Sequence record: KX397371.1
Direction: 5' to 3' (one strand)
Length of the DNA stretch: 64,000 nt
The notes under the pieces are model-generated. The model was not told the origin of the DNA and searched no databases. It was given only the letters and a program-made list of their open reading frames with translations. The translations under genes were made by a program, and so were the position numbers. The number at the start of each line of letters is the position of its first letter. The first letter of the stretch is position 1. Shown here piece by piece: positions 1-64,000 of this stretch.

Positions 1-474
1 ATGACCACGATTGCGTACGACGGGAAAACGCTGGCGGCTGATAGCCAGACGACCCAAGACGGTATCCGCCTGTCGAACTCTGCGGTGAAAATCTTTTCAG
101 CCACACATCGTGACTGGGCAGTCGAGGGGAAACGCATTGTCGCTTTCGGTGTAGCCGGTAATCTCCACGCCGCTAACGACCTCCGCAACGCAATGGAAAC
201 GTTTGCTGGCCACAAATCCGGTGACCCGTTTGCCAAAGGTGTGACGTTCGCGTTTATCGCCATTGCCGAAGACCACACCGTGTTTGTTGGCGGGAAGTAT
301 TCCGACGATGACCGTTCGTGGGTTGTCGAAGCACAAGCACCGGTTGCTGTTGGCAGTGGTGGTGATTTCGCCATAGGTGCCATGGCCGCAGGGGCCAAAG
401 CCGAAGACGCTGTGAGGATTGCATCGAAGTTTGATGTGAACACCAACGATTCGGTTACCTCCATCGATTGTTAG
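1..474 (+). CDS. HslV/proteasome-beta-like Ntn-hydrolase (putative Thr protease)
   Basis: N-terminus M-T-T-I-A-Y-D-G...AADS exposes Thr after Met removal; downstream GSG motif (VAVGSGG) typical of proteasome beta/HslV. Confidence 0.7.
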   Translation: MTTIAYDGKTLAADSQTTQDGIRLSNSAVKIFSATHRDWAVEGKRIVAFGVAGNLHAANDLRNAMETFAGHKSGDPFAKGVTFAFIAIAEDHTVFVGGKYSDDDRSWVVEAQAPVAVGSGGDFAIGAMAAGAKAEDAVRIASKFDVNTNDSVTSIDC

Positions 475-486
475 GGAGTTTCACAG

Positions 487-825
487 ATGTCTTCTCACGA
501 TAAACCGCTGATGCTGATTTACAATATCCAGTACACGCTGGATGAAATCGCCAACGCGTTGGGTAACACCCGGATTCCCAATATCCCGATTCTGAAGGAA
601 GTTGTTAGCAACGTTCAGATTCACCAATGGGATGGGACTAACCACTGTACCGTAGCCGTCGTTACCACCCGCGGTCATGTCTGCACGATGGATACATGGC
701 AAGAACCTAACGCAGAAAACCTGCACCGTGTTCTGAACGGTGCGTTGGAACACGCGTTGAAGAATGCAGCTCGGGCGTGGCTCGGTTCGCAAATCAACGG
801 TCTGTCCGACAACGTAGCGTTCTAA
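487..825 (+). CDS. hypothetical protein
   Basis: 112-aa ORF with GGAG SD directly after the upstream gene. Confidence 0.75.
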   Translation: MSSHDKPLMLIYNIQYTLDEIANALGNTRIPNIPILKEVVSNVQIHQWDGTNHCTVAVVTTRGHVCTMDTWQEPNAENLHRVLNGALEHALKNAARAWLGSQINGLSDNVAF

Positions 826-833
826 AAAAGTCT

Positions 834-858
834 AATTACAAGAATACCTTGTGATATG
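834..858 (+). promoter_or_regulatory. phage middle/late-type promoter (AATTAC-N15-TATG)
   Basis: AATTAC 834-839 and TATG 855-858; same spacing at 3745, 4119 and 60457; resembles phiKZ nvRNAP promoter elements; lies upstream of tRNA-Trp. Confidence 0.65.
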
Positions 859-882
859 CTGAGAAGCACGTAAATGAATTTT

Positions 883-958
883 GGGGGTATAGTTCAATTG
901 GCAGAATGTCGGTCTCCAAAACCGAAGGTTCGAGGTTCGAGACCTCGTGCCCCCGCCA
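883..958 (+). tRNA. trnW: tRNA-Trp(CCA)
   Basis: Cloverleaf: acceptor GGGGGTA/TGCCCCC, anticodon arm TCGGT-CTCCAAA-ACCGA, TTCGAGA T-loop, encoded CCA. Confidence 0.95.
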
Positions 959-960
959 AA

Positions 961-1046
961 TTCCAATCGCTCGATGACCCGGTCTGTCCATCTGGCCCGA
1001 GCAGTTCAACACCGCATAGCCGAAAGGCGTGAGTGATGGATTGGAA
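961..1046 (+). ncRNA. candidate small structured RNA after tRNA-Trp
   Basis: TTCCAATC (961-968) pairs with GATTGGAA (1039-1046); internal GCC-GAAA-GGC GNRA hairpin. Confidence 0.35.
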
Positions 1047-1054
1047 GAAACGTA

Positions 1055-1207
1055 GTGGCAAAGCAAAAAATTAATATCGTGGAAGGTCGTGATGGCGTGA
1101 AGTACGCCGAACGTAACGGTGTGGTGTGTCGATTAGACATGCCTACCCCTAAAGCGAAGAAAGAATTTAGCCAGCAGGAATGTGAGAAACCGCGGAAGAC
1201 CAAATAG
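1055..1207 (+). CDS. small basic protein (50 aa, GTG start; below ORF-track cutoff)
   Basis: Manually translated MAKQKINIVEGRDGVKYAERNGVVCRLDMPTPKAKKEFSQQECEKPRKTK*; GGAAG upstream; stop 19 nt before next gene. Confidence 0.55.
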   Translation: MAKQKINIVEGRDGVKYAERNGVVCRLDMPTPKAKKEFSQQECEKPRKTK

Positions 1208-1226
1208 TCAATCGCTGGAGAATCTC

Positions 1227-1448
1227 ATGAACCTGTATTTGCTAGAACGTCAAGACGATGTCGGTTACGACGAGTTTGATTCCATAGTCGTTGCAGCTCC
1301 TTCGGAGAATGTAGCGCGCGCAATTCGTCCAAGGGGAGGATGGGTACCTGATGTGGCATGGGATGATGTGGAAACACTGACCTGCGTAAACATCGGGGTG
1401 ACTCACCTTCCGACCGGTATCGTACATACCTCGTTCAACGCAGGCTGA
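1227..1448 (+). CDS. hypothetical phage protein (73 aa)
   Basis: GGAG SD before ATG 1227 inside ORF-track 1182..1448. Confidence 0.75.
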   Translation: MNLYLLERQDDVGYDEFDSIVVAAPSENVARAIRPRGGWVPDVAWDDVETLTCVNIGVTHLPTGIVHTSFNAG

Positions 1449-1451
1449 ATA

Positions 1452-1469
1452 GGTGGGCTTCGGCCCACC
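1452..1469 (+). terminator. GC hairpin with UUCG loop (terminator or processing hairpin)
   Basis: GGTGGGC-TTCG-GCCCACC; weak U-tract. Confidence 0.5.
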
Positions 1470-1611
1470 AAACCTTCTGTCTCGCCCGACAGATATACTT
1501 TACAAAAAACCCGTAGAGCCTTTCGGGGGTGAAGCTAGTTGGAGTGGTTGTTCACTCTACGGTCTTCTACTCCTGGGCGCTGGCTCACCCACCTAAAGGA
1601 TAAAAAGAATT

Positions 1612-2037
1612 ATGTTCGGTCTTTTCAAAAAACGCGCTAACCGTGCTATGTCTGAAATCAAAAAATTCGACAAACGTGACCTGGCTGAAGCCGTGGTTAA
1701 CGCCGCTTACCTGATTGCGTACGCGGATGGCGAGCTGGAATCTTCTGAGAAATCGAAAATCGATCAGGTGCTGCGTGCCAACCCGGTACTGTCTAACTTC
1801 CAGTCCGAGCTGAACACAATTGCTTCTACAATCATCGCTCAGCTGGAAGCGGACATCGACATCGGTCGTCGTGCTGCCCTGCGCCAGATTGCTGATGTGA
1901 AAGGCGACCAGCGCGAGTGTGAAGACGTGCTGGATGTGGCAACTGCCATCGCCCGTGCTGATGGCGAAATCGAACCGGCAGAAGTTGAAATGCTGAAACA
2001 GATCGCCGAAGCGCTGGGTCTGCGTTACGACGCGTAA
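1612..2037 (+). CDS. terB: TerB-family (tellurite-resistance-like) protein
   Basis: Duplicated AYADGELESSEK / ARADGEIEPAE motifs characteristic of TerB; 141 aa. Confidence 0.85.
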   Translation: MFGLFKKRANRAMSEIKKFDKRDLAEAVVNAAYLIAYADGELESSEKSKIDQVLRANPVLSNFQSELNTIASTIIAQLEADIDIGRRAALRQIADVKGDQRECEDVLDVATAIARADGEIEPAEVEMLKQIAEALGLRYDA

Positions 2038-2040
2038 GCC

Positions 2041-2223
2041 ATGAAGCTGAAAACCAAGTTATACATCGGAGCCGCGTTGCTACTGATGCTGCTTGGCAAC
2101 TTCGTTGGGCGAGCCTTTACGTTAATCGCCTACGTAGCTGTAATCGGCGTAGTAGCCTATCTGGCCTGGCCTGTCATCAAGAAGTTTGCGGCGAAGTCGC
2201 AGGCGAAGGTGAAAGGCAAGTAG
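2041..2223 (+). CDS. small membrane protein (1-2 TM helices)
   Basis: 60 aa, two hydrophobic stretches and a basic C-tail; 3 nt after terB. Confidence 0.75.
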   Translation: MKLKTKLYIGAALLLMLLGNFVGRAFTLIAYVAVIGVVAYLAWPVIKKFAAKSQAKVKGK

Positions 2224-2289
2224 TAATTCGGTGCGGGGGTCGTTCCCTCCGCACCACCCTTTTATTCTCATCTAAAAATAGGTATAACC

Positions 2290-3129
2290 ATGAGAAAGGT
2301 GCTTTTCGGAATACTTGCAGCGTTGACGTTTAGCATGTCCGCAGTCGCGGCAGACGAAGTAGTGATTACCACAGGACAACAGGGCCTGACCTATAACTCG
2401 GTCTATGGCGTTAATCTGGCCGGTGCCATCAGCGAGTTCGGTACTCGTGCACGGGTCATCCCGTCGAAGGGGTCGTTAGACAACCTCGACAAAGTTGCCG
2501 CCGGTGAAGCCCAGATTGGTTTCACGCAGGCAGATGCTTTCCAGTTCTGGCGCGCTAAGCACCCGAACGAAGCGCAGAACGTTGACATCGTCGGTCAGCT
2601 GGCCCGTGAATGTGTCTGGGTCGCTGTCAAGAAAGATGGCAAAGTTAAAGATGCGAAAGATTTAACCGATGGCGTGAAAATCGCAGTCGGTGAACCGGAC
2701 TCTGGCTCCTACGCCAGTTGGCAATATCTGCAACAGTTGGTGAAAGAGTATTCCAAAGCGGAAACTTACGCCAAGGGCGGCATCCGTTCGTTGTCCAAAG
2801 TGGCAACGGGTGAATACGACGCATTCCTGTGGGTATCTGCGCCGGATAAAAGCAACAAATTCCTCGAAGCGGTCAATCAAGACAGTTCTGGTTTAGAGCT
2901 GATTGACATGAGCACATGGAACGTCAACGACAAACTGCCTAACGGCCAGTCTGTGTACACGAAAGAAACGGCCAAGACAGACAAGACCGCGTTCTTCGGT
3001 AAGAAAGTTGATGTTCCGTGCACCACCACACTCGTCGTGGCCAACACTGACGCTGGTGATGATCTGCTCGAAACCGTTTCTACCATCCTCCTGAAAAACA
3101 ATTCACGAGTGATGGGGGACAAAAAATAA
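2290..3129 (+). CDS. TAXI-family TRAP solute-binding protein
   Basis: N-terminal signal peptide (…MSAVAA/DEV); ITTGQQGLTY, SKGSLDNLDKV, IGFTQAD and AVGEPDSGS motifs fit the TAXI fold. Confidence 0.8.
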   Translation: MRKVLFGILAALTFSMSAVAADEVVITTGQQGLTYNSVYGVNLAGAISEFGTRARVIPSKGSLDNLDKVAAGEAQIGFTQADAFQFWRAKHPNEAQNVDIVGQLARECVWVAVKKDGKVKDAKDLTDGVKIAVGEPDSGSYASWQYLQQLVKEYSKAETYAKGGIRSLSKVATGEYDAFLWVSAPDKSNKFLEAVNQDSSGLELIDMSTWNVNDKLPNGQSVYTKETAKTDKTAFFGKKVDVPCTTTLVVANTDAGDDLLETVSTILLKNNSRVMGDKK

Positions 3130-3135
3130 AAATAT

Positions 3136-3735
3136 GTACTGACCCAGTGCATCTTTTCGGGCTGGGTAGGGTTAATGTCCCTACCTGCGCGGTGTTCGTT
3201 AAGGCTGGTAACGTTCGCTAAGACCTATCGCATACCCGTAAGCCGATAGCAGCCGGTTACACAAAGAACTATCCATGTGGTAGGTAACCGACCGTTCACG
3301 ATCTCATTAGGTGAGCAAATAATCTATGCAAGGACTTCTAGGATTTGTGCTCGACATGATGGGCAGCTTACGCCGCCTCATCAAGCAGTTACGAATCTGG
3401 AAGCTTGCCCATTACTGGTTTACAGGCGAAAAGGCATCTCGTGAGAGTGTGCCATGCAAACTGCGTATTTACATTAGTATGTTCACTGCGGTGAGCATAG
3501 GTCAAGCCCCGGAACGATAAGCCGGTCAGCTACGCCTGTAAAATACAATCTGAAAATCATAATGGGATTAAGTTCCCAGATTTGAAAAGGCGACTGTGTG
3601 TCGTCGGCGATAACCCCCCGTCGTGGACTCGGTTATCCCAAAGGTAATGTGAAAGGGGTTGGTGCTTGGAGACGCTAAGACCGGCGGATACGCTGGCTCA
3701 GAAGAAGAAGTCCATCAACCCCGTTCTCACCTGAG
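3136..3735 (+). ncRNA. candidate large ornate non-coding RNA (~600 nt)
   Basis: Region without a credible CDS, starting at a TATG; more than 10 stems including long-range 3419-3428/3533-3542, 3655-3663/3714-3722 and 3307-3312/3729-3734, plus loop pseudoknot GGACTTC/GAAGTCC. Confidence 0.7.
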
Positions 3736-3744
3736 TAACACCCT

Positions 3745-3767
3745 TTACAAGGCGTTACTTATATATG
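3745..3767 (+). promoter_or_regulatory. middle/late-type promoter (TTAC-N15-TATG)
   Basis: TTAC 3745-3748 and TATG 3764-3767; same spacing as the other copies. Confidence 0.55.
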
Positions 3768-3789
3768 CGAAAGCGAGGTGAACATGGGA

Positions 3790-4110
3790 ATGTATCGTGA
3801 AGGCCCTGAAAGCACGGTGAGTCACCGTAGTCATGATTACTCTGTGGATGCATTGCTGGATATAGCGGAACGCCATAGCCTCGTTCAAATTCCAGTGTCT
3901 AGAATAGAATGGATTTTAAACGAGACTACGCTCGATGACGAGCGGGTTAAGAATGCAGATACGGATTATCCAATAATCGTGCTGCACGAAGGAAGTTTGT
4001 ATATTGTATTAGACGGTGCCCATCGCCTTGCGAAGGCGGTAGCCGAAGGCAAAGACACCATCGCAGCCAAGATATTGGTGCCTGCGAATTTACCGAAACC
4101 GGTACGATAA
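3790..4110 (+). CDS. ParB/sulfiredoxin N-terminal-domain protein
   Basis: YPIIV...VLDGAHRLAKA matches the ParB/Srx DGxHR motif; GAGGTG SD 9 nt before ATG 3790. Confidence 0.7.
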   Translation: MYREGPESTVSHRSHDYSVDALLDIAERHSLVQIPVSRIEWILNETTLDDERVKNADTDYPIIVLHEGSLYIVLDGAHRLAKAVAEGKDTIAAKILVPANLPKPVR

Positions 4111-4116
4111 AAGTCT

Positions 4117-4141
4117 AATTACAAGTTTACACTGTATTATG
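4117..4141 (+). promoter_or_regulatory. middle/late-type promoter driving the tRNA/ncRNA cluster
   Basis: AATTAC 4117-4122 and TATG 4138-4141; upstream AAAGTCTAATTACAAG is identical to the promoter at 834. Confidence 0.7.
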
Positions 4142-4223
4142 TCGGAAACCCGATTTGATGTTGCACAGAGCGTTACGCTGCGGCGTTTGCTGGTGTGCAG
4201 GGTTAGGTCGGGATTCTGGCACC
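4141..4223 (+). ncRNA. rod-like small RNA ending in ACC
   Basis: Starts at the predicted +1 G; 4141-4156 pairs with 4205-4220 (one mismatch); TGCAC/GTGCA inner stem; followed by ACC. Confidence 0.5.
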
Positions 4224-4228
4224 TATTT

Positions 4229-4314
4229 GGCGGGTTACTCAAGCGGTCAACGAGAGCAGACTGTAAATCTGTTGCCTTCGGGCTTCGTAGGTTCAAATCC
4301 TTCACACGCCACCA
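4229..4314 (+). tRNA. trnY: tRNA-Tyr(GTA)
   Basis: Class II cloverleaf, CTGTAAA loop, long variable arm, CCA; G5·A68 and T·T mismatches. Confidence 0.9.
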
Positions 4315-4320
4315 AACAAT

Positions 4321-4538
4321 GGTACCTGTCACAGCAGCCCTTGAGGCTTACGCGATGATGACTGGTCGCCCATTTTACCGGGTAACACATTCCTGCCAGC
4401 GCGCTATTGCCGCGAAGGTTTGCCCCCGGTGTTGTGCGTTATTCGGGTCTACCCACCATCTGCGGATGGTGCGTTGATGTCTCGATATACGCCATAGGGA
4501 CGCCTTGAGAACTCCGTGAAATTCGGAGAGGTACCACC
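4321..4538 (+). ncRNA. tRNA-like acceptor/T module enclosing a ~180-nt structured insert
   Basis: GGTACCT (4321-4327)/AGGTACC (4529-4535) followed by ACC; adjacent 5-bp stem with 7-nt loop CTCCG-TGAAATT-CGGAG. Confidence 0.6.
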
Positions 4539-4540
4539 CA

Positions 4541-4609
4541 TTCTTGTGTTTCCTTATCCTGAAGACATTCGTAAGACAAATCCATTCATGGTCGAGGAAA
4601 CACAGAACC
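4541..4609 (+). ncRNA. small RNA element copy A (paralog of 5843-5913)
   Basis: 13-bp closing stem (1 bulge) TTCTTGTGTTTCCT/AGGAAACACAGAA then CC; interior shares TCCYGAA-GACATTC...CATGGTC with copy B. Confidence 0.6.
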
Positions 4610-4615
4610 TATTCA

Positions 4616-4691
4616 GGTGCTATCGTCTAGTGGCCGAGGATACTACCCTGTCACGGTAGAGACCGGAGTTCGATTCTCCGTAGCACCGCCA
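4616..4691 (+). tRNA. trnD: tRNA-Asp(GTC), copy 1
   Basis: Cloverleaf GGTGCTA/TAGCACC, CTGTCAC loop, GCCA end. Confidence 0.95.
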
Positions 4692-4699
4692 TTTTAAAA

Positions 4700-4775
4700 T
4701 GCGTCTTAGCTCAGTTGGTAGAGCGCTCCCCTGATAAGGGAGAGGTCACTGGTTCAAGTCCAGTAGATGCAACCA
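4700..4775 (+). tRNA. trnI: tRNA-Ile(GAT)
   Basis: Cloverleaf TGCGTCT/AGATGCA, CTGATAA loop, ACCA end. Confidence 0.95.
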
Positions 4776-4781
4776 AACACT

Positions 4782-4860
4782 GGTGTATGTAGTTCAGTTG
4801 GTTAGAATTCTGGCTTGTGACGTCAGAGGTCGGTGAGTTCGAATCTCCCCATACACCCCA
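4782..4860 (+). tRNA. trnH: tRNA-His(GTG)
   Basis: G-1:C73 pair, TTGTGAC loop, CCA end. Confidence 0.95.
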
Positions 4861-4867
4861 ATTTAAT

Positions 4868-4944
4868 AGTGCTGTAGTCGAGCGGTTTAAGACGCCTGCC
4901 TGTCACGTAGGAGATCGTGGGTTCAAATCCCATCAGCACTGCCA
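4868..4944 (+). tRNA. trnD: tRNA-Asp(GTC), copy 2
   Basis: Cloverleaf AGTGCTG/CAGCACT, CTGTCAC loop, GCCA end. Confidence 0.95.
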
Positions 4945-4950
4945 CATTAC

Positions 4951-5027
4951 ATTCCCGTCATCTAGTTGGTCCAGGATACGACACTTTCACTGTCGGTACA
5001 CGAGTTCGAATCTCGTCGGGAATACCA
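4951..5027 (+). tRNA. trnE: tRNA-Glu(TTC)
   Basis: Cloverleaf ATTCCCG/CGGGAAT, CTTTCAC loop, ACCA end. Confidence 0.95.
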
Positions 5028-5032
5028 TTTGT

Positions 5033-5123
5033 AGAGAATTGACTGAGTTGGTTTAAGGTGCTCCCCTGCTAAGGGAGTGTATGCGAAAGTGTACCATTGG
5101 TTCGAATCCAATATTCTCTGCCA
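5033..5123 (+). tRNA. trnS: tRNA-Ser(GCT)
   Basis: Class II cloverleaf AGAGAAT/ATTCTCT, CTGCTAA loop, long variable arm, GCCA end. Confidence 0.93.
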
Positions 5124-5161
5124 TGTTCTCTTGCTGTGGGAAATAGAAGCGAACGTAGAAA

Positions 5162-5240
5162 CGCCGGTTAGCTCAAAGCTTAGAGCGTCTCATCTTCGGA
5201 TGAGAAGGTTGGGGGCGCAACCCGAAATCCCTATCGGCAA
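5162..5240 (+). ncRNA. anticodon-less tRNA-like element (UUCG-capped anticodon arm)
   Basis: GCCGGT/ATCGGC acceptor, TA-GCTC...GAGC D arm, TCTCATC-TTCG-GATGAGA arm, enlarged T loop, no CCA. Confidence 0.6.
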
Positions 5241-5500
5241 CGGCCTGCTTGTCAGGATTAGAAACATCTACGTGGATGGGTACTTCTACAGCAAGAACAA
5301 AACAGTGGGAGCATTGTCCACTGTGACACCGGCAAAGGTTTCGACCTTGCGGGTTGGGCGGAAGCCCGATGTTCCCCCGAACGCTGGCCTTCTGGCCAAT
5401 ACAGTGAAAGCTTACCCTTGCCGATGATCACCTCTTCTGCTGCTGCCAACACACTGTATAACCAGAATCAGTCCTGCCTTAAATGGCAAGCGTTCACCCT
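5241..5500 (+). ncRNA. candidate structured RNA between tRNA-like modules
   Basis: Hairpins ACAGTGG/CCACTGT, AGGT-TTCG-ACCT, GGGC-GGAA-GCCC and ATACAGTG/CACTGTAT; no credible ORF. Confidence 0.45.
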
Positions 5501-5504
5501 TTAC

Positions 5505-5582
5505 GTTTCCTCAAGGCGGCTTGGGGTGTTATCTCTCGGCTCTGTTGGGTAACATCGTGGTTCAACTCCATGGGAAACACCA
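5505..5582 (+). ncRNA. tRNA-shaped RNA with canonical T loop and ACCA but no anticodon loop
   Basis: GTTTCCT/GGGAAAC then A-CCA; CAAG/CTTG mini D stem; ~9-bp arm with 12-nt loop; GTGG-TTCAACT-CCAT. Confidence 0.65.
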
Positions 5583-5588
5583 AACAAT

Positions 5589-5680
5589 GGCTCCGTAGCT
5601 AAATCGGTAGAGGCAGACTTTAATTAGTTCTCCAACGATTTTATAATCGCGTGGTGTAGGTTCAAGTCCTACCGGAGCAA
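5589..5680 (+). pseudogene. degenerate tRNA with two central hairpins and no CCA
   Basis: GCTCCG/CGGAGC acceptor and perfect T arm GTAGG-TTCAAGT-CCTAC; broken D stem; no 7-nt anticodon loop. Confidence 0.55.
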
Positions 5681-5756
5681 GAGCACTGCTGTTAAGTTGG
5701 TTAACACCCGACCCATACTCGGATATTCGCACGTTCGATTCGTGCCAGTGCTCGCC
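5681..5756 (+). tRNA. atypical tRNA with CAT anticodon (Met/Ile2-like)
   Basis: 8-bp acceptor GAGCACTG/CAGTGCTC, 5-bp D stem GTTAA/TTAAC, CCCATAC loop (C33), canonical T arm, G-CC end. Confidence 0.7.
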
Positions 5757-5764
5757 CTTATTTA

Positions 5765-5840
5765 GACTCTGTAGTTCAGTTGGTAGAACGGTGGACTGTT
5801 AATCCATATGTCGCAGGTTCGAGTCCTGCCAGAGTCGCCA
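5765..5840 (+). tRNA. trnN: tRNA-Asn(GTT)
   Basis: Cloverleaf GACTCTG/CAGAGTC, CTGTTAA loop, GCCA end. Confidence 0.95.
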
Positions 5841-5842
5841 CA

Positions 5843-5913
5843 TTTTGCATTGCCCGAGTCCCGAATGACATTCCGGAAAAATATCATCCATGGTCACGGG
5901 CAGTGCAGAACCA
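5843..5913 (+). ncRNA. small RNA element copy B (paralog of 4541-4609)
   Basis: 14-bp closing stem TTTTGCATTGCCCG/CGGGCAGTGCAGAA followed directly by CCA; conserved interior. Confidence 0.6.
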
Positions 5914-6111
5914 AAATCCCAGCCTTCGCAGAAAAAGCTTACCTGCATTAGCGGTCCCCTGCGGGGGTTGGGTACCACCTTTGTCCGTTTTGTTTTTTTC
6001 TTTCAATTGCCTGGCGGTATTGGTGGGAACAAAACGGGTAAAGCCCTAGCGGGGGAAAAGCCGTTAACAACAACAGAAGCAGTAAAAACAGAAGTAAAAG
6101 CAGGAGTAGTT

Positions 6112-6924
6112 ATGTTTACTATCTTACGCAAAATCAATGGTAACCGCACACCAACCGAACACGAATCCCCTACGCTGGGTGATACGAAGTCACAAGTGTT
6201 CAAAGATGCGATGTCGCTTCTTACCGAATCCAATAACGTGCATAACTGCATGGATTCTGGGATGGATGCGAAGCCGTGGATTAACGGCAAACCCAAACCG
6301 ATTGAGGAGTGGGTAGAGCGCTTTAAGAAAGCGTACGGCGCGACAGACTCAGACAACCAAGAACTGGTTTCTCTGGTCAGTGAACTCGCACCGGGAATGT
6401 TTGACAAAGCCAATGCGCGTTTTGCATCGGACTTTGGTCAACTGGAAGAAGCCTTCCTGAAAGATACCGGGCAAACTATCATCTGGAAATGTCCGAACGG
6501 ACTCCCGATTGATATCCAGTTCCAAAACATTCCCCGTCAGTCTGTTGAAACACTACATACCACGCTCGATTTCATCGAAGCGGATGAGTTGAAGTTTGCG
6601 GTGTTCAACAGCAAGGCGTTGTGGGATGGGTATAACTCCGCTGAACTGTTTGGCGGTGAAGCCACCGAGATTTCCTCGGTAGAACTCCAACACGTTTACT
6701 TTGACGATACGGCCATGCCGCAAGAAGCGGTGCTCAAAGCCAACCGTCGTGGTACCCGCACTATGGAACAGGTCATCGGGGTGCTTGCTTATGGCAGCTC
6801 CGAACAACCCGACCCAACCACAGGCAACGTGCCGGTCACAGTGATGACCTACGAGTTTATCTACCAAGGCGATGAAGTCTACATTACGAACCGTCACGGT
6901 AAGACTGTGGACTCCATCCGTTAA
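6112..6924 (+). CDS. hypothetical protein (270 aa)
   Basis: AGGAG SD before ATG 6112; the upstream part of ORF-track 5890..6924 is probably non-coding leader. Confidence 0.8.
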   Translation: MFTILRKINGNRTPTEHESPTLGDTKSQVFKDAMSLLTESNNVHNCMDSGMDAKPWINGKPKPIEEWVERFKKAYGATDSDNQELVSLVSELAPGMFDKANARFASDFGQLEEAFLKDTGQTIIWKCPNGLPIDIQFQNIPRQSVETLHTTLDFIEADELKFAVFNSKALWDGYNSAELFGGEATEISSVELQHVYFDDTAMPQEAVLKANRRGTRTMEQVIGVLAYGSSEQPDPTTGNVPVTVMTYEFIYQGDEVYITNRHGKTVDSIR

Positions 6925-7026
6925 GCATTAGCATGCTCGCTAATACCCGCCCTGAGGATTGGCCTCCTCATGCTTGAAGGGCGACTCTCCTGTAGTACGC
7001 TTTGTAAGTCGACGTAAATCGGTACG

Positions 7027-7069
7027 CCCTCTCCCCGAAAAGGGAGAGGGTAGTATCGTATATTTTTTT
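7027..7069 (+). terminator. Rho-independent terminator
   Basis: CCCTCTCCC-CGAAAA-GGGAGAGGG with a downstream T run. Confidence 0.6.
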
Positions 7070-7070
7070 G

Positions 7071-7090
7071 GATATATATTACCTAGGTGA
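7071..7090 (+). promoter_or_regulatory. early (virion RNAP) promoter
   Basis: TATATTAC-CTAG-GTGA; TATATTAC is the phiKZ early motif; recurs 7 times in the window. Confidence 0.75.
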
Positions 7091-7139
7091 GATTAAACTA
7101 TAATCTTTTACCCATCATTAGACTTTCGAGGATAAACTT

Positions 7140-8120
7140 ATGCGCATCACCCCAATGTCAGCCCATGAAACTTTCGCTATTCGTGGCTACAGCCCCGAAG
7201 AAGGCAAACGTATCCGCGGCTATCTCCCGCGTCGCTTTGGTGACATCAACAATGCACTGCCACTAACGAACGCTGAGTTCTGGTTGGCGTACGAGTGCAT
7301 GAAACATTACAATGATAATTCCAGTGACCGTGGCCGCTTTTACAGCGTCGGGCCGTTTAGCTTCCAAGCCAATGGTAAAGTGAACTACCGCTCTGAGAAG
7401 TTAAACGAAGATTTCTCCATGGTGGAATTCATTCGCCACTTCGGCGATACGGTCTTCACTGACTTTGATTCCGAACTGGGCATGAAGGTTCCACGCACTA
7501 ACGCAGATGGCTCGCTGGTAATGAAGAACCGTATGGTCGTTACCCGACTGGTAGAGATTGAGAAGCAAGCCCAACCGAAAGAAGATTATTCCAGTTGGCA
7601 CTCCAACAGCTGGATGAACTTCCCAGTGGGGACACTCTCGCTACCACCGACTGGAATGATAACGCCGGAAACTATCCTGATGGCATCCCTGCATGGCGAG
7701 ATGGCGCAAGAGTATGCCAATACGCAGAGCGGTCGTATGTTCCATCCCACGATTGATTACAAATGGGTGGCAACGTACGTTTACCTGAAGCGTTTATACC
7801 ATGCGCGTGACCGCGAGTTCGGTCAGGATTATTACTCTGTTCGCTCATCCATTGAAATGAACCTGCGTTTCCGTTCAAGTAACTCACTCTATCCGAGTGA
7901 CGTCATGTCACCACCTCACTTCTTCCACATTGATGGGGATCGTGTCATGTCCAAGAACGGCATCATTAACTGCCCGCGCATCAACAACATGAACCCGATG
8001 GGGTTCTACGAACGGCTTTATCGCTTTAACAACAACGGCCATGTTTCTGCTATTACAACCATTCCCACCACACTCTTCGAAGAGTACAGTGAAGAGGAAT
8101 GGAAAGCAGTCTTAGCATAA
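7140..8120 (+). CDS. hypothetical early protein
   Basis: 326-aa ORF, GAGGA SD, early promoter upstream. Confidence 0.85.
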   Translation: MRITPMSAHETFAIRGYSPEEGKRIRGYLPRRFGDINNALPLTNAEFWLAYECMKHYNDNSSDRGRFYSVGPFSFQANGKVNYRSEKLNEDFSMVEFIRHFGDTVFTDFDSELGMKVPRTNADGSLVMKNRMVVTRLVEIEKQAQPKEDYSSWHSNSWMNFPVGTLSLPPTGMITPETILMASLHGEMAQEYANTQSGRMFHPTIDYKWVATYVYLKRLYHARDREFGQDYYSVRSSIEMNLRFRSSNSLYPSDVMSPPHFFHIDGDRVMSKNGIINCPRINNMNPMGFYERLYRFNNNGHVSAITTIPTTLFEEYSEEEWKAVLA

Positions 8121-8124
8121 CTTT

Positions 8125-8156
8125 AGAGCGGGGGTAAAACCCCGCTTTATTTTTTT
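8125..8156 (+). terminator. Rho-independent terminator
   Basis: AGAGCGGGG-GTAAAA-CCCCGCTTT followed by a T run. Confidence 0.75.
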
Positions 8157-8191
8157 ACTTGAATACCTGATTTATATAGGAGGGTAACATC

Positions 8192-8632
8192 ATGAAATCC
8201 AATTTGGCTTACAGCTTTAACATTATTCCATTCTATCAACCCATCGAAATGACGCGTGCGTTAACCGACGGTATTTTACCTGAGACGTTTATACCGAAAG
8301 GTCGTTACGATGAAATGTTGCTGGAGACGCTGTTCCCCATCATCATTAGCCATCCATTATTCAGAGAGTTTTCATCTAAGCTGACACCCCAAGAAGGGTC
8401 GGGTTTCCGTAAGGGTGATGATGTGCCGGTAATTACCACCACGTATAACATCTCACGAGAGGAAGCGAAAGCCATGGCGCGCGACCCGGATGTTTTCTTC
8501 CGGTTCATGAAGTCAATGGCAGAAGCTTTAGATAAACGTGCCCTGCCGTTTGAGGAAATCTTCGCTGTGCTCCTCGATGCCATATGTGCAAGTGACTATG
8601 CCATGTTCCACAACACAGACAGTCTGCACTAA
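8192..8632 (+). CDS. hypothetical protein
   Basis: 146-aa ORF with GGAGG SD. Confidence 0.8.
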   Translation: MKSNLAYSFNIIPFYQPIEMTRALTDGILPETFIPKGRYDEMLLETLFPIIISHPLFREFSSKLTPQEGSGFRKGDDVPVITTTYNISREEAKAMARDPDVFFRFMKSMAEALDKRALPFEEIFAVLLDAICASDYAMFHNTDSLH

Positions 8633-8698
8633 AAATTACGCCAGAGTCCCTCCCTATAGGGAATCTGTGCCTCTATAGATTCCAATAGGAGATGAACC

Positions 8699-9085
8699 AT
8701 GAAGACGACACTGCGTCCGATGGACGTGATTCTCGCTCACCCCGACACGCTCAGTAAAATCGCACCACAGTCAGAACTCGACCGCCGTTTATTAGAAAGC
8801 CTAGAATGGGGATTTACCCTCCACCCAGATGAGGTTTCCAACACACGCGTTCTTGATGTCTCTGACACCGTAGTGATTGACTGGACAGAACGTGAAGGTT
8901 GTGACGATGTGCGAGAGTACGTGGCGCAAGCAACGGTACCTCCACGCGTACCCATCGCTGGACTGGCCGAACACACCATTTCTCTGCGCCGTTTATGCAA
9001 CGCTCAAGATGAGATTGTTCGCAACGGTGAAGCGTGGAGCTATGGTACTGCCAGTCACCTGAAGAACGTGCTCCTTCAGGCGTAA
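8699..9085 (+). CDS. hypothetical protein
   Basis: 128-aa ORF with AGGAG SD. Confidence 0.8.
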   Translation: MKTTLRPMDVILAHPDTLSKIAPQSELDRRLLESLEWGFTLHPDEVSNTRVLDVSDTVVIDWTEREGCDDVREYVAQATVPPRVPIAGLAEHTISLRRLCNAQDEIVRNGEAWSYGTASHLKNVLLQA

Positions 9086-9138
9086 AAAAGAAAAGAAGAT
9101 AACCCCTGCCGAAGCAGGGGTTGGTCTTTCTTTTTTTG
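9086..9138. terminator. bidirectional terminator
   Basis: AACCCCTGC-CGAA-GCAGGGGTT flanked by A-rich and T-rich tracts between convergent genes. Confidence 0.85.
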
Positions 9139-9139
9139 T

Positions 9140-9952
9140 CTACGATTTGAAACGACCACCAGACATGTAGTTGTAGCGGTTGCCGATGTCGTCGTTGTGA
9201 ACCAGTGCACGCTTCATGGCAGGCAAGGTATCGTCGAACATCTGACCGGCATCCGAATAACTTTCCACCACATTACGGAACGCACCGAACTCCATACCGT
9301 TCTCAATCTTACCGGAATCCATATCGAAGATGAGTTGGTTATAGATGTACTGTTTGGTGGCAAAGACCGCCAAGTCAGCCACACGCGGATAGAAAGGGGT
9401 CTTGATTTCGTTCAGTTCTTCACTGAGCTTATACATGATCGCAATCTTCGTGGCGTAGACAAACATACCGGGGTCTTTAATCTTGATGGTGTTCGGTCCC
9501 AGCACACGCACTTCAGGAGAACTGATGCGCGGTAGAGCAGAGTTCGAATCCACCACTAACTGCGTCGCGGCGAGCGCACCGGTGGTGGCCCCATCCAGAT
9601 ACGAGCCCGCGGGCGGGAGTGTATACGCCTGACCGGCCACCGGCGTAACTGCGATGTGCGCTTCGAGGATTTCGCGGCCACCTGTTTTAAATTCATCGAT
9701 GTGGTAAATGCGCGAGTAGTAGTCTTCCGTATCGTTCTCATAGGGCAACCCCTGTAAGTCAAGTTCGGTATACTGCCCCATACGGGACACTTCGGGAATC
9801 ACATACTCACGAATCACTTTGTCCATGATTTCGTTTTCAATGCTACTGGCTACGCCTAACATCCGGAGGTTCTCTGGTGTAAAGGCGACTTTCAGCAGCG
9901 GTAAAGGAATGTCTCGCCGGATTTTGCGGAGACAATAATCTATCACGTTCAT
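9140..9952 (-). CDS. conserved phiKZ-like protein, putative virion structural protein
   Basis: 270-aa ORF on the opposite strand; resemblance to a Chimalliviridae core gene is recalled, not searched. Confidence 0.6.
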   Translation of the reverse strand: MNVIDYCLRKIRRDIPLPLLKVAFTPENLRMLGVASSIENEIMDKVIREYVIPEVSRMGQYTELDLQGLPYENDTEDYYSRIYHIDEFKTGGREILEAHIAVTPVAGQAYTLPPAGSYLDGATTGALAATQLVVDSNSALPRISSPEVRVLGPNTIKIKDPGMFVYATKIAIMYKLSEELNEIKTPFYPRVADLAVFATKQYIYNQLIFDMDSGKIENGMEFGAFRNVVESYSDAGQMFDDTLPAMKRALVHNDDIGNRYNYMSGGRFKS

Positions 9953-10073
9953 TTTGGGCTCCAGAGTGGCGTTAGGCAGCTTTCATAGCATGGGTGGTGG
10001 GGTAGGATAGGTTGTAGTAAAAAATACGCCATATGGCTATTATGTGCGTACCACAGTCTAATTAATTTGACAT

Positions 10074-10090
10074 AGATATTATCTTTGTGA
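10074..10090 (+). promoter_or_regulatory. early promoter
   Basis: AGATATTATC-TTT-GTGA. Confidence 0.7.
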
Positions 10091-10114
10091 CGAAACCATA
10101 AGGAGTATCTACTC

Positions 10115-10387
10115 ATGACGCGGGTGTTCTTTGAACTGAACTTGAAAACCAAGCGCGGTTACATCGGTCCCCACTGGATTATCATCAACGCGATTCAAGA
10201 ACTCATCTATCCGGGAACTTTCAACCTCGAGAAACGTTTACTGGAACGGGCCGAGGAATATTTCGGCACGGATGCATGGTACATGATTGCGAAGTTGGGT
10301 CCGAACCACCGTCATCCATTTATTTACCACAACGGGGTTGTAGAAACATGGTCAAGCTATACATCAAACCAGCTGATGTGCATGTAA
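10115..10387 (+). CDS. hypothetical protein
   Basis: 90-aa ORF, AAGGAG SD, first gene after the early promoter. Confidence 0.8.
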   Translation: MTRVFFELNLKTKRGYIGPHWIIINAIQELIYPGTFNLEKRLLERAEEYFGTDAWYMIAKLGPNHRHPFIYHNGVVETWSSYTSNQLMCM

Positions 10388-11001
10388 GCTTTTGGGGTGA
10401 GGCAGACAAGACGCCGTATGTGCAAGCATTACGCATGTCTGAGATGCAGCGTCAGGAGGTGACAGTTCAGCTCCTCCACACCGCATTAGAACACATCTTC
10501 CTTTCTCTTGAAGAGATGCCGTTCGCACAGTTGCATGACCACCTTGAGAAGTATGTTGATCAGGTGCTGTTACATAAGCTTCTGCATCAAGACAAAAAAT
10601 TGGAGGAGCCTGAGGTTATTCGCGGGCGAACCCGTATTGTAACAGAGACCATGTTCGGTAACGATATCCTCGATACCCGACTGGTTGACCGCGTCGTTTA
10701 TGCAACTATCCGTGAACTGATTGATGTGGCATTCGGTGATATCTTCAACATGTTCGTTGAACAGATTGAATCGATGATTGAGGAATCGTGCAAACTGTGT
10801 AAGCGCAAGTTCAACCGTTACGCGATTGTGACTATCACACCGCGACTGGGTGTTCGTGCGAAGCTTGTTTGTTTGGAACTCGAACTGGGTGATGATATTC
10901 GACATGTCTACTTCAATCAGCGTTTCCCAACCGGCCGGTATTGTTCAGATAACGATGATAAAATTCGTGACCTGCAAAGCCTACTTCCGAATATTGGCTG
11001 A
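10348..11001 (+). CDS. hypothetical protein
   Basis: Probable start at ATG 10348 inside ORF-track 10276..11001. Confidence 0.75.
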   Translation: MVKLYIKPADVHVSFWGEADKTPYVQALRMSEMQRQEVTVQLLHTALEHIFLSLEEMPFAQLHDHLEKYVDQVLLHKLLHQDKKLEEPEVIRGRTRIVTETMFGNDILDTRLVDRVVYATIRELIDVAFGDIFNMFVEQIESMIEESCKLCKRKFNRYAIVTITPRLGVRAKLVCLELELGDDIRHVYFNQRFPTGRYCSDNDDKIRDLQSLLPNIG

Positions 11002-11323
11002 GGAGGAAGGACTTAGCAGTTACGATGTGCAGGTCTTGCTCAAGGATATTATCCTCGATCTGTTCAACTATCTGTTGACCGGCTTTAACCCCACAGGTTC
11101 ATGGGACGGTACTGCGGTGACGGTCATTGTGCGTTCTACGCGTCCAAAGACCACAACTAATCAGGCCAACAATTGGGCGCGCCATGTTCGTCGTGCAATT
11201 TGCGAAGAACTGAATGTTCCCGCCAAAGGGTATCGGTTATGGTTAAATGTGACCGATGAGTTTATTCGCTTCATCCCGTATAAGGATCAGGACTATGAAA
11301 ACGCTTTACTTCGAGTTTCCTGA
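10994..11323 (+). CDS. hypothetical protein (start uncertain; TTG 10994 assumed)
   Basis: 3' part of ORF-track 10850..11323; overlaps the upstream stop in operon fashion. Confidence 0.6.
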   Translation: MAEEEGLSSYDVQVLLKDIILDLFNYLLTGFNPTGSWDGTAVTVIVRSTRPKTTTNQANNWARHVRRAICEELNVPAKGYRLWLNVTDEFIRFIPYKDQDYENALLRVS

Positions 11324-11684
11324 AACTTATCGCGAGATTAATCGGGTACTCGAGAAATTTACAAATAAAAACTATTTTGATGACCCGGACACCATCGATC
11401 ATTACATCGAGTTGCTCGCCCGCATGGAAACCCATCGACGTTTGTATAAGGCGGATATTGGTTCCCTGAAAAAGTGGCTGCGCAGTGAGATGGTACGATG
11501 GCCGGTTTCTGCCGACTACTTCTCCAATAACACGGTGCAGTTATACATTATTGAGTCTTCGGATCTTTGGGCTGCGATAGACAAAGAAATGACCATCACG
11601 CCCAATCCCGATTTCATCATGTGGCATGTCGAGCGTGGTGTGTGGAAAATGATCACTTCAGGAGTCAACCTTTATGTTAAGTAA
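11295..11684 (+). CDS. hypothetical protein
   Basis: AGGA SD before ATG 11295. Confidence 0.8.
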   Translation: MKTLYFEFPETYREINRVLEKFTNKNYFDDPDTIDHYIELLARMETHRRLYKADIGSLKKWLRSEMVRWPVSADYFSNNTVQLYIIESSDLWAAIDKEMTITPNPDFIMWHVERGVWKMITSGVNLYVK

Positions 11685-12180
11685 CACCTATTGCCTCATT
11701 CCCGATTACCAAGAGGTGGCGGGACCGTTAACCGAGTTTGACCCTGCATCTGTTCTCCGCGAAGTCAACGAAGACATGAACACGATTATCAACCGCGCCT
11801 TTACATTTGTTGAGTCGGGTCATTTGGACGGCTCGCTCGAGTTCAGCATGAGGAACACTTTCAACTACGTGGCGACCGAACTGTCTACCCGTGGGATTGT
11901 GTTGGATAATGAGTCGACCGTGGTCTATGCGAACGCCATCCAGAATGTCGGTAAAGCATTCATGGTGGCTATCTCCTCCTCCCCTTACTGGTTCACCCGT
12001 TACGGTAAGTGGGTCGGTGCGCGTTATAGTCCGACGTGTATCGGTGGGGTTGATGTGTACCTTGACCATAACCAGCACAAGTTACCTCAGTTTGAATCCA
12101 GTGAGCAGTATCAGGCCATCACACCTCGATTACTGACAGTGGTTGACATGCTGATTGGTAATCTGGGAGGTCGCCTATGA
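11674..12180 (+). CDS. hypothetical protein
   Basis: 168-aa ORF overlapping both neighbours; AGGAG SD. Confidence 0.8.
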   Translation: MLSNTYCLIPDYQEVAGPLTEFDPASVLREVNEDMNTIINRAFTFVESGHLDGSLEFSMRNTFNYVATELSTRGIVLDNESTVVYANAIQNVGKAFMVAISSSPYWFTRYGKWVGARYSPTCIGGVDVYLDHNQHKLPQFESSEQYQAITPRLLTVVDMLIGNLGGRL

Positions 12181-12749
12181 AGGTCTTTTACGATGTATCC
12201 TCACGGGTTGTGGAATTCGGGGCTACCCGCTTCTATGAACACGTCCGTGAACACATCTCCGCGATACTGACAGAGTGCCCGTTAGAGGTGACGAATGAAA
12301 CCGTCGATAACCTTTATCATCTCTATCAGCGTTATGCCATGGCGTATGTCATTGGGGTAACGACGCGGAATGCCGGTAAGTTTATCGAGAATTTGGTTGA
12401 TGAATTTGCCGAGGGTGATGATGACAGTTACAGTTTAGAAACCGATCGCTCTGGCCTTGAGCTTCGACAGCAGGGGTATTTGCTTGACCGTGTATTTGAA
12501 GATATCGTGGTGGATGAGTTACCACGCATCTCGACAATGGTTGCGCAGTTCCCCGGTTGTTCGGGTCCGCAAGAGGAGCATGAGAAAGCGATCAATATGG
12601 CCGCCGCTTTGTTCTTAGATGAAACCAGCACAGAACTGATGGGTCTAGCCAGCGTTATTGGTTCTGTGTGTCCGGGGAAATATATTGAACATTACGGCGA
12701 TGACTTTAAAGGGTTAGTGGTGGTTTGCGAGCATGAAACTATACTTTGA
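12177..12749 (+). CDS. hypothetical protein
   Basis: ATGA overlap with upstream gene; GGAGG SD. Confidence 0.85.
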   Translation: MKVFYDVSSRVVEFGATRFYEHVREHISAILTECPLEVTNETVDNLYHLYQRYAMAYVIGVTTRNAGKFIENLVDEFAEGDDDSYSLETDRSGLELRQQGYLLDRVFEDIVVDELPRISTMVAQFPGCSGPQEEHEKAINMAAALFLDETSTELMGLASVIGSVCPGKYIEHYGDDFKGLVVVCEHETIL

Positions 12750-13167
12750 CCTCAACGATATCTGTGATGTTCCCGCCATGCTTGACCGGGTTGACCAAGA
12801 TAACAATCGTTTCACGGGCGATTCGGCAAAAGCGTTTTATGCATTTACTGCGCTGTATGCAGCCTACTCACTCCGGGCTATTATTAACGGTGTGGCAGGA
12901 AACAACTTTGTTACTTATGTACCCGTTAAGCCCGCCAACGTGTTTTCAAACATGACCGGCGTGTGGTCTCATGACACCATTATCGATTTGCGTGTGTGTT
13001 TTGACACCATCGAAATGAATAACGTGGTGCGTTTTAACAATGTGATTGCTACCGTGGACCATGCGTTGTTAAGCGAGGGCAAAACGTTCGAATCAATAAA
13101 AGACGCCAGCCACATACACATCGACCTGACAAACCCAAAAGGGACAGTGGTGTGTCTGGAGTGTTAA
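12733..13167 (+). CDS. hypothetical protein
   Basis: 144-aa ORF in the operon chain. Confidence 0.75.
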   Translation: MKLYFDLNDICDVPAMLDRVDQDNNRFTGDSAKAFYAFTALYAAYSLRAIINGVAGNNFVTYVPVKPANVFSNMTGVWSHDTIIDLRVCFDTIEMNNVVRFNNVIATVDHALLSEGKTFESIKDASHIHIDLTNPKGTVVCLEC

Positions 13168-13176
13168 GGAGTTGCG

Positions 13177-13773
13177 ATGGTCTACAAAGTGGTAGCCTAC
13201 CACACCTGGAGCATGCATTTGGGTGTGGTAGAGTATCTGACCGGCAGTGAGGCATTTTCAGAACTGGTGACACGAACCGTTGAGTCGTTTCCCAAGATGA
13301 AGATTGCACTCCCCGTAGGTCCGTTGGAAGAAGACGCGATCTTCGCCGCGTTGCACAATACCATGCCCTCCTATCTTCAAGCCTTCATGCTCACCATGAC
13401 ACGGGCCGAAGAATCTCACGTTAAGAGCTTCCTGAAATCACTCGATAAAGAATATCGACGTTGGAAGTTTGGCACGGAAATGGATTCGGGTTCAGTTGAC
13501 GGTGTGCTGGAAGATCTGGTTCCGCTGATTAAGCTCTACAAAGCAAACAACGCCGAAGGGGCAACCGTAACCAAGACCTTATTGGATTACTCGGTTGAAA
13601 CATTGGCACAGTTCTTTGCTGGGGCAATTGTGGAAGAGTTCCGTGAAGCGGTGGATATGTTCCTGACGTGTCATCGCGGAAAGGTACAGTCCCTGAGCGT
13701 GGTGCTGAACTTCCCGCAATGTCAGTATAACCTCATGGATATGAGGCTACTAATTGATGTGTCGGAGGAATGA
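13177..13773 (+). CDS. hypothetical protein
   Basis: AAGGAG SD; 198 aa. Confidence 0.85.
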   Translation: MVYKVVAYHTWSMHLGVVEYLTGSEAFSELVTRTVESFPKMKIALPVGPLEEDAIFAALHNTMPSYLQAFMLTMTRAEESHVKSFLKSLDKEYRRWKFGTEMDSGSVDGVLEDLVPLIKLYKANNAEGATVTKTLLDYSVETLAQFFAGAIVEEFREAVDMFLTCHRGKVQSLSVVLNFPQCQYNLMDMRLLIDVSEE

Positions 13774-14177
13774 TGTTTGACGTGAAGAGTCTGGAGGAGG
13801 GGAGCATCATAAACATCGTTTATGATACCCCGATGCTTCAACCCGAAACGCGTGTGACGGTGTTGGGAACCTGCGGCTATGAAATGGCACGCAGTATTGA
13901 AGATGTGACGGTGAAGCAGAAGAATATCTTCTCAACCATCGTCTCCCAACCAGAGAACAATGTGGCGAAGTATCGCTATCTGATGTTCAAAGGGGCGGAT
14001 GGCAAAGCCCATGTGGCTGCCGATGCGTGGATTCGCAGTGTGTCGGTTATCAAGAACCTGCAAGTGCGGTTCATGACGATTGTGGACAACCGTGAGGAGA
14101 TTGATTTAATCACCAAAGCGTTGGCCGACCGGGGCATTAACGATGTCACGTTTGAAATCGTTGACAACACCAACTGA
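13770..14177 (+). CDS. conserved phiKZ-like protein directly upstream of the DNA polymerase
   Basis: ATGA overlap, GGAGG SD, 135 aa; syntenic position. Confidence 0.8.
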   Translation: MMFDVKSLEEGSIINIVYDTPMLQPETRVTVLGTCGYEMARSIEDVTVKQKNIFSTIVSQPENNVAKYRYLMFKGADGKAHVAADAWIRSVSVIKNLQVRFMTIVDNREEIDLITKALADRGINDVTFEIVDNTN

Positions 14178-14182
14178 ATACT

Positions 14183-14214
14183 CTCCTCGCTTCGGCGGGG
14201 AGGTTATTTTTTTT
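14183..14214 (+). terminator. Rho-independent terminator
   Basis: CTCCTCGC-TTCG-GCGGGGAG followed by a T8 run. Confidence 0.85.
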
Positions 14215-14278
14215 GATCTTTTTTCACGTCAGTGGGTAATGTTATAGATGAAGATCCCGCGACCCACAGGAGTACAGC

Positions 14279-16591
14279 GTGGAATATAACGAACCCTTTC
14301 GGCTGTCAAAAGACGAGTACAATCGTGACATTGATGTCATTGATGCGTACTTCGAACAACTGACGCTGTACATCTGGCACCAAACTGATCACAAGTACAG
14401 CAAAGAATTTATCCGTGCACAACTCGATGAGATGTTTGCGGAAGATGGCGAACTGGCTCACACTTACCCGACTTGTAAGCTGTGGGTGCGCGACCAGCAA
14501 ACGGGTGACCGTAAAGAGAAGTTCACTACCGTGGACAAGCTGCTGCGCGTGGTCATCGATAAGCAGATTATTTCTGCACCATCACTGACCTTCTATTTAC
14601 CTGAGCATGTCAAGCGTTCGAAGCTCGCGGAATTCACCGCAGAGAACGTGCGTAAACGTGCGGTCATCAAAAACGAGATGTACGAAGCGGCGGCAGCCGG
14701 TAACGACGTCTTAAAGACCAACAAGAAGAACGAACAGAACGCCGTTAAGACATTGAACAACGGTATGTCCGGTGCGTTCTCATCTCCGTATACCGTTATC
14801 TTCAACCAGTCGTCACACTCTGTACTGACCTCCACCTGCCGAACAGCGACGTCGTTTGGTAACGCAGGTAACGAGCGTTTGTTGGGTGGGAACCGACATT
14901 ACGATACGCCAGCGCGTGTCATTGAGCACTTCCTCAGCATTGGTACCCTTACCGACTTCGCAGAATTCAAACGCTGTGTTGAGAAGTACAACCTGCATAT
15001 CCCAACCGTCCAAGAAACCATGGACGTCATCAACTACTCTGCTAACCTGTACTGGCGTTCTGCTGTTGGGTCAGAGAAAGTTGAACACTACGTGTCCCGC
15101 GTCAGTGATCTCGAACGTGCGGCCTTCGTCTACATGGGTGACTTCTTCCATCTGGCGAAATACAACGACGAGTTCATGCGTGGTTTCATCGGTGCACTGA
15201 TCTCCGAAGAAGAGTTCGGTGATTGCGCCCATTGGACAGACGCTGATTGGTCAGCTGCTGAGAAAACCATCGACGGCGACATGAAGATTGTGATTGCTCA
15301 GTTCCGTACCGATGTGGTACCGCTGGGTAAATCGTTTGGGGATGTGAAGCTCAAAGACGAAGAAACGGAGAAAGCATTACCGTGGAGTGAACAGGCCAAG
15401 TATAAAGAACTGATTAGCACCGCGATGTACTTGCAGCGCACCATCGGTGAATACGCTTGTCTGATTCGCAACGTCCTGACCACCAAAAACCTGCCAATCA
15501 ACATTGCCCGTATGCCGGACATGATTCGTCGTGTGGGTGTGGTATCCGATACGGACTCCACCATGATGACCGCGCAGTGGTGGGCACAGTGGTATACCGG
15601 TCAGCATTACGGTCGTGAAGCCACCCGTGTGTCAGATGCAATGATTTACATTGCGACTCAGCACCTGCGTCACCTCATGGCCAGTATGTCAGCGAACATC
15701 GGTGTGGCGAAAGAACGCCTGTTCCTGTACGCGATGAAGAACGAGTATAAGTTTGACTCGTTTGCACTGACCACGAAAGCGAAACACTACTTCTCCATTA
15801 TTACCGGACAGGAAGGTCAGCTCAAGAAAGACCCAGAGTTGGAAGTAAAAGGGGTGTCTCTGCGTACCTCGAACATTCCACCGGTTATCATGAAGGAATT
15901 CAAGAAAACGATTCGTGAGCTGTGTATGATTGTTGCACGCGGCGACCGTATCGAAATCGTACCACTGCTGGAGAAAGTGGCGGCTATCGAGCACAACGTT
16001 GTAGACTCACTGCGTGCCGGTAATGCTGGGTACCTGAAAACGACCAACATCAAATCCCGTGATGCTTATCAGGGCGATGAGAAATCGTATCACTACCACC
16101 GCATGTACAACGCTATCTTTGGGCCGAAGTATGGGTATCTGGAAGAACCACCGTATGATGCGGTGAAGCTGCCGGTGAACCTCGGGTCTAAAACCGCCAT
16201 GAAAGATTGGATTGAGTCTATCGAAGACCCAGTCATCCGTAATGGTGCGAAGCAGTGGTTTGAAGACACCAATGGCCGTACTTACGCAACCTTAATCCTG
16301 CCGGAATATCTGGTAGAGAACCACGGTATTCCACCGGAGCTGATTGCCGCGGCAGACTTACGCCGTACTGCGTTTGCCACGGTAGAACCGTATTACCACG
16401 TTCTTGAGTGCTTGGGCGTCTTCATGATTGATAAGAAGCGCACACGTCTGCTGTCAGACTACTACGGTGAAACTCTGGATGCCGAAGAAGTGTTGCCAGA
16501 ACTGAAAGATGTGAAGTACATCAAGAAATCTGAACGTGATGCGGAAGAAAGCGAGGAAGAAGAAGATGGTGAAGAAGATGCAGCTGAATAA
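14279..16591 (+). CDS. family-B DNA polymerase, polymerase-domain subunit (phiKZ gp50-like)
   Basis: Motif B-like QNAVKTLNNGMSG and motif C VSDTDS; lacks exonuclease and motif A; GTG start with AGGAG SD. Confidence 0.9.
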   Translation: MEYNEPFRLSKDEYNRDIDVIDAYFEQLTLYIWHQTDHKYSKEFIRAQLDEMFAEDGELAHTYPTCKLWVRDQQTGDRKEKFTTVDKLLRVVIDKQIISAPSLTFYLPEHVKRSKLAEFTAENVRKRAVIKNEMYEAAAAGNDVLKTNKKNEQNAVKTLNNGMSGAFSSPYTVIFNQSSHSVLTSTCRTATSFGNAGNERLLGGNRHYDTPARVIEHFLSIGTLTDFAEFKRCVEKYNLHIPTVQETMDVINYSANLYWRSAVGSEKVEHYVSRVSDLERAAFVYMGDFFHLAKYNDEFMRGFIGALISEEEFGDCAHWTDADWSAAEKTIDGDMKIVIAQFRTDVVPLGKSFGDVKLKDEETEKALPWSEQAKYKELISTAMYLQRTIGEYACLIRNVLTTKNLPINIARMPDMIRRVGVVSDTDSTMMTAQWWAQWYTGQHYGREATRVSDAMIYIATQHLRHLMASMSANIGVAKERLFLYAMKNEYKFDSFALTTKAKHYFSIITGQEGQLKKDPELEVKGVSLRTSNIPPVIMKEFKKTIRELCMIVARGDRIEIVPLLEKVAAIEHNVVDSLRAGNAGYLKTTNIKSRDAYQGDEKSYHYHRMYNAIFGPKYGYLEEPPYDAVKLPVNLGSKTAMKDWIESIEDPVIRNGAKQWFEDTNGRTYATLILPEYLVENHGIPPELIAAADLRRTAFATVEPYYHVLECLGVFMIDKKRTRLLSDYYGETLDAEEVLPELKDVKYIKKSERDAEESEEEEDGEEDAAE

Positions 16592-16895
16592 AATTACAGC
16601 CCGCTTTATTTCTAACCAACCGTATAAAACCATTAACAACATTATCATACCCCCCAACCAAACCATTGGGCCGGTACCGGCGGGTTCGACGGCGTCCTAC
16701 CCTAAGCAGGAAGTAACCCCTCTCGTTCTTTGGGAGGGTAAGGCTTCTGACATTGACCCGCAGCATGAGCAGGTGGATTTTATTCTGCGGACGTGGGTAG
16801 GGGTGTGTTTGCAAGAAAAAAGCATCGAACAGGTGCAGGCTGAGGAAGACGCTTATCGTGCACGATACCCTAAGCGGTTTCCTCCCAGACATTAA
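16578..16895 (+). CDS. hypothetical protein
   Basis: Probable ATG 16578 overlapping the polymerase stop. Confidence 0.65.
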   Translation: MQLNKITARFISNQPYKTINNIIIPPNQTIGPVPAGSTASYPKQEVTPLVLWEGKASDIDPQHEQVDFILRTWVGVCLQEKSIEQVQAEEDAYRARYPKRFPPRH

Positions 16896-16900
16896 GGTGG

Positions 16901-17083
16901 TTGGTCGTGTACCATGACATCAAATCGTCAAACGAGCGTATCGCTGAGATACGCCGGGAGTACACCGAAAAGGGGTACGAAAACATCACGGTCTGGCGAG
17001 CAGGGGAGCGGATACACATTCAGGCATACGACCCGAAGCGGAAACGCGACATTAACTGCTACGCCATTCCCAATCCATTGTAG
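16901..17083 (+). CDS. small hypothetical protein
   Basis: 60-aa ORF filling the gap between neighbours; start uncertain. Confidence 0.55.
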   Translation: MVVYHDIKSSNERIAEIRREYTEKGYENITVWRAGERIHIQAYDPKRKRDINCYAIPNPL

Positions 17084-17091
17084 GGATTCCC

Positions 17092-17676
17092 ATGGAACAG
17101 ATATTGTTGGAAAGGTTTAAACAGTTCTGCCGCAATGAACGCCTAAAAAGGATGCGGGAGAATCTCCGTGCAAGCATCTTAAAGATGGTAAATGATACAA
17201 ACGAAAAGTCTGGGTATAACGAAGCCCTTCATCGTGAACTCGATGACGACAAACTGATCCCACACTTTCGGATGCCGCAGGCGAATAAGATTTATCAGCC
17301 CGGTGGTAAAGGCTCCACGTTGGTTGTGGAGATGAACCCGAACTGTACGCTCGCCAAACGTCTGCTGAAAGAAGCCCAGTACCGCTACTTCGCTGTCTGG
17401 GATTTCGAAGAGATTGAGATGGACTACGGTTTAGCCGGGCACTGCCGTGTGACCGCATTGGCGGGGTTCCTCAATCGTTTTCCGGGTTTGAAGGGTAAAG
17501 TGTCTGTGGGTGAAGACACCCGTGGTCCAACATTGAATGCACCGAACGATGTGGTTGAGTTGGACTTCGTGGTGATTGCCCCCGATGGCAAGTATCATCT
17601 CCAGCGTTTTACCAACGACAACGTAGGGCATGTGTGCGCGCAATTGCACATCAGCTACTACCAGTCAAAAAAATAA
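17092..17676 (+). CDS. hypothetical protein
   Basis: 194-aa ORF. Confidence 0.8.
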   Translation: MEQILLERFKQFCRNERLKRMRENLRASILKMVNDTNEKSGYNEALHRELDDDKLIPHFRMPQANKIYQPGGKGSTLVVEMNPNCTLAKRLLKEAQYRYFAVWDFEEIEMDYGLAGHCRVTALAGFLNRFPGLKGKVSVGEDTRGPTLNAPNDVVELDFVVIAPDGKYHLQRFTNDNVGHVCAQLHISYYQSKK

Positions 17677-17682
17677 AATGAG

Positions 17683-17710
17683 GTAATTGCACCCTTTCGA
17701 GTGCAATTAC
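17683..17710. terminator. inverted repeat / bidirectional terminator
   Basis: Perfect 10-bp IR GTAATTGCAC/GTGCAATTAC between convergent genes; T-rich tract follows on the minus strand. Confidence 0.6.
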
Positions 17711-17766
17711 AAGTTATTCCCTATTATATGTAAACCGGAATGGTTTACGGGGGAGGGAGTAAATTC

Positions 17767-18831
17767 TCATTTTTCAGCATGGTCTAACAAGGGCTGAATC
17801 AGGCTTTGCCGGAAGTGGTTATAGACCGCCTTTGGCAACTTGTTTAAGACCTTGGTATCTGAGTAGCGACCGATCTCATACGAGACGTCCTTCAGGTACG
17901 CATCCATGTGACCTTTGTTGTACTGGAGACAGTGCAGCATCCAATGCCAGTTGACCAACGTCAGATGCCACGAGCCCTGGAATGTTAATCCGGGGTCACG
18001 GTGAACGATGCGGTCAATCGCACTCCGGTCTCCATCTAATGGAAACTGGAATGGCTGGATGACGTGTGCCAATACGACCCCCGGTATTGGATTCCCCGTC
18101 AATAGCGACTGACGTGTCTGGGTGGCGTTGCGGATAGCAATATCGCGCAGCGGCGGAACCGGAATCGTTCGCAAAGGTTGATCCATCTCTATATCTTGAC
18201 CTGTCGCGACAAAGCGATGGATGTTAAGTAAAGAGATATCCATATAGCTCGGCAGCATACGGCTGATAACGTGTCGCCAGATATACGTCGGGCTGGTCAC
18301 TACTTCGTTGGAACGGTTGTAATAGGCAAATGCTTTAACGTGTTGCCACAGCAGCTCTACGAGATTGATCTCGATAATACTCACCCCACGCGGCTTGCCA
18401 TTCCCGAGTTGCCAGTTTAGATTGGTATACTCGTGATACAGGTAGCGGGCCGGTGCGTATTCGCGAAAGGATAACTCAGGATCGATTGGGCGGGCCACGA
18501 GCGAGATGATCTCATCCTGGCCTTCGATGAACATACCGTTGAAGACTTTTCCGTATTCACCCATCGAGGTTAAGCGCTCGGCGTTGCCGATGCCAATCAA
18601 CCGTCGGCGACATGCCCACTCTACGGTTTCGTAGTCGGGGTCTGTTGAGTAACCGATGGCTGAGATTAACTTCGCGATGAGGTGGCCGGATTCTACACGG
18701 GTCTGTACCGAGTCAAAGTAGTTGCGAATACGTTGGTGGTTATTTTTTACAAGAGCTGCCAATTGTATAGCGGTAGGGTCGACGTTATGCCCTTTGATTT
18801 CCACTTGCTTTAATTCGGCTTGACTGAACAT
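17767..18831 (-). CDS. conserved Chimalliviridae protein upstream of chimallin (phiKZ gp52-like)
   Basis: AGGAG SD before ATG 18831; late-type TATG at 18852-18855 on the minus strand; synteny. Confidence 0.75.
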   Translation of the reverse strand: MFSQAELKQVEIKGHNVDPTAIQLAALVKNNHQRIRNYFDSVQTRVESGHLIAKLISAIGYSTDPDYETVEWACRRRLIGIGNAERLTSMGEYGKVFNGMFIEGQDEIISLVARPIDPELSFREYAPARYLYHEYTNLNWQLGNGKPRGVSIIEINLVELLWQHVKAFAYYNRSNEVVTSPTYIWRHVISRMLPSYMDISLLNIHRFVATGQDIEMDQPLRTIPVPPLRDIAIRNATQTRQSLLTGNPIPGVVLAHVIQPFQFPLDGDRSAIDRIVHRDPGLTFQGSWHLTLVNWHWMLHCLQYNKGHMDAYLKDVSYEIGRYSDTKVLNKLPKAVYNHFRQSLIQPLLDHAEK

Positions 18832-18883
18832 GATTCTCTCCTGTGTTACCACATAGGAACTAGGTCGTAGTCAAAGAAATTAC

Positions 18884-18995
18884 AGATGTATATTATCATT
18901 GTGACGGTTCCGGTTATTCTTTCTGTTATGTGTTATTCATTAGGCGACGGCTTAACTGTATCCCACAAATTTACAGATTGATATTATCACTGTGA
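18884..18995 (+). promoter_or_regulatory. tandem early promoters of chimallin
   Basis: TATATTATC-ATT-GTGA (18889-18904) and GATATTATC-ACT-GTGA (18980-18995), each preceded by TTACAGAT. Confidence 0.75.
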
Positions 18996-19034
18996 ACTTA
19001 CTCGTACTAATTATCTTTCAAGGATTATATAACC

Positions 19035-20846
19035 ATGGTTAAATATGTTGGCGAAAATAACACTCACGTTGAAGCTCAAGCTGCTGCTGCGGAGTCTGTA
19101 AACGTAACTCAGAACACCACTAAAGCTGCACCGGCTGCTGACTACAGCACTGGTAACCACGTCGATTCTTTCGACCAAGCGTTTGACTGGTCTTCTTCTT
19201 CTTCTAGCGCAAACGACTTCGTGCGTCTGCTGAAAGAAGCCGCTGAGAAAAACGAATACCTGTCCCGTTTCCGTTACGGTCTGGTAAAAGGCATCTCTGC
19301 CGAAATGGGTTCTGCCGCATACGTTGCTGGCGAACTGAACGGCGCATGGCTGTACGGTCTGGTCTTCTTCGAGAAGGGCCAGTCTATCCGTATCTACGAA
19401 ACCACCAACCGTCAGGAAGATTACTTCACCCTGTCTAGCCTCATCAATAAAGATGTGCTGGCGAAGGTGTCTGAGTCTATCCGTGAAGACCACGGTATCG
19501 ATAACGTCCACTACATGATCACCAACTGTGTGCCTGACTTCTCCGGCAACGTGGTTGACATCAACTGGGCGAAGTCTCTGATGGGCCAGCTGCTGCTGGG
19601 CGTGTTCGGTCGTGCGGTAGGTTACTTGGGTACCATCGTGCTGAAGAAAACCGATCGCTTCGTAGCGAACGTTGCAACTCCGGAAACGGGCGTAGCAACC
19701 GACGTCAACGGTCACCCGAACCGTGCGGACATCGCTGTGTACGTTGAGCATACGCCGACCAATCAGGAAAGCGATACCCCAACGCTGCTGAGCGATAGCA
19801 TCCCAACTGCGTACCCACCGGTTCGTAGCTGCGGTTATCCGAACCTGCGCTTCACCGGCCTGAAAAAGGCAGTGGACGGCGTACAGGATCTGAAACAGCT
19901 GCAAGGTGAAGTTGTTGTGTCACTGATTGACTCTCAGGCGAAAGGCTCTAAGGCCCCGCTGGAGCGTCAGTTCATCGCATTCGGCGCGTTCGCGGATATC
20001 GCACAGAACGGCGGCTGGCGTGACCTGTACATCAACACCCTGAACAAACAGGATCGTAAGTTCTCCGCACTGGCTTCTCATCTGAGCTGGGGTGCAGAGC
20101 AGGCTCCTGACCTGGGTAAACTGGATAGCTCTCGTGAGCTGGTTGACCGCGCACTGCGTGTGTTCGCACCAAGCTCTGCTGCGCTGGTAGTCCGTCATCG
20201 TGCGGGTAACGGTGTGGGTGGTCTGTCCAACATGTTCGCTGAGATTGCTCTGCGTAACACCAACACCCTGGGTCAGCTGCTGAACGTTCTGAACAGCATG
20301 TTCGGCGATGTTGATGGTGTGAACTTCACTACCTACCTCGGTCAGCAACTGGGTGTATCTACCATCACCTGTGCACATATCGTTGCAGCCGCAGTGCCGA
20401 CTCTGGATGGCGTGTACACGTCTACCGCAGCGCATCGCTCACTGCAAGATATGGACCTGACCTCTGTTGCTACTCACCTGGGTGACAAACAGCAGGAAAT
20501 GTACCGTTACATGCACGCCCAGTCTTACGCTAACCGTGAGCTGGAAGGTCATGCTCAGCGCATCTACCTGGCTAAGCTGGCTTCTGCAATGTACGGTAAC
20601 CGTTCACTGCGCTTCACTGGCGAATCTCTGGATATGGCAATCCATCCGGTGTTCGCACGTTGCGTACTGGATAAGCTGCGCCAGAAAGCAAGCTTCCAGG
20701 TGAACGGCGTCAACGCCAACAACGAGCTGGACAACTCCCTGTTCTACAACCAGGGTGGTGAAACGTTCGTGCTGTCAGGTAACGGCCAGACTGGTGGTAT
20801 CGACACATTCGGTCTGGGTGTAACCCTTACCGACTACAAACTGTAA
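19035..20846 (+). CDS. chmA: chimallin, major phage-nucleus shell protein
   Basis: ~600 aa with low-complexity N-arm and Gly-rich C-tail, strong high-expression codon bias, double early promoter, position between the gp52-like gene and nvRNAP beta' (synteny inference). Confidence 0.8.
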   Translation: MVKYVGENNTHVEAQAAAAESVNVTQNTTKAAPAADYSTGNHVDSFDQAFDWSSSSSSANDFVRLLKEAAEKNEYLSRFRYGLVKGISAEMGSAAYVAGELNGAWLYGLVFFEKGQSIRIYETTNRQEDYFTLSSLINKDVLAKVSESIREDHGIDNVHYMITNCVPDFSGNVVDINWAKSLMGQLLLGVFGRAVGYLGTIVLKKTDRFVANVATPETGVATDVNGHPNRADIAVYVEHTPTNQESDTPTLLSDSIPTAYPPVRSCGYPNLRFTGLKKAVDGVQDLKQLQGEVVVSLIDSQAKGSKAPLERQFIAFGAFADIAQNGGWRDLYINTLNKQDRKFSALASHLSWGAEQAPDLGKLDSSRELVDRALRVFAPSSAALVVRHRAGNGVGGLSNMFAEIALRNTNTLGQLLNVLNSMFGDVDGVNFTTYLGQQLGVSTITCAHIVAAAVPTLDGVYTSTAAHRSLQDMDLTSVATHLGDKQQEMYRYMHAQSYANRELEGHAQRIYLAKLASAMYGNRSLRFTGESLDMAIHPVFARCVLDKLRQKASFQVNGVNANNELDNSLFYNQGGETFVLSGNGQTGGIDTFGLGVTLTDYKL

Positions 20847-20865
20847 TCCGTTTGTAGTGTAGTCG

Positions 20866-20906
20866 GGGTGGGAGCATTTGCTCCCACCCTACCACCATCT
20901 TTTTTT
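20866..20906 (+). terminator. Rho-independent terminator
   Basis: GGGTGGGAGC-ATTT-GCTCCCACCC with a downstream T7 run. Confidence 0.7.
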
Positions 20907-20919
20907 GGTTGAGGTAAAA

Positions 20920-22512
20920 ATGCAGGCACCAAAGTTTTATGGAATCTCAGGACGATTAGAGGCACAGGATCATTATCTGCGTGACCTCCTTATCGAGGCC
21001 GGAGCGAAACAAATTAAACCTCCGACCATCATCAATGACTTGGCCATTGGTGGTGACCCCATCAAAGTGGCTGAGCAGATTGACCTGCTGGTGCAAAACC
21101 GCATTATTGATGAACAGCTCAACTCTGCGCCAATTTGTAGCATCACTTGCGATAACCCGATCGCCCACCGTTACAACCTCGGTAAGCAATGTCCATGTTG
21201 TGGATATCGTGTCACCGAAAACCGTATTGAATCAGACGTGTGGTTGCGTGCGCCAGATGAGATTGAGTATTTCATCAACCCGCGCTTCTGGGCGATGTTC
21301 AATGCGTTCTTTAATAACAACAAGAAACCGCGCAAGTTTGATCGGACAAAAGTTGCCATCGGTAACGGATCTGATCTGATGATGTGGTTCCTTGACCCGT
21401 ATTACCGTGCCGATGAGCCAGACTCAAAACGTGCGGCTGTTGTGAAGCGAATCATGGAAGAACATGGTGTCCGTCGTGGGATTCATTATTTCACCGGCCA
21501 CTACAAACAAATCTTTGATATACTTACCCGGCCTGACAACTGGCGTGAGATTTATCCACCGCAACGCAACAATGCGAGTGAAAGCGAAATCCTGCGTACC
21601 CAATGGGTAGAGCTGATCGAAACCCAAGGTAAGGCTATACTCACCAAACATCTGCCGATTATTTCGTCGAAGATGATTGTGTCCGAGGAAGGTCGCCGTG
21701 GTGTGGTGATTGACCCTATCTTCACCGCTGCCATTGACTCGGTGAAAAACATTGCGCAGTTGTACACCCGTAAACGCAGTATGGAATCACGCTTTGTTAT
21801 CAGTAAGGCACTGAAAGCAAACCGTCAGTTGACGTATTTCCATATTGACTTCCGTCGTGAGACACTGGAACAAAAGCCGGGCCACTATCGTGCGAAAGTA
21901 TCTTCAACGCATGTGTGTAACTCCGGTCGTGCAACAATCTCACCAATTGCCTCTCCGCATGATGCGTGGAAGTTGGTGGCACCATGGCGTTGGTCAGTTG
22001 GCTTGCTCAGCGTAGACATCGAGTCGAAACTGTTGCAGCGTGGCTTCTCCTCACGTCAGTGTGAACGTATTGTTGCAAAAGCAGCGATGCAGTATGATCC
22101 GTTGGTCGATGAAATCTTCAAAGAGCTGATTGCGGAGTCACCGGGTGGCATGGGTATCCTTGTCCTACCACTGCGTAACCCAACGTTGGTTCAGCTGTCT
22201 GTACAGGCGCTGTGGATTGACCAAATCATCACGGATGTTGACCAGTGTTCGATTCGTATCTCTGACCGCGTCATTAAGATGGCTAACGCCGACTTTGATG
22301 GTGACCAGCTCATGGTTTACCGTCCGACCGATCAAATCGAAATCGATCTGGCGATGGCGTTCCGTCCAGACAACGGGTTCATGTCGTCTACCAAAGTCAA
22401 TGAGGTAGAAAGAGGCATGATTTTACATAGCGAACTTATCAGTATGCAGAACAGCTTCCTCTTAGAGGCCGAAGAGGATGATGAAGTAGGTTTAGCACTC
22501 GAAGACTTATAA
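20920..22512 (+). CDS. non-virion RNA polymerase beta' N-terminal/catalytic subunit (phiKZ gp55-56.1-like)
   Basis: Catalytic NADFDGD motif; N-terminal Zn finger C-x3-C...CPCC; GAGGT SD before ATG 20920. Confidence 0.92.
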   Translation: MQAPKFYGISGRLEAQDHYLRDLLIEAGAKQIKPPTIINDLAIGGDPIKVAEQIDLLVQNRIIDEQLNSAPICSITCDNPIAHRYNLGKQCPCCGYRVTENRIESDVWLRAPDEIEYFINPRFWAMFNAFFNNNKKPRKFDRTKVAIGNGSDLMMWFLDPYYRADEPDSKRAAVVKRIMEEHGVRRGIHYFTGHYKQIFDILTRPDNWREIYPPQRNNASESEILRTQWVELIETQGKAILTKHLPIISSKMIVSEEGRRGVVIDPIFTAAIDSVKNIAQLYTRKRSMESRFVISKALKANRQLTYFHIDFRRETLEQKPGHYRAKVSSTHVCNSGRATISPIASPHDAWKLVAPWRWSVGLLSVDIESKLLQRGFSSRQCERIVAKAAMQYDPLVDEIFKELIAESPGGMGILVLPLRNPTLVQLSVQALWIDQIITDVDQCSIRISDRVIKMANADFDGDQLMVYRPTDQIEIDLAMAFRPDNGFMSSTKVNEVERGMILHSELISMQNSFLLEAEEDDEVGLALEDL

Positions 22513-22527
22513 CAGGAGCAAACGAGT

Positions 22528-23115
22528 ATGTCGATGTGGAAGAATCTCTCTACCGCGTTTACGAAACAAGAAACCGGTAGCGGCTTTCATGATTTCTTTG
22601 AAAGCAAATTTAACATCGACCTGATAGCCCCCGACATGCGTGATAGCGTGTTGGAGCATCGTCGTGAGTTAGCGAATATGGAAATTTTCCGTAAGACCAC
22701 TGCGGCCGTACGCAAACTTCGCCATTCCGATGGTACAGAATGCATCCGCCAGCTGGAAACTATTGGGGAATTCCAACACGCCAATCCACTGCTGCAACCG
22801 TTCTTGGTCGCCATGCCTGAATACCGTAAACCGTATAACGAATTTATGGCATCAGGCTATGAGAAAGGTTTCTCCGAGCTGGATATCTTCCGTGGTAATG
22901 CGTATATGCACACGGACGATAACTATCGTGAGATGACCACTGACGTCTCTACCGAATACGATGAAGATCGTATCTGGCATTGGGTAACCAATGAAGACCG
23001 TCAGTACCGTCCGGACGCTGTCGCGAAGGTCGAGTTAAATATCAACCGCGTGAGAATGCGAGACTTTGATTGGGAAGATGCAGATCCTTGCTCCCAATTC
23101 AACGCCTCGATGTAA
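22528..23115 (+). CDS. conserved hypothetical protein
   Basis: 195 aa; AGGAG SD. Confidence 0.85.
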   Translation: MSMWKNLSTAFTKQETGSGFHDFFESKFNIDLIAPDMRDSVLEHRRELANMEIFRKTTAAVRKLRHSDGTECIRQLETIGEFQHANPLLQPFLVAMPEYRKPYNEFMASGYEKGFSELDIFRGNAYMHTDDNYREMTTDVSTEYDEDRIWHWVTNEDRQYRPDAVAKVELNINRVRMRDFDWEDADPCSQFNASM

Positions 23116-23122
23116 TAGAAGA

Positions 23123-23153
23123 AGAGAGGGAGATAAGCACCCTCTCTTTTTTT
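23123..23153 (+). terminator. Rho-independent terminator
   Basis: AGAGAGGG...CCCTCTCT followed by a T run. Confidence 0.65.
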
Positions 23154-23200
23154 CTTCTGTCAGCGCCCAAATCCTATGTCAGTAACTGGGGAGATTAAAA

Positions 23201-23587
23201 ATGGTCGTTGCAGTCGGAACACTTTCTACGCGGGGTTGGGCAAAAACAACCGGCGATATTATCACGGAACTGATGAACCACTATACCGAAGCCGGGTATA
23301 GCCAGTCAGTGATTTACCGTGGGAATATCAAATCATTCTCTTTCCGCTGTGCTGCGTTCGCGCAAGACCCTGAGGAACTGGCATCCAAAGTCCAACAAGA
23401 CTTGGTGTCCTTATACGGGGGTGTGTTCACAGCCGGAGTAGAGGTCGAGTGTACTTACGAGTACCTTAACGATTCAGACATACGCTACCGTCTGATCATC
23501 AGCCTGCGGGTGTTACCAGCAGTGGGTGGTGATTGGGTTGACGCCATGCGTTATGTGAATGTAGATAAAGGAGCTTACGGTGGTTGA
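23201..23587 (+). CDS. conserved protein, possibly T4 gp25-like baseplate component
   Basis: GGAG SD; late TATG at 23175; size and C-terminal beta pattern recall gp25 (weak inference). The ORF is solid, the function is not. Confidence 0.45.
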   Translation: MVVAVGTLSTRGWAKTTGDIITELMNHYTEAGYSQSVIYRGNIKSFSFRCAAFAQDPEELASKVQQDLVSLYGGVFTAGVEVECTYEYLNDSDIRYRLIISLRVLPAVGGDWVDAMRYVNVDKGAYGG

Positions 23588-24251
23588 CGAACCGATTAAG
23601 TTTGAAAACAACGCCATGTACGACCTGAACAAGATGGGGCCACAGGAAGTCTTCGAGTTTAACCGCGCGATGGATATCGAAGCGGAGATTCGTGATAACC
23701 TCGACCCGTACGCTCGCTTTACCGAGAGCATGTTCCGTCGTCAGGCATTGCCAATTCTCAGCGGTCTGCTGGATGGGTCATTTGATGACAATGCGTACAT
23801 CAACTGCATTGGTTCTGCGATGGTACCGTTACAGGTAGTGCAGGACGAAGATCCGACCAAACTGATGTTCACCATACCACCGTTGTTCTTTACCGGACAA
23901 TCGTTGCTGCATGTGGAAGGACAACAGTCCCTGACCGATGAAGCGCTGGAGATTTCGTCGCGTGCGGAAATTCTGCCGATTCTGGGGCCACGCGCCAAAC
24001 ACGATCTCATTGTCAATACGCTGGACGGTATTGAGATGGCGTCGTACGAAACCAATCGTCGTCGCGCTAAGCAAACGATTGATCTGCTGAACTGGGTGTT
24101 CAAGCGTTATAAGCTGAATGGCCAGATTGCGTATCCTGTGGGCATGGAAGATTTGATCCAAGCCGACGGTAAAGCTGCTGCACCTGCGGCGGTTGTACAA
24201 CGCCAGCCGATTATCTCAGACGATGGTATTGAAGATGGTGAAGACCTCTAA
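23580..24251 (+). CDS. conserved hypothetical protein
   Basis: GTG start with AAGGAG SD; 223 aa. Confidence 0.8.
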   Translation: MVDEPIKFENNAMYDLNKMGPQEVFEFNRAMDIEAEIRDNLDPYARFTESMFRRQALPILSGLLDGSFDDNAYINCIGSAMVPLQVVQDEDPTKLMFTIPPLFFTGQSLLHVEGQQSLTDEALEISSRAEILPILGPRAKHDLIVNTLDGIEMASYETNRRRAKQTIDLLNWVFKRYKLNGQIAYPVGMEDLIQADGKAAAPAAVVQRQPIISDDGIEDGEDL

Positions 24252-25404
24252 ATCCTCCATGGCCCGTGCCATTGAGAAGATTTACAACGTCCCACCGAAA
24301 CCACTGGATGTGAAGCGCATTTTAGCGTTGAGTGATTTGCACCTGTTGCATAAGCGGGTGCCGACATGGCACTTGGTTAACGTGACCAAAACACTCATCC
24401 TGAAAGCCGGAAATACCCTCGATGCCATTTATATAGCAGGCGACCTCTTTGAGGATTCGCGACAACTTCGTCAGACCGACTCCCAAGAAGCAATGGGTTT
24501 CCTGTCGTGGTTGTTACAACATTGTAAAGCGAACGATATCGCCTTGCGTGTTGTCGAGGGTACACCATCACACGACCATGGCCAATCCAAGGTCATCGTG
24601 GAACTGAACGAAGCCATTGGCGCAGATGCGCTGTATTTAGATGGCATCGGCATCTTCTACGACCCGGCGATTCAAGCCACAGTGGGTTGGGTGCAAGACG
24701 AGTACAAAGACCGTATTGCGGCGAACACCGAAGCTGAGATGGCGGAACTGATGGCAACGCGTGGACTGGAGAAGGTTGATTTCTTCTTCATGCACGGGTG
24801 CTTTACGTTCCAGCTGCCAGTGGAATCTCCCCGTTCGTTCAATGAAAGTTTTTGGATTCCACGAACGCGTCTCGGTATTTATATCGGACACGACCATCGT
24901 GAGAAGTTCTTCGACCTGATACGCGTTACGGGAAGCGTTGATAGGTTGTCACAAGGTGAGGAAGAAGACAAAGGGATGACCCTTATCGATTTCACACCGA
25001 CCTTAGCAAGGAACTATTTCCTTGTGAACACGGAAGCCTGTCCACAGCGCTCTGTGGCAGCAAGCTTAGACCATGAGGCGCAGTACGCCAAATGTCTGGC
25101 TGCGTTGGAGTATATCGATACCCACGTCTCATCGGCAATCGGCCGGTTTAAAGTGGAATACTATCGAGACTCTCCTATCGAGGAGCACATCAACCGCTGG
25201 AAGCGTGAGTACCCATTCCACATCGAGGGAGTGCGTATTAACACCGACGAGGAAGAGAAGGCACTCGAAGCTGTGTTCTCCACAGAAACAGTTGCGGATG
25301 AACGCATCGGCCCCGATAATGTTGAGGCCGTGATGTTGAACGGACTCGAAGGTCAGCAATATGACCTAGAGGTTGTATCCGACGTCATTAGGAGCATTGC
25401 ATGA
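24235..25404 (+). CDS. Mre11/SbcD-like metallophosphoesterase nuclease
   Basis: SDLHL, AGDLFE, GTPSHD, MHG and GHDH motifs; start uncertain. Confidence 0.85.
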   Translation: MVKTSKSSMARAIEKIYNVPPKPLDVKRILALSDLHLLHKRVPTWHLVNVTKTLILKAGNTLDAIYIAGDLFEDSRQLRQTDSQEAMGFLSWLLQHCKANDIALRVVEGTPSHDHGQSKVIVELNEAIGADALYLDGIGIFYDPAIQATVGWVQDEYKDRIAANTEAEMAELMATRGLEKVDFFFMHGCFTFQLPVESPRSFNESFWIPRTRLGIYIGHDHREKFFDLIRVTGSVDRLSQGEEEDKGMTLIDFTPTLARNYFLVNTEACPQRSVAASLDHEAQYAKCLAALEYIDTHVSSAIGRFKVEYYRDSPIEEHINRWKREYPFHIEGVRINTDEEEKALEAVFSTETVADERIGPDNVEAVMLNGLEGQQYDLEVVSDVIRSIA

Positions 25405-26246
25405 GAACCCCAATAAGCGTTGATCGTGTATTTGGGAACTATCAGATGTCAATCGCCACTTCACTGGCGATGGAAGGTTTACTCCATACGGGCGAATATG
25501 CCGACTGGAAAGGCAAGCTGCCCATCCATGAGTATCAGGAAATTTATCTGAATCTCCGTACGTTGTTCCGTAATGCATTTTACGCATTCGAAGATAATCG
25601 TGAAAGATTAACTGCTGAAGTTTTAAGAACTTGTGTCGAAGAAGATATAGAACAATTCACTGCCACCGCTGCGGCGGTGGCCCCCACGGTGGTATGTGTC
25701 CCTTATATCTGTCTGTACAAATCGGCCAATAAGCAGTTCCCTCTCGCGAAGTTCCGTAATGCGTTAGGTGGCGACGAAACAATGACCCCGAATCAGGCGT
25801 TCTTCAATTCCGTTGAGCAGGATTTGTATCACATGCTCACGAACGAAGAGACGGGGATGGAAAACCTTCTGGCGTTTGATGTGTTTCCAAAGAACAACAA
25901 AGACACCCTGTTGTTAACCCACTATCCAGCCGATCTTATCCACAAAGAGCGGTTCCCGAAACTGGGCCTGCTTGAATCCCACAGCGGGAAGGTAAAGAAA
26001 CAACTGGAGTGGTACACGAAGATGTACAACAAGCCGAAGCAGATACCGTTTAACAAAGCGTTTCTGACTCTGTTTGGTGACCAGTACATGTTCGCGCCAC
26101 AAGACAGAAAGATTCGTAACGTGTTACTGAAAACGGCTGAGAAATACAACTGGGATCAGACCACGTCGATGGACCGTATTTACAACTGCCTGAAGTTGGT
26201 CAACGAACCGCACGTTATTGATTACCTGCGCAAATTGAGCCACTAA
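25401..26246 (+). CDS. conserved protein, possible PIN/FEN-like nuclease
   Basis: ATGA overlap; IYLNLRTLFRN loosely resembles a PIN/FEN N-terminal motif. Confidence 0.5.
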   Translation: MRTPISVDRVFGNYQMSIATSLAMEGLLHTGEYADWKGKLPIHEYQEIYLNLRTLFRNAFYAFEDNRERLTAEVLRTCVEEDIEQFTATAAAVAPTVVCVPYICLYKSANKQFPLAKFRNALGGDETMTPNQAFFNSVEQDLYHMLTNEETGMENLLAFDVFPKNNKDTLLLTHYPADLIHKERFPKLGLLESHSGKVKKQLEWYTKMYNKPKQIPFNKAFLTLFGDQYMFAPQDRKIRNVLLKTAEKYNWDQTTSMDRIYNCLKLVNEPHVIDYLRKLSH

Positions 26247-26308
26247 CTTTTTACACCACTGGGGTATCCTTTGAGGATACCCAAACATTTTAATTGAAGG
26301 ACGCCAAC

Positions 26309-26971
26309 ATGGCCATGATCAACAAAGAACTCTTTAACGACAAATGGTGCTACCCGCAGACCGAGCCTGATAATCAGGGCAACACACGTAAGCTGGGTAT
26401 CGAGCCGAACTTCTTTAAAGACTCGCCCGATTGCGAAGGTCTGAAGTTCAGCTACTCGTTCGGTAAAGGCGAAGGCGTTTATTACAACCTCGGCCCGACC
26501 ATGTGTCAGGTGCTGGTTGATGCTCTGCAAGACATGCTGAAGAAGTCTGAAAAAGACGTTCTCAGTCTGCCATTCTCCGGCGGTAATAAAGGTACCATTA
26601 CACTGTCTGTCGGCCGTGGCGATGACCTGATCCCGTTCATGGCGATTGGTGGTGAAATCAATGGTCAGCGTCGCACGAAGAAGTTCTTCTTCACCACACC
26701 GAAAGGTTACGGTATTGTGCGCAACGGTACGCCGGTGTCTGATCTCGAAAATGCGGAACGCATGTGTCGCGCCTTTATTGGTCGCTTCCATAAGTTCCAA
26801 GAGTGGCTGGATGATAGCTACAAGAAACGCGAATGGAATCAGAATGGCGGCGGTCGTCAGGGTAGTGGTGGTTACAATCGTCAAGGCGGTGGTAACAACA
26901 ACAACTATCAAGGTGGCGGCAACCAGCAGTCTGCTCCGGCAGCAACGGACAATTTTGACGACTACGTTTAA
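26309..26971 (+). CDS. chmC: ChmC-like nucleic-acid-binding protein
   Basis: Folded N-domain plus G/N/Q/R-rich disordered tail ending in acidic DNFDDYV; sits immediately upstream of the sigma-like nvRNAP subunit, as ChmC does (synteny inference). Confidence 0.65.
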   Translation: MAMINKELFNDKWCYPQTEPDNQGNTRKLGIEPNFFKDSPDCEGLKFSYSFGKGEGVYYNLGPTMCQVLVDALQDMLKKSEKDVLSLPFSGGNKGTITLSVGRGDDLIPFMAIGGEINGQRRTKKFFFTTPKGYGIVRNGTPVSDLENAERMCRAFIGRFHKFQEWLDDSYKKREWNQNGGGRQGSGGYNRQGGGNNNNYQGGGNQQSAPAATDNFDDYV

Positions 26972-26981
26972 CTAAAATAAT

Positions 26982-27003
26982 GCCCACGGGACAACCCGTG
27001 GGC
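26982..27003 (+). terminator. 3' hairpin after chmC
   Basis: GCCCACGGG-ACAA-CCCGTGGGC; short U-tract. Confidence 0.55.
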
Positions 27004-27049
27004 TTAGGATGATTATGTGTTCCGGTTGCATTCGATTCCTTTTTAGATA

Positions 27050-27065
27050 GATTTTATCGTCGTGC
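27050..27065 (+). promoter_or_regulatory. early promoter variant
   Basis: GATTTTATC-GTC-GTGC, preceded by TTTTAGATA like the other copies. Confidence 0.5.
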
Positions 27066-27090
27066 TAATAACAATCGGGGTTTCGCGATA

Positions 27091-28716
27091 ATGAAAATTG
27101 TAAAGAACAAAGAGATTATTACTATCAGCCACAATGGGGAGGAAGTACGGTTTGACCAGATTCCAACCCAGCGTAAACGGCAGGGTCCCGAGCCGCGTGA
27201 TAGTAAGGGTGTCGTGTTAACAGCAGACCGTTTGCTGTTCAGTGAACTGAATCGTTATTGGGGTACGCTGACTGAGGCGGAACAAGACGAGTTGTTCGGG
27301 GCTTATACGTTGTTGTCGGAATTAGCAGTAGAAGGCGATGAGGTTATAAGCGAACATGCACCGAAGGTCATGGAAATCATCGCGAAACACCACAAAGCCG
27401 AACGTTTCAGAGAGCTGTATCCGCTGAAGAACGTGTTCATTCCGCAGAAGCTGCATGCGTCGATTGCAGACATGTCACCGAACTACACGGAGTCCATGAC
27501 GTACTTTGTCCCGGACTATTATCATCTGATGATTTTGACGTTGTTAATCAAACCGTTTATTCCGGTGTTTGCGGTGCTTGGGGCATACGTGGCAGGTAAA
27601 GGTATCTCGCAGGAAGCTAAGCGTAAGGTTGTGTACAAAATCAACCTCGCGTTCGACCTGCTGTCCGATACAGAAATCCGCCAGTCCGAAGCTGTTCAGA
27701 AGCTGGAGTTGTTCTTACCGAGTCTGGTAGAGAAGTTCCAGAAAGAGATGAGTAACCGTGGCTCAGGTACCAGCCTGTCAATCCTGTCATCCGTTATGGG
27801 GTACGGGTCTGACATGATGGATGAATACCTGTTGTCGTTGACGATTGTTCGTCTACTGGCGCTGCGTCCGTGCTATTGCGATTTCCCAGACGGGTCACTG
27901 GAAGACAGTTCTATCGTCTCCAGCATCTATTTCGGTATTCGCACCGAAGTGGAATCCGGCTTTGCAAACCGCATCGCAGGTCAGCAGGTTATCTTGAAAC
28001 AACATCCGACTGCCGTGGTGTTTAATGGGGAAAAGGGGAAGGTCAGTGCCATCGACTTAGTACAAGGTCGTAGCCCTGCACCAATAAAGGAATATGTGCG
28101 TCCAGGCATGACGTTTAAGGATTACCGCCGTTTCATCAAAACGACCGGTTATGATATTGCGCCTGCCAACGCGAAGTGTCTGATTGATTCGCAAATCGTC
28201 AATCACACGGGACCGACGTACGAACTGCATGAGTGGCTTACCGCCGCGGCTCTGCATCGCTTTACTGACCATCGGTCATTCAAAGATATTGATCCAGACA
28301 AGTTCCCGTATGGGGTTGGTCTTGCTCAGGCCATTTACCTGTACTACGGAATGCCGCAGTTAGCACAACTGCTCAGCTGTGAAATGTTGCCGGGGAATAT
28401 CAGTGGTTATCCGATCGAGCCGATCGATAGCGAACTGAAAATATCTACAGATAGATATTATCCTCAGGCATACCGTTCACCCCGTAACGAATCACAGGAG
28501 AGTATCGTCCGCACATCGTTAGAGTTGTTGGTGCGTAATCACCTGAACCCGTATCACTTCCATCTCAAAGCGTCTCCAGAAGCCGCAGAGCTGTTGAAGT
28601 GTGAACCGGATATTCCGAACTATCGACCATACGGTCGTATCCTCACGCAGTTAACTGAGTTCCTCGCGATTCAAGCTCGCCAGAAAGTCAGTGAAGTAAA
28701 ATGGTTTAATTCATAA
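27091..28716 (+). CDS. non-virion RNAP sigma-like specificity subunit (phiKZ gp68-like)
   Basis: 541 aa; synteny between ChmC and PicA. Confidence 0.7.
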   Translation: MKIVKNKEIITISHNGEEVRFDQIPTQRKRQGPEPRDSKGVVLTADRLLFSELNRYWGTLTEAEQDELFGAYTLLSELAVEGDEVISEHAPKVMEIIAKHHKAERFRELYPLKNVFIPQKLHASIADMSPNYTESMTYFVPDYYHLMILTLLIKPFIPVFAVLGAYVAGKGISQEAKRKVVYKINLAFDLLSDTEIRQSEAVQKLELFLPSLVEKFQKEMSNRGSGTSLSILSSVMGYGSDMMDEYLLSLTIVRLLALRPCYCDFPDGSLEDSSIVSSIYFGIRTEVESGFANRIAGQQVILKQHPTAVVFNGEKGKVSAIDLVQGRSPAPIKEYVRPGMTFKDYRRFIKTTGYDIAPANAKCLIDSQIVNHTGPTYELHEWLTAAALHRFTDHRSFKDIDPDKFPYGVGLAQAIYLYYGMPQLAQLLSCEMLPGNISGYPIEPIDSELKISTDRYYPQAYRSPRNESQESIVRTSLELLVRNHLNPYHFHLKASPEAAELLKCEPDIPNYRPYGRILTQLTEFLAIQARQKVSEVKWFNS

Positions 28717-28727
28717 GGAGAATCAAG

Positions 28728-30425
28728 ATGTTATTACGCGACTTACAGTTATTCCCAGTACGTGAAATTCCACAGCAGTACCGTCGTCGTATCGCGTTCA
28801 ACGCCACGACCGGTGCATTAGGCGAGTTGTCTGAAATCATCGAAGAAAATGGCCAATCTGCTTCGGGTACGCAAGCGTACCAAGATTCACTCAGTAACAT
28901 CGTGGGCTTTGATGGTACACCGGACGGTTTCGAACGTCCGTTGGTCAACATCTCCGGCGATGACAAAAAGATTCAACCTTTCCAGTACGAAAGCCGCGAT
29001 ACTGGTCTGTATAACTTCGTGGCCGTATTGGTGGCAAACCCGATTAACGACACCCGATCTCAGGAGCTGCGTTATATCGTAACCGGTTATACCTCACAGG
29101 CGGAGCAAAGCCTGTTTGGTAATCTGCCGAACGACATGGTGTTGTATATCAACGAAATCTACGGGATGCAAACGGTCTATGACCGTACGCCTCTGGGTGA
29201 GCGGGTTATCAACCCGAACGGCTTTAAGATGGTGGATAACCTTGTGCTCTCGCGTGCTCTGGCAACGCAGGGTTATCATGAATCCAGCATCAACGCCATC
29301 ACCATCAGCAAAACCGCTGACATGATTAAGAAGATGAACCTCAACCCGGATGAGAAGTTCATGCCGAACGAGGATGAGATTTATGCGCCAACTGCCACAG
29401 CAGCACCATCGCTGTTGGCAGGCCAACTTAGCCAACCTGAGAACTTCGTGACCGCTATCTCGAACTCTTATCTCCGCACTATGGGGATGGACAACGAGTT
29501 AACACAAGTCGAAAGTTTCTTCGAAGGCACCGGCGGTAGTAATGTTGAGAGTGATCTCAACTCACTGGGTGTGGTGCGTAACTTCTCGAACTACGACCTG
29601 ATTAAAGCGTTCCGTCAGGCACTGACCAATTCATTGGGCAGCTCAGCTGACGCGTACAACGTGGCATCACGGGCGCAGTTCCGTCTGGGTGATCTCAAAG
29701 CCGCCGTGGCTAACCCAGAAGAAATCGATCGGCAGATTGTGGCATCGCTTGATCTCGCCCGCAAGCTCGGCTTGGGTGAAATCGAACAGACTGACCAGTG
29801 GATTGGCCATAACGGTTATTCCACCATGGGCTCTCTGGTGTCGTACGAACTGGCCATGCAGCTGGGCGCGATTCTGTCGCGTAACCTTGTGAGCCGTGTG
29901 AGCTTTGACTTCGATAACCGTCACAGCGATTTCTTGACCCCGGCGCAGTTGACCGTTCACAGTGATTCTATTTACTCACTGAGCGACCGCCAGTTACCGC
30001 GCATTCTGGCAGAACGCTTCGAACGTGATATTCATGCGATGTTTGTGAAGGTGACTAAGCACAACCATATCCGTTGTGCAGTCAGGGTACATGCTCTGCT
30101 GGGTACCGTAACGCGTGTGGAAGTGCTCATGGATGGTGAGACGTCCAAAGAGTTCTTCACTTACGCATCGTTCATGTCTTCTCGTCTGCATAACGGTAAC
30201 ACCACCAGTCTCGCCTATACGGGTCGTCTGGCGAATGATACTTCGAAGCTGATGAAAGCCATCGAGACGGGTTTTCACGGTCACACCACCGCCAGCAATC
30301 GTAGCAACATCATCACCTCCGCACCGTCATCACCAAATGCGTTCCGCACGGGGAACTCATTGTTAGATGATGATACCCCGGCAGCAGGCATTCGCCTTGG
30401 TACCGGCAACAGCCTGTTAGATTAA
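28728..30425 (+). CDS. picA: PicA/Imp1-like phage-nucleus protein-import factor (phiKZ gp69-like)
   Basis: 565 aa; synteny directly after the gp68-like gene; low-complexity C-tail. Confidence 0.65.
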   Translation: MLLRDLQLFPVREIPQQYRRRIAFNATTGALGELSEIIEENGQSASGTQAYQDSLSNIVGFDGTPDGFERPLVNISGDDKKIQPFQYESRDTGLYNFVAVLVANPINDTRSQELRYIVTGYTSQAEQSLFGNLPNDMVLYINEIYGMQTVYDRTPLGERVINPNGFKMVDNLVLSRALATQGYHESSINAITISKTADMIKKMNLNPDEKFMPNEDEIYAPTATAAPSLLAGQLSQPENFVTAISNSYLRTMGMDNELTQVESFFEGTGGSNVESDLNSLGVVRNFSNYDLIKAFRQALTNSLGSSADAYNVASRAQFRLGDLKAAVANPEEIDRQIVASLDLARKLGLGEIEQTDQWIGHNGYSTMGSLVSYELAMQLGAILSRNLVSRVSFDFDNRHSDFLTPAQLTVHSDSIYSLSDRQLPRILAERFERDIHAMFVKVTKHNHIRCAVRVHALLGTVTRVEVLMDGETSKEFFTYASFMSSRLHNGNTTSLAYTGRLANDTSKLMKAIETGFHGHTTASNRSNIITSAPSSPNAFRTGNSLLDDDTPAAGIRLGTGNSLLD

Positions 30426-30434
30426 GGATAAACA

Positions 30435-31805
30435 ATGCACATCATTAAGTTTTATCAATCCATGTTGGAATCGCTTGGGTTCAATCGTGACGGTGACCTG
30501 ATGGTCTATGCGGACGATGGCACTCCGGCGTATTTCACGTACAACAAAGAGAAGCGCCGTCTGGTGCTTCCTACCAATGCCATGATTAAAGCGGGCATGG
30601 AAGATGCGAACGGCAAAGAATGCCACGCCTTCCATCCGCTGTGTGAATCCGTACTGACCGGGGAATCGGGCACCATCCGTTTCCTCAAACGTGCGATTCG
30701 CATGCGTCTGTGGATGAACAGCTTCGATCTCATCGATGCGATTCTTGACACGGCAGCAGAAGGCAAAACCATCAAGCAGGCGTCTTACAAGAAGTTCATG
30801 ACGGATGTTATCTGTCAGGGCATCAAAGATCCGAAGCTCGATGATAAGCTGCGTGCGGCGTGGGTTACTCTGCGTAACCACATGATGGAAGTGGAGAACA
30901 AGAAGCAAACCAACTTGTTCATTGCCTCCGACATGTCCATCGAAGGTGTGAAGTATGTCCGTGTGGCAAACTTCAAACACATCTTTGAAGAAGAGTCGTA
31001 CGACGACACCGCAACCTACTTCGGGGTGAAGTTACCGCGTAAGCAGGATAAGGTGATTCTGCATCGCCTACTGATGACCGTGTTCGGTTGGTATCCGAGT
31101 ATGTGTGGTTCCAATGACAACCGTCCGTACTTCGGCTGTCTGGCACGCGGTTGGGCACAATGGGTCATGAACTACAACAACGTAGTGAAGGCCCTACGTG
31201 AACACTGCGCGCTGAAACCACTGAGCGATGAATGGATTGGTCAGCTGGATGAACTTCAGCAATACGACAACGTGATTCAAACGCTGCCGTATAACACCGG
31301 TTCATCATCCAAAGACCCGGAACGTGATACCACCGCGCGTGAGTATAGCGTAACGCCAACCACCACGAGCCGTTCAGTTGATCTGTTAGCCTCCGAGCAG
31401 AACAAGCCTGAGCAAGGTAGTCTGGAAGCGTTCTTCGACAAAGCACTGCCGAAGACAGTTACCTCTACCGGACTGGACATCAGCAAGCTGACCCCTGCCC
31501 AGCAGAAGTCGCTGCGCGAGAACGGACACCTTAACGGTACGTCTGACCAGTCCATCGTGGGCAAATCTCTGTCTGAAGCCATGGGCCAAACACCACGTAA
31601 CCCGTTGGGTCTGACGTCTGAGATTGATCGCCGTAGTCTGCTGTCGACCAGCACTGCGAGTGGATTGTCCAGTAGCGGTAACTCGTTGCTGAATGATGCC
31701 CCGCCGCGTCTGGGTGGACTGGCAGGTCTGGGTGGCGAGACGTCAAGTGGCCCACGTCTGGGTGGTATCGATCCAACGAAACCGAAAGACGGGTTCCACT
31801 GGTAA
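30435..31805 (+). CDS. conserved Chimalliviridae core protein (phiKZ gp70-like)
   Basis: 456 aa; synteny; Ser/Gly/Thr-rich C-terminal third. Confidence 0.7.
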   Translation: MHIIKFYQSMLESLGFNRDGDLMVYADDGTPAYFTYNKEKRRLVLPTNAMIKAGMEDANGKECHAFHPLCESVLTGESGTIRFLKRAIRMRLWMNSFDLIDAILDTAAEGKTIKQASYKKFMTDVICQGIKDPKLDDKLRAAWVTLRNHMMEVENKKQTNLFIASDMSIEGVKYVRVANFKHIFEEESYDDTATYFGVKLPRKQDKVILHRLLMTVFGWYPSMCGSNDNRPYFGCLARGWAQWVMNYNNVVKALREHCALKPLSDEWIGQLDELQQYDNVIQTLPYNTGSSSKDPERDTTAREYSVTPTTTSRSVDLLASEQNKPEQGSLEAFFDKALPKTVTSTGLDISKLTPAQQKSLRENGHLNGTSDQSIVGKSLSEAMGQTPRNPLGLTSEIDRRSLLSTSTASGLSSSGNSLLNDAPPRLGGLAGLGGETSSGPRLGGIDPTKPKDGFHW

Positions 31806-31846
31806 AAAAATAAAAGAAGGAAGGGACCGAAGTCCCTTCTTTTTTT
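31806..31846. terminator. bidirectional terminator
   Basis: GAAGGGAC-CGAA-GTCCCTTC with flanking A and T tracts. Confidence 0.85.
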
Positions 31847-31847
31847 G

Positions 31848-32171
31848 TCAGGTGGTAATGGTGTTCAAAACGTTCTCCACAACCACCGGCGATGGAATAC
31901 GTAGCACCGGATATTTCTCCGGCGTGAAATCCATCGGGTTCGATATCCCATTAATGAGCATAATGGGGTAAACTTGATTATCCTGAATCTCGGCAAGTTT
32001 GCAGTATGCATAGAAGCTATGTATTTCTGGCCAAGCAAACTCCGCCTTTGTCGGGACATCCACAGTCTCTGGATGATTCCGAAAGTATTCAGTGTAGTCT
32101 TGCATTAGTTTGCGACGTTGACTATCGAGCGAAGGTACAACTTCACCGAGAGTGATCGAGCTGATAAGCAT
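31848..32171 (-). CDS. small conserved protein, possibly LysM-like baseplate protein (T4 gp53/P2 gpX-type)
   Basis: GGAG SD before ATG 32171; LINGISNPMDF...LRIPS resembles gp53/gpX (inference). Confidence 0.5.
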   Translation of the reverse strand: MLISSITLGEVVPSLDSQRRKLMQDYTEYFRNHPETVDVPTKAEFAWPEIHSFYAYCKLAEIQDNQVYPIMLINGISNPMDFTPEKYPVLRIPSPVVVENVLNTITT

Positions 32172-32199
32172 GAGGTCTCCTTGAAAAGATCTACGAATA

Positions 32200-32215
32200 T
32201 ATATTATCTCGGTGA
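32200..32215 (+). promoter_or_regulatory. early promoter
   Basis: TATATTATC-TCG-GTGA. Confidence 0.75.
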
Positions 32216-32241
32216 AGTAACCAAGAAGGAGTATTAAAGTA

Positions 32242-34455
32242 ATGAGCATGCCCGTACAATTAGTCGGCACCCACGCCGACCGTGAGTATTTGATTCGTAA
32301 CCAATCGGGTGCGCGTGCATCGATGGTAGGTGGCCATATGAAATCGGCTGCGCCCATTGACCACCCAACCCCGATGTTCCATTTCACAGGTGCGGATTCA
32401 AACTACCACGACGTCCTCTTCAACGACATCGTTGAGGATTCAGGTAGCGTTTGTATCTATAACGATAATGGCACACACAAAAGAGCGGTGTTCACACGTC
32501 ATGCCCAAATCGGCAGTGGCTCTCCGCTAGAGCATGCAATCTTCTTTCGTCGTAGTGAAACCAGTCCCGGCATGCTGAACAAGCCTGTCATGGATGTTAT
32601 TGAAATAAACCACTATACTTCGCACGATAACGTCTTCACATCTGAGAAGCGTATCACCGATAAACTTCGGGCGATCTTACGTGGTGAAACCACCGTGTTG
32701 GAAAAGGATGAAATCCTGACCGAAATGAACTCCATGATGAACGGGGAATTTGTTGACGGTGTTGCACTGCCAACAGTGACCATGTCGCATCCGGATATCA
32801 TTGAGGATTCCTACACGATCTCAAAAACCGCCGCCGCGTTAATGCATGCCTATGGTTTCAAAGAAATCTGGATATCGTTACGCGAAGACGAGTTCTTGCT
32901 GGATACTTACGGTTACGACACACCCAACGGTCGTGTGCCGCAGTATTTCCCGAACGTGGGACAAGCAATCCGTGATGATGGTTTGGTAATCGCCACGCGT
33001 CAATTCGACCCGTTGTACGCGGCTATCAATGCTTCTATCGGTGAGCTACAGCATGTCTCGCCACACTTTGACCACTGTGAATACGTTGACGCTGATCCGA
33101 AGCACTATGAAAACCCAACGGATGAAAACGGTTCACGGGTGATTGACATTCAGGTGTGGCGTGATGATGTTAGCTTTAGCAATGGTAACAACAACATCAA
33201 AGCCACCGAAGAGAACAAACGCGTTCTTGACTCGTATGCTGTGGCGTTGAAAGACTACTACCGCGAAATCGTTCGCTTCTACTTCCTCGTGAAAGATGAT
33301 GTGGTGTGGTCACCGAAAGCCTGTGAGTTCTTAGAGAAAGCGTTCGCCTCTGAAACCCATGAAGTGTATCAGGAATTCCGCGAAGAGATTCGTGGTGTGG
33401 TTGAAGCAGCGGTACGCCGTGGTGAGTATAAGAAAGACACCATGGAAACCAAAATCATCAACCGTATCAACCGTCCAGTGGAACGTTCCCTGCGCGACCC
33501 TATCAACACGTACACCATTAAGCTTGTGGTGCGCTATCCGATCCCGGTCACTGTCTCGTCCAAGATTACGGACTTGTCAGGTACGAAAGGTATCGTTGGC
33601 GAAGTGAAAGAAGACGAAGACATGCCACTGAACGAATTCGGACAACGCGTCCATTCAATTCGTTCGATGAATGCTGTGGTTCGTCGCTCAACGTACTCTG
33701 CTCTGTTCCACATGTACTGGTCAGCTGCATCTGAACAACTCAAGATGCGCTTAAAGCCAATGTTGGATGCAGGCAAGGTGAATGAATCGTGGAATGTCCT
33801 GATGGATTATCTCGCACGGTACAATCCCGATTGGGCAAACTGTCTGAACGTGACGCACGATACGCATCAGAAGCGACTGGAACTCTTCAAAGAGATCTAC
33901 GACTTCACGATTCGTATCTGGCTACCGCATGAACTAGACAATACGCCGATTGGTATCACCAAAGCGTTGGGTGAATTTGCACCGAAGAAGTCCCGTCTCC
34001 AGATCACCAACTACCAAGGTGAGAAGGAGTGGACGAAGAATGAATTCTACGTGGGTAATGTCATGACCTTGCGTCTTGACAAAACCGGCCGTGAGTTCTC
34101 GTCTATCTCTTCGATGCACACGAACTATCTGGGCTGTATTGATGCATCAGGACAAGGGCGTGGGTCATATCCCATTAACTACAGTCCGAAGAAGTGGGGT
34201 GGTGAAGCAGAGCACCGACTGACGGATGGCTACGGTCAAGGTCTGTTCGATGAAGCGCATAACCGTTCCAACTGTCCAGATGTCCATCGTCAGATTGTTG
34301 AAGGGAAGTATGCTTCCGATACCCCAAGTAATCCGGGTGTGTTGGTTGACCGTGAACGTTACCCGCTGGGTGAATCGCAAGTGGATAAGATGATTGACAA
34401 CATACACCGCTGTGAAGGGTTTGTGTTAGTGCGCCCCACTCGGGAGGATAATTGA
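32242..34455 (+). CDS. non-virion RNAP beta C-terminal subunit (phiKZ gp71-73-like)
   Basis: SSKITDLSGTKGIVG matches the beta GDK...HGQKG region; GARASM motif; synteny. Confidence 0.85.
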   Translation: MSMPVQLVGTHADREYLIRNQSGARASMVGGHMKSAAPIDHPTPMFHFTGADSNYHDVLFNDIVEDSGSVCIYNDNGTHKRAVFTRHAQIGSGSPLEHAIFFRRSETSPGMLNKPVMDVIEINHYTSHDNVFTSEKRITDKLRAILRGETTVLEKDEILTEMNSMMNGEFVDGVALPTVTMSHPDIIEDSYTISKTAAALMHAYGFKEIWISLREDEFLLDTYGYDTPNGRVPQYFPNVGQAIRDDGLVIATRQFDPLYAAINASIGELQHVSPHFDHCEYVDADPKHYENPTDENGSRVIDIQVWRDDVSFSNGNNNIKATEENKRVLDSYAVALKDYYREIVRFYFLVKDDVVWSPKACEFLEKAFASETHEVYQEFREEIRGVVEAAVRRGEYKKDTMETKIINRINRPVERSLRDPINTYTIKLVVRYPIPVTVSSKITDLSGTKGIVGEVKEDEDMPLNEFGQRVHSIRSMNAVVRRSTYSALFHMYWSAASEQLKMRLKPMLDAGKVNESWNVLMDYLARYNPDWANCLNVTHDTHQKRLELFKEIYDFTIRIWLPHELDNTPIGITKALGEFAPKKSRLQITNYQGEKEWTKNEFYVGNVMTLRLDKTGREFSSISSMHTNYLGCIDASGQGRGSYPINYSPKKWGGEAEHRLTDGYGQGLFDEAHNRSNCPDVHRQIVEGKYASDTPSNPGVLVDRERYPLGESQVDKMIDNIHRCEGFVLVRPTREDN

Positions 34456-36554
34456 TGGATGCTCGCCAAGTACACGTACGCGATCTCCGTAACCTGAACT
34501 CGGATCAGGTATGGCGACTACGCGGACGTTATGATGTAACGTTTGATGATGGTGTGACTCAACCGATGTCGGGTCGCCACATCAAACTCAGTTGGCCGTA
34601 CTGGGGCATCTCTCGATTCTATCCGCAAGTACCGACGCCTTCCACGATGTGTTATCGTCGTGGAGGTGAGTGGGCAACGGATGATCGTCACATCGACCTG
34701 ATGTCCGAAGCTGCTGTACTCGCCCGCAAAGCGGGCATTGATTTAGCCGATACCCGTTATCTGTTAAGTCAGCACATCTATGCTGATGCGTTCAACCTGA
34801 CAGTGAAGAACTTGCTGTCTTATTGTACGACCATCGACATCGATACCATGATGCAGATTTACGACCATCCTGATTATCAGATTATCCACGAGTGGGCAAA
34901 GCAATACCCAAGTGGTTATGATGAAGAAGGGGTCGATAAGGTTAACGAAGCGTACGAGATTATCGAGCGCATCATTCGTTCACCTGAGCTGTCAGACAAC
35001 CCGGTGGCAATGTCGGTACTCGACAAAACCATCAAGATGGATCAGGTACTCCAAGCCTACGTGCGTGGTAAAACCTCTGAAATCGATTCCCGTGTCTATT
35101 CGAATCAGGTATGGGAAGGGTTCTTCGGTGGTCTGAACTCGGTTATCAGCCGACTGAAAGAATCGGGTGCAACGTCACGTTCGCACCTGTACAACACCGA
35201 CAAGATTGCGGAAGCAGAATACGGCTCCCGTAAACTCCAGCTCGCTGCAAACGTGCTGACCCACTTCACCTTAGATGACTGTGGTACCGAGCACGCTCAC
35301 GAACATACGTTTCGTGACACCAAAGAAAGCCAGACTCAATACGACGCCATGGTCGGGATGCGTTTCCGCTTCAACGGTGAAACGGGGCCGTGGCGCGTGT
35401 TCGAGAAAGGCCGCTTCGAGGATGTGGTTGATAAGCCGCTCCTGTTCCGATCTGCCATGACCTGTCGCCATATGGCGAAACAGGGTATTTGTGCAGTCTG
35501 TATGGGCGACTTGGTGTACAACCTGTCGGAGAAAACCTCACCGGGCCACTTGGCATCCACCTCCATCTCGGAGAAGGGTACCCAAGGGATTCTCTCAACG
35601 AAGCACCTCGACTTCCTGCGTGAACTGTTTACGCTGGTTATCGGTGGGCGCATCAAAGGCTACTTCCGTGGCTATGAGAAAGGGTCAGAGAAAGGTCTGC
35701 GTTTACTCGACAAGCCGGAGTTCGGTACGTGGAGTGAATACTCACTGGTGGTATCTGAGAAGATGCACTCTGAGCTGAGTCAGGTGGCGTACTACGACAA
35801 CCTCGAAGACATTGATGAAACCTCTCTGCCAGATGTCACAGACGTTACGTTTGTGCGTTTGAATGCAGATGGCGAACCGTGTGGCGGGGAATCACTGGAT
35901 GTCCGTATGGGTGTCTGCGGGAACTTCTCGAAAGCGTTCTTGGCGTACTTCCTGAAAGTGCGTGACGAGATCCAGTTCATCCGCAAAGGTGAGATTCGTA
36001 TTCCAATGAGTGGCTGGAAGCCGAAAGCGCCGTTCCTCATTTATACTAACCGTTCTGAATCCATGGCAGAGTTCGTTGCCGGTCTTGAGACCAAGCTGCG
36101 TTCTGTTGCTGCGGACAAGAACGAAACACCGATGGACTTCACCACGGATGCCACGGTGAAAATGAGTAAAGATGGTAAAGTTAAGACGCTTACCTTGGTG
36201 GAGATGGGTGGGTCTACCGAACGTCAATGTACCTTTGCGATGTTCGATACCTTCCGCTACATTAACCGTAAGCTGAAAGGGATTCCGATGACACACATCG
36301 GCATCATGCTTGCCATTTCTCGTGTGGAAAGCCCCATCAATCCGTTCCCAGCGGTAGGGTTTGATAAGGAAACTGCCATTGATGGTATGGGTAAACGGTT
36401 CTTAGACCACAATACGCTGATTGCGATTCGTAGTGCTGCCCCGATGTTGTTCTTCCAAGGTCAGCAAGACAATCTCAACCGCGTAGGGTTCTATACCACA
36501 CGTAAGATTCCGGCGTCGTTGTATGACGGGTCATTCAAAACACGGTTGCATTAA
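34452..36554 (+). CDS. non-virion RNAP beta' C-terminal subunit (phiKZ gp74-like)
   Basis: DDCGT...CRH...GICAVCMGD Zn site; trigger-loop-like SEKGTQGILSTKH. Confidence 0.88.
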   Translation: MMDARQVHVRDLRNLNSDQVWRLRGRYDVTFDDGVTQPMSGRHIKLSWPYWGISRFYPQVPTPSTMCYRRGGEWATDDRHIDLMSEAAVLARKAGIDLADTRYLLSQHIYADAFNLTVKNLLSYCTTIDIDTMMQIYDHPDYQIIHEWAKQYPSGYDEEGVDKVNEAYEIIERIIRSPELSDNPVAMSVLDKTIKMDQVLQAYVRGKTSEIDSRVYSNQVWEGFFGGLNSVISRLKESGATSRSHLYNTDKIAEAEYGSRKLQLAANVLTHFTLDDCGTEHAHEHTFRDTKESQTQYDAMVGMRFRFNGETGPWRVFEKGRFEDVVDKPLLFRSAMTCRHMAKQGICAVCMGDLVYNLSEKTSPGHLASTSISEKGTQGILSTKHLDFLRELFTLVIGGRIKGYFRGYEKGSEKGLRLLDKPEFGTWSEYSLVVSEKMHSELSQVAYYDNLEDIDETSLPDVTDVTFVRLNADGEPCGGESLDVRMGVCGNFSKAFLAYFLKVRDEIQFIRKGEIRIPMSGWKPKAPFLIYTNRSESMAEFVAGLETKLRSVAADKNETPMDFTTDATVKMSKDGKVKTLTLVEMGGSTERQCTFAMFDTFRYINRKLKGIPMTHIGIMLAISRVESPINPFPAVGFDKETAIDGMGKRFLDHNTLIAIRSAAPMLFFQGQQDNLNRVGFYTTRKIPASLYDGSFKTRLH

Positions 36555-36557
36555 TAC

Positions 36558-36583
36558 AGAGGGGCAGATGCCCCTCTTTTTTT
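36558..36583 (+). terminator. Rho-independent terminator
   Basis: AGAGGGGCA-GA-TGCCCCTCT followed by a T run. Confidence 0.7.
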
Positions 36584-36595
36584 GTAGAGGGGTAT

Positions 36596-38302
36596 ATGCA
36601 GCAGATTAACATCACGCACACCACCATGGGGGTGCGAATTGAAGTTCCTATCCGACCCGTTGAGATTGCTATCAAGACATGGGCGGAACGGAATCTGCAC
36701 GCCCCGAAAATGGGAAAAGAGCGCGGCAAGATTACCGTGGAACAAGGAGATGGCTACTACGCCCACATGGAAGGCGCACGTAGCTTTATCTTTCACAAAG
36801 CCCACCTTGAGGAAATACTCTCCATTATCAAGAACGCTATCATTGAATACCGTCTTGAGGTGGAGGTTAAGCACCACAAGGTCGAGCGGGCGGAGCCTTA
36901 CCGTTGCACATTTGAAAACTTCGGTACGCCGATGGTAGTGGACGATCCTGAATCACGCTTCTATTACCAGAACGATGTGGTAGAGAAAGCGCTTGATCCG
37001 AACCGTCTCCAGACCATCTTTGCCATCGATACTGGCCGTGGGAAAACGAAGTCGTTGCAAAAGGTGATGGTGCGTAAGCAAGTGCGTACTGCCCTCATCA
37101 TGCGTCCGACGTACGTGGACAAATGGCTGTTCGATATCTGCGAAGACCCGACTGGGTTGCAGATTGACAAAGACAAAGTTCTGGTCTGTCGTGGCGTCCA
37201 AGGGATTATTGAAGCCTACGAGATGGGTATCAGTGGGGAGTTAGACCGTCGGGATATCCGGGCGATTATCTTCCCAACCGTTTCGCTGCAATTGTTCCTG
37301 AAAGAGTACATCAACACCGGCCACTCAATGGGGATTGACATTGAGCGGTTCTACGATGTGATGGGTGTGGGTCTGATCGGAATGGATGAGGTGCATGAGC
37401 ATTTCTATTTGGTGTATCTGGCTGGGATTATCCTGAACCCATGTGCATCGATTGAAATGTCAGCCACCTTAGAACCGGGTGCCGCGAAGACGTTTATCAT
37501 CGCGCGCTATCTGGAACGTTTCCCAGTCGACTTACGGCTGTCCGTTGAACGTATTAAGGTTGTTGATATCCGCGCGTTCTACTACACGCTGGATGATAAG
37601 AAGTTGGCGTGGTGGGCGACAAAGATGTCCCCGTACAACCACAAGTTGTTTGAAGGTAAGTTGATTCGCGAAGGCTTCCACGTTTCGTATTGTGAGATGT
37701 GGTGGAATCTGATCGAGAAGGTGTATCTGTCCAATTACCAACCGGGACAGAAAATCATCATCTTGTTCTCAACCGTTGACATGTGTGAGTTCTTTACCCA
37801 GTTCCTGCATCAGAAGCTGGCGGGGAACGAACAGTTCAGCGAGTTGATGGTGGCGAAGTATAACGGTGGCGATTCGTATGATGACTTCATCATGGCGGAG
37901 TTTGGTGTCTCTACGCCGAACAAAGCCGGTACCGCGATAGACAAACCGGGTATGGTCCACATGATTGTGACAGTGCCAGTTGATGACCAACAGCTGAACT
38001 TACAGATTGCCGGACGTCCACGTCCTGTGCGTGAGGTGTTCGGTTGGGACATGAACCCAATTGTGTGGTTCGGGCATTGCATGAACATTGCTAAACACGG
38101 TACGTACCTGAACTCACGTATGCGTTCGCTGCGCGACACGGTATTGTCATTCAAGGTTGCGACTTCCCCTTATGTTGTAAGGAAAACGTATGATAACGCC
38201 CCCACTTCCAGCCGCCCCAACAGCCCCTTACGCCGGATTGACGTTGGCAGACTTTCTCGTAAAGGTTCTAAGGGCCTATCCCGGCGCAGAAAGCGCCGCT
38301 AA
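36596..38302 (+). CDS. SF2 DExH helicase
   Basis: Walker A DTGRGKT, DEVH, MSAT and QIAGRPR motifs. Confidence 0.92.
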   Translation: MQQINITHTTMGVRIEVPIRPVEIAIKTWAERNLHAPKMGKERGKITVEQGDGYYAHMEGARSFIFHKAHLEEILSIIKNAIIEYRLEVEVKHHKVERAEPYRCTFENFGTPMVVDDPESRFYYQNDVVEKALDPNRLQTIFAIDTGRGKTKSLQKVMVRKQVRTALIMRPTYVDKWLFDICEDPTGLQIDKDKVLVCRGVQGIIEAYEMGISGELDRRDIRAIIFPTVSLQLFLKEYINTGHSMGIDIERFYDVMGVGLIGMDEVHEHFYLVYLAGIILNPCASIEMSATLEPGAAKTFIIARYLERFPVDLRLSVERIKVVDIRAFYYTLDDKKLAWWATKMSPYNHKLFEGKLIREGFHVSYCEMWWNLIEKVYLSNYQPGQKIIILFSTVDMCEFFTQFLHQKLAGNEQFSELMVAKYNGGDSYDDFIMAEFGVSTPNKAGTAIDKPGMVHMIVTVPVDDQQLNLQIAGRPRPVREVFGWDMNPIVWFGHCMNIAKHGTYLNSRMRSLRDTVLSFKVATSPYVVRKTYDNAPTSSRPNSPLRRIDVGRLSRKGSKGLSRRRKRR

Positions 38303-38381
38303 GGCATTGTGTCAGGACCCGGTGATTAACCGGGCCTTTCACTATTACACGATTACGGAACACTTCACATCCTGCTTTATC

Positions 38382-38570
38382 ATGCAGCGTGGGTTAACGT
38401 ATTTCGTCACTCGTACGTCCAGTATTCGTGGTACTGCGGCGTACGAACTTTATTCTTACGAACTGTGGAACAACAATCCCGCAGGGAATACCGATGAAAA
38501 CCCGAAGGTGGCCTACCGCCTCTTCTCGGACAAATGGCATGATTGGGTGACTGTACCACATAACGGTTAA
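38382..38570 (+). CDS. possible small protein (62 aa)
   Basis: 3' part of ORF-track 38190..38570; fills the intergenic gap; weak SD. Confidence 0.4.
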   Translation: MQRGLTYFVTRTSSIRGTAAYELYSYELWNNNPAGNTDENPKVAYRLFSDKWHDWVTVPHNG

Positions 38571-38624
38571 TTACACGGTTAGTGTATATTGTGTAGAGTC
38601 ACTTTCATTAATAAGGAATATCCG

Positions 38625-39236
38625 ATGTCTCGTCGTAAAAAGCAGCCTGGTTTTAGCCCGCGTGAAGCAGCACGCGAACGTGTCCGTAGCATCATGCGTG
38701 GCATGAACACGACTGAGAATGTTTTCCTCGGTCATTCGAAAACGCACGCCGAGAAAATCGACCGTGAGTTTGAACGTATCAACTCGCTGATGGGCGAAGA
38801 CCTGAAAGCGTATTTGACGGAGTGGTTAAAGCACTCACAGGCTGCCTTCTTGGGTGCCATGCACGACTTCAAAACGCGCCTGTTTGCGGTGCGTACTGAT
38901 GCCGATGCAAAGGCAACCAAACTGATGGCGGTCATCGACGGCCACAAGTGGGACGAAATCAAAGATGTCGTGATTGTGGCTGAGCTGGAACTGGCGGACT
39001 TTGACATTCAGGTGGACAACGTGGCACAGGAAACCCTGCTGTCTATCGTTGAAGCCGGTGCGGCGTATGAACAGCGTCGTGAATGTGTCCGCGTGGGCCT
39101 GAACAACAACTGGACCCATGAAGCAATCCTGACCAAGCTGCGCGAGCTGGATGCCCAAGCTGCCGCCGAAGCACTGGCAGCGGCAGAAGCAACAGCTGAA
39201 TCTGTAGTAGAGCAAGAGGAACCTGCGAATGTCTAA
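38625..39236 (+). CDS. hypothetical helical protein
   Basis: AAGGA SD before ATG 38625; AATTAC-N15-TGTG promoter-like site at 38569-38593. Confidence 0.8.
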   Translation: MSRRKKQPGFSPREAARERVRSIMRGMNTTENVFLGHSKTHAEKIDREFERINSLMGEDLKAYLTEWLKHSQAAFLGAMHDFKTRLFAVRTDADAKATKLMAVIDGHKWDEIKDVVIVAELELADFDIQVDNVAQETLLSIVEAGAAYEQRRECVRVGLNNNWTHEAILTKLRELDAQAAAEALAAAEATAESVVEQEEPANV

Positions 39237-41253
39237 CGATCCGCGTCCGTCGTTCGGTGCTGCCGAACCGGAAACGGCTGAGGTGCGACTTCCTCCGCGT
39301 GACACCCTTGTGGGTAAGTCCGCGGAAGAGGTGGCCTTCGAGCTGGTAAAACTCAATCCCACTTTTTCTTTTGCCGAAGCAACTGAACGCGCGAAAAGTC
39401 TGGTGATGTTAAATGCCCCGGTAGAAGATACCCCACCCCCTGTGGTGGATGTACTCGATCAACCGATGATTCGTGAAGCGTCACCAGAAAACCTGGCGGC
39501 CCTGCAAAGCACTGAGAACCAACTGGAGCAGCCGGTCAAACTTGACCTGTCTCAGTCACAATCTCAGCCTGAACCAGCGCCTGCGGTGCAACCGCGTGCG
39601 GAACCCATCGCAAGCATTCCTGCTGCAAGTGCGGAGAATTTCCCTAAGCCTCAGCATGTTCCGGTTAAAGCGGAAGTGATTCCTGCCCCAGCGCTCGATG
39701 CCGAAGATACTCCGGCTGACCGCGATGAGCAGACGCCGAACCTCTCAAAAGAGAAACGTCGTCAGATTGATTTCGGGCCAGAACCGCACCGTGCTGAAAT
39801 TGCCAGCATGGACCCGGAAGACCCACATCGTGTGCTGACTCAAAGTGATGAGCTGGTCGGTACTACATTGCCGCTGGCAGGTGAGCAGGAAGTCATGCAG
39901 TTCTTCGCCAGCATCCCACGTAATCGTGAAGGGCGTCCGATGTTCCGTTCAGCCGCCGAAGAGGAGCGTTATCAGAAGCTCTTTACGGCGCTGGAACTGA
40001 CCCCGCCTATCATGATTAACAACCGCGCTGCGTTTGACATGGCGTTGGAGCGTGAAGATACGTCGTGGCAACAGACCATCCAACTGTCGAACGGTAAGTA
40101 TGTCTCTGCGGTCACCGACCGTGGTGCAAATGCCCAAGGTGCGATGGCTGCCCTGCGTCGTCGTCGTGGTTCCGGTTCTCCGGTCTCAGTGTGGTTGCCT
40201 GCAACCGGTATCTTTGTCGGTTTCCGTGCCCCGCATGAAAACGACATGTGTGACTTCGACATTCGTATCACGTCAGAACAGTCGAAAATCGGGATGTTCA
40301 CTTACGGTCTGCTGTTGGCCTCGTCTTCGGGCGTGTATCTCCAGCACATGATCGAACACTCGCTGAACTTTGCGGTGGACACCACGTACGACTGTCAGGG
40401 TCTGGACATTAAGACCGCCCTGATGGACATCGTGGATGTGGACGACTACTGGCTGCTGGTCATTGGCCCATTGATGGCGAAGTTCCCAGCGGGTATTCCG
40501 TGGAAGCTGCTGTGCCCTAACCACGAATGTGGTCATGAGCGTGAAGTGCGTCTGAATCTGGCCCGCTGTATCCGTATGGCAGATGGCCTGTTCTCTGACC
40601 TACACCGTTCGCTCTGGCTGCGCCAGCGTGGTAAAGGCCCGGATGCAATTATCGGCAACGCCGAGTATCTGGAATACCGCAAAGAGCTGCCGAAGTCCAA
40701 AGCCGCCCGTTTCCATTACGAGCAGCTGGGTATCACGGTAGAGTTCGGTCGTTCGACCATCGGTCAGTTCATTGACAACACCAATGCGTGGGTAGAGAAG
40801 ATTAACAGCTCTGCCACCAACGCACTGGCGAACCATGCAACTGAAACCGAGCGCTCGCAATACATCCGTCTGGCTGCTGAGAACCGCCGCCTGACCCGTT
40901 ATGCGACGCACGTTAAAGCCATCATCGTTGAAGAGACGGTGAAAGGTGAACCGGTTGAGACCCGCGAAGAAGATCCAGACCGTATTTTCGAAATGTTAGA
41001 AGAACTCTCTTCTGACCGCATGTACGTGCTGGCATTTGAAAACGCGCTGTCCACTTACAACGAAGAATCGCGCATGGCCGTGTTTGGTTACATGGGTCAC
41101 GCGTGTCCGAGCTGTAAGACCGGAGAGGGTGAAGAAGACGGTCCGTTCCGTGGTATTGTTACCATTAGCCCGGACAAGGTTTTTTTCGCGCTATCTCGTG
41201 TGGTGTTCGAGATACAGAGAGTCTACTTACAACAATTCGAAAATATTGGATAG
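39229..41253 (+). CDS. conserved protein with Zn-ribbon pairs (phiKZ gp77-like; possible tail/baseplate assembly chaperone)
   Basis: CPNHEC and CPSC; Pro/Ala/Glu-rich N-terminus; slippery site near the 3' end. Confidence 0.75.
   Translation: MSNDPRPSFGAAEPETAEVRLPPRDTLVGKSAEEVAFELVKLNPTFSFAEATERAKSLVMLNAPVEDTPPPVVDVLDQPMIREASPENLAALQSTENQLEQPVKLDLSQSQSQPEPAPAVQPRAEPIASIPAASAENFPKPQHVPVKAEVIPAPALDAEDTPADRDEQTPNLSKEKRRQIDFGPEPHRAEIASMDPEDPHRVLTQSDELVGTTLPLAGEQEVMQFFASIPRNREGRPMFRSAAEEERYQKLFTALELTPPIMINNRAAFDMALEREDTSWQQTIQLSNGKYVSAVTDRGANAQGAMAALRRRRGSGSPVSVWLPATGIFVGFRAPHENDMCDFDIRITSEQSKIGMFTYGLLLASSSGVYLQHMIEHSLNFAVDTTYDCQGLDIKTALMDIVDVDDYWLLVIGPLMAKFPAGIPWKLLCPNHECGHEREVRLNLARCIRMADGLFSDLHRSLWLRQRGKGPDAIIGNAEYLEYRKELPKSKAARFHYEQLGITVEFGRSTIGQFIDNTNAWVEKINSSATNALANHATETERSQYIRLAAENRRLTRYATHVKAIIVEETVKGEPVETREEDPDRIFEMLEELSSDRMYVLAFENALSTYNEESRMAVFGYMGHACPSCKTGEGEEDGPFRGIVTISPDKVFFALSRVVFEIQRVYLQQFENIG
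41181..41214 (+). promoter_or_regulatory. putative -1 programmed ribosomal frameshift signal
   Basis: In-frame T TTT TTC heptamer (41181-41187), 4-nt spacer, 7-bp hairpin TATCTCG/CGAGATA; the -1 frame is open from 41169 into ORF 41292..41660. Confidence 0.75.
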
Positions 41254-41291
41254 ACGCCGACGACGTTCCAGCCGAAGCTATTATCACTGCC

Positions 41292-41660
41292 ATGAAGCTG
41301 GACACCACCTCGCTGTTCAAACGGCGAGACAGTCGACCTATCACGTATCAAGAAGCGCATGACGAGCTACTCTCCACGTACGACGGGATACTCGGGTTAG
41401 AGACCGGTGAGAACAACATCAGTGTCTCTGACTTCGAGAACCCTATCAACCAGAGCTTGTATGAAATCTGGGCGACCACGTACGTGCGTGAAGGTATCAA
41501 GGAGCTGTTTGGTTACGACCTTGATACCTGGCTTGATAGGCCGCGTTGGAAGTTGATGAAGCATCTGGAAATCGCAAAACGTCGTCGCGCAGAGCTAGAC
41601 AATGCTAAGAAAGGCGCAATCCCGCCAGAACTTGAGAAAGAACTGAAAGGGCGCATCTAA
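41292..41660 (+). CDS. conserved small protein, probably the C-terminal extension of a frameshift fusion
   Basis: No SD before ATG 41292; frame open upstream to the slippery site. Confidence 0.75.
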   Translation: MKLDTTSLFKRRDSRPITYQEAHDELLSTYDGILGLETGENNISVSDFENPINQSLYEIWATTYVREGIKELFGYDLDTWLDRPRWKLMKHLEIAKRRRAELDNAKKGAIPPELEKELKGRI

Positions 41661-41688
41661 GGGAGCTTCGGCTCCCTTATATTTTTTT
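41661..41688 (+). terminator. Rho-independent terminator
   Basis: GGGAGC-TTCG-GCTCCC followed by a T run; identical hairpin at 61510. Confidence 0.85.
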
Positions 41689-41719
41689 GTTGTTATGAGA
41701 CCCATTTTAGGAAACCGTC

Positions 41720-42574
41720 ATGACTGACTTATACGAAGACTATGCCGACACACTCGGTCTGGTGAGACAAGAAGGCCGTCTGGCCCCGGTGTTAGACTTA
41801 GTGTCGTTAGCTATCGAGTATGGTTACGATACGACGCTGATGGACATTTATACCGGTCAAATCCCGGACATGAACGAAGAGTGTCTGCGGCTGGAAGCGC
41901 TGATTAACCGTTGTGCCTGTGCATTGGCGCAGCGTCTGGGTGTGGGCTTGAACCCACAGGTGGCTTACCGTAAACCAAAAGAAGTCGTGCGCATCCTTCA
42001 CGGCCTGACGTCTGCCTTCGAAGAGTTCGAAGACACCGATACCCTGTACGGGATTCTGTTGTCGGGTGAACCACCTGCGTACATTCTGGAAAACATGGTG
42101 CGTTATGTGTACGGGGATAATGACATCCACTTCGAAGACCTTATTGTCGTGGTGGAGCCGCGTGTCATGAACGTGATGCGCAACTTCCTTGCAGCTACGT
42201 CTGCTGAACAGCAAGCCGAAGGTACCGATAACCCGCGCGCCCAACGTGTGGTGCAATACCTGCGTGTGTACCCGCAGAACCCGTCGGCTTACGTGTTCCT
42301 GAACCTGAGCGACACCTCTGACATTAATAGCGTCATCAGTGCGCTGGATTTCAGTGAAGAGGGTGGTGTCGGGGAAAGTGAACTGCTCACCATATACGCG
42401 GTAGGACTATCCATCATTGAGAACAATACCTTTGATGAAGCCTACGCAGCGCTGGAAGGGATGCTCGAGCTGATTAACAGCGATGAAGCCCCAGAAGACC
42501 CTATCCTGCGAGATGGCTTAGCAGGCTTGAAATCAATTTACGGGGAAGAGGAGCAAACTGATGAACCGGATTGA
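41720..42574 (+). CDS. conserved putative virion protein (phiKZ gp79-like)
   Basis: 284 aa; late TATG at ~41694; synteny. Confidence 0.65.
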   Translation: MTDLYEDYADTLGLVRQEGRLAPVLDLVSLAIEYGYDTTLMDIYTGQIPDMNEECLRLEALINRCACALAQRLGVGLNPQVAYRKPKEVVRILHGLTSAFEEFEDTDTLYGILLSGEPPAYILENMVRYVYGDNDIHFEDLIVVVEPRVMNVMRNFLAATSAEQQAEGTDNPRAQRVVQYLRVYPQNPSAYVFLNLSDTSDINSVISALDFSEEGGVGESELLTIYAVGLSIIENNTFDEAYAALEGMLELINSDEAPEDPILRDGLAGLKSIYGEEEQTDEPD

Positions 42575-43859
42575 GTATTTGATTGCTGCGTGTAATGCCG
42601 AGGCGTGGCGACGACTCGTCTGGCGTATTGGTTTGTTCAACGTCTGTATCTTTCCCGAAGCGCATGAGCGACCGGAACAATATGACCTGAACTTCATTGA
42701 AGGGATGGCGCATTACTGGGACGAGGTGAATGGCCACTGGGAGTGGGTGCCGATTAAGGACGCTGTAAAGGACGCTGAGCTGTTTGTGCCTGAAATGCGA
42801 TTCCAGCTACCGGTTGGTGGTTATCCGGGCTTAGAGAGCGCGGTAGAGACGTCTGTGGGGCGTTACGTCCTGAACTGGATCGTCATCTATTATGCTTTTG
42901 AGAAACGGATGCCGTATCTGGAAACTGGCCACCCGATGGACATCCGTAAAGAGATGTACAGTCGTTGTGTGGACTACGAGGAAGATGACCCGGAGAACGT
43001 GGGTGCTATCCGTCCGAGTATGGTTGACCGGTTCGTTAACGGTCTGGCCGAACTGGCCCCACTGGCCAAAGCGATTGCCCCGACCGGTACACTGCGTTCA
43101 TGGACGGTTCACCCCGACACGTACAAAATCCGTGATGCCCTGCTTGAGAAACACAAAGACGAACTGGATAACCCGGCCGTCATCGTGAAGATTGAACAGG
43201 CGCTGGATGAACTCGATAAAGAGTGGCTGTCCGGTGACCAGTCTGTGCAGTATTACGCCTCGAAGAAATCCCGCATGCGTCGTCGTAAGCTGATGCTGAT
43301 GTACGGGATTGAATCCGCCTTCCAGGAAGGTGCGGACTTTACCCTGATACCGAATGCGCTGGTTGAGGTGGATAAAGAAGGGCTCAAGAATTTGGTCGCG
43401 AAGTATAACTCGATTCGTGACGGGTCCTTCTCCCGTGGTGCAGAAACTGCGAAAGGGGGCGAGCAGGTACGTATCATCCAGATGATTTTCCAGAACCACA
43501 AAATCGTGGAAGGTGATTGCGGCACGAAGCTCGTCCATCAGGTCTTTATCACCGAACTCAATGTGAAGCGTTATCTTGGCATGAACGCCATGGTCAATGG
43601 CAAGCTGACACCGATTACCGACAGCTTCCTGAAAGCCAATCTGGGCAAAATCATTAACCTGCGACGCCCCATCCTATGTCAGATGGGTCACGTTGACTGC
43701 TGCGCGGCTTGTGCCTCGAATGAGAAAGCCAAAGAACCGCGTGCGATTGCCGCCGATATCTCTACCGCGTTCTCGAACGTCATGGGGGTGGCAATGGCAA
43801 AAATGCACGGTTCTGATACTGTAGTCGTCGAGTTCAAACCCAAACTTCACATCACTTAA
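42561..43859 (+). CDS. virion RNA polymerase beta' middle subunit (phiKZ gp80-like)
   Basis: GDCGT...RRPILC...CCAAC Zn site and AMAKMH trigger-loop-like motif; second beta' fragment in the window. Confidence 0.85.
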   Translation: MNRIEYLIAACNAEAWRRLVWRIGLFNVCIFPEAHERPEQYDLNFIEGMAHYWDEVNGHWEWVPIKDAVKDAELFVPEMRFQLPVGGYPGLESAVETSVGRYVLNWIVIYYAFEKRMPYLETGHPMDIRKEMYSRCVDYEEDDPENVGAIRPSMVDRFVNGLAELAPLAKAIAPTGTLRSWTVHPDTYKIRDALLEKHKDELDNPAVIVKIEQALDELDKEWLSGDQSVQYYASKKSRMRRRKLMLMYGIESAFQEGADFTLIPNALVEVDKEGLKNLVAKYNSIRDGSFSRGAETAKGGEQVRIIQMIFQNHKIVEGDCGTKLVHQVFITELNVKRYLGMNAMVNGKLTPITDSFLKANLGKIINLRRPILCQMGHVDCCAACASNEKAKEPRAIAADISTAFSNVMGVAMAKMHGSDTVVVEFKPKLHIT

Positions 43860-43870
43860 AAGGATATATC

Positions 43871-44380
43871 ATGTCTCAGCCAGTTAAAGACACGAGCACC
43901 CAAAATGCTGCGCGTCCTGAAACCCTTTCCGTCACCGGTCCAACGTACGGCAACGATGAACAGAGTCAGGTTAAACTGATTGCCGATATGCTGGACACTG
44001 CTGGTAACACCGTTGGCCGTAACAAGTCACCGAATGCACAGAAGAAAGCAGAAGCGTACGGTCAGCTGCACAATGCGTTCCGTAACCTGTTCAAACTGCG
44101 TGGTCAAGCGTTCCTCGATGGCTTCGCATGTTTCGTAACCGCCGTGAACAAATACCCGGACGGGATTTTCTATCTGCCACTGGTTAACGAAAACCTGTCA
44201 GACTTCAGCAATCAGGCTGAGCGTGAAGTGTTCATGATCTTCATCAACAACACCGTGCGCTTCGCGCGTTCTGCGAACAAAGCGAGCTTCGGCCAGCTTA
44301 GCAACATCGATCGACTGACCTCGCGGATGTCTGACCCAGAACTGCGCAGCCTGCTGCGTGCTGCGTTCCTCGTCGAATAA
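43871..44380 (+). CDS. hypothetical protein
   Basis: AAGGA SD; 169 aa. Confidence 0.8.
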   Translation: MSQPVKDTSTQNAARPETLSVTGPTYGNDEQSQVKLIADMLDTAGNTVGRNKSPNAQKKAEAYGQLHNAFRNLFKLRGQAFLDGFACFVTAVNKYPDGIFYLPLVNENLSDFSNQAEREVFMIFINNTVRFARSANKASFGQLSNIDRLTSRMSDPELRSLLRAAFLVE

Positions 44381-44425
44381 AAAAATAAAGCTACCTACTC
44401 CATCAGGAGTAGGTAGTCTTTTTTA
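44381..44425. terminator. bidirectional terminator
   Basis: CTACCTACTCC-ATCA-GGAGTAGGTAG with A and T tracts between convergent genes. Confidence 0.85.
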
Positions 44426-46204
44426 TTAAAACCCTTGTGCGTATTCTTCAGCAGGTTCACTGTTGGCCACACGACGGTTAAACGCCTCCAACACATCATC
44501 CTTATCCGGTAACAGGAAGAAGCTGTTGGCGATATCCATTGCATTGACACGTCCGGCTGTCAGGTTCACACCGGTACGACGGCGTACTTCTTCAGATACC
44601 CCATTGATGAACAGCAGTTCAAAGATGGTGGTTTCACGAGACTGGTTCATCATGTTGGTCGCTGACGGATATGCCTGCGTCAAGTCCGCATCCGCTGTCT
44701 GACCACGGAACGCAGAATAGAACTGTGGCAGCTCCTTCAACACATCCAATCCGTTCTCGGCATTCATACACGCCGTTAACGTCACAATCCAACCGTCTGT
44801 CCCGATAACCTCCTCATCGTAGTTGTTACGCATCTCTGCACCCACACTGCCCGCCACATAGCCTTGGGCTAACAGGTAGTAGGTGAAAGCGATACAGATA
44901 CGCTTCGGTAACGACGGGAAGATATCGTACATCGAGTAACCGGCCAAAATCGTTATCGCCGAGGAGAGGTCGTTGGTTTTCTTATCCAACAACACAATCA
45001 TCAGGTTATCGAAGATGTTATAGACACAGTATTCCAGCGGGAATTCTCGCTGGGCTTTTAAGTGCCAATCCAGTTTCTCTTCGTACGGCAATCCCGGTAT
45101 GTCAAGTTTGTTCAGTCCCAGCTCTGAATCCAGAATCGCATTCAGTTTATAGCTGGGTCGCTGACCCTCATGCACACGCAGGGAGCGGAACAACACCATG
45201 GCATCCGCGCAGAAGAACGACGCCATACAGTACAAGACGTGCCACTGCTGGCTCGGGGCTTTGGTAAGCGACTTGGACTCTGTCTTCTTCGACGCCAAAT
45301 CTTTCTTGAACCACACCTTGCGATACTGCCTCGGTACATCCGGGTGACAGAACACGTCTTCCGGTTCGATACAGCCACGCTCTAACGCTTCCATCATACG
45401 GGTGATATCGAACTCGTGGTTCCATGCCACTAACAGGTCAGGCAGACGTGGGTGAATCTCTTCAAACATACGGACGATACATTGTGCCGAGTCTAAACAC
45501 TCGTAAGTGAAGATTTTGTAATCGGCAATGACGTTCTTCACCTTGACTTCGGTTTCGCCCGTCTTTTTATTTTTTTCTCTGAACTCAATCTTGCTCAGCA
45601 GTTCCTGCGCCTTGGCAACCAGACGGGTATCCCAGTTCTTGCCGATACGGGCTACGTAATCCTTTGTGCAGAACATGTGAATTTCGTCGTCCAGTACAAA
45701 GGACATGATCCACGGGTCACGCGATTTGTCTTCTTCGCGTGTTTCTACGTCGTAGACACAGATGCGGTTCGGTGTGGTGCAGTCTTTGTACTTCGCCATG
45801 TACTTCTGTTTAATCCAACTGGTGACCGGTAAGTCTGCCAGATAAACAAACGGGCTAGTACAGACCTGACGAAGACGCTTCTTCGGATCAGGGAAACGGG
45901 CACCCAGACCCATTTGCAATGTCTTGGCCATTAACGCATCGGTCGTCAATAACTCCTGACAACGCGACTTCAATTCGAACTCTTTCTTTTCCTTGTGATT
46001 ACGGTACGGCTCTTGCGTCACGTACACCGGACGCTTCACATTTTCACGCAGCTGAATACGCGGAATAAGCCGTCCATCCTTAGTATGGATGACCTCTTTA
46101 ATGAGGACTAAGTCGTTTTCTCCGCTTTCGTCAGTGGCATAAGCGACGTGCTTACACTCCTTCGCTATGACGTCATCGGGGCTGAAATACATGTTGGTTT
46201 CCAT
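44426..46204 (-). CDS. family-B DNA polymerase, 3'-5' exonuclease / motif-A subunit (phiKZ gp82-like)
   Basis: ExoI YDVET, ExoII AWNHEFD, ExoIII YCVYNIFD and motif A DADLTQAYPS. Confidence 0.88.
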   Translation of the reverse strand: METNMYFSPDDVIAKECKHVAYATDESGENDLVLIKEVIHTKDGRLIPRIQLRENVKRPVYVTQEPYRNHKEKKEFELKSRCQELLTTDALMAKTLQMGLGARFPDPKKRLRQVCTSPFVYLADLPVTSWIKQKYMAKYKDCTTPNRICVYDVETREEDKSRDPWIMSFVLDDEIHMFCTKDYVARIGKNWDTRLVAKAQELLSKIEFREKNKKTGETEVKVKNVIADYKIFTYECLDSAQCIVRMFEEIHPRLPDLLVAWNHEFDITRMMEALERGCIEPEDVFCHPDVPRQYRKVWFKKDLASKKTESKSLTKAPSQQWHVLYCMASFFCADAMVLFRSLRVHEGQRPSYKLNAILDSELGLNKLDIPGLPYEEKLDWHLKAQREFPLEYCVYNIFDNLMIVLLDKKTNDLSSAITILAGYSMYDIFPSLPKRICIAFTYYLLAQGYVAGSVGAEMRNNYDEEVIGTDGWIVTLTACMNAENGLDVLKELPQFYSAFRGQTADADLTQAYPSATNMMNQSRETTIFELLFINGVSEEVRRRTGVNLTAGRVNAMDIANSFFLLPDKDDVLEAFNRRVANSEPAEEYAQGF

Positions 46205-46276
46205 CGGTTCTCTCTCATCGATCCGCCTCTATATTGATCGGTGGTGACGTAAAAACTTTTTAAAGGAACGTCTGAT

Positions 46277-47635
46277 ATGGGCTACTGGTCTAAGCACGCA
46301 CAGAGCGTGAAAGAACTCAAGCGTGTTGCCGCTGAGTCAATTAAGTTTCAAGATAAGAAAAAACTGGCATCACTCGCCGATATCGTTGCTAAGTTCCAGG
46401 CTGCGGGGGATTTCTCCGTGGCTGCATACGACACCTCCGGTATTAAAGAGTGGATTCAGAAAAACCACGGCATTGGCGTCGTCTTCACAAACGGGGCTGA
46501 ACTGGGTCTGGAGTCGGAACTGTTTGCGGCGATTCAACCGCCACAGATTGATGCCAACAACCCGATTGTGGCGCAATTCCACCGTGTGGTGTATCAGGGC
46601 AATAAAGACCTTGACCTGTACAGCAAATTTATCAAAGACAACGAGCTGAACGGCGAGTTCGATGATAACAACGCGGTACTGAAAGGCGACCTGTCGAAAA
46701 TCACCTCACCGCTTTACGTGACCCCACCGATCTTCAATGGTCGTGCCGAACTGACCGCGTATGAAATCGCCGCCATCATTCTGCACGAAGTGGGCCACGT
46801 CTACTATTACCTGCGTACGCTGATGCGTGGTGTGATAGTGAACCTGTTGGCGGATGCCGCGGCAAACCGCATGATGGAGATGGATTCACCGCAAGAGAAA
46901 CTGCGCGTAGTCAAAGACGTTGAACGTATCCTCGATACGAAAATCAACCAGCCGGAGACTATCTGTGACTCGTTCAAAAAAGAAAACATCTACATGCACC
47001 TCGTTACCCAGACACTGCTTGAGCGTCCGAACATCACCGGCGGTAAAGGGTTTGGTAACCGTAGCTGGGAACGTGCTGCCGATGACTTCTCTGCCCGAAT
47101 GGGTGCTGCGCCTTACCTTGCGTCCGCGCTCTACAAGATGGAAATGAGCCAGTGGTGGATTCTGCGTCATAACTCGTACACCAACATCTATACGCACCTG
47201 TTTGGCGAACTGCTGAACATGGCGGTGTTGATTGTGGGTGCAACTACACCATTCGGTATTGTGTATGCCTCGGTGATGGTTGCGTTCGGGTTAATCATCA
47301 ACGACCCGGAAAACACCATTTACGATCCACCGCAGGAACGCTTCGAAACGCTGCGTCGCAATCTGGTCGAGGAACTGAATGTCCTCAAAGGGTTGAACAC
47401 CAAAGCCGCGAACGAACAACGTCAGCGTTGTTTGGACGGTATTGCCGGGCTTGACCAGATTCTGAAGACGGTCAAGGATAAAGATAACATCTATGCCTTC
47501 ATCATGAAAACCTTGACGCCTGCGGGTCGTAAGGAACGTGCCGCGGTAGACTACCAGCGTGCCCTTGAAGGCTATATGTCCAACGACCTGCGTGTTGCCT
47601 CTGCGAAGATGTCTCAGCTGGCCAACGCTAAATAA
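46277..47635 (+). CDS. virion head protein with zincin HEXXH motif and hydrophobic segment
   Basis: ILHEVGH; TM-like segment near aa 315-345; first gene of the head-protein cluster (SPN3US gp45-like by synteny). Confidence 0.65.
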   Translation: MGYWSKHAQSVKELKRVAAESIKFQDKKKLASLADIVAKFQAAGDFSVAAYDTSGIKEWIQKNHGIGVVFTNGAELGLESELFAAIQPPQIDANNPIVAQFHRVVYQGNKDLDLYSKFIKDNELNGEFDDNNAVLKGDLSKITSPLYVTPPIFNGRAELTAYEIAAIILHEVGHVYYYLRTLMRGVIVNLLADAAANRMMEMDSPQEKLRVVKDVERILDTKINQPETICDSFKKENIYMHLVTQTLLERPNITGGKGFGNRSWERAADDFSARMGAAPYLASALYKMEMSQWWILRHNSYTNIYTHLFGELLNMAVLIVGATTPFGIVYASVMVAFGLIINDPENTIYDPPQERFETLRRNLVEELNVLKGLNTKAANEQRQRCLDGIAGLDQILKTVKDKDNIYAFIMKTLTPAGRKERAAVDYQRALEGYMSNDLRVASAKMSQLANAK

Positions 47636-47659
47636 CTTGATTACTGACAAGGTAAAATC

Positions 47660-48100
47660 ATGACGCATAAACTTTCTCTGAATTCCCTCGTGCTCGACTT
47701 CAAACGCGACAACGAAGGGAAAGGTGTGCAGGGCTCACAGGCACTGACCGCACTGGTGGCTTTCACGTTGGCTTACTCCGTCCGTTTGCCGGACAACGGC
47801 GCATACGGCTCTACAGAAGCCGCACAGGCGTTCCTCGTGCCTATCATGAAGAACATCGTCTCGGATGTGAACGAGCTGTACTGCGTTGACCTCGGTACCG
47901 TGCTGGACTTGACCTCTGCACTGTACTGCAACCGTTACGACAACGTCTGGGGTGGTCGCCGTGCGCTGGATGCGTTCTCACCGAAAGCCGTCATTGACGA
48001 AGCGTACGGTGTGGATTGCTACCCGACCGTTCAACTGTGGGCTGAGCGTTTCTTCGAAACCGTTGGCTTCTACATCAGCGAAACAACTCAGAAGGCGTAA
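47660..48100 (+). CDS. putative virion protein
   Basis: 146 aa within the structural operon. Confidence 0.7.
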   Translation: MTHKLSLNSLVLDFKRDNEGKGVQGSQALTALVAFTLAYSVRLPDNGAYGSTEAAQAFLVPIMKNIVSDVNELYCVDLGTVLDLTSALYCNRYDNVWGGRRALDAFSPKAVIDEAYGVDCYPTVQLWAERFFETVGFYISETTQKA

Positions 48101-48103
48101 ACC

Positions 48104-49861
48104 ATGACCAGCATGACCGAAGTAGGTGGGCTGGTCTCTACCGCCCCACAGTGGCGTCTCGGTGAGATGGGCAACCTGCTCCAGGAGCACATGAACCACA
48201 AGATTAGCAGCCTCGACCAGCTAAACTTGTACATGCAGCGTAACGACGCTGACTTGCTCTACGGTAGCCGTATCCTTGCGCAGGTGGAAGCCATTCTGGA
48301 TGATGTCCGCCGCCATGGGATTTCACGCGACCTTGCGGTTGCCGTGGAGTCTACCCGTCCGGGTACCATTCCAAAGAACGTGCAGAAAATCCTGACTTCC
48401 AACTACACCGGTACCCATCAACAGGAAACGGTTGCGGCACTGGAGTCGTGGAAAGAAGCCGGGCGCATGGGCCTCATTATTCTGGTACTGACCGCCATCC
48501 TGAAAATCATCAGTTGGATTGTGGAGTCGGGCAAAGGGTATAAAGGTAACACCAACCCGAAAACTGCCGCAGACAAAGTCGAAGAATACAAAACCAAGAC
48601 TGACGAGAAATGGCAAGCTGCCGCCGAAACGCCTCCTCCGGCTCCGAAGTCCGTTAAACCGGATGACTGGAAGCGTGAGTATGAGTCGCTGGCAGATACC
48701 CTGACCTGCGCGTCTGTCAAAGCCGCGTATCTCGACGCTACCAAAGAGCTGTCCAGTCGTAGTCTGTCACAACTGACTGCGGCCGCACTGCGTTACGATG
48801 CGTTGATTAAGAACGCCAACGCAGGCGATTACGTGGACACGGTGACTGCGGTCTCTGGCCGTAACCCTATCGTACCCCTGCTGAAAGACGTGGCTTCGGG
48901 TGAGAAAGGGGCCGGGTCTGTCGGTGGTCTGGTCGCTGAACTGTTGCGCATGAACGTATCCGAAGGTATCTTCACACCGCAGGCTGCGGCGAAAGCATAC
49001 TCGATGTTGCCAAAAGGCATGCACGAGGCAGGCGTTCGTATCCCTAACGAATCAGTCTTCCGCATGATGGCTAACCGTGCACCAGAACTGAACAACTTCT
49101 TCCAAGCTGCCGGTAAAGGGTTCGATGCGCTGTCTTCGATGATGTCGCAGAAGCACGAGCAGAATCAGTGGAATGACGACGACCTGCACAAGCCGGGAAC
49201 GGAATTTGCCCACGCGATGCGTTTCCTCAACGACTACCTTGCTACCGTAATTCCGGTCGTGAAAGGCGGGAAGTTCACTGCGGAAACCTCCCCGACAATT
49301 GCTGTGGTTGGCACATTGTCTGGCGGCGGCTTAATCGGTTATGATGAGCCTACGGAATTCCTCGGCAACACGGTATTGGTGTGTGCGCAGTATGGTGCCT
49401 ATCTGAACAGCAGCTTCCTCTCTTCCTACACAGAACGTCGTGGGTTGAACGACGATGAAGCGGGCGGTGTCTTGCAGGCATTGGTAGTCATGGCCAACGG
49501 CCTGTCAACGAACAGTGGCGTCACAAACTTCAACGCGTACAGCAAGATGGAAGGCGAGGTGAAAACCCTCATCGACCGTATTCAGTCGTGGGAGAAGTCC
49601 ATGTCTCGCAGCCGTGAAGGCGCACATGCGTTGCGGGTGATTGGCGCGGGTCTGCTCAGCGTGATGATGGAAGAACGTTCCGACAGCCTGAATATGGGCC
49701 GTGAACTGTCAGCGGATTACAAAGACCAAGCCTCCGGTGATTTCTGGATGGGTCTGCGTAAGAACCTGAACTACATCCGTCGTATCTGCATGGGTACGGT
49801 TGGGATGCAGAACATCATCAGTAAAAGCCAGAACAACCCGTTCATCAAAGGCAAAAATTAA
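48104..49861 (+). CDS. putative head/ejection protein
   Basis: 585 aa; AVE/ALE candidate prohead-protease sites followed by a hydrophobic helix. Confidence 0.65.
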   Translation: MTSMTEVGGLVSTAPQWRLGEMGNLLQEHMNHKISSLDQLNLYMQRNDADLLYGSRILAQVEAILDDVRRHGISRDLAVAVESTRPGTIPKNVQKILTSNYTGTHQQETVAALESWKEAGRMGLIILVLTAILKIISWIVESGKGYKGNTNPKTAADKVEEYKTKTDEKWQAAAETPPPAPKSVKPDDWKREYESLADTLTCASVKAAYLDATKELSSRSLSQLTAAALRYDALIKNANAGDYVDTVTAVSGRNPIVPLLKDVASGEKGAGSVGGLVAELLRMNVSEGIFTPQAAAKAYSMLPKGMHEAGVRIPNESVFRMMANRAPELNNFFQAAGKGFDALSSMMSQKHEQNQWNDDDLHKPGTEFAHAMRFLNDYLATVIPVVKGGKFTAETSPTIAVVGTLSGGGLIGYDEPTEFLGNTVLVCAQYGAYLNSSFLSSYTERRGLNDDEAGGVLQALVVMANGLSTNSGVTNFNAYSKMEGEVKTLIDRIQSWEKSMSRSREGAHALRVIGAGLLSVMMEERSDSLNMGRELSADYKDQASGDFWMGLRKNLNYIRRICMGTVGMQNIISKSQNNPFIKGKN

Positions 49862-49904
49862 AATAAAAGACCTACTCTCCTTCGGGAGAGTAGGCTTTCT
49901 TTTT
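49862..49904. terminator. bidirectional terminator
   Basis: CCTACTCTCC-TTCG-GGAGAGTAGG with A and T tracts. Confidence 0.85.
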
Positions 49905-52853
49905 TTATACCGGCGCGGTATCGTGACGGTTGTAGCTTGCAACAATGTCGTCTTTCAGACCGACACGGCCGTTAGCCTCAATCACCAACTTCTTACCGAC
50001 AGTGACCTGTGTGGCATCGGACATGACCGTAAACAGACGCATGTCTTGGTCAGGCCCCATCCCACCCACTACCACACCCAAGATGGTGTCTTTTAACGCA
50101 TCTTGCAGGGCTTCACCCAACGCCACCGCAGACACGGTGCTGTTGTTAATCAGGTACTGACTGATAACCTCAGAGGTCTTCTTCTGGATGGCTTTAATCA
50201 AGTCCGCATTCTGACGGTTCACCGCAGTCAGGTAATAGCTTACCGTGAACTGTTGCTCAGCCGGGATTGGTGTAATGGCACCGTTCTCCGTGCGGGCATC
50301 GATGTACCCCATGGTGGTGATAGGCACGAAGTACGCATCGGTACGCTCCAACAGCAGCGGGGTCAGTTGTGGCATGTTCACCGTGATTTGGTTGATCATG
50401 TAATCAACCACCGATTGGCGGTACGCCGCCACTTCATCACTGTCTGCAAACAGGTAACGGGCATCAAAGACCGCCATCTCGTTACGGAACCGGATGCTGC
50501 GTGGACGGTCAATCACGGAGTTACCGTCACTGTCCTTCACCAACGTCCCTTTCTCGTGCAACACTTCCTGTACCCCGTTATCATCAAGCACCGGGTCACC
50601 TTTACGGTGTTTGTACGTCAACTGCAACGGCGGTGTTTTGGCTGCGTCGTACGTGTACTCAGGCACACCACGCTCGTTCGTCTTCACCACATCCGCCTCG
50701 TAGAACTTCAGCACGTCGGCTTCGTAATACTTGTAGTTGATGCTGTCGGTGATAGGACGGGCTTTACGCCAGTATGCGGTTAAGGCTTTACCCAGTTCGA
50801 TTTTGAAAATCTCATGGGTGATGCCAATCGCATCACGAGACGGAGCAACGATCAGGGTGTCCATGTTCGCCCGTTCGTAGTTCTTCGGATAGTACCCTGT
50901 ACAGCCATAGAAGATGTTGAAGTCTTCAGTCAGGCTAACCGGGATATTCACCGTTGACGACGATGTGGTGCGGGTGTTGGTGATAATCATCTCATCGTTA
51001 CGGTCAACGTCAAGATTGGTCTCCAACAGGAACTCCCACACACGCTCACTGCCCTGCTTACCAACGAGTGTGCCCTGAACCCATGCGAGGCTTTCAGAGT
51101 TACGTGGCTGGAAGGAGAGTTGGGCGAACACCTGTCCATCGTCCAGTGCTTGGTACGGGGATTCCGACTTGGTCACCGTGCGCAGGACATAACCTTGGTC
51201 GGTCATCAGAATCTGATAGTCGGCCGTGACCACACTCAGTTCAGTTGTGATGTTGGTGCTGATGAAGCGCTTCGACACGAGGCTCGGGCGGTCAAGCTGG
51301 TAGATACGCACGTCGATGGAGTTGTTGTTGATGTCCAGCACGTAATGGAATGGTGTGAAGAGATACGAACCACCGTTCCCCGCATTCACCAAATCCTCTT
51401 TACGCATGGTCTTCAACAGTTCCGTCATCGTGGTTTCCACCGACAGCGTGCTACCGTCAAATTTGTACAGCGTGTTCGGCAGTACGGTCATACGGTTATC
51501 ATTGATACGCACGGTCGAGAGATTCGACAGCTCATCCCAACTGAAGTACAACGCTGATGTCACCGAACCAATCGGCGAGCTGACGTTCTTCAGGGTGGAC
51601 GCCGGTAACGGGGCTGACATCAGATACGTACGACTGGTGACATAGTCGATAGCGTTCTGAAGGGTCAGGTTGAAGTCGGCCGCCACGGCGGTCAGTTGCT
51701 TCTCCGTAATCGGTGCTTGACGTAAGCCCACGGCGTTATTCACCACACGGTCGCGCAGTTCCGTAAACGGCAATTCTGCTCGTCCGCCAGACGTCACACC
51801 CACACCGCTCTCTGCCACTATCTGGAAGATAGAGAAGTTACGCAGGGGGTTCACGTAAGATGCGTCGTATTCCCCGTTCAGGTCACGGAAGTCCCATGAG
51901 AACTGGTCAGTGGCATAGCTGGACAAATCCACACTCAGCGCACCCATGGTGGTGTAGACATCCATACGCACTTCACCTGATACCAAACCGGTGGTCAGGT
52001 AAATAGAAGGAATGGTGCAGCGGATGTTCTGGCCCACAACCTGAATGACCGCAGTGGCCACGTTCGGGTCATACACGTCACGGCTGTGCGTGTGTGGAAT
52101 CTCCACCCAACCGGTACCGGCAGCATCACGTTGCCAGACACGGGCGTAAAAGAAGCTGTTGGTGAAGCTGCGGGTGATTTGCAGTTCGTTCGTCCCGACG
52201 GTGGTGTCAGTGTGGCTCTTGACATCGTACTGCTTCACCGGAATCTTGATACGCAACAGAATCGAGTTAGTGGATGGGGATGAACCCAAGTCCCATTCGA
52301 GGGCGTTGGTAGAAACCGGAGCAATCGGTGATTGTGTCTCGGTAATCCACAACACTTCGAATGCCGGGTTGTCCGGTGTCCCGTATGGCAACACACGAAT
52401 CTCAATCGGATACTGAATTGAGAAAGTGTAACCGGACACTTTGAAGACGGTATCGCGTGGGATAACCAGTTTGCGCACACCGGCGTAAACCAGCGGCATG
52501 GCTTTGCTCAGTAACGAGTCCACGTCGATAATCAACTGGAGTTCGGCACCCGACGGCTGTGAGAACACATCGACGTAATCCACATCCGACATGTGGCGGA
52601 AGAGGTCGTCCATGGTCTGAGCCTGAGACGGGTATGTTTTCGGTACTGTTGCCCGACACCCTTCAATCGCAGTGTGTGCCAACATCACACCGGCTTCGGC
52701 TAAGAAGACCACGGGGTCAGTTGGGCTGCGAAGGGTAATGGAGGCGGCGTTGTCGCTGACGTTTTGGAGCTGCTTTAATAACAGCGTCTGCATCGCGGCG
52801 GGGTTATGCGCCAACAGCAACATATTCGATGCCAGCTTATCATAAGTGTCCAT
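49905..52853 (-). CDS. baseplate wedge-like structural protein (phiKZ gp87-like)
   Basis: 982 aa; beta-rich; GGRAELPFTELR resembles the baseplate J/gp6 motif; synteny. Confidence 0.65.
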   Translation of the reverse strand: MDTYDKLASNMLLLAHNPAAMQTLLLKQLQNVSDNAASITLRSPTDPVVFLAEAGVMLAHTAIEGCRATVPKTYPSQAQTMDDLFRHMSDVDYVDVFSQPSGAELQLIIDVDSLLSKAMPLVYAGVRKLVIPRDTVFKVSGYTFSIQYPIEIRVLPYGTPDNPAFEVLWITETQSPIAPVSTNALEWDLGSSPSTNSILLRIKIPVKQYDVKSHTDTTVGTNELQITRSFTNSFFYARVWQRDAAGTGWVEIPHTHSRDVYDPNVATAVIQVVGQNIRCTIPSIYLTTGLVSGEVRMDVYTTMGALSVDLSSYATDQFSWDFRDLNGEYDASYVNPLRNFSIFQIVAESGVGVTSGGRAELPFTELRDRVVNNAVGLRQAPITEKQLTAVAADFNLTLQNAIDYVTSRTYLMSAPLPASTLKNVSSPIGSVTSALYFSWDELSNLSTVRINDNRMTVLPNTLYKFDGSTLSVETTMTELLKTMRKEDLVNAGNGGSYLFTPFHYVLDINNNSIDVRIYQLDRPSLVSKRFISTNITTELSVVTADYQILMTDQGYVLRTVTKSESPYQALDDGQVFAQLSFQPRNSESLAWVQGTLVGKQGSERVWEFLLETNLDVDRNDEMIITNTRTTSSSTVNIPVSLTEDFNIFYGCTGYYPKNYERANMDTLIVAPSRDAIGITHEIFKIELGKALTAYWRKARPITDSINYKYYEADVLKFYEADVVKTNERGVPEYTYDAAKTPPLQLTYKHRKGDPVLDDNGVQEVLHEKGTLVKDSDGNSVIDRPRSIRFRNEMAVFDARYLFADSDEVAAYRQSVVDYMINQITVNMPQLTPLLLERTDAYFVPITTMGYIDARTENGAITPIPAEQQFTVSYYLTAVNRQNADLIKAIQKKTSEVISQYLINNSTVSAVALGEALQDALKDTILGVVVGGMGPDQDMRLFTVMSDATQVTVGKKLVIEANGRVGLKDDIVASYNRHDTAPV

Positions 52854-54121
52854 CAGATGAGACCTGCCCTTTTCAGAATGCGTTGGTAATCAGATTGGTA
52901 TACCCACCACGTCAGTTTCCGGCGTACCGGGTCGATGTGGGGGTAACCGTAATAGTTGAACAGTGGGAGGAACTGTGGAATGACCTGCACCAACTGGTCG
53001 CGAGCCGTCGGTACGAAGTTACCGGTTTGCAGACTCTCTGGGGTCGGTGACATATCCGGGTTAAAGTAAGACACGGTGGCGTTAAACATCTCCATGTAAA
53101 GCGGGTCGTCGTAACGTGCCCCGATACACTGCCACTGCAACGTGATGTTGGTGTCATCGTTGCTCATCGGTTTGGAGTTATCCACCTGTGCCTGTTGCCC
53201 GGCGTTGTTGTTCATTGGCCATGCCACGCACGCTGTCCAGAAGCGGGTGATGTTCCCCATGGGGTCGTACTTCATCCCGTACATGCGGGTTTGGTAATCG
53301 ATACGGCGTTGAATCGAGTTACGAATCTTCGGCATGAACTGACCACGACGCACCCCAGACATGTACTCCAGCCACACACTGGCCATGCGCATAATCGCAT
53401 TACCGTACGGGTTGGTTAAGGTCGAGGACATGGTGTAGCCGTAGTTCACAAGGTTCGTGGAATCGACCATCCCCCACTGCTCACGTAACAGCCCCTCGTC
53501 CGACATCCAGTTATCCACGGACTCATCCGGCATCCCCGACAAGCTAATCAGCTGTGTGGAAAGCAATGGTATGAAAGCCTGTAAATTATCGAAGGGGATA
53601 TCGGGCAGGAACGGGGTTCCCAACCGGTTCTTTCGTAATCCCCTTGCGGTAAGCGGCGAGTCGGAAAACCCCAGTTCGAAATCAGGGTCGAGGGCTGCCA
53701 GAATCGAATAGTCGAGAGACGACTTCGGCTGCATTGCCATGTTTGACATGCGGCGTGAATTCGAAATGTTGTCGTAGCTAAGGTTAAAATCCGGTCGGGT
53801 AAAGAAGGTCATCCCCCCGTATTCCCGGTTCACCGGCACGGGGTTGTTGGCCATCATATGGTTGAACCCCATCAAGGGGTTGGTCATACGCTGCGCAGCG
53901 ATACCTAGACCGACTGACAAGCGAATGCGGTCTGCCCACACGGATAACTCATCATCGAAACTCTTCTTTTGAGTGGGAGCTGTCGATGAAGAACGACCGT
54001 CAATGTAACCCGCTAACGAGGGAACGGCATCGGAATTGTTCGGGTTTGGGACGGTATAGTCGATATCCGTATTAGGGTCGTAACCGGGATCTGTATTCTT
54101 CTTTTCAGTCTCGTCACTCAT
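52853..54121 (-). CDS. tail-tube-like / baseplate hub structural protein (phiKZ gp88-like)
   Basis: 422 aa; FFTRPDFNLS; coupled to the wedge gene; synteny. Confidence 0.55.
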   Translation of the reverse strand: MSDETEKKNTDPGYDPNTDIDYTVPNPNNSDAVPSLAGYIDGRSSSTAPTQKKSFDDELSVWADRIRLSVGLGIAAQRMTNPLMGFNHMMANNPVPVNREYGGMTFFTRPDFNLSYDNISNSRRMSNMAMQPKSSLDYSILAALDPDFELGFSDSPLTARGLRKNRLGTPFLPDIPFDNLQAFIPLLSTQLISLSGMPDESVDNWMSDEGLLREQWGMVDSTNLVNYGYTMSSTLTNPYGNAIMRMASVWLEYMSGVRRGQFMPKIRNSIQRRIDYQTRMYGMKYDPMGNITRFWTACVAWPMNNNAGQQAQVDNSKPMSNDDTNITLQWQCIGARYDDPLYMEMFNATVSYFNPDMSPTPESLQTGNFVPTARDQLVQVIPQFLPLFNYYGYPHIDPVRRKLTWWVYQSDYQRILKRAGLI

Positions 54122-54150
54122 GAAATTTTTACTCCGGAGTAAAGTATAAA

Positions 54151-55392
54151 ATGGCAGAAAAAACTGTTGAGACGAGTGTCATCTCGTTTCTCTCTAAATT
54201 CCCAGACCTGTTTCGGCAGCGTGCCGACTCGCTGGAAGAGTTCAACCAGATTCTGTATAACGAATACACTACGCTTGTTGAACAGTCGCTTTTAGGCGTT
54301 GATTACCTGCCAGGCATTCTGGATAAGTTGCAGATACTGCTGGCCGCTAACCAATTAACTGCCATCTCCCTGCTGATTGGCGTGCCTGAGGTGGATGTTA
54401 TTGGAACGCTGGACAAAATCTCCACGCGCCGTAACAGCCTCGATGCCGCCGCCCGTAGCGGTTCCCGTCTGGCCACAATGGCTATCGGCGAACGCCGGGG
54501 TCGCTTTGGTTTACCGTCATACGATAGCCTCGCCATCGCGGTGGGTGAATCGAGCCGTCGTGGTAGCCGTCCGGTGAACCAGAACAACCAGTTCAACGGA
54601 AACACCGAGGTTACCAACAACAACGACAACAGCCGTACTGAGAACTTTAACTCGACCACCAACAACTACGACAGCAAAGCGGGTAAAGTGGCCTCTACGC
54701 TACCGACCAACTTCATGAAGCAGATGATGGAGCAGGAAGGTCTGGCGGGTGGTAAAGTGTTCAGCGCGACCTTTGAACGTAACGGGAACAAAACCGAAGT
54801 GCCGATGCGTCTGCGCCTCGATGTGAAGTCTGTGCCGACTGACGGCATGGAAACCCTGATTGCGTTTGCCTCCGAACAGAAAGACTTCTGGGAGCGTTAC
54901 ATCCGTCTGCAACACAAAGGCGATCGTAACGGGGGTTGGCTGGATAAACTGGCGGCTGCAAAAGACCTCGCGTTCTCTAACGACCTGATGGAAGAGTACC
55001 GTAAGAATCGCTACCGCGATAAGACGGGCTACTACACCAAGATGATGGAGAAGCGCAACGGTAACTGGCTGTCTGGTCTGCTGACCCTGTCGCCGTCTAT
55101 CAACAACGCCTCTGGTGTGATGGTGGTCTCTCAGGAAACCATCGATGGTCTGGAAGCACAGCTCGGCGGTAGCTTCGAAGACTTCAACGTGCGTCAGCGT
55201 GTGTTCCAAGATACCCTGACCGTTTACTACGTCGTGGTTGATACAACGTGGAACCGTGTGACCATCTACACCCGTGGCCTGAACGGCTCGCAGGAACTGG
55301 ATAAGTCTGACTTCTCCAAATCGAAATCTGGTGCGGCTGATGTGAACAAAATCATCGAAGCCTACCGCTCTGGCGCACAGCCGGTTCTTTAA
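54151..55392 (+). CDS. virion head (inner body/ejection) protein (phiKZ gp89-like)
   Basis: 413 aa; AIGE/AVGE candidate cleavage sites then an Asn-rich linker; synteny. Confidence 0.65.
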   Translation: MAEKTVETSVISFLSKFPDLFRQRADSLEEFNQILYNEYTTLVEQSLLGVDYLPGILDKLQILLAANQLTAISLLIGVPEVDVIGTLDKISTRRNSLDAAARSGSRLATMAIGERRGRFGLPSYDSLAIAVGESSRRGSRPVNQNNQFNGNTEVTNNNDNSRTENFNSTTNNYDSKAGKVASTLPTNFMKQMMEQEGLAGGKVFSATFERNGNKTEVPMRLRLDVKSVPTDGMETLIAFASEQKDFWERYIRLQHKGDRNGGWLDKLAAAKDLAFSNDLMEEYRKNRYRDKTGYYTKMMEKRNGNWLSGLLTLSPSINNASGVMVVSQETIDGLEAQLGGSFEDFNVRQRVFQDTLTVYYVVVDTTWNRVTIYTRGLNGSQELDKSDFSKSKSGAADVNKIIEAYRSGAQPVL

Positions 55393-55403
55393 GGGGTTTA
55401 GCA

Positions 55404-56339
55404 ATGCCTATTCCAAATATGCTGTCGGTGCTCTTACCGAGCTTCGAAGCAACGAATCTGAAAAACACGCTGAACGCAAACTGCGACGCCATCAGTGAAT
55501 CACTGCTGCCACAGTTTGAAAACCTGCGTGACCTGGTCGGTACTGAACAGGGCAAACCATTCATCTCCAAGCCGGTGCAAACACTGAGCGAAGAGTTGGT
55601 AAAAATGTTGCGCAGCTCTGGCCTCGAAGTCAAAGGTCTGCGTGACCCGTCCGCACTGGAATATATCGTCGCTGCCATGCGTAACACGCTGGAACTGCGT
55701 CCGTTTATTGAACAGTGCATTAACCGTGACATCGGTAAGCAGGTTGTGACTGCTTCACTGACGTTCAACAAATCCACGCTCCTTCAATTACTGGACCTCA
55801 TTAACTTCTTTGTTCTTTACAGCGGTACGCTCGTAAACTACATCACCGCCGAAGAACTCGGCGCGGTGAAAGACTCGAACATTGCAGTGAAAGGTATCGG
55901 TCCAAACGATTTGCAGTACCTCCATGTTCGCATGGTAACGTACGGCATCGCTTGTCGTGTTCTGGCTACGCCTCAGTCGAAGCTCAAAGCAGACTATGCG
56001 GAAATCCCGGAAGCGGTATTTGATGAAGACACCTACAATGATCTGGTTAAGTCTTTCGGCTCGAAAGCGACCGATCCGTTGGGTCTCTCCGCAGTACCAT
56101 TCCCGCTGACCATCATTTATCGGATTAATCTGTCGTGGAACGAATGGCAGATGGACAACTACGATGAAGTGTGTGAAGCGGCGAAAGCAGCCGAGTACCG
56201 TATCTTACTGTTCAAGAAACAGCAAGCGGAAGGTAAAGGCGACGCGGCGTTGGAAATCCTTATCGAGAAACACGAGAAGCGTCTGGATTCCCTGAAACGC
56301 AAACGCGAACGTCTGGCGAAAAAGAACGGTCTCGAATAA
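55404..56339 (+). CDS. virion head protein (phiKZ gp90-like)
   Basis: 311 aa; coiled-coil basic C-terminus; synteny. Confidence 0.65.
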   Translation: MPIPNMLSVLLPSFEATNLKNTLNANCDAISESLLPQFENLRDLVGTEQGKPFISKPVQTLSEELVKMLRSSGLEVKGLRDPSALEYIVAAMRNTLELRPFIEQCINRDIGKQVVTASLTFNKSTLLQLLDLINFFVLYSGTLVNYITAEELGAVKDSNIAVKGIGPNDLQYLHVRMVTYGIACRVLATPQSKLKADYAEIPEAVFDEDTYNDLVKSFGSKATDPLGLSAVPFPLTIIYRINLSWNEWQMDNYDEVCEAAKAAEYRILLFKKQQAEGKGDAALEILIEKHEKRLDSLKRKRERLAKKNGLE

Positions 56340-56354
56340 CAACAGGAGAGACTG

Positions 56355-56915
56355 ATGAACCCGATTAACAATCCCGACTTTAACGTGGCCGAACGCCTCG
56401 TTAAACGTTACATGGCCAAACTGTCCGAGAACCCGACAGAAGTCCATGATGATGACCTCATTCATGAGACGCTGACCGCGGCAGCCGTTATCCTGCCTTA
56501 CTTCCGGCTCTTAGCCGCGGAGTCTGTGCAACAGGTATTATATGACGAATTTCCACAAATCGGTTTTACGTTTAATACGTTTTACAATGAAACAGTTGCG
56601 TTTGTTGTAGACGGAAAGAAACGTCCAACCAATGTCGGTACCTGGTCTGTGCTGATGTCGACGTACATGAATGATGTACACGGCACCAAATACGTTCAGG
56701 AGAAAGGCAGCTTGGGCTCGCGTATGATGTCTGCCGCTTTCGGTCAGGCTGGTAAAGTTCGTAACATGGGCACGCAACACCAATCCATGCAACCGGATAC
56801 TCGCCTCTTATCTTATGCAGACCACGAACTGCTTGCGCGGTGGATGACACGTACTAACGGATTGTCCGATATGATTATGTCGCTGGCAGTATTCTTGAAA
56901 ATCGCACGTCCCTAA
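56355..56915 (+). CDS. putative virion head protein
   Basis: AGGAG SD; 186 aa. Confidence 0.7.
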   Translation: MNPINNPDFNVAERLVKRYMAKLSENPTEVHDDDLIHETLTAAAVILPYFRLLAAESVQQVLYDEFPQIGFTFNTFYNETVAFVVDGKKRPTNVGTWSVLMSTYMNDVHGTKYVQEKGSLGSRMMSAAFGQAGKVRNMGTQHQSMQPDTRLLSYADHELLARWMTRTNGLSDMIMSLAVFLKIARP

Positions 56916-56972
56916 GGGGGCCCCTTTCTAGGGGCGTGTAATTCGGTTATAACCAAACAGGAACTAGAACAA

Positions 56973-58301
56973 ATGGCAAATTTTGCACAACGCAGAGCTG
57001 CTCGTGAAAGCATCGAAAACACCGAACCGGGTGAAATCGACGGCCTGTCTAACGTAGAACCGGGTGTAGAAAACCTGGATACCCAACTGGCTGAAATGGC
57101 ATCGGAAGATGCACAGCTGGAAGGTCTGGCTGGCGATCAGGATACCCTGGGCGCGGACACCGCACGTACTGAAGACGCTATCGACGATGCGCAAGACGCA
57201 ATCGATAACGGCGAAGAACAAGCTGAAGAGTCTATTGCCCACACCGAAGTGGCGCAAGAGTCTATCCGCCGTCGTTGGGGTATCGACCGCACCAAACTGG
57301 CACGCGAAAGCTTCCGCCGTGGTCGTGGCATGACTGCCGCTGCGCAGGAAGGCTGGAAAGAAACCCTGAAAGATCTGTGGAAACGTTTCCTTGAGCTGAT
57401 CAAGTCAATCGTTAACAAGATCAAAGAGCTGAAACTCAAGTACATCAACGTGGGTAAAACTGCGCAGAGCCGTGCTAAGAAGTATCAGGCTGCAATCAAA
57501 AACCTGGGCAGCAAAAAGACCAAAGATGAAATCGGCGGTAGCTGGATCAGCAAACTGTCCATCGAAGGCGCTTTCAACGTTGACGGTTCTATCGGCATCG
57601 CGAAAGAAGTTACTCAGGGCAAAGCCAAAGGCGCGATCGCTGCAATGACCAAACAGGCCGATGCAGCTGCAACCTACGTCGTGAAAGCGGCTGACGGTGA
57701 AGTGTCTGCGTCTAAAGCCTCTGGCGGTTCTTCTGCTTCTGGTCCGGGTGTAATGCTGGCGTCTGACGCACCGACTTACGACAAAATCGAACTGTTCGGT
57801 ACTGCGGCTACCAAACTTCAGAATCTGGAAGAGTTCGCCGATGGCGAATACCAGAAACTGCAAGCCCTGCCGGGCAACGCCTACATTCAGGCCGGTAACA
57901 AGAAACTGGCTGGCGGCGTAGACTTTGCTGCTATCGGTTTCATGACCACTGGCGATGCGACCGAAGACAAACAGGTTGCAACTCCTGAGCTGGGTAAACT
58001 GACTGCCGCTGCACAGGGTCTGGATGCGATCGGTAAAGGTTTCGAGAAAGTCCTGCAAGACTTCCGTACCTTCGATAGCGAAGTTGAGAAACTGCAACGC
58101 GCTGCTGAGAAAGCATCTGGTGCTGTAGATAAAGCTGACGACGCGAACCGCGAAGCGCTGCAATCTGCACGTACTGCTGCTGACCAGTCTGTGAAGAACT
58201 ATCAGGTTCTGAACCGCGCTGTGGCTTACGTTGCTAACACCGTAATCGCTGGCCTGAACGGCTACATCGGTGCTGGTATCGGTGCGTACGGTAAGAAGTA
58301 A
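56973..58301 (+). CDS. abundant head ejection protein, paralog 1 (SPN3US gp53 / phiKZ gp93 family)
   Basis: Acidic propeptide, repeated AQE/ARE sites, VAQESIRRRWG; paralogous to the next gene. Confidence 0.8.
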   Translation: MANFAQRRAARESIENTEPGEIDGLSNVEPGVENLDTQLAEMASEDAQLEGLAGDQDTLGADTARTEDAIDDAQDAIDNGEEQAEESIAHTEVAQESIRRRWGIDRTKLARESFRRGRGMTAAAQEGWKETLKDLWKRFLELIKSIVNKIKELKLKYINVGKTAQSRAKKYQAAIKNLGSKKTKDEIGGSWISKLSIEGAFNVDGSIGIAKEVTQGKAKGAIAAMTKQADAAATYVVKAADGEVSASKASGGSSASGPGVMLASDAPTYDKIELFGTAATKLQNLEEFADGEYQKLQALPGNAYIQAGNKKLAGGVDFAAIGFMTTGDATEDKQVATPELGKLTAAAQGLDAIGKGFEKVLQDFRTFDSEVEKLQRAAEKASGAVDKADDANREALQSARTAADQSVKNYQVLNRAVAYVANTVIAGLNGYIGAGIGAYGKK

Positions 58302-58339
58302 TCCTTCTTAACCTGTAAACGACCCGACGTTAATCATTG

Positions 58340-58362
58340 AGGTGGGGCACGCTGCCCCACCT
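58340..58362 (+). other. intergenic 10-bp hairpin without U-tract (mRNA processing/stability)
   Basis: AGGTGGGGCA-CGC-TGCCCCACCT just before the SD of paralog 2. Confidence 0.45.
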
Positions 58363-58377
58363 AGAGGAAAAGTGAAA

Positions 58378-59658
58378 ATGGCAAACTTTGCACAAAAACG
58401 CGCTGCTCGCGAATCCATTGAAGGCACCGGTACTGTTGTTCCGGATGGCCTGGAGCTGCCAGCAGAATCGGTTGAAGGTATTCTCGCCGAACTGGCTGAG
58501 AAAGAGCGTGACATCGATACCACCGACTCTGAGCACGACGTGCTGATTGAAGATGGTAACGAAACTGATGCGCAGCTGGACGCGGTAGACGCGGCTGACG
58601 ACGCAGCAGCTGAACCGGCTGACGACAAAATGGAAGCGGAAGAAGACATGCCTGACGAAGCAGCGGAAGCGCTGGACGTTGCGCAGGAATCTATCCGTCG
58701 CCGTTGGGGCTTCGATCACCGTACCAGCGTAGCACGCGAAAGCTACGGCAGCCGTAACCGCCGCAGCGTGGCCCGTGAAAGCCTGTGGGAAGACATCAAA
58801 GCCTTCCTGAAGCGTGCGTGGGAATGGCTGAAAGAGCAGGGTCGTAAGATCAAAGACCGCTGGCTGAAATTCAGCAACCAGGGTAAATCCGTCCAGGGCC
58901 GTTCTAAGAAGTTCGGCGAGCAGATCAAGAAACTCGGCAAGCAGAAGTCTGGTAAAGACAAACTGTCTGGCGGCTTTATCAAAGATCTGACCATCGCAGG
59001 TAAATTCGAAGGCACCAACACTGCTGCTATCGATGCTGTGTTTACTAAACACGGTGACTACGCGAAACTTCAGGACGGGGTTCTGGGTGAGATGACCAGT
59101 GCGGTTGATGAGATGGCCAACGCGTCTGAAGCTGACTTCGCCAAAACTGGTAAGACTGCGAAAGAGCTGGCTACCCTCATGTCCTCTGATATCAAAGGCG
59201 AGCAGCAGCTGTTCGGCAACCAGGTCTTCAAAGTGGACGTCGAAGTGTCTGATGAAGGTGAAAGCTTCGAAGTGAGCACCACCGTTGTTGAAGCTGATCA
59301 CAGCGTAGAGAGCGATATCTCTACCCCGTCTGTTGCTCAACTGTCTACAGTCAACACCTTCTTCAACAAAGTCGGTGTGGAGATCGAGAAGAAGGTTAAA
59401 GCGTATCACGCAACTAACCAGAAACGCGATCGCTACGAAGCGGCCATCGAGAAACTGCTGAAGAAAGTCGACGGCGTGAAAATCGATGCTGAAAACGGCG
59501 AATTCTCCAAGTGTGTCCGTCTGATCCGTAAGATGATCGGTGCGACTAACCAGTTCCTGGGTGCTGCTGAGCGTGCCGATGCTTCTAACACCAAGAACAT
59601 CGTCTCCGGTCTGAACGGCCTGCTGGTTGCTGGTATCGCGGCTTACGAGAAAAAGTAA
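58378..59658 (+). CDS. abundant head ejection protein, paralog 2 (SPN3US gp54 / phiKZ gp93 family)
   Basis: MANFAQKRAARESIE start nearly identical to paralog 1; AQE/ARE sites. Confidence 0.8.
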   Translation: MANFAQKRAARESIEGTGTVVPDGLELPAESVEGILAELAEKERDIDTTDSEHDVLIEDGNETDAQLDAVDAADDAAAEPADDKMEAEEDMPDEAAEALDVAQESIRRRWGFDHRTSVARESYGSRNRRSVARESLWEDIKAFLKRAWEWLKEQGRKIKDRWLKFSNQGKSVQGRSKKFGEQIKKLGKQKSGKDKLSGGFIKDLTIAGKFEGTNTAAIDAVFTKHGDYAKLQDGVLGEMTSAVDEMANASEADFAKTGKTAKELATLMSSDIKGEQQLFGNQVFKVDVEVSDEGESFEVSTTVVEADHSVESDISTPSVAQLSTVNTFFNKVGVEIEKKVKAYHATNQKRDRYEAAIEKLLKKVDGVKIDAENGEFSKCVRLIRKMIGATNQFLGAAERADASNTKNIVSGLNGLLVAGIAAYEKK

Positions 59659-59680
59659 GTTAGTGTGCTGACACAGATTA

Positions 59681-59716
59681 CCCTACTCCTTCGGGAGTAG
59701 GGTTTTCTTTTTTTTA
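59681..59716 (+). terminator. Rho-independent terminator
   Basis: CCCTACTCC-TTCG-GGAGTAGGG followed by a T run. Confidence 0.9.
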
Positions 59717-59736
59717 TTTTAAAAAGTTTTCAGATA

Positions 59737-59752
59737 GATATTATCCTAGTGA
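59737..59752 (+). promoter_or_regulatory. early promoter
   Basis: GATATTATC-CTA-GTGA. Confidence 0.75.
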
Positions 59753-59785
59753 CTATTCATCCTATTCACCTTTAAGGAGTATCAA

Positions 59786-60418
59786 ATGCAGAAAACAAAC
59801 CGCCACACCCTCACCGTAAATATTGGCGTGTACCAGAATCCCAAAGTGCGCTATAACCGCCGTGAAGATAAAGTCTCAGTAACGTCTGGCAAGGCGGAGT
59901 TCGTGTGTAGCTATCTCGAATTCTACGCGTTGCTGATGTGGGCACGTCTGTGCTACCACGAAGAAGAACAGATGGCCTTCGTTGCCGGTAACACCCGTTA
60001 TGAATTAGACCCGCCGTACGGCACCACACATCGTGACCGTATCAAAGGTCTGCTGGACGCTGCCAAAGGCTTCCTGCCGATGCCAACGGATGAACCCGCA
60101 ACGTATACGTGGGATGACGAAATCATCTACGGTAGCGATTTAGAGCACCTCTATCTGCGTAAGTCGGTCGACTCATGGCGTCCGGTGTTTGCGCTGCGTG
60201 TCACTTTACCGAAGACCCTGAAGCGTGACGATGGTTTAGCCCTGTACCATCAGGCGAAAGAGACCATCAACGAAGGGCGTGCCCTGCCCGCCGGTACCGA
60301 AGACATCAGCATCATCTACCCGAAAGAAGATGCGAAGTCGCCGACATACCGCGGCATCAATAACCGGAAAATCTTTGAAGAGTTTTCTGGGGTACCTGTG
60401 CCAAACGCACCGGTCTAA
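59786..60418 (+). CDS. hypothetical early protein
   Basis: AAGGAG SD; 210 aa. Confidence 0.85.
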   Translation: MQKTNRHTLTVNIGVYQNPKVRYNRREDKVSVTSGKAEFVCSYLEFYALLMWARLCYHEEEQMAFVAGNTRYELDPPYGTTHRDRIKGLLDAAKGFLPMPTDEPATYTWDDEIIYGSDLEHLYLRKSVDSWRPVFALRVTLPKTLKRDDGLALYHQAKETINEGRALPAGTEDISIIYPKEDAKSPTYRGINNRKIFEEFSGVPVPNAPV

Positions 60419-60424
60419 AAGGCT

Positions 60425-60479
60425 ACCCCACCTTCGGGTGGGGTGCTCTTTCTTTTTTACAAATCCCCTTTTGGTTATG
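60425..60479 (+). terminator. terminator overlapping a TTAC-N15-TATG promoter
   Basis: ACCCCACC-TTCG-GGTGGGGT plus T run; TTAC 60457-60460 and TATG 60476-60479. Confidence 0.75.
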
Positions 60480-60583
60480 CGAGGGGGTAGGCCCTTTTAT
60501 GTCTTTGGCCGATCGATCGGCGCTTGTCGTTCAGACAAGCTGCCTTATTGCTGTTGACCTTTATCGAGAATCGAGGAACACGT

Positions 60584-60949
60584 ATGTTGGAAACAACCAG
60601 CTTTGCTTTTAAAATGGAAACCATCATCCACCCGGTGATGGTATTCAAATCGCCTACCCGCCCCCAAATCAAGCTGTTTGTCATGCTGGAAGATTTGGAA
60701 GCGGCACTCCTCGAACTGGGGAGTCGTGATTATCGCGGCCCTATCACTATCCGACTGGCTACGCCGTTCTACGGCAAGGAGACGTACGCCAACAGTCGAA
60801 TGGATGGGATTGTGTTCGATGTGGAACACCGTACCGTTTCCACTGCGGTGATTACTGACAGTGTTGAGCTGTTTACATTCTCCCGCAGAACGTTCACCAC
60901 GTACCTGCGTGAACTTATCAAAGAAATCAATAAGGATAAACAATCATGA
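60584..60949 (+). CDS. hypothetical protein
   Basis: GAGGA SD before ATG 60584. Confidence 0.75.
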   Translation: MLETTSFAFKMETIIHPVMVFKSPTRPQIKLFVMLEDLEAALLELGSRDYRGPITIRLATPFYGKETYANSRMDGIVFDVEHRTVSTAVITDSVELFTFSRRTFTTYLRELIKEINKDKQS

Positions 60950-61488
60950 AGTTGAGTATCATTGCTGCGACCGACCGTAAGAACGCCATTGGTAAAGAGA
61001 ACACGCTCCCGTGGCGTTTACCGGCTGACCTCAAGAACTTCAAAGCCTTGACCGACGGCAAGCTCATCATCATGGGGCGTAAGACGTGGGAATCGCTCGG
61101 TTCCAAGTCCCTGCCCAACCGCCAGTCCATCGTCATTACCCGTGACCATACGCGCGTAACGGAAAACAGTCCTAACAACGAACGCGGTGTGATTATCGCC
61201 CCTAACCTTGCGGATGCGATTGGTTGTGCAGAAGCACTGGTCAAACAAGGGACGTACCCGGACGAAGTGTTCATCATTGGCGGGTCTGAAGTCTATCACC
61301 AGACCATCAAAAAAGCTGACCGCATTTACGTCAGTCGGGTGGACACGGTGGTGGAAGGGGCAGATGCGTTCTTCCCGGATATCGACCGTGATTATTATCA
61401 GCAGTCTATGTCGGTTCGTCACCTGAAAGACGATGCAGGTAACACGTACGACTGGCATTACCAAATCTGGGACAAGATTAGGGGTTAA
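60946..61488 (+). CDS. folA: dihydrofolate reductase
   Basis: IIAA...IGKENTLPWRLPADLKNFK, IMGRKTWES, LPNR and IIGG motifs. Confidence 0.97.
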   Translation: MKLSIIAATDRKNAIGKENTLPWRLPADLKNFKALTDGKLIIMGRKTWESLGSKSLPNRQSIVITRDHTRVTENSPNNERGVIIAPNLADAIGCAEALVKQGTYPDEVFIIGGSEVYHQTIKKADRIYVSRVDTVVEGADAFFPDIDRDYYQQSMSVRHLKDDAGNTYDWHYQIWDKIRG

Positions 61489-61509
61489 TTACAAACCCTT
61501 CTAAAAAGT

Positions 61510-61538
61510 GGGGAGCTTCGGCTCCCTGTTTTTTTTTT
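61510..61538 (+). terminator. Rho-independent terminator
   Basis: GGGAGC-TTCG-GCTCCC followed by a long T run. Confidence 0.9.
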
Positions 61539-61606
61539 GCATTTGCGTTCAGTGATATGTATAAGCACAAGCAATGGCCACCATGTGGACGGCCTGAGGG
61601 GATGAA

Positions 61607-63133
61607 ATGCAACAGTATTTCGAAGTGCCGTCACTTGATGTGACCATCCGCAAGGCGGTTATTGACGGCATCGTCTATCGATTATTAAACGAATCGGGGA
61701 TGGACAAGTCCGACGCAGTCTTCTTAGACTCGTTCAACACAGCCCACCAACCCGGCTCGACGCTCGGTGATGCAACCGATGTGGAATACGCCTCGACTGA
61801 CCGCGTCTATGTTGAAGTGGACGAAGAACGTGATGAAATGGCACGCATCAATCGCGGTGTGGGTCTGAACATTGAACTGCCGTTCTTCCACGATGAAACC
61901 AACGGTATTAAAGCGTGGCCGATTCGTACCAAATACAAAGTCACCATCACCTTCCGCCGTAACGCCCAGTCTGAGGACGAACTGTTACGTTGGACAAACC
62001 GTTTGAACAGTTTACTGGACATGGGTCGCTATTCATTAGTGACGGAGTCCGAAGCTTACTTCGTGATTCCCAAACCCCTGTTCAATCTGCTGAATGCCTG
62101 CTGGGTCGCTTCTGAAACCCGTGTGCCCGCGTATCCTACATTTAAGGAATATCTGGCCGCCAACTTCGAAGAGACGGTTGGGGTAGTGGCCAACGACAGT
62201 GGCGGCCAGCAAACGCTGATGGTGCGGTATTCACCGACCCGCGTCGAGATGGTGTACGATGTTAACCCACCGGCATGGAGTAAGGAAGATAATCACTACG
62301 AAGCCACAATGACCGCGAGCTTCGAATATGACCGCCCGGAAGAAGTCGGGTGTGTCTATCCGTACATCATCAATCAGACACCGTTGCCGGATGCCTACTT
62401 CCCGCAAATCGATCCGCCGTGGATGGAAAACGAAGACGGTGTCGAACGCAGCGAAGTGCAGACATCCTTTGACGGTACGTGGTGGCAGAATGAACGCCGT
62501 CAGTTGATTCGACTGCCTTACCTGTTGTGTCCACCAGAACAACTCCACCGTGTCCATTCGCCGTTAGAGGCAAAGCTTCTGCGGATGTTCGGTACCGATG
62601 TGTGTTTCGGTGAGGAGAACATGTCGAACCCGGTGGTGATGTCAACCTCTGACTTGCCGTATGAGTGGAACCCGGTACTGCTGCCGTACATCGAGCACTG
62701 CCGCACGATTGACCCGACGGGGATGACGGGTGTGTTCCGTACCGAGCTGTTTGAAAACGGTTTACGTATCGAACCCCGGTTGTACCACTGGCAGGATGAT
62801 GAGTTCTCCTTAACCCGTGAGATGGATGTGCACAAAGCCTACTTCCTGACCGAGTCAGTGATTTACGACTGGCGGGGATTAGACCTCTGGCCGCTCCAGA
62901 AATACCCGAAGGCCGCAGAGCTGCTCATCAAGTGGTTGTTCCCGAATCTGGACTTCCCGGATTGGTGGTGGGACTTACCGACGCTCCCGCCGAGTGCGTG
63001 GGAAGAGATAGAAGACAAAACCACCCAAGACGAGACCGGTGCAGGCACCAACCGCAAGCATTTGCTACTGACTGTCTTTAACACCACCATCATTGCAATA
63101 CGAGGTACTTCGAATGCTGCAAGCGAAGGGTAA
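61607..63133 (+). CDS. putative virion structural protein
   Basis: 508 aa; late TATG at ~61556; position in the structural block. Confidence 0.65.
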   Translation: MQQYFEVPSLDVTIRKAVIDGIVYRLLNESGMDKSDAVFLDSFNTAHQPGSTLGDATDVEYASTDRVYVEVDEERDEMARINRGVGLNIELPFFHDETNGIKAWPIRTKYKVTITFRRNAQSEDELLRWTNRLNSLLDMGRYSLVTESEAYFVIPKPLFNLLNACWVASETRVPAYPTFKEYLAANFEETVGVVANDSGGQQTLMVRYSPTRVEMVYDVNPPAWSKEDNHYEATMTASFEYDRPEEVGCVYPYIINQTPLPDAYFPQIDPPWMENEDGVERSEVQTSFDGTWWQNERRQLIRLPYLLCPPEQLHRVHSPLEAKLLRMFGTDVCFGEENMSNPVVMSTSDLPYEWNPVLLPYIEHCRTIDPTGMTGVFRTELFENGLRIEPRLYHWQDDEFSLTREMDVHKAYFLTESVIYDWRGLDLWPLQKYPKAAELLIKWLFPNLDFPDWWWDLPTLPPSAWEEIEDKTTQDETGAGTNRKHLLLTVFNTTIIAIRGTSNAASEG

Positions 63134-64000
63134 GGGTAAAACCACATTCGAGCCGGTTAAGACGGAACCCGAATACCTGAATCAAGCTCAAGACGGCGTC
63201 AAGGAAAAAACCAACATCGTCACAGAGCCTACCAGAACGACTGTAGTCGATTTAGAGCGCACGCCTGCCGTTAACCTGCTTCCTGTCGTTGAAGGCTCCT
63301 CGTGGCCGCTGCTGGCGTATTATCGCCGGTTAATGGGCAAGAACGACCCGAAGATGCTGTTCGACCCGAAACAGGACACGCCGGTACAGCAATACGACTG
63401 CATCCACTATCTGGAGCTGCGGGTTAACAGTCCCTTGTCGCGTGACCAAGACGGGGGCAACAAAACCTTCACCATGTCGGGTAGTGCCACCATGGCCACG
63501 TCCGTGGTACCGAACGAAAACGACATCTTCACGGCTTCCCTCGGGGATAACCGCGTCGGTATCTTTAACGTCACCACTACCACCCGTAATTCGAACAACA
63601 AGGTTGCCACCTATTCCATTGAGTACACCTTACTCTTTGAAATGTCACCTGCCCACAAAGCCATACTGGACAAGTGTACGGCGCATGAGTTCTATTACGT
63701 TAAGGAACGTGCGTATACGGGTGGTGACACCTTACTCACCCCGAACGAGTACAACGCGTACTTGGCACTCGGTGAGCATGTCAAGGGGATTGAGGAGACG
63801 TACCTGCGTCGTTTCTTTAACGAGGACGCGCAAACGATTCTCTTCCCGGATGACCGTTACGGGTATGCCTACGATGTGTTCTTGGCGCAGTTCGTCCGGG
63901 ACATTGGCCTGCGTATGGTGGGTAAAGATGTGCGTATCTATCCGCACCCAACCAAACCGATTCGTGATATCGAAACGCTGTTCACGGTCATCATCGCCCA
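63114..64000 (+). CDS. putative virion structural protein, truncated by the window end (absent from ORF track)
   Basis: Manually read ORF MLQAKGKGKTTFEPVK... open to 64000; GAGGT SD; overlaps the upstream stop. Confidence 0.75.
   Translation, partial: MLQAKGKGKTTFEPVKTEPEYLNQAQDGVKEKTNIVTEPTRTTVVDLERTPAVNLLPVVEGSSWPLLAYYRRLMGKNDPKMLFDPKQDTPVQQYDCIHYLELRVNSPLSRDQDGGNKTFTMSGSATMATSVVPNENDIFTASLGDNRVGIFNVTTTTRNSNNKVATYSIEYTLLFEMSPAHKAILDKCTAHEFYYVKERAYTGGDTLLTPNEYNAYLALGEHVKGIEETYLRRFFNEDAQTILFPDDRYGYAYDVFLAQFVRDIGLRMVGKDVRIYPHPTKPIRDIETLFTVIIA

What the first reader, a model, noticed from the sequence alone, without database searches (positions are those of the whole stretch)
4541..5913. Two diverged copies of one ~70-nt RNA: conserved core, fully covarying closing stem
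Seen: copy A (4541-4609) interior is TATCCTGAA-GACATTC-GTAAGACAAATCCATTCATGGTCG; copy B (5843-5913) interior is AGTCCCGAATGACATTCCGGAAAATATCATCCATGGTCA. Both keep TCCYGAA, GACATTC and CATGGTC. Their 13-14-bp closing stems differ in sequence yet both pair, and both end GAACC (B ends GAACCA). Compensatory change within a single genome argues for a functional RNA family. Inference: a protein-binding decoy (for example an antitoxin-RNA mimic) carried on a CCA-ended helix.
Basis: partly seen in the sequence, partly recalled or inferred. Interest (0 to 1): 0.8.

Follow-up and report, generated by a model that had tools for sequence, protein, structure and literature searches.

The report
CCA-tailed hairpin RNAs in phage tRNA array
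Two diverged copies of a roughly 70-base hairpin RNA gene sit inside the tRNA gene cluster of an Erwinia jumbo phage and are conserved in its relatives; they are a real, undescribed small-RNA family that looks built to be cut out by the tRNA-processing enzymes, but what it does is unknown.

Summary
The window is Erwinia phage vB_EamM_Parshik, a jumbo phage of the SPN3US group.

**The two copies**
- Copy A is at 4541-4610 and copy B at 5843-5913. Both lie on the + strand, inside or at the end of the tRNA array.
- Each folds into a 14-bp closing stem around a 38-40-nt conserved interior, followed by a single-stranded A-C-C tail.
- A model built from copy B's orthologues alone finds copy A as the only other hit in the window (E about 1e-6).
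- The whole 241-kb genome holds just these two copies.

**The family**
- It has 25 members (18 distinct) in 19 phages of four genera.
- 16 of the 18 distinct members start 0-2 nt after an upstream CCA; one follows an inserted endonuclease gene and one an upstream CCA at about 6 nt.
- The stem is 94.7% paired, and 10 of 14 pairs carry compensatory changes.
- No Rfam family matches.

**Interpretation**
- Most likely it is a small stable RNA released from the tRNA precursor by RNase P and 3' trimming. The conserved interior would then act in trans.
- The closest analogues are T4 RNA C and RNA D, by position only, not by homology.
- The type III antitoxin idea fails: there are no tandem repeats and no toxin gene.
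- Expression and function are untested.

The parts
4541..4610 (+). Copy A of the hairpin RNA. It starts directly after an upstream CCA (4538-4540) and ends 5 nt before tRNA-Asp (4616).
   Evidence: R2 74.7 bits
4541..4555 (+). Copy A, 5' strand of the closing stem (one bulged U)
4556..4593 (+). Copy A, conserved interior (38 nt)
4594..4607 (+). Copy A, 3' strand of the closing stem
4607..4610 (+). Copy A tail A-C-C-T. The A is either the last stem pair or a discriminator-like base.
5843..5913 (+). Copy B of the hairpin RNA. It starts 2 nt after the CCA of tRNA-Asn (ends 5840), the last tRNA of the array.
   Evidence: R2 92.4 bits
5843..5856 (+). Copy B, 5' strand of the closing stem
5857..5896 (+). 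Copy B, conserved interior (40 nt)
5897..5910 (+). Copy B, 3' strand of the closing stem
5910..5913 (+). Copy B tail A-C-C-A
4229..5840 (+). tRNA array in which the copies are embedded. It holds 9 tRNAs called by ARAGORN, a tRNA-Met-like gene at 5682-5753, and non-canonical tRNA-like genes.
5918..5977 (+). Neighbouring hairpin 'X': a second, unrelated conserved hairpin 4 nt after copy B. It has a 14-bp stem (5918-5971) and a tail containing ACCA. A T-rich run follows at about 5985-6005.

Best explanation
The two copies are genes for a small structured RNA that is a passenger of the tRNA array.

Shown:
- It is an RNA-level feature of the + strand.
- It consists of a 14-bp covarying closing stem, a 38-40-nt conserved interior and a single-stranded A-C-C tail.
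- It is placed like a tRNA in the array: 16 of 18 distinct members start 0-2 nt after an upstream CCA end, and copy A ends 5 nt before the next tRNA.
- It is conserved in four genera of SPN3US-like jumbo phages.

Inferred:
- It is transcribed with the tRNAs.
- Its 5' end is cut by host RNase P, which recognises an acceptor-like helix followed by purine-C-C.
- Its 3' end is trimmed, and completed to CCA where the last A is not encoded.
- This yields a stable RNA of about 70 nt, and the same cut frees the 3' end of the upstream tRNA.

Inferred more weakly: the conserved interior, probably a continuation of the helix through a U-U mismatch and two C-G pairs to an apical region, is the working part. 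It would bind a partner in trans, more likely a protein than an RNA. The partner and the biological role are unknown.
For: Similarity and structure
- The similarity is significant.
- Stem covariation across 18 distinct sequences: 94.7% of cells are paired, against 38-61% when the 3' partner is slid. 10 of 14 pairs change on both sides, and 0 of 500 shuffles reach any measure.
- G-U pairs are frequent in the stem (11, 4, 6, 2 and 5 of 18 at five pairs). On the other strand or in DNA they would be mismatches.

Placement and tail
- All tRNAs of the array are on the same strand and encode CCA.
- The element abuts an upstream CCA in every phage but one.
- The A-C-C tail is present in 17 of 18 distinct sequences. 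The next letter varies: A in 9, C in 5, T in 3. This matches the purine73-C74-C75 determinant that pairs with the RNase P RNA L15 loop. Phage-induced small RNAs and hairpin RNAs are known RNase P substrates (PMC4919922).

Conservation and distribution
- The interior is more conserved than the stem (68% against 57% between the paralogues).
- Both copies are better conserved among close relatives (93-100%) than the surrounding region (89-92% in the more distant of them).
- There are exactly two copies in the whole genome, both in the array.
- The element persists in SPN3US-type phages that have lost most tRNAs.

Precedent
- T4 has two small stable RNAs of unknown role 1 and 6 nt after its last tRNA (PMC3014915).
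Against: - There are no expression or end-mapping data.
- There is no T-loop or cloverleaf, so RNase P would have only helix and tail to recognise.
- The helix is 13-14 bp, not the 12 bp of an acceptor/T stack.
- The interior fold is not established. RNAalifold predicts only the closing stem, and the proposed interior pairs are almost invariant, with one pair showing a both-sided change.
- No target complementarity stands out in the window.
- These phages are relatives of nucleus-forming phages. If transcription is compartmentalised, access of host RNase P is an extra assumption.
- The sequences are phylogenetically close, so the counts are not independent events.
Confidence: 0.5

Rival explanations
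1. Purely cis-acting processing or stability module. On this view the hairpin only supplies a cleavage site that releases the 3' end of the upstream tRNA, the reverse of the MALAT1/mascRNA logic. Alternatively it protects the 3' end of the array transcript. The excised RNA would have no function of its own.
For: - It always abuts an upstream CCA.
- Copy B is the last-but-one module before a T-rich, terminator-like stretch, and another long hairpin (X) follows it.
- SPAsTU carries one more long hairpin with an ACCA-type tail right after its copy.
Against: - About 25 interior positions are kept between old paralogues while the stem drifts. A cleavage handle does not need this.
- Copy A sits mid-array, where the next tRNA lies only about 75 nt downstream of that CCA and could supply an RNase P cut, though not one abutting it.
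- In Salmonella phage 1252 the upstream tRNA is replaced by an HNH endonuclease gene and the hairpin is kept.
- Two interior 'flavours' coexist in one genome.
Confidence: 0.25
2. One reading: an antitoxin-like decoy RNA of the type III toxin-antitoxin kind (ToxI, AntiQ, TenpI).
For: Only the general picture of a conserved core on a stable helix.
Against: - There are no tandem repeats in 3500-7000 apart from two trivial 11-12-nt runs elsewhere.
- Neighbouring proteins have no Pfam toxin domain and no PADLOC match.
- No Rfam match.
- The two copies are 1.3 kb apart and embedded among tRNAs.
Confidence: 0.03
3. Copy B is the first domain of a structured leader that regulates the conserved downstream gene (start at 6112).
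For: The 200 nt between copy B and the ATG are conserved and hold further covarying hairpins. The gene is syntenic in all relatives.
Against: - Copy A is followed by tRNA-Asp, not by a gene.
- A T-rich terminator-like stretch lies between X and the gene.
- The element tracks the upstream CCA, not the distance to the gene, which varies between relatives (about 160 nt in ChrisDB to 455 nt in Kwan).
Confidence: 0.07
4. A DNA-level site, such as a target or boundary of the homing endonucleases that populate these arrays, or a recombination site flanking a tRNA cassette.
For: The copies bracket most of the array. HNH endonuclease genes are inserted in the arrays of relatives, once directly upstream of the hairpin. 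Array content varies between relatives.
Against: - Compensatory changes preserve pairing.
- Frequent G-U pairs make sense only for RNA of the + strand.
- The A-C-C tail and the CCA abutment have no DNA-level rationale.
Confidence: 0.05
5. A decayed tRNA gene with no function.
For: tRNA-like size, position and tail. The array also contains other non-canonical tRNA-like genes.
Against: - No residual cloverleaf signal even at Rfam E<=10.
- It is conserved across four genera with a maintained stem.
- Both paralogues are better conserved than their surroundings.
Confidence: 0.05

Closest known systems
Phage T4 small stable RNAs C and D (species 1 and 2; rnaC, rnaD)
   Same: - Two non-tRNA RNA genes on the tRNA strand at the distal end of the phage tRNA cluster, with tRNA-like spacing: 1 and 6 nt in T4, 0-2 nt here.
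- rnaD as annotated ends in the letters A-C-C.
- The role is still unknown (PMC3014915).
   Different: - No homology: model R2 finds nothing at rnaC or rnaD with filters off.
- The T4 RNAs are 119 and 139 nt, and rnaC keeps a T-arm-like hairpin next to its 3' strand.
- The present RNA is about 70 nt and a single irregular hairpin.
C4 antisense RNA of phages P1 and P7
   Same: A phage-encoded, tRNA-sized RNA released from a longer transcript by RNase P (Hartmann et al. 1995, cited in PMC4919922). From my own knowledge, its ends pair and its loops carry the functional sequence.
   Different: No Rfam C4 match. It is not in a tRNA array. No complementary target was found near the element (inconclusive).
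mascRNA / MALAT1 tRNA-like 3' element
   Same: A tRNA-like structure downstream of another RNA whose RNase P cleavage creates the upstream RNA's 3' end and yields a small CCA-tailed RNA (PMC4919922).
   Different: It is eukaryotic and a cloverleaf. The only Rfam mascRNA-type hit in the region is a real tRNA-Asp.
Type III antitoxin RNAs (ToxI and relatives)
   Same: A phage-related structured RNA with a conserved core.
   Different: Those are tandem repeats next to a toxin gene. Both features are absent here.
Bacterial Y RNAs (YrlA)
   Same: The 5' and 3' ends pair into a long stem that carries a functional distal module.
   Different: No Rfam Y RNA or YrlA match on the copies; the weak YrlA hits fall on real tRNAs. 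No protein of the genome is annotated as Ro/TROVE (for most of the genome this rests on annotation alone, since only about a dozen proteins were scanned against Pfam).

Membership tests
tRNA (Rfam RF00005) | Cloverleaf with anticodon arm and T-loop | tested here: not met
   ARAGORN calls nothing at either copy. There is no RF00005 hit there even at E<=10, while 10 neighbouring tRNAs score 31-76 bits.
tRNA (Rfam RF00005) | Acceptor-type helix followed by a single-stranded N-C-C-A | tested here: met
   B ends A-C-C-A and A ends A-C-C-T directly after the stem. A-C-C is present in 17 of 18 distinct family members.
Type III toxin-antitoxin antitoxin RNA | Tandem direct repeats of about 35 nt | tested here: not met
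   TRF at minimum score 30 finds only two unrelated 11-12-nt runs in 3500-7000.
Type III toxin-antitoxin antitoxin RNA | Adjacent endoribonuclease toxin gene | tested here: not met
   Downstream and upstream proteins have no Pfam toxin domain, only PHROGs of unknown function, and no PADLOC hit.
T4 RNA C / RNA D | Non-tRNA gene at the end of a phage tRNA cluster, same strand, tRNA-like spacing | tested here: met
   for this family; for T4.
T4 RNA C / RNA D | Sequence or structure homology | tested here: not met
   R2 with filters off gives no hit overlapping rnaC or rnaD.
T4 RNA C / RNA D | Accumulates as a stable processed RNA in infected cells | not testable with these tools
   No expression data were available.
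RNase P hairpin-type substrates (functional class) | Helix with a 3' purine-C-C tail that can pair with the L15 loop | tested here: met
   13-14-bp helix plus A-C-C. The determinant is described in PMC4919922.
RNase P hairpin-type substrates (functional class) | Cleavage by RNase P at the base of the helix | not testable with these tools
   This needs end mapping.
C4 antisense RNA (P1/P7) | Match to the Rfam model; loops complementary to a nearby target | tested here: not met
   No Rfam hit. The duplex scan of the window gives only chance-level matches: the best contiguous match is 11 nt, and about 0.9 such matches are expected by chance (my estimate).
Intrinsic terminator | G+C-rich hairpin followed at once by a U run | tested here: not met
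   The scan lists no site at either copy, and the tails are ACCT and ACCA.
Y RNA / YrlA | Match to the Rfam models; a Ro/TROVE partner is encoded | tested here: not met
   No hit on the copies. No such product is annotated in the 281 features of the record (for most of them this rests on annotation alone, since only about a dozen proteins were scanned against Pfam).

The most novel reading that the evidence does not exclude
The hairpin, its neighbour X and the anticodon-less tRNA-like genes of the array could form a set of acceptor-end mimics made by SPN3US-like jumbo phages. Excised by the tRNA-processing machinery, they would act as decoys or adaptors for a protein that recognises tRNA 3' ends. 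That protein could be a host enzyme that attacks or modifies tRNA acceptor ends during defence, or a phage factor that handles tRNA traffic. If so, this would also suggest a role for the long-unexplained T4 RNAs C and D.
Probability: 0.15. Interest if true: 0.8.

Novelty: new variant of a known kind. Interest (0 to 1): 0.55.

Why it matters
Phage tRNA arrays are usually annotated as tRNAs plus 'hypothetical proteins'. Here two spurious ORF annotations (gp18, and the extended start of gp21) cover structured RNA.

A conserved, CCA-tailed, non-tRNA hairpin family in four genera shows that these arrays also deliver other small RNAs through the tRNA-processing route. T4 has been known to do this for fifty years without an explanation.

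The family gives a second, independent and compact example with clear conserved positions. That makes the question of what such passenger RNAs do more tractable. It also provides a new covariance model for annotating jumbo-phage genomes.

Tried and rejected
**Known RNA families.** Rfam at the gathering threshold and at E<=10 gives nothing on either copy.

**Loose pattern scan.** The IMG/VR scan with GACATTC...CATGGTC returned 119 loci. All were chance: none has the upstream motif or the closing stem.

**Interior-motif scans.**
- The two IMG/VR scans returned only the known isolates and a few Wellington-like contigs.
- The metagenome scan (one motif) found only three real, Wellington-like contigs.
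- The bacterial-genome scan (the other motif) found none.
- These scans required an exact interior match, so divergent members would be missed.

**Host search.** BLAST against 5,426 E. coli genomes gave no match.

**Interior fold.** RNAalifold predicts only the closing stem. A hand-proposed extension (one G-C or A-C pair, a U-U mismatch, two C-G pairs, then three more pairs) is compatible but nearly invariant, so it is untestable.

**Antisense target.** The duplex scan of the window gave only chance-level hits.

**Other leads dropped.**
- Homology between the region upstream of copy A and hairpin X: only a shared 9-mer, reached by 31 of 300 shuffles.
- The annotated 'elongation factor Tu' gp204 as a possible partner: no Pfam support.
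- Ideas raised only in reasoning and dropped for lack of any Rfam hit: hammerhead and other ribozymes, anticodon-loop mimicry, T-loop mimicry.

- None concerns a virus or toxin, and none was used in a tool call or as evidence.
Full report
**What the window is.** Positions 4200-6100 are 100% identical to Erwinia phage vB_EamM_Parshik (KX397371.1) at the same coordinates. Parshik is a 241-kb jumbo phage of the genus Machinavirus. The finding lies in its tRNA array. ARAGORN calls nine + strand tRNAs between 4229 and 5840, plus tRNA-Trp at 883. Rfam adds a tRNA-Met-like gene at 5682-5753.

**Checking the observation.**
- Copy A (4541-4609) and copy B (5843-5913) each fold into a 14-pair closing stem around a 38-40-nt interior. 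The energies are about four standard deviations better than shuffles.
- The two shared heptamers, at the observed spacing, occur only at the two copies in 64 kb. The expectation is 0.06, and none of 100 shuffles gave two matches.
- As an independent test I built a covariance model from copy-B orthologues only, with the closing stem as its sole structure. In the window it finds copy A at 31.4 bits, E about 1e-6. Nothing else matches except the reverse strand of B itself.
- The similarity is therefore real.
- 'Fully covarying' is too strong. Between A and B, five stem pairs differ on both sides, two on one side, and seven are the same.

**The family.**
- Both copies have orthologues in Huxley, Machina, pEa_SNUABM_10, _6, _42 and _43, and pSal-SNUABM-04.
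- BLAST with low stringency and then a second model (R2) found one copy in every further relative fetched, except SPFM1, whose record shows a rearranged copy at its end:
  - Machinavirus: ChrisDB, Caitlin, pEa_SNUABM_4 and _9.
  - Wellingtonvirus: Kwan and pEa_SNUABM_11.
  - Erskinevirus: Asesino.
  - Seoulvirus: pEa_SNUABM_29, SPAsTU, SPN3US, Proteus phage 7 and MET_P1_082_240; also Salmonella phage 1252, whose record gives no genus.
- That makes 25 hits, 18 of them distinct, in 19 phages (20 sources searched), all on the tRNA strand.
- The single or 'B-type' copy always lies at the distal end of the array. The second copy, A, exists only in the Parshik-like subgroup.
- The whole Parshik genome contains just these two copies.
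- Scans of IMG/VR, of metagenomes and of one genome per bacterial species with interior motifs returned only these phages and three Wellington-like contigs. E. coli genomes have nothing similar.
- The family looks confined to this clade. However, the scans required an exact interior match, so divergent members could have been missed.

**Structure.** Counts on the model-guided alignment of the 18 distinct sequences:
- 94.7% of stem cells form standard pairs, against 38-61% when the 3' partner is slid by one to three columns.
- 10 of 14 pairs carry changes on both sides.
- No shuffle of 500 reaches any of the five measures.
- G-U pairs are common at five positions. This fits RNA read from the + strand, and does not fit the other strand or a DNA cruciform.

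RNAalifold predicts only this stem. The interior is conserved in sequence rather than by visible covariation. Five of the seven letters of the window's GACATTC are invariant and a sixth nearly so. The letters T-C-C after the 5' strand, and G-G-T-C before the 3' strand, are kept in at least 90% of sequences. A likely continuation of the helix is a G-C or A-C opposition, a U-U mismatch, two C-G pairs, then three more pairs. It is compatible with all sequences but almost invariant. One pair switches between A-U and G-C in two sequences and is A-C in six. I treat the interior fold as open.

**Placement.**
- Every tRNA of the array encodes its CCA.
- Copy A begins directly after a CCA at 4538-4540. 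That CCA ends a 220-nt structured, non-tRNA stretch. Copy A ends 5 nt before tRNA-Asp.
- Copy B begins 2 nt after the CCA of tRNA-Asn.
- In 16 of the 18 distinct members the hairpin begins 0-2 nt after a CCA, whether of tRNA-Asn or of a tRNA-like gene. In pEa_SNUABM_11 an upstream CCA lies about 6 nt before the hit. In Salmonella phage 1252 an HNH endonuclease gene has replaced the upstream tRNA and the hairpin remains.
- After the stem come the letters A-C-C in 17 of 18 distinct sequences. The following letter is A in nine, C in five and T in three.
- So the purine-C-C is conserved, not the full CCA. That is the part of a tRNA 3' end that pairs with the L15 loop of bacterial RNase P RNA. RNase P is known to cut hairpin-like and phage-induced small RNAs (PMC4919922).

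**Mechanism I commit to.** The hairpin is transcribed with the tRNAs. RNase P cuts at the base of its helix, which also frees the upstream CCA. Its 3' end is trimmed, and completed where needed. The result is a stable CCA-tailed RNA of about 70 nt.
- Shown: the RNA-level structure, the strand, the placement and the tail.
- Inferred: the processing.
- A further inference is that the excised RNA has a job of its own, carried by the interior. It rests on three points:
  - The interior is better kept than the stem between old paralogues (68% against 57%).
  - Two interior types coexist in one genome. Copy A resembles the single copy of Caitlin and Asesino (85%) more than Parshik's own copy B.
  - The element persists in SPN3US-type phages that have lost nearly all tRNAs.
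- The partner is unknown. A scan for complementary targets in the window gave chance-level results.

**Rivals.**
- A purely cis-acting role, as a 3'-end release or protection module, is the strongest rival. A second long hairpin, X, follows copy B (below), and then a T-rich terminator-like stretch.
- Leader of the downstream gene: unlikely, because copy A has no such gene.
- DNA-level site: unlikely, because of the G-U pairs and the tail.
- Dead tRNA: unlikely, because of conservation across four genera.
- Type III antitoxin mimic: contradicted by the absence of tandem repeats and of any toxin or defence protein nearby.

**Comparison with what is known.**
- The closest analogue is the pair of small stable RNAs C and D of phage T4. 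They lie 1 and 6 nt after the last tRNA of the T4 cluster, and their role is still unknown (PMC3014915).
- They are not homologues. R2 finds nothing there, and they are longer. RNA C keeps a T-arm-like hairpin.
- P1/P7 C4 RNA and the MALAT1/mascRNA arrangement share the logic of RNase P excision but not sequence, context or Rfam membership.
- I therefore file the element as a new, non-homologous variant of a known kind, the passenger RNAs of phage tRNA clusters. I do not file it as a member of any described family.

**Limits.**
- There are no expression data.
- The interior fold is unresolved.
- The sequences are closely related, so the counts overstate the number of independent events.
- The RNase P step is inferred from anatomy alone.

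Noticed in passing
window 5918-5977: A second conserved hairpin ('X') lies 4 nt after copy B. It has a 14-bp stem, a small internal hairpin with a conserved loop, and a tail containing ACCA. In eight relatives, 11 of 20 predicted pairs keep pairing through changes on both sides. It is unrelated in sequence to copies A and B and absent from Rfam.
   Followed up: partly
window 5162-5242: A cloverleaf-like fold whose 'anticodon' arm is a 7-bp stem capped by a four-base loop, so it has no anticodon (z -2.8). It lies inside the annotated ORF gp18 (5131-5427), which has no Pfam match and is probably not a gene.
   Followed up: partly
window 5505-5583: A tRNA-like gene with a 7-bp acceptor stem, a T-arm and an ACCA end, but with a short D-arm and a 10-bp central arm. 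ARAGORN does not call it, and Rfam gives no tRNA match there.
   Followed up: partly
window 5682-5753: A tRNA-Met-like gene (Rfam tRNA 38.9 bits) that ARAGORN misses and the Parshik record does not annotate. It is annotated as tRNA-Met in relatives.
   Followed up: partly
window 4320-4540: A 220-nt stretch between tRNA-Tyr and copy A folds with an 8-bp closing helix. A 5-bp/7-nt hairpin lies just before its 3' strand, and it ends in C-CCA (z -2.85). There is no Rfam match, and its nature is unknown.
   Followed up: partly
window 5890-6111: The record starts gp21 at 5890, inside copy B. Relatives start the homologous gene at the ATG aligned with 6112, which is preceded by a purine-rich site. 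The 5' extension covers structured RNA and is probably wrong.
   Followed up: partly
window 6040-6075 and the aligned region of relatives (alignment A8): A small hairpin just upstream of the downstream gene's ribosome-binding site changes both strands together between genera. This suggests a conserved leader structure.
   Followed up: no
L178 1457-1996; L005 2806-3324; L132 1071-1607: HNH (NUMOD4) homing-endonuclease genes are inserted in the tRNA arrays of relatives. In Salmonella phage 1252 one lies directly upstream of the hairpin. This recalls SegB in the T4 tRNA cluster and may explain the shuffling of array content and the exchange of hairpin types.
   Followed up: partly
L133 2582-2640 (Salmonella phage SPAsTU): An extra 15-bp hairpin (z -6.2) followed by AACCAACCA lies immediately after that phage's copy of the element. 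It is a further CCA-tailed hairpin module.
   Followed up: partly
L262 (metagenome contig Ga0308167_1000066): In a Wellington-like variant of the hairpin, the otherwise conserved G-G-T-C before the 3' strand differs at two positions.
   Followed up: no
L179 (Salmonella phage SPFM1, end of record): The hairpin appears split and rearranged at the end of the linear record. This is probably an effect of where the record was opened, or of assembly.
   Followed up: no

What the first reader, a model, noticed from the sequence alone, without database searches (positions are those of the whole stretch)
5162..5240. tRNA whose anticodon loop is replaced by a cUUCGg tetraloop
Seen: a normal 5' half (C1·A72 mismatch as in initiator tRNAs, TA-GCTC...GAGC D arm), but the anticodon arm is a 7-bp stem capped by C-TTCG-G, and the T loop is enlarged to ~12 nt. 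A stable tetraloop suggests selection rather than decay. It cannot decode and offers no anticodon to nucleases. Its 3' strand ATCGGCAA can alternatively pair with TTGCCGAT (5419-5426), hinting that it is the 5' domain of a larger switchable RNA.
Basis: partly seen in the sequence, partly recalled or inferred. Interest (0 to 1): 0.68.

Follow-up and report, generated by a model that had tools for sequence, protein, structure and literature searches.

The report
tRNA-shaped non-decoding RNA in jumbo phages
Inside the tRNA gene cluster of the giant Erwinia phage Parshik lies a conserved RNA that keeps the cloverleaf outline of a tRNA but has no anticodon and has rebuilt D and T loops; it recurs in an unrelated giant phage, matches no catalogued RNA family, is mis-annotated as a protein gene, and its function is unknown.

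Summary
Window 5162-5240 of Erwinia jumbo phage Parshik folds as a cloverleaf. Its "anticodon" arm is a 7-bp stem capped by UUCG, and its T loop is 14 nt. ARAGORN makes no call, and the Rfam tRNA model gives 13.6 bits against a cut-off of 29.

It is a selected RNA, not a decaying tRNA or a protein gene. Across five Machinavirus lineages and one unrelated 262-kb phage, 96% of pair cells are paired. Nine of 21 pairs show compensatory double changes (0 of 500 shuffles reach this). The annotated gp18 frame is broken by an indel in three lineages.

The conserved parts are the D arm, with the palindromic loop AAAGCUUA, and the T-loop core AACCCGAA(A/U)U. The UUCG loop is not conserved: the capped arm is a different hairpin in SNUABM_43 (CUAGC loop) and a 43-nt hairpin in the distant phage.

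In Machinavirus the cloverleaf is clamped by leader-trailer helices into a 177-nt domain (5124-5300). That domain heads a 464-nt structured non-coding stretch.

Function is unknown. My best reading is a tRNA-derived scaffold that presents two conserved loops to a partner. It is a new variant of the known kind of tRNA-like stable RNAs in phage tRNA operons.

The parts
5124..5141 (+). P1 5' strand of the leader-trailer clamp. It starts directly after the encoded CCA of tRNA-Ser (which ends at 5123).
   Evidence: Pairs with 5284-5300. The perfect 9-bp core is 5129-5137 with 5288-5296. Also seen in the consensus and single-sequence folds. The leader 5124-5161 is invariant in 5 lineages.
5153..5159 (+). 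P2 5' strand (ACGTAGA)
   Evidence: Perfect 7-bp complement of 5267-5273. Cofolding the two flanks gives z -3.7, with 0 of 500 shuffles as good.
5162..5168 (+). Acceptor-stem 5' strand
   Evidence: Pairs with 5233-5239. Three of its pairs change on both sides in the distant homologue, and G-U becomes A-U in SNUABM_43.
5171..5186 (+). D arm: 4-bp stem GCTC/GAGC with the 8-nt loop AAAGCTTA (palindrome AAGCTT, no G18-G19)
   Evidence: The loop is invariant in all lineages. The 18-mer TAGCTCAAAGCTTAGAGC is identical in the unrelated phage G002. SNUABM_43 differs only by one stem change, C>T, which turns C-G into U-G.
5188..5205 (+). Anticodon-arm analogue: 7-bp stem capped by C(UUCG)G, with no anticodon
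   Evidence: It is replaced by a different 7-bp stem with a CUAGC loop in SNUABM_43/42 (two compensatory pairs). It is a 43-nt hairpin in G002.
5206..5210 (+). Variable-loop analogue (AGGTT)
5211..5232 (+). T-arm analogue: 4-bp stem (G-U to A-U in SNUABM_43; ACAGG/CCTGT in G002) and a 14-nt loop with the conserved core AACCCGAA(A/T)T. There is no T-psi-C motif.
5233..5243 (+). Acceptor 3' strand, discriminator A5240 and tail CGG (no encoded CCA). The tail A-YGGC is shared with G002.
5244..5256 (+). Small hairpin CCTG-CTTGT-CAGG in the trailer
5267..5273 (+). P2 3' strand (TCTACGT)
5284..5300 (+). P1 3' strand
   Evidence: The A>G change at 5293 turns U-A into U-G.
5301..5503 (+). Domain II of the same non-coding stretch. 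It holds several hairpins, including a GGAA-capped one, a second AAAGCTTA at 5407-5414, and a 37-nt core (5464-5500) kept in more distant Machinavirus.
   Evidence: Consensus fold with two compensatory pairs in SNUABM_6. The core is seen and the motif.
5504..5583 (+). Domain III: a second anticodon-less cloverleaf with a canonical T loop (TTCAACT) and a CCA-type end
   Evidence: Stem TGTTA/TAACA becomes CATTA/TAATG in SNUABM_10/6.

Best explanation
5162-5240 is a functional, non-decoding, tRNA-derived RNA module. It is neither a tRNA, nor a pseudogene, nor part of a protein gene.

Shown:
- It lies on the tRNA strand inside the phage tRNA operon, directly downstream of tRNA-Ser.
- All four helices of the cloverleaf are maintained by compensatory substitutions.
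- The same cloverleaf occurs next to the only tRNA gene of an unrelated, complete 262-kb jumbo phage. There the D arm and the T-loop core are identical, while the acceptor and T stems are different but still paired.
- In Machinavirus the cloverleaf is clamped by two leader-trailer helices into a 177-nt domain (5124-5300). That domain heads a 464-nt structured, non-coding stretch.

Inferred mechanism:
- The RNA is transcribed with the tRNAs and keeps the tRNA core geometry as a rigid scaffold.
- The former anticodon arm has become a sequence-indifferent strut. In Parshik it is closed by a stable UUCG cap.
- The rebuilt D loop (palindrome AAGCUU) and the enlarged T loop (AACCCGAA) are the working surface, which binds a partner. 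The partner could be another RNA, another copy of itself through the palindrome, or a protein.

Whether the cloverleaf is cut out by RNase P and a 3' nuclease, or stays inside the larger RNA, is not known.
For: - **Identity and context:**
- **Not a recognisable tRNA:**. The distant homologue matches no Rfam family at E up to 10, not even tRNA.
- **Covariation:** the SNUABM_43 arm keeps 7 bp after 17 variable positions in a 25-nt stretch. The acceptor and T stems go from G-U to A-U. On the alignment of five Machinavirus lineages plus G002, 96% of cells are paired and 9 of 21 pairs have changes on both sides. No shuffle out of 500 reaches this, and slid controls give 42-58% paired.
- **Strand:** the G-U pairs fit only the + strand.
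- **Not coding:** a 1-nt indel shifts the gp18 frame in 3 of 5 lineages, variable sites fall 16/11/11 by codon position, and there is no significant Pfam hit (best E = 0.22, below cut-off).
- **Distant homologue:** L047 = L075 = G002 scores 37 bits, E about 1e-8. It has the identical D arm and the 10-nt T-loop core in a 13-nt loop.
- **G002 is unrelated:** it is complete, does not match two large Parshik proteins, and has a single tRNA (Lys), about 120 nt downstream of the cloverleaf on the same strand.
- **Clamp:** (z -3.7, 0 of 500; z -3.15).
- **Weak RNA-level evidence:** a wastewater metatranscriptome holds a lone 211-nt contig covering 5150-5360.
Against: - No direct evidence of transcript ends, stability or processing. 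The metatranscriptome contig could be DNA carry-over, and no control stretch could be laid.
- Only two lineages are known. The Machinavirus sequences are about 95% alike, so the effective number of sequences is 1.4. The alignment used for pair counting was fitted to the model.
- The distant homologue was found with a pattern that required the D arm. D-arm identity is therefore by construction. Independent support comes only from the T-loop core, the paired stems and the tail.
- The leader-trailer clamp is not significant in G002 (z about -1), so 'module of a larger RNA' may hold for Machinavirus only.
- No partner has been identified. Loop-mediated binding is inference from conservation alone.
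Confidence: 0.5

Rival explanations
1. Free-standing tRNA-body decoy. The cloverleaf is excised by RNase P and a 3' nuclease, and may receive CCA from the host enzyme. It then titrates a tRNA-binding factor, for example a tRNA-targeting immune nuclease, while offering no cleavable anticodon loop.
For: - The cloverleaf, not its flanks, is what the two phage lineages share.
- The capped arm is free to vary.
- In G002 it sits beside the phage's only tRNA, tRNA-Lys(UUU). That species is targeted by PARIS and anticodon nucleases, and phages counter this with their own tRNAs (PMC11464382, PMC10264068).
- Immune nucleases that act on the tRNA body or tail are known (PMC12851939, PMC12445682, PMC13056530).
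Against: - The universal elbow nucleotides (G18-G19, T-psi-C) that most tRNA-binding proteins read are replaced by a different, conserved pair of loops.
- No CCA is encoded, although the neighbouring tRNAs encode it.
- In Machinavirus both ends of the acceptor stem run into the clamp helices.
- No processing data exist.
- Parshik's near-identical relative encodes no CCA-adding enzyme.
Confidence: 0.22
2. Self-associating or long-range kissing RNA. The palindromic D loop (A-AAGCUU-A) pairs with another copy of itself, or with the second AAAGCUUA at 5407-5414. This would build a dimer or a compact multi-domain particle, as in the ornate phage RNAs found near tRNA islands.
For: - The D loop is invariant in every lineage, and the 18-mer D arm is identical in G002, while the acceptor and T stems differ there.
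- All three AAAGCTTA 8-mers of the 64-kb window lie within 760 nt: 5175, 5407 and 5934. They are kept in the relatives that have the cloverleaf and absent from the fetched loci of those that lack it.
- ROOL and GOLLD are phage RNAs near tRNA islands that multimerise through kissing loops, some of them self-interacting (bioRxiv 10.1101/2024.12.08.627333).
Against: - A palindrome cannot covary, so no sequence test is possible.
- AAGCUU is a weak 6-bp contact.
- G002 has no second copy nearby.
- Co-occurrence in close relatives may be shared ancestry only.
- The D-stem sequence is also typical of ordinary tRNAs.
Confidence: 0.15
3. Processing punctuation only. The cloverleaf is kept merely as an RNase P / 3'-nuclease cutting signal that releases or stabilises the neighbouring RNAs, like mascRNA at the 3' end of MALAT1.
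For: - Position inside a polycistronic tRNA array.
- A truncated anticodon arm, as in mascRNA.
- Leader-trailer pairing is known to aid MALAT1 3'-end maturation (PMC8457004).
Against: - A cutting signal would not need identical, non-tRNA D and T loops in two unrelated phages.
- Ordinary tRNAs already punctuate the array.
Confidence: 0.08
4. Decaying tRNA pseudogene left over from turnover of the tRNA array, with no function.
For: - Phage tRNA arrays gain and lose genes. The spacer content differs between Machinavirus subclades.
- The element resembles real tRNAs weakly. The best match within the array is tRNA-Ile(GAT).
Against: - Compensatory changes occur in all variable stems.
- The arm of SNUABM_43 was rewritten yet is still perfectly paired.
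- A homologue with the same odd loops exists in an unrelated phage that has no tRNA array.
- No relative has an ordinary anticodon at this place.
Confidence: 0.03
5. The stretch encodes the annotated hypothetical protein gp18 (5131-5427), and the RNA fold is incidental.
For: - GenBank annotation in Parshik, Huxley and Machina.
- The frame stays open after the shift in some relatives.
Against: - A frame-shifting indel in 3 of 5 lineages changes the whole C-terminal third.
- No third-position bias (16/11/11).
- No significant Pfam hit (best E = 0.22, below cut-off), and a TTG start only.
- Four relatives' annotators called no gene here.
Confidence: 0.02

Closest known systems
Phage T4 species 1 RNA (rnaC) and species 2 RNA (rnaD), the stable RNAs of the T4 tRNA cluster
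   Same: - Encoded on the tRNA strand inside a phage tRNA cluster.
- Non-decoding.
- rnaC also has tRNA-like parts: a terminal stem and a T arm.
- Function still unknown (PMC3014915).
   Different: - No sequence or model similarity. Model R1 hits T4 tRNAs but not rnaC or rnaD.
- rnaC keeps a canonical T loop (UUCGAAU), whereas this element has a 14-nt loop with a different conserved core.
- This element keeps the full four-arm outline.
mascRNA, the tRNA-like small RNA at the 3' end of MALAT1
   Same: - A cloverleaf with a shortened, anticodon-less arm embedded in a longer transcript.
- Leader-trailer pairing around the tRNA-like element (PMC8457004).
   Different: - mascRNA is eukaryotic, and its role as an RNase P/Z processing signal with CCA addition is demonstrated.
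- Here processing is untested.
- Here the D and T loops are rebuilt and conserved.
YrlA / bacterial Y RNAs (the tRNA-like module bound with Ro60/Rsr)
   Same: - Non-coding RNA with a tRNA-mimicking domain closed by a long stem formed from the 5' and 3' ends.
- Some jumbo phages carry the TROVE protein with a tRNA-like partner (PMC7824862).
   Different: - No TROVE/Ro60 gene in the near-identical phage genome.
- No Rfam Y-RNA match.
- From my own knowledge of YrlA, not checked here: the closing stem continues from the anticodon-stem side and the T and D loops stay tRNA-like.
ROOL and GOLLD ornate RNAs of phages and prophages
   Same: - Large structured non-coding RNAs of unknown function, often next to tRNA islands.
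- Conserved loops mediate RNA-RNA contacts (bioRxiv 10.1101/2024.12.08.627333; PMC5737381).
   Different: - No match to either Rfam model.
- Much smaller: 177 nt for the domain and 464 nt for the whole stretch.
- Multimerisation is not shown here.
Canonical tRNA. Among the array's own genes the nearest is tRNA-Ile(GAT), 4700-4775.
   Same: - Acceptor, 2-nt linker UA, 4-bp D stem GCUC/GAGC, position 26, a 4-5-nt variable loop, and a T stem stacked on the acceptor.
- Models R1 and R2 score real tRNAs at 19-30 bits.
- 47 of 80 positions are identical to tRNA-Ile(GAT).
   Different: - No anticodon loop, no G18-G19, no T-psi-C loop, no encoded CCA.
- Rfam tRNA score of 13.6 against a cut-off of 29, and no ARAGORN call.

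Membership tests
tRNA (Rfam RF00005) | Scores at or above the family gathering threshold, or is called by a tRNA finder | tested here: not met
   13.6 bits against 29, partial match 5169-5233. No ARAGORN call. The G002 homologue has no tRNA match at E up to 10.
tRNA (Rfam RF00005) | 7-nt anticodon loop with U33 and an anticodon on a 5-bp stem | tested here: not met
   A 7-bp stem with a 4-nt UUCG loop. SNUABM_43 has a 5-nt CUAGC loop. G002 has a 43-nt hairpin.
tRNA (Rfam RF00005) | D loop with G18-G19 and a 7-nt T-psi-C loop (the elbow) | tested here: not met
   The D loop is AAAGCUUA. The T loop is 14 nt (13 in G002) with the core AACCCGAA.
tRNA (Rfam RF00005) | Cloverleaf helices: acceptor, D, anticodon and T stems | tested here: met
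   All four helices are present and covary.
   C5162/A5239 is present in Machinavirus, but G002 has G1-C72. There is no anticodon, and the arm stem is A/U-rich.
T4-type stable RNAs of phage tRNA clusters (rnaC/rnaD) | Encoded within the tRNA cluster on the tRNA strand, and non-decoding | tested here: met
T4-type stable RNAs of phage tRNA clusters (rnaC/rnaD) | Sequence or structure homology to rnaC or rnaD | tested here: not met
   R1 with filters off finds T4 tRNAs but not rnaC or rnaD on their strand. The folds differ.
T4-type stable RNAs of phage tRNA clusters (rnaC/rnaD) | Accumulates as a stable, processed small RNA during infection | not testable with these tools
   The only evidence is a 211-nt metatranscriptome contig covering 5150-5360, without a control.
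Y RNA / YrlA | Partner Ro60/Rsr (TROVE) gene in the genome | tested here: not met
   No PF05731 match in G001, and the controls were positive.
Y RNA / YrlA | Match to the Rfam Y-RNA-type models | tested here: not met
tmRNA | tRNA-like domain with a tag reading frame, called by ARAGORN or Rfam | tested here: not met
ROOL / GOLLD | Match to the Rfam models | tested here: not met
   No match at E up to 10 in 5100-5620, nor at gathering score in the whole window.
ROOL / GOLLD | Phage-borne and next to tRNA genes | tested here: met
mascRNA-like processing element | Cleaved by RNase P at its 5' end and by a 3' endonuclease, then given CCA | not testable with these tools
   No end-resolved RNA data are available.

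The most novel reading that the evidence does not exclude
The cloverleaf founds a new class of phage RNAs. These would be tRNA-body mimics whose anticodon arm has been neutralised and whose elbow has been rebuilt into a dedicated binding surface. Two uses are conceivable. One is as an RNA inhibitor or decoy of a tRNA-targeting bacterial immune effector. That would explain why an otherwise tRNA-poor jumbo phage keeps it beside its single tRNA-Lys. The other is as a self-pairing building block, through the palindromic D loop, of a larger RNA assembly.
Probability: 0.2. Interest if true: 0.85.

Novelty: new variant of a known kind. Interest (0 to 1): 0.6.

Why it matters
- **Open question in phage biology.** Phage tRNA clusters have held unexplained stable RNAs since T4's species 1 and 2 RNAs were described about 50 years ago. 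tRNAs are now recognised as a main battleground between bacterial immunity and phages.
- **A defined test object.** This is a tRNA-shaped RNA that demonstrably cannot decode, is kept by selection and is shared by two unrelated jumbo phages. It offers two short conserved loops to mutate, a dispensable arm to tag, and cultivable phages (Parshik, Huxley, Machina).
- **Annotation.** The gp18 "hypothetical protein" of these genomes should be replaced by non-coding RNA features.
- **Databases.** The family is absent from Rfam.

Tried and rejected
The complementarity is real. Two of its positions change without compensation in relatives.
- **Long-range pairing of the T loop (5215-5227) with 5347-5359.** The G>A change at 5351 in SNUABM_10 breaks it but fits a mismatch position of the local hairpin. 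G002 has no cis complement.
- **Alternative T arm TTGGG / 7-nt loop / CCCGA.** Broken twice in SNUABM_43 and absent in G002.
- **The minimum-energy T-region pairing.** Broken in SNUABM_43.
- **Ro60/TROVE and a CCA-adding enzyme.** Neither is present in the phage.
- **Homology to T4 rnaC/rnaD.** None.
- **Leader-trailer clamp in G002.** Not significant.
- **Search for further lineages.** I ran 8 IMG/VR pattern scans, 1 metagenome scan, 1 genome-collection scan, a blastn of both elements against 50,697 phage records, and model scans of 10 related or comparison jumbo-phage genomes plus G001 and G002. Only the Machinavirus subclade and G002 turned up.
  - L072, L073, L076 and L132 were chance matches in coding DNA.
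  - L133, L100 and the other weak hits were ordinary tRNAs.
  - One scan (85 pattern) had a D loop one base too long by my own slip and was repeated correctly.
  - All of these scans required the D stem or the T-loop core, so members with other loops would have been missed.
- **Sigma-70 promoter and terminator scans.** Nothing usable.
- **Pfam scan of gp18.** No significant hit.
- **Reads.** Contigs only, no ends. 

Full report
**Where this is.** The window is Erwinia phage vB_EamM_Parshik, a 241-kb jumbo phage of the genus Machinavirus. It matches 100% over 1,701 nt, and window and record coordinates are the same. The finding lies on the + strand in a tRNA array (4229-5840). It sits inside a 464-nt gap (5124-5587) that starts right after the encoded CCA of tRNA-Ser(GCU). 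GenBank places a hypothetical CDS, gp18 (5131-5427), on this gap.

- Acceptor: CGCCGGT (5162-5168) pairs with ATCGGCA (5233-5239). That is six standard pairs plus the C5162/A5239 mismatch, followed by discriminator A5240.
- Linker and D arm: TA, then GCTC / AAAGCTTA / GAGC.
- Capped arm: a perfect 7-bp stem closed by C(UUCG)G (5188-5205).
- T arm: a 4-bp stem around a 14-nt loop, not about 12 nt.
- The single-sequence fold returns the acceptor, the D arm and the capped arm: -30.4 kcal/mol, z -2.7.
- ARAGORN is silent. The Rfam tRNA model reaches 13.6 bits against a threshold of 29.

**It is a selected RNA, not decay and not a protein gene.** The whole 464-nt stretch is present in eight records of one Machinavirus subclade. 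Parshik, Huxley and Machina are identical here, and SNUABM_43 and SNUABM_42 are listed with identical statistics. SNUABM_10, SNUABM_6 and Salmonella phage pSal-SNUABM-04 are 94-95% identical.

In the five-lineage alignment, SNUABM_43 has 17 variable positions within the 25 nt from 5187 to 5211. Its arm is nevertheless again a perfect 7-bp helix, TCTTACC-CTAGC-GGTAAGG. Two pairs have changed on both sides, and the loop is different.

Every other change in the cloverleaf keeps pairing:
- acceptor G-U to A-U;
- D stem C-G to U-G;
- T stem G-U to A-U;
- pSal04 arm C-G to U-G.

The gp18 frame fails as a coding frame:
- It is shifted by a 1-nt indel in a hairpin loop (after 5343) in three of five lineages.
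- Variable sites fall 16/11/11 over the three codon positions.
- Pfam finds no significant hit (best E = 0.22, below cut-off).
- The annotators of four relatives called no gene there.

**A distant homologue shows which parts matter.** A metagenome scan for the D-arm 18-mer, filtered with a covariance model built from the cloverleaf (R1), gave one strong hit (L047; 37 bits, E about 1e-8). The same sequence lies in an IMG/VR genome (L075 = G002). G002 is 261,788 bp with terminal repeats and is estimated complete.

G002 is unrelated to Parshik:
- tblastx of the fetched G002 loci against the window finds nothing.
- Two large Parshik proteins find nothing in G002.
- G002 carries a UvsX-like recombinase next to the element.

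The G002 element folds on its own into the same cloverleaf. Compared with Parshik:
- The D arm (18 of 18) and the T-loop core AACCCGAATT are identical.
- The tail A-YGGC and the purine-rich leader are shared.
- The acceptor (GTTCCT/AGGGAC) and T stem (ACAGG/CCTGT) are different but paired.
- The former anticodon arm is a 43-nt irregular hairpin.

The D-arm identity was required by the search. The independent evidence is the 10-nt T-loop core at the right place inside a non-canonical 13-nt loop, together with the paired stems. I estimate the chance of this at about 2e-3 over all prefiltered loci.

On the alignment of all six sequences, 96% of pair cells are standard pairs and 9 of 21 pairs show changes on both sides. 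None of 500 shuffles reaches this, and slid controls give 42-58%. The G-U pairs fit only the + strand.

G002 has a single canonical tRNA, tRNA-Lys(UUU). It starts about 120 nt downstream of the cloverleaf on the same strand. An 18-nt motif is repeated upstream of both RNA units, which may be a phage promoter (this is inference). The element is therefore not a by-product of tRNA-array turnover.

No third lineage turned up in any other scan.

**Context in Machinavirus.** The consensus fold and the single-sequence folds enclose the cloverleaf in two leader-trailer helices:
- P1: 5124-5141 with 5284-5300, with a perfect 9-bp core.
- P2: ACGTAGA (5153-5159) with TCTACGT (5267-5273).

Cofolding the two flanks alone gives z -3.7, and none of 500 shuffles is as good. 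The leader is invariant in all five lineages, and the one change in P1 (5293 A>G) keeps a wobble pair.

The stretch therefore has three domains:
- **Domain I (5124-5300, 177 nt):** the clamped cloverleaf plus a small hairpin.
- **Domain II (5301-5503):** several hairpins, with two compensatory pairs in SNUABM_6.
- **Domain III (5504-5583):** a second anticodon-less cloverleaf with a normal T loop and a CCA-type end.

The proposed helix with 5418-5425 loses two pairs without compensation in relatives. The clamp is not significant in G002, so the cloverleaf itself is the conserved unit.

**Expression.** Only contigs were available. A wastewater metatranscriptome holds a lone 211-nt contig covering 5150-5360, and nothing else of the 751 nt laid. 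A second cDNA library holds 5284-5464 and 5446-5700. This is compatible with an abundant RNA. It does not prove transcription, shows no ends, and could not be controlled.

**How it most likely works.**

Shown: this is a tRNA-derived cloverleaf on the tRNA strand, kept by selection. Its conserved nucleotides are the D arm with its loop and the T-loop core. Its former anticodon arm is free to change in sequence and length as long as it stays a hairpin.

Inferred:
- The RNA is made with the tRNAs.
- The tRNA core serves as a rigid scaffold.
- The UUCG cap only stabilises a strut.
- The two rebuilt loops are the working surface.

The usual elbow nucleotides (G18-G19, T-psi-C) are gone, and the same replacements are kept in two unrelated phages. 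This argues for a specific partner rather than general tRNA mimicry.

The D loop, A-AAGCUU-A, is a 6-nt palindrome. All three AAAGCTTA 8-mers of the 64-kb window lie within 760 nt: the D loop, domain II at 5407, and the start of gp21 at 5934. They are kept in the relatives that carry the cloverleaf. An RNA-RNA contact, within one molecule or between copies, is therefore a live possibility, but palindromes cannot covary.

The decoy reading gains some colour from the neighbouring lone tRNA-Lys in G002. That tRNA species is attacked by PARIS and anticodon nucleases and is replaced by phage tRNAs (PMC11464382, PMC10264068). The link is circumstantial.

My odds:
- scaffold presenting loops to a partner, within the larger RNA: about 0.5;
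- excised decoy: 0.22;
- self-pairing assembly: 0.15;
- punctuation only: 0.08;
- pseudogene or protein gene: 0.05 together.

**Comparison with known systems.**
- **T4 rnaC/rnaD.** In kind, the element is closest to the stable RNAs of the T4 tRNA cluster. They have the same location, tRNA-like parts and unknown role (PMC3014915). There is no homology, and rnaC keeps a normal T loop.
- **mascRNA.** It resembles mascRNA in having a stub arm and leader-trailer pairing (PMC8457004).
- **YrlA.** It resembles YrlA in being a tRNA-like module closed by a terminal stem, but the phage has no Ro60/TROVE gene.
- **ROOL/GOLLD.** These share the neighbourhood of tRNA islands and loop-mediated contacts (bioRxiv 10.1101/2024.12.08.627333), but their Rfam models do not match.
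- **Canonical tRNA.** It fails every loop-based criterion of a tRNA while keeping the helices. Real tRNAs score 19-30 bits with its model. tRNA-Ile(GAT) is the nearest within the array.

**Verdict.** This is a real, selected, non-decoding tRNA-shaped RNA, mis-annotated as gp18. It represents a small family not in Rfam and seen so far in one Machinavirus subclade and one unrelated jumbo phage. It is a new variant of a known kind. The function is open, and the tests are straightforward. Earlier notes of this scan describe neighbouring non-canonical RNAs of the same island (4321-4538, 5505-5582). They fit this picture but were not used as evidence.

Noticed in passing
window 5504-5583: A second anticodon-less cloverleaf. 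It has an acceptor GTTTCC(T)/GGGAAAC followed by A-CCA, a mini D hairpin, a long arm with an 11-12-nt loop, and a canonical T arm (TTCAACT). Stem TGTTA/TAACA becomes CATTA/TAATG in SNUABM_10/6. More distant Machinavirus (ChrisDB, Caitlin, SNUABM_9, SNUABM_4) keep it, with very different arm loops and no CCA.
   Followed up: partly
window 5301-5503: A structured non-coding domain between the two cloverleaves. It contains a GGAA-capped hairpin, a TTCT-capped hairpin, and a U(UUCG)A hairpin whose loop takes a 1-nt indel. There are two compensatory pairs in SNUABM_6. A 37-nt core (5464-5500) is 92-97% identical even in Machinavirus that lack the rest.
   Followed up: partly
window 5131-5427: The annotated CDS gp18 (PARSHIK_18, also in Huxley and Machina) is very probably not a gene. 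It has a frame-shifting indel in relatives, no codon-position bias and no significant Pfam hit, and it lies on covarying RNA helices.
   Followed up: yes
window 5175, 5407, 5934: The 8-mer AAAGCTTA occurs three times in the 64-kb window, all within 760 nt. The sites are the D loop of the cloverleaf, a junction of domain II, and codons 15-17 of gp21. The last two share the 10-mer AAAGCTTACC. All are kept in relatives that have the cloverleaf. None occurs in the fetched loci of relatives that lack it.
   Followed up: partly
window 5682-5764: The homologue of the tRNA-Met(CAT) annotated in SNUABM_43/10 has the anticodon loop CCCATAC in Parshik (C33 and C38) instead of CTCATAA, and ends GCC instead of CCA. 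ARAGORN and Rfam do not call it. It is either inactivated or an anticodon-loop variant of the kind discussed for evasion of anticodon nucleases (PMC10264068).
   Followed up: partly
window 5588-5681: A 94-nt 'tRNA-Ile(AAT)' called by ARAGORN. It is only just above the Rfam threshold (31.4 against 29 bits). The aligned relatives SNUABM_43/10 and pSal04 have nothing like it at this place. Asesino annotates a 121-nt counterpart. It is probably another non-canonical tRNA-like RNA.
   Followed up: no
window 4315-4615: A 300-nt gap between tRNA-Tyr and tRNA-Asp that folds far better than shuffles (z -4.35, 0 of 100). It begins with the same spacer, AACAATGG, that follows the CCA-type end at 5583.
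   Followed up: no
L047 1662-1679 and 1986-2003 (phage G002): An 18-nt direct repeat, AAACTGTAAACAYTAATA, lies just upstream of the RNA unit that holds the cloverleaf, and again 16 nt upstream of the phage's only tRNA (Lys). It may be a phage promoter for RNA genes. A further tRNA-like fold (7-bp terminal stem, T-like arm) lies at L047 1681-1776.
   Followed up: partly
window 60425-60443: Another C(UUCG)G-capped perfect 7-bp G+C-rich hairpin (ACCCCAC-CTTCGG-GTGGGG), picked up by the covariance model. It may be a terminator or stabiliser.
   Followed up: no

Follow-up and report, generated by a model that had tools for sequence, protein, structure and literature searches.

Probable programmed −1 ribosomal frameshifting in the core gene cg18 of phiKZ-like jumbo phages

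In this study, gp57 and gp58 of Erwinia phage vB_EamM_Parshik, which lie in the window analysed (a 64,000-nucleotide stretch of record KX397371.1), are proposed to be one gene that gives two proteins through programmed −1 ribosomal frameshifting, a reading that we regard as fairly probable. A −1 shift fusing this gp77-like ORF to the downstream ORF had been suggested by a sequence-only reading; our comparisons strongly support it and reveal a wider spread than first thought, as the downstream small ORF lies in the −1 frame at all 33 related loci, despite indels in the linker. These loci represent 11 named genera (including those of phiKZ, 201phi2-1, PhiPA3, Goslar, RSL2 and SPN3US), together with unclassified phages and metagenomic contigs. 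The majority of ribosomes would pass the U_UUU_UUC heptamer in the zero frame and terminate 22 codons further on, giving a 674-aa form, while a fraction would slip one base back with two tRNA-Phe on UUU-UUC, both of which could re-pair perfectly on UUU-UUU. The shifted ribosomes would then translate 157 more codons in the −1 frame after the 653 zero-frame codons and make an 810-aa form, whose helical C-terminal domain would be the part now annotated as a separate small gene. The two-frame arrangement is present in every phiKZ-like nucleus-forming phage examined and annotated in none, and a full-text literature search found no description of a cg18/gp077 frameshift. Beyond the arrangement itself, we infer the ribosomal nature of the shift, its efficiency and a need for both isoforms in a set ratio.

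Identity and layout of the locus

The gp57/gp58 gene is the Chimalliviridae core gene cg18, of the phiKZ gp077 family. By tblastn, cg18 homologues were detected in 172 phage records across the phiKZ-like phages; all 13 family members searched matched phrog_8054 and phrog_4585, and synteny was kept with the gp078 and gp079 homologues and with a virion RNA polymerase subunit gene. A note in the PhiPA3 record equates its homologue with phiKZ gp077, and the published core-genome supplement lists cg18 as Goslar gp081 and PhiKZ gp077 (PMC10299810). Searches for a function by sequence, made with single proteins and profiles in both frames, disclosed nothing in Pfam, NCBIfam or the PDB sequences and only families of unknown function in PHROGs. 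Single-protein scans of IMG/VR returned near-identical relatives or nothing, and word-indexed protein searches returned close relatives only.

The features of the locus are collected in Table 1. The heptamer and its phase, the −1 stop, the open −1 frame, the hairpin, the ATG lacking a Shine-Dalgarno (SD) sequence and the product lengths of 674 and 810 aa, as described in the sequence-only reading, were all found again. At the site the zero frame reads AAG GTT TTT TTC GCG, with the heptamer in X_XXY_YYZ phase and a run of seven T's at 41180-41186. The −1 frame carries a TAG at 41166-41168 and is then open from 41169 to its stop at 41658-41660, passing through the annotated ATG at 41292, ahead of which no match of at least 4 nt to AGGAGG lies within −16..−4. 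In the zero-frame product, the N-terminal third is Pro-rich and disordered, and two Cys pairs lie in a conserved core. Both ORFs belong to one transcription unit, closed by the terminator-like hairpin and T-run at the −1 stop, and promoter-like or terminator-like sites looked for between the two ORFs were not found.

Table 1. Positions in the window of the features of the Parshik gp57/gp58 locus
Feature	Position	Strand	Basis or remark
Two-frame gene, Parshik gp57 + gp58, cg18/phiKZ gp077 family	39229..41660	+	homology, record notes
Zero-frame ORF (gp57), short product of 674 aa	39229..41253	+	
Slippery heptamer T_TTT_TTC (U_UUU_UUC) on zero-frame Phe652-Phe653	41181..41187	+	
Invariant CCGGACA block immediately 5' of the slip site	41169..41175	+	raised synonymous conservation
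Dual-coding overlap zone	41187..41253	+	protein conservation in both frames
−1-frame coding part, predicted 157-codon C-terminal extension of the long product	41187..41660	+	
Annotated gp58, 122 aa, 3' part of the −1 frame	41292..41660	+	
7-bp hairpin with 9-nt loop, 4 nt past the heptamer	41192..41214	+	weak, unconserved
Intrinsic-terminator-like hairpin and T-run, overlapping the −1-frame stop	41658..41689	+	

Conservation of the slippery site and of both frames

At all 33 loci the U-run is placed on the same invariant Phe-Phe codons of the zero-frame protein, with the −1 frame free of stops back across it. An in-phase T_TTT_TTY was observed at 29 loci and G_TTT_TTT at three; the length of the T-run is 6-8 across lineages, the SPN3US-like group having exactly T7 followed by C, while Vibrio phage pVp-JHP1101 displays T5 at the homologous place. 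The heptamer and the open −1 frame were kept in the SPN3US, Erwinia and phiKZ orthologues, in which the sequence-only reading had proposed to check them. The first Phe codon is always TTT, though TTT is the minority Phe codon of these genes; in RSL2, only two of 20 Phe codons are TTT, and both are at the slip site. Likewise, 12 of 13 lineages have T as the wobble base preceding the Phe codons, whether the codon concerned encodes Val, Leu, Thr or Gly. The joint probability of these choices is about 10^-6.6 for the first Phe codon and about 10^-7.4 for the preceding wobble T, figures that assume independent lineages, which these are not in the statistical sense. A T7 run is not rare by itself, with 23 observed in the window against 12.9 ± 5.2 expected, and the significance of the site comes from its conservation. 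Judged by comparison of the sequences, the U-run is evidently under selection at the nucleotide level. Motifs of the H_HH.U_UU.Y class, including U_UUU_UUC and U_UUU_UUU, rank with the most efficient motifs for a −1 shift in E. coli, where U_UUY is shift-prone by itself (PMC4066793).

Conservation of coding was noticed in both frames. The fraction of identical codons (synonymous sites) is 0.78-0.81 in the overlap zone, compared with 0.55 for the body of the gene, the distance from heptamer to zero-frame stop is a constant 72 nt in 13 genomes, and the zero-frame tail 3' of the site is conserved as protein. Past the zero-frame stop, variation by codon phase of the −1 frame is 0.18/0.14/0.42. The −1 peptide between the slip site and the annotated start is also conserved, its variation being third-position-biased in the −1 frame, so that both protein and codon phase are conserved from the U-run onwards, ahead of every annotated start. 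The −1 product is homologous family-wide and, counted from the slip site, measures 153-175 aa in 14 lineages, whereas the annotated small ORFs range from 45 to 154 aa and begin with ATG, GTG, TTG or other codons at differing places. In SL2 and phiKZ, where the annotated small ORFs have 45 and 80 aa, the −1 frame is open for 126 and 91 codons, respectively, upstream of the annotated start (an ATG in phiKZ). The ATG of gp58 is present in Parshik and some relatives, but its position is a Leu codon in Caitlin, ChrisDB, SNUABM9 and SNUABM4. A conserved start codon for the small ORF was sought across the lineages and none was found, and an SD sequence is absent in nearly all of them. The suggestion that the downstream gene is mis-started is borne out by this scatter of annotated starts beside a steady length from the slip site.

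These observations bear on the view that there are two independent genes, the small ORF being translated from its own start or by termination-reinitiation, with the −1 overlap incidental, which we consider highly unlikely. All public records except that of SEGD1, which has a single ORF, annotate the locus in this way; Parshik has its ATG at 41292, Vibrio phage pVp-JHP1101 has GAGGAG ahead of its own ATG, and the best 150 of the 566 homologues of the −1 domain are short ORFs. Against this stand the unconserved start codon, the SD sequence missing in nearly all lineages, the −1-frame conservation upstream of every annotated start, the −1 relation held at 33 of 33 loci through linker indels, and the U-run kept by codon choice. 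Expression data from phiKZ also favour two genes to some extent, as the RNA-seq values of PHIKZ076.4 are 1.5-6 times those of PHIKZ077 (PMC12571901 supplement 7). A separate 3' RNA, or a more stable one, could account for the higher values, in which case the C-terminal domain would to some degree be expressed by itself; in some phages a C-terminal fragment might additionally be made independently, which would be compatible with the frameshift reading. As to detection of the trans-frame product, one phiKZ dataset shows only 0-2 counts for PHIKZ077 (PMC12571901 supplement 4).

The record of SEGD1, a phage of the same species as SPN3US, contains one continuous ORF of 795 aa and would fit a single gene broken elsewhere by a homopolymer miscall or by mutation, which is hardly conceivable here. 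The two sequences differ over 2.39 kb by 21 substitutions and one length difference of 1 nt. However, the split state is common to more than 30 independently sequenced genomes and contigs of 11 genera, and the zero-frame tail past the site is likewise conserved, with a constant length. Moreover, in a search of 1.84 billion representatives, no long in-frame fusion occurs among the best 150 of the 566 −1-domain homologues, which indicates that the split state is maintained. SEGD1 is the outlier, probably through a homopolymer miscall in its record. Separately, P0046 (312 aa) was rejected as a natural fusion because it is a noisy short contig with the frame change elsewhere, and P0049 was rejected for its scrambled product.

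RNA structure and possible slippage during transcription

The hairpin 4 nt past the heptamer had been put forward as part of the frameshift signal, and as a stimulator it did not hold up. Its stem, TATCTCG (41192-41198) with CGAGATA (41208-41214), amounts to −7.1 kcal/mol and follows a spacer of 4 nt, where stimulatory structures are expected 5-9 nt downstream, and the 60 nt 3' of the Parshik site fold no better than shuffled sequences (z = +0.9). Five of the seven pairs are kept in eight of 13 genomes and the stem is broken in Kwan; compensatory changes, and counterparts in distant lineages, were not found. Across lineages, no conserved or unusually stable downstream structure was detected (fold z from −1.8 to +1.5), nor was an SD-like element at the usual distance upstream of the slip site, and an Rfam search gave sub-threshold noise only. 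A pairing of CCGGACA with a downstream GTCCG, judged by eye, was dropped, because the slip site falls inside it and no covariation was seen.

The failure to find a downstream stimulatory RNA structure is also what transcriptional slippage would lead one to expect, in which the host polymerase or the non-virion multisubunit RNA polymerase of the phage adds one U on the T-run, so that some of the mRNAs would carry both parts in a single frame and yield the same long product by ordinary translation. A homopolymer run is as much a signal for such slippage; at these loci 6-8 T are kept as an unbroken run, which the selected wobble T ahead of the Phe codons lengthens, and E. coli genes avoid UUUUUUU in each of the three frames, a depletion that is put down in part to slippage (PMC4066793). 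Yet the run length varies from 6 to 8, with 5 in the Vibrio phage, and this should alter the rate of slippage steeply, while the one constant feature is an in-phase U_UUY on the same codon. In addition, the SPN3US-like group holds T7 and C, the canonical heptamer, without drift to longer runs, and 6-7 T is short for slippage by bacterial RNA polymerase. We consider transcriptional slippage unlikely, though deserving of a place beside ribosomal frameshifting.

Known frameshift systems and the possible role of cg18

The pair had also been read as the jumbo-phage form, related by descent, of the lambda gpG/gpGT tail-assembly chaperones, an identity that was not borne out by genomic position, size or homology, and that we now judge quite improbable. 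The proposed expression logic is shared, namely a −1 shift close to the 3' end that would yield a minor product extended at its C-terminus, and the frameshifts of lambda gpG/gpGT and P2 E/E+E' are, as is generally known, kept in many phages and routinely mis-annotated as two genes (PMC5009743). Descent from a chaperone would also agree with the absence of the proteins from the reported Goslar virion model, with the 201phi2-1 record, which has no 'mass spectrometry' note for this gene, unlike the neighbouring gp138, and with a resemblance in fold to a T4-like baseplate hub assembly protein. On the other hand, the lambda pair sits between the tube and tape-measure genes, whereas cg18 lies apart from them, among genes for RNA polymerase beta subunits, a helicase and DNA polymerase in Parshik; in SPN3US this locus is gp39/gp40, whereas gp239 is the tape measure and gp255 the tube (PMC5694885, PMC5105663). 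The upstream product, of 674 aa in Parshik and 500-720 aa in the family, is 4-5 times too large beside the roughly 140 aa of lambda gpG, and the lambda heptamer is G_GGA_AAG where that of cg18 is a U-run. Similarity in sequence or fold was not seen: no chaperone match was found in Pfam, PHROG, NCBIfam or PDB, and the best 'tail assembly chaperone' match by Foldseek had E = 2.2.

With respect to T4 gp26/gp51, the other comparison suggested earlier, one weak match at the level of fold was obtained and none by sequence profile. Foldseek comparison of the gp57 model, which is of medium quality (pLDDT 59), with BFVD gave a 'baseplate hub assembly protein' at E = 1.5e-5 (TM 0.42 by target length) and a second, unnamed match at E = 1.4e-5, and homologues are labelled 'baseplate' or 'T4 gp26 like' in two phage records and one metagenomic entry. 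Nevertheless, no T4-baseplate family in Pfam, PHROG or NCBIfam was matched by the 13 members at permissive thresholds, and comparison of the gp57 fold with PDB structures gave no match (E ≥ 1.9). For the −1 product the model was poor (pLDDT 59), with matches to family members only. In contrast to T4 gp26, the cg18 gene is outside any baseplate cluster, and we know of no frameshift in T4 gene 26. As a weak best guess, the product may be an assembly factor that stays out of the virion and is folded like a T4-type baseplate hub assembly protein.

It is possible, though rather doubtful as a whole, that cg18 carries an ancient, family-wide recoding, shared by all nucleus-forming (phiKZ-like) jumbo phages in one of their core genes, which would set the isoform ratio of such a non-virion factor and be a functional counterpart of G/GT on an unrelated, T4-hub-assembly-like protein, working without an RNA stimulator or through the phage RNA polymerase. 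The nucleus-forming phage family is defined by some 70 core genes, cg18/gp077 among them. Should cg18 prove to be a single gene with two isoforms, all public annotations, including those of phiKZ, SPN3US, Goslar, 201phi2-1 and PhiPA3, are wrong at this locus, with the exception of SEGD1, and the small "gene" is mis-started or shortened and missing from lists of the core genome and from predicted structures. The results of knock-down, proteomic and interaction studies at the locus would be read differently once the true products are known. Such a case would add a deeply conserved frameshift beyond the classic tail chaperones and transposases, and would provide a natural setting in which to test how a frameshift ratio can be set by nothing more than a U-run.

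Two further systems share features with the proposed frameshift in cg18. In dnaX, −1 programmed frameshifting yields two isoforms with a common N-terminal body and different C-termini at a fixed ratio. The tau/gamma pair of E. coli dnaX thus resembles the cg18 proposal, except that its shift shortens the protein and is aided by an upstream SD sequence and a strong downstream hairpin, whereas that of cg18 would lengthen the protein and neither stimulator is evident. The orfA/orfAB pairs of the IS3 family likewise shift by −1 on X_XXY_YYZ, and IS elements also use U_UU.U_UU.C (PMC4066793); their sites usually come with a downstream hairpin or pseudoknot, in contrast to cg18, where no conserved structure was seen, and they encode a transposase rather than the product of a phage core gene.

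Probable slip site and its conservation in close relatives

The region is 100% identical, with equal coordinates, to Erwinia phage vB_EamM_Parshik (KX397371.1), and its genes gp57 and gp58 lie among two RNA polymerase beta-subunit genes, a helicase and a DNA polymerase gene. Direct reading confirmed what the sequence-only reading had described: an in-phase slippery heptamer in the gp57 (zero) frame, an open -1 frame leading into gp58, a hairpin sequence behind the heptamer, and a gp58 ATG preceded by no SD-like match. After its TAG, the -1 frame remains open up to the stop at 41658-41660, running through the annotated gp58 ATG, and a terminator closes a single transcription unit holding both ORFs. 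The 653 zero-frame codons and 157 -1-frame codons add up to 810 aa, in agreement with the predicted short (674 aa) and long (~810 aa) forms. The window harbors 23 T7 runs against 12.9 expected, so a T7 run by itself is unremarkable; runs of 8-10 T were also observed at 14207-14214, 59708-59715 and 61529-61538.

Features of the gp57/gp58 locus in Parshik
Feature	Position	Length	Remarks
gp57	39229..41253	674 aa	Record annotation: hypothetical protein
gp58	41292..41660	122 aa	Record annotation: hypothetical protein
-1-frame TAG	41166-41168		Direct reading
Run of seven T	41180-41186		Direct reading of the window
Heptamer T_TTT_TTC (X_XXY_YYZ), in phase	41181-41187		On Phe652-Phe653; zero frame AAG GTT TTT TTC GCG
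Stem TATCTCG/CGAGATA	41192-41198 / 41208-41214		9-nt loop, 4-nt spacer
Terminator	41658-41689

The orthologous region was taken from 18 phages of Machinavirus, Seoulvirus (including SPN3US gp39/gp40), Erskinevirus, Wellingtonvirus and Derbicusvirus. TTTTTTC was in phase in all 18, and in every one the downstream ORF occupies the -1 frame, which is open from before the heptamer. The annotated starts of the small ORF are discordant (ATG, GTG, TTG or other codons at various places, with products of 74-136 aa), and in four phages a Leu codon replaces the Parshik gp58 ATG; even so, the -1-frame peptide is conserved over the stretch from the heptamer to these starts, supporting the earlier suggestion that the downstream gene is mis-started. 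In 13 non-redundant genomes, the heptamer stands exactly 72 nt from the zero-frame stop. Variation by codon position was 0.12/0.11/0.30 in the zero frame upstream and 0.18/0.14/0.42 in the -1 frame past the zero-frame stop, the latter pattern indicating that the supposedly intergenic 38 nt evolve as -1-frame coding sequence. Synonymous conservation was higher in the overlap, where the fraction of identical codons for the same residue was 0.78-0.81, versus 0.55 in the gene body. Shortly 5' of the slip site, CCGGACA (41169-41175) is invariant in the 13 genomes, and the 15 codons preceding the site also show raised synonymous conservation (0.72 vs 0.55); an upstream stimulator not recognised so far could lie here.

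Distribution across phiKZ-like phages and mechanism

A tblastn search placed the upstream protein in 172 phage records, spread over the phiKZ-like phages. In the PhiPA3 record it is given as the equivalent of phiKZ gp077, 201phi2-1 gp136 and EL gp47, and in the core-genome table of Prichard et al. it appears as cg18 (Goslar gp081, PhiKZ gp077, RAY gp267), a 'hypothetical protein' (supplement, PMC10299810). Further loci were examined from PhiPA3, Goslar, RSL2, Ea35-70, SL2, PCH45, phiKZ, 201phi2-1 and one Vibrio phage, as well as three IMG/VR and three Logan contigs. Each of them, including phiKZ, displays a small ORF in the -1 frame, open across the junction, and a U-run on the homologous Phe-Phe; in a 13-sequence alignment, F653 never varies and F652 almost never does. 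Altogether, the downstream ORF was in the -1 frame at 33/33 loci, with an in-phase T_TTT_TTY at 29 and G_TTT_TTT at three. The remaining one, Vibrio phage pVp-JHP1101 (locus L020, 3381-3875), has T5 at the homologous place and an in-phase A_AAT_TTG 30 nt further on, within the open -1 frame, and its slip site may have moved or its recoding may have been lost. In this distant relative, GAGGAG stands ahead of the ATG with which the small ORF itself begins. In phiKZ, the open -1 frame reaches back 91 codons beyond the annotated PHIKZ076.4 start (80 aa), and in SL2 126 codons beyond that of a 45-aa annotation; counted from the slip site, the -1 product measures 153-175 aa in 14 lineages and is homologous throughout the family.

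The first Phe codon at the site is TTT in 13/13 lineages tested, even though most of these genes use TTT less often than TTC (TTT fraction 0.10-0.50); of the 20 Phe codons in RSL2, just two are TTT, both at the slip site. The codon before it, which may specify Val, Leu, Thr or Gly, has T at its wobble position in 12/13 lineages. Multiplying the background fractions gives 10^-6.6 for the Phe codon and 10^-7.4 for the wobble base, under an assumption of independence that does not strictly hold.

Sharma et al. place the H_HH.U_UU.Y class, which includes U_UUU_UUC and U_UUU_UUU, among the -1 motifs of highest efficiency in E. coli; U_UUY tetramers are shift-prone even alone, and IS elements use U_UU.U_UU.C (PMC4066793). 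After a slip, both tRNA-Phe could re-pair perfectly. According to that study, U7 is avoided in all frames, perhaps owing to transcriptional slippage (PMC4066793), by which the polymerase would slip on the U-run; however, across run lengths of 5 to 8 only the in-phase U_UUY, always on the same codon, stays constant, so we regard ribosomal frameshifting as the probable mechanism and transcriptional slippage as unlikely. The hairpin does not convince as a stimulator: it is weak in Parshik (-7.1 kcal/mol), keeps 5/7 pairs in 8/13 genomes, is broken in Kwan and shows no compensatory changes among the 13 genomes, while in the 18 phages the 60 nt 3' of the site fold no better than shuffles and share no common structure.

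Against a simple frameshift, PHIKZ076.4 (NC_004629.1; locus L036, 2474-2716) is listed in a phiKZ RNA-seq table with values 1.5-6 times as high as PHIKZ077, and the two co-vary (PMC12571901, supplement 7; ratio of tabulated values). The highly expressed convergent gene PHIKZ076.3 ends ~50 nt away; the values may nonetheless reflect additional or more stable 3' RNA. The frameshift model would accommodate a free C-terminal fragment made in some phages.

Split state, function and neighboring genes

When 1.84 billion representative proteins were scanned with a profile built from the -1 product, 566 homologues emerged, the best 150 of which were all 71-168 aa except one noisy 312-aa fragment. Both parts form a continuous ORF (795 aa) only in the record of SEGD1 (KU726251.1; locus L019, 614-3001), of the same species as SPN3US; over 2.39 kb the two differ at 21 substituted positions and by one 1-nt difference in length, for which a homopolymer miscall is the probable and simplest explanation. 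The split state is thus maintained, which, together with the conserved 21-residue zero-frame tail of fixed length in the SPN3US-like group, argues from sequence comparison that the short form would also be needed. Slippage was annotated at the locus in none of the records examined, a full-text literature search found no description of a cg18 frameshift, and the accessible part of a large recoding review makes no mention of phiKZ or jumbo phages. Frameshifting of this sort is already known; what appears new is such a case within a core gene of the nucleus-forming phages.

Searches, alignments and structure predictions treated the two frames separately. Sequence searches gave no functional match for gp57 or the -1 product. 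For the zero-frame product, AlphaFold2 yielded a medium-quality model (pLDDT 59 overall; 55-90 in the core, 300-630), with ~190 disordered N-terminal residues. No PDB match was obtained; behind family members, BFVD returned a 'Baseplate hub assembly protein, bacteriophage T4-like' (E = 1.5e-5; TM 0.42 by target; query pLDDT 59), in agreement with two phage records labelling homologues 'T4 gp26 like' and 'baseplate'. The -1 domain model is helical and matches family members only. The protein is absent from the 28 proteins of the Goslar virion model, and the 201phi2-1 record carries a mass-spectrometry note for the neighbor gp138 and none for the gp57 homologue. Given this fold match and these missing listings, the protein could plausibly be a non-virion assembly factor, although this is a weak guess. 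The earlier assignment to a lambda gpG/gpGT-type chaperone pair was rejected: unlike lambda G/GT, gp57/gp58 lie distant from the tape-measure and tube genes (gp239 and gp255 in SPN3US; PMC5694885, PMC5105663), the product is several times too large, and chaperone homology is lacking.

Among the neighboring genes, gp55 (38190-38570) overlaps the helicase 3' end (to 38302) by 113 nt in another frame and is annotated from a different start in each close relative, with ORF lengths of 189-381 nt; the gene may have a wrong start or be spurious. The 8-nt overlap (39229-39236) of gp57 with gp56, a phiKZ gp078 homologue, suggests that the two may be translationally coupled; the gp56 homologue SPN3US gp38 gave only 4 spectra in virions (PMC5694885). 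At the helicase-homologue position of a metagenomic phiKZ-like contig (L033, 4241-6465), a neighboring 860-aa gene displays weak Hint and LAGLIDADG matches and may carry an intein.
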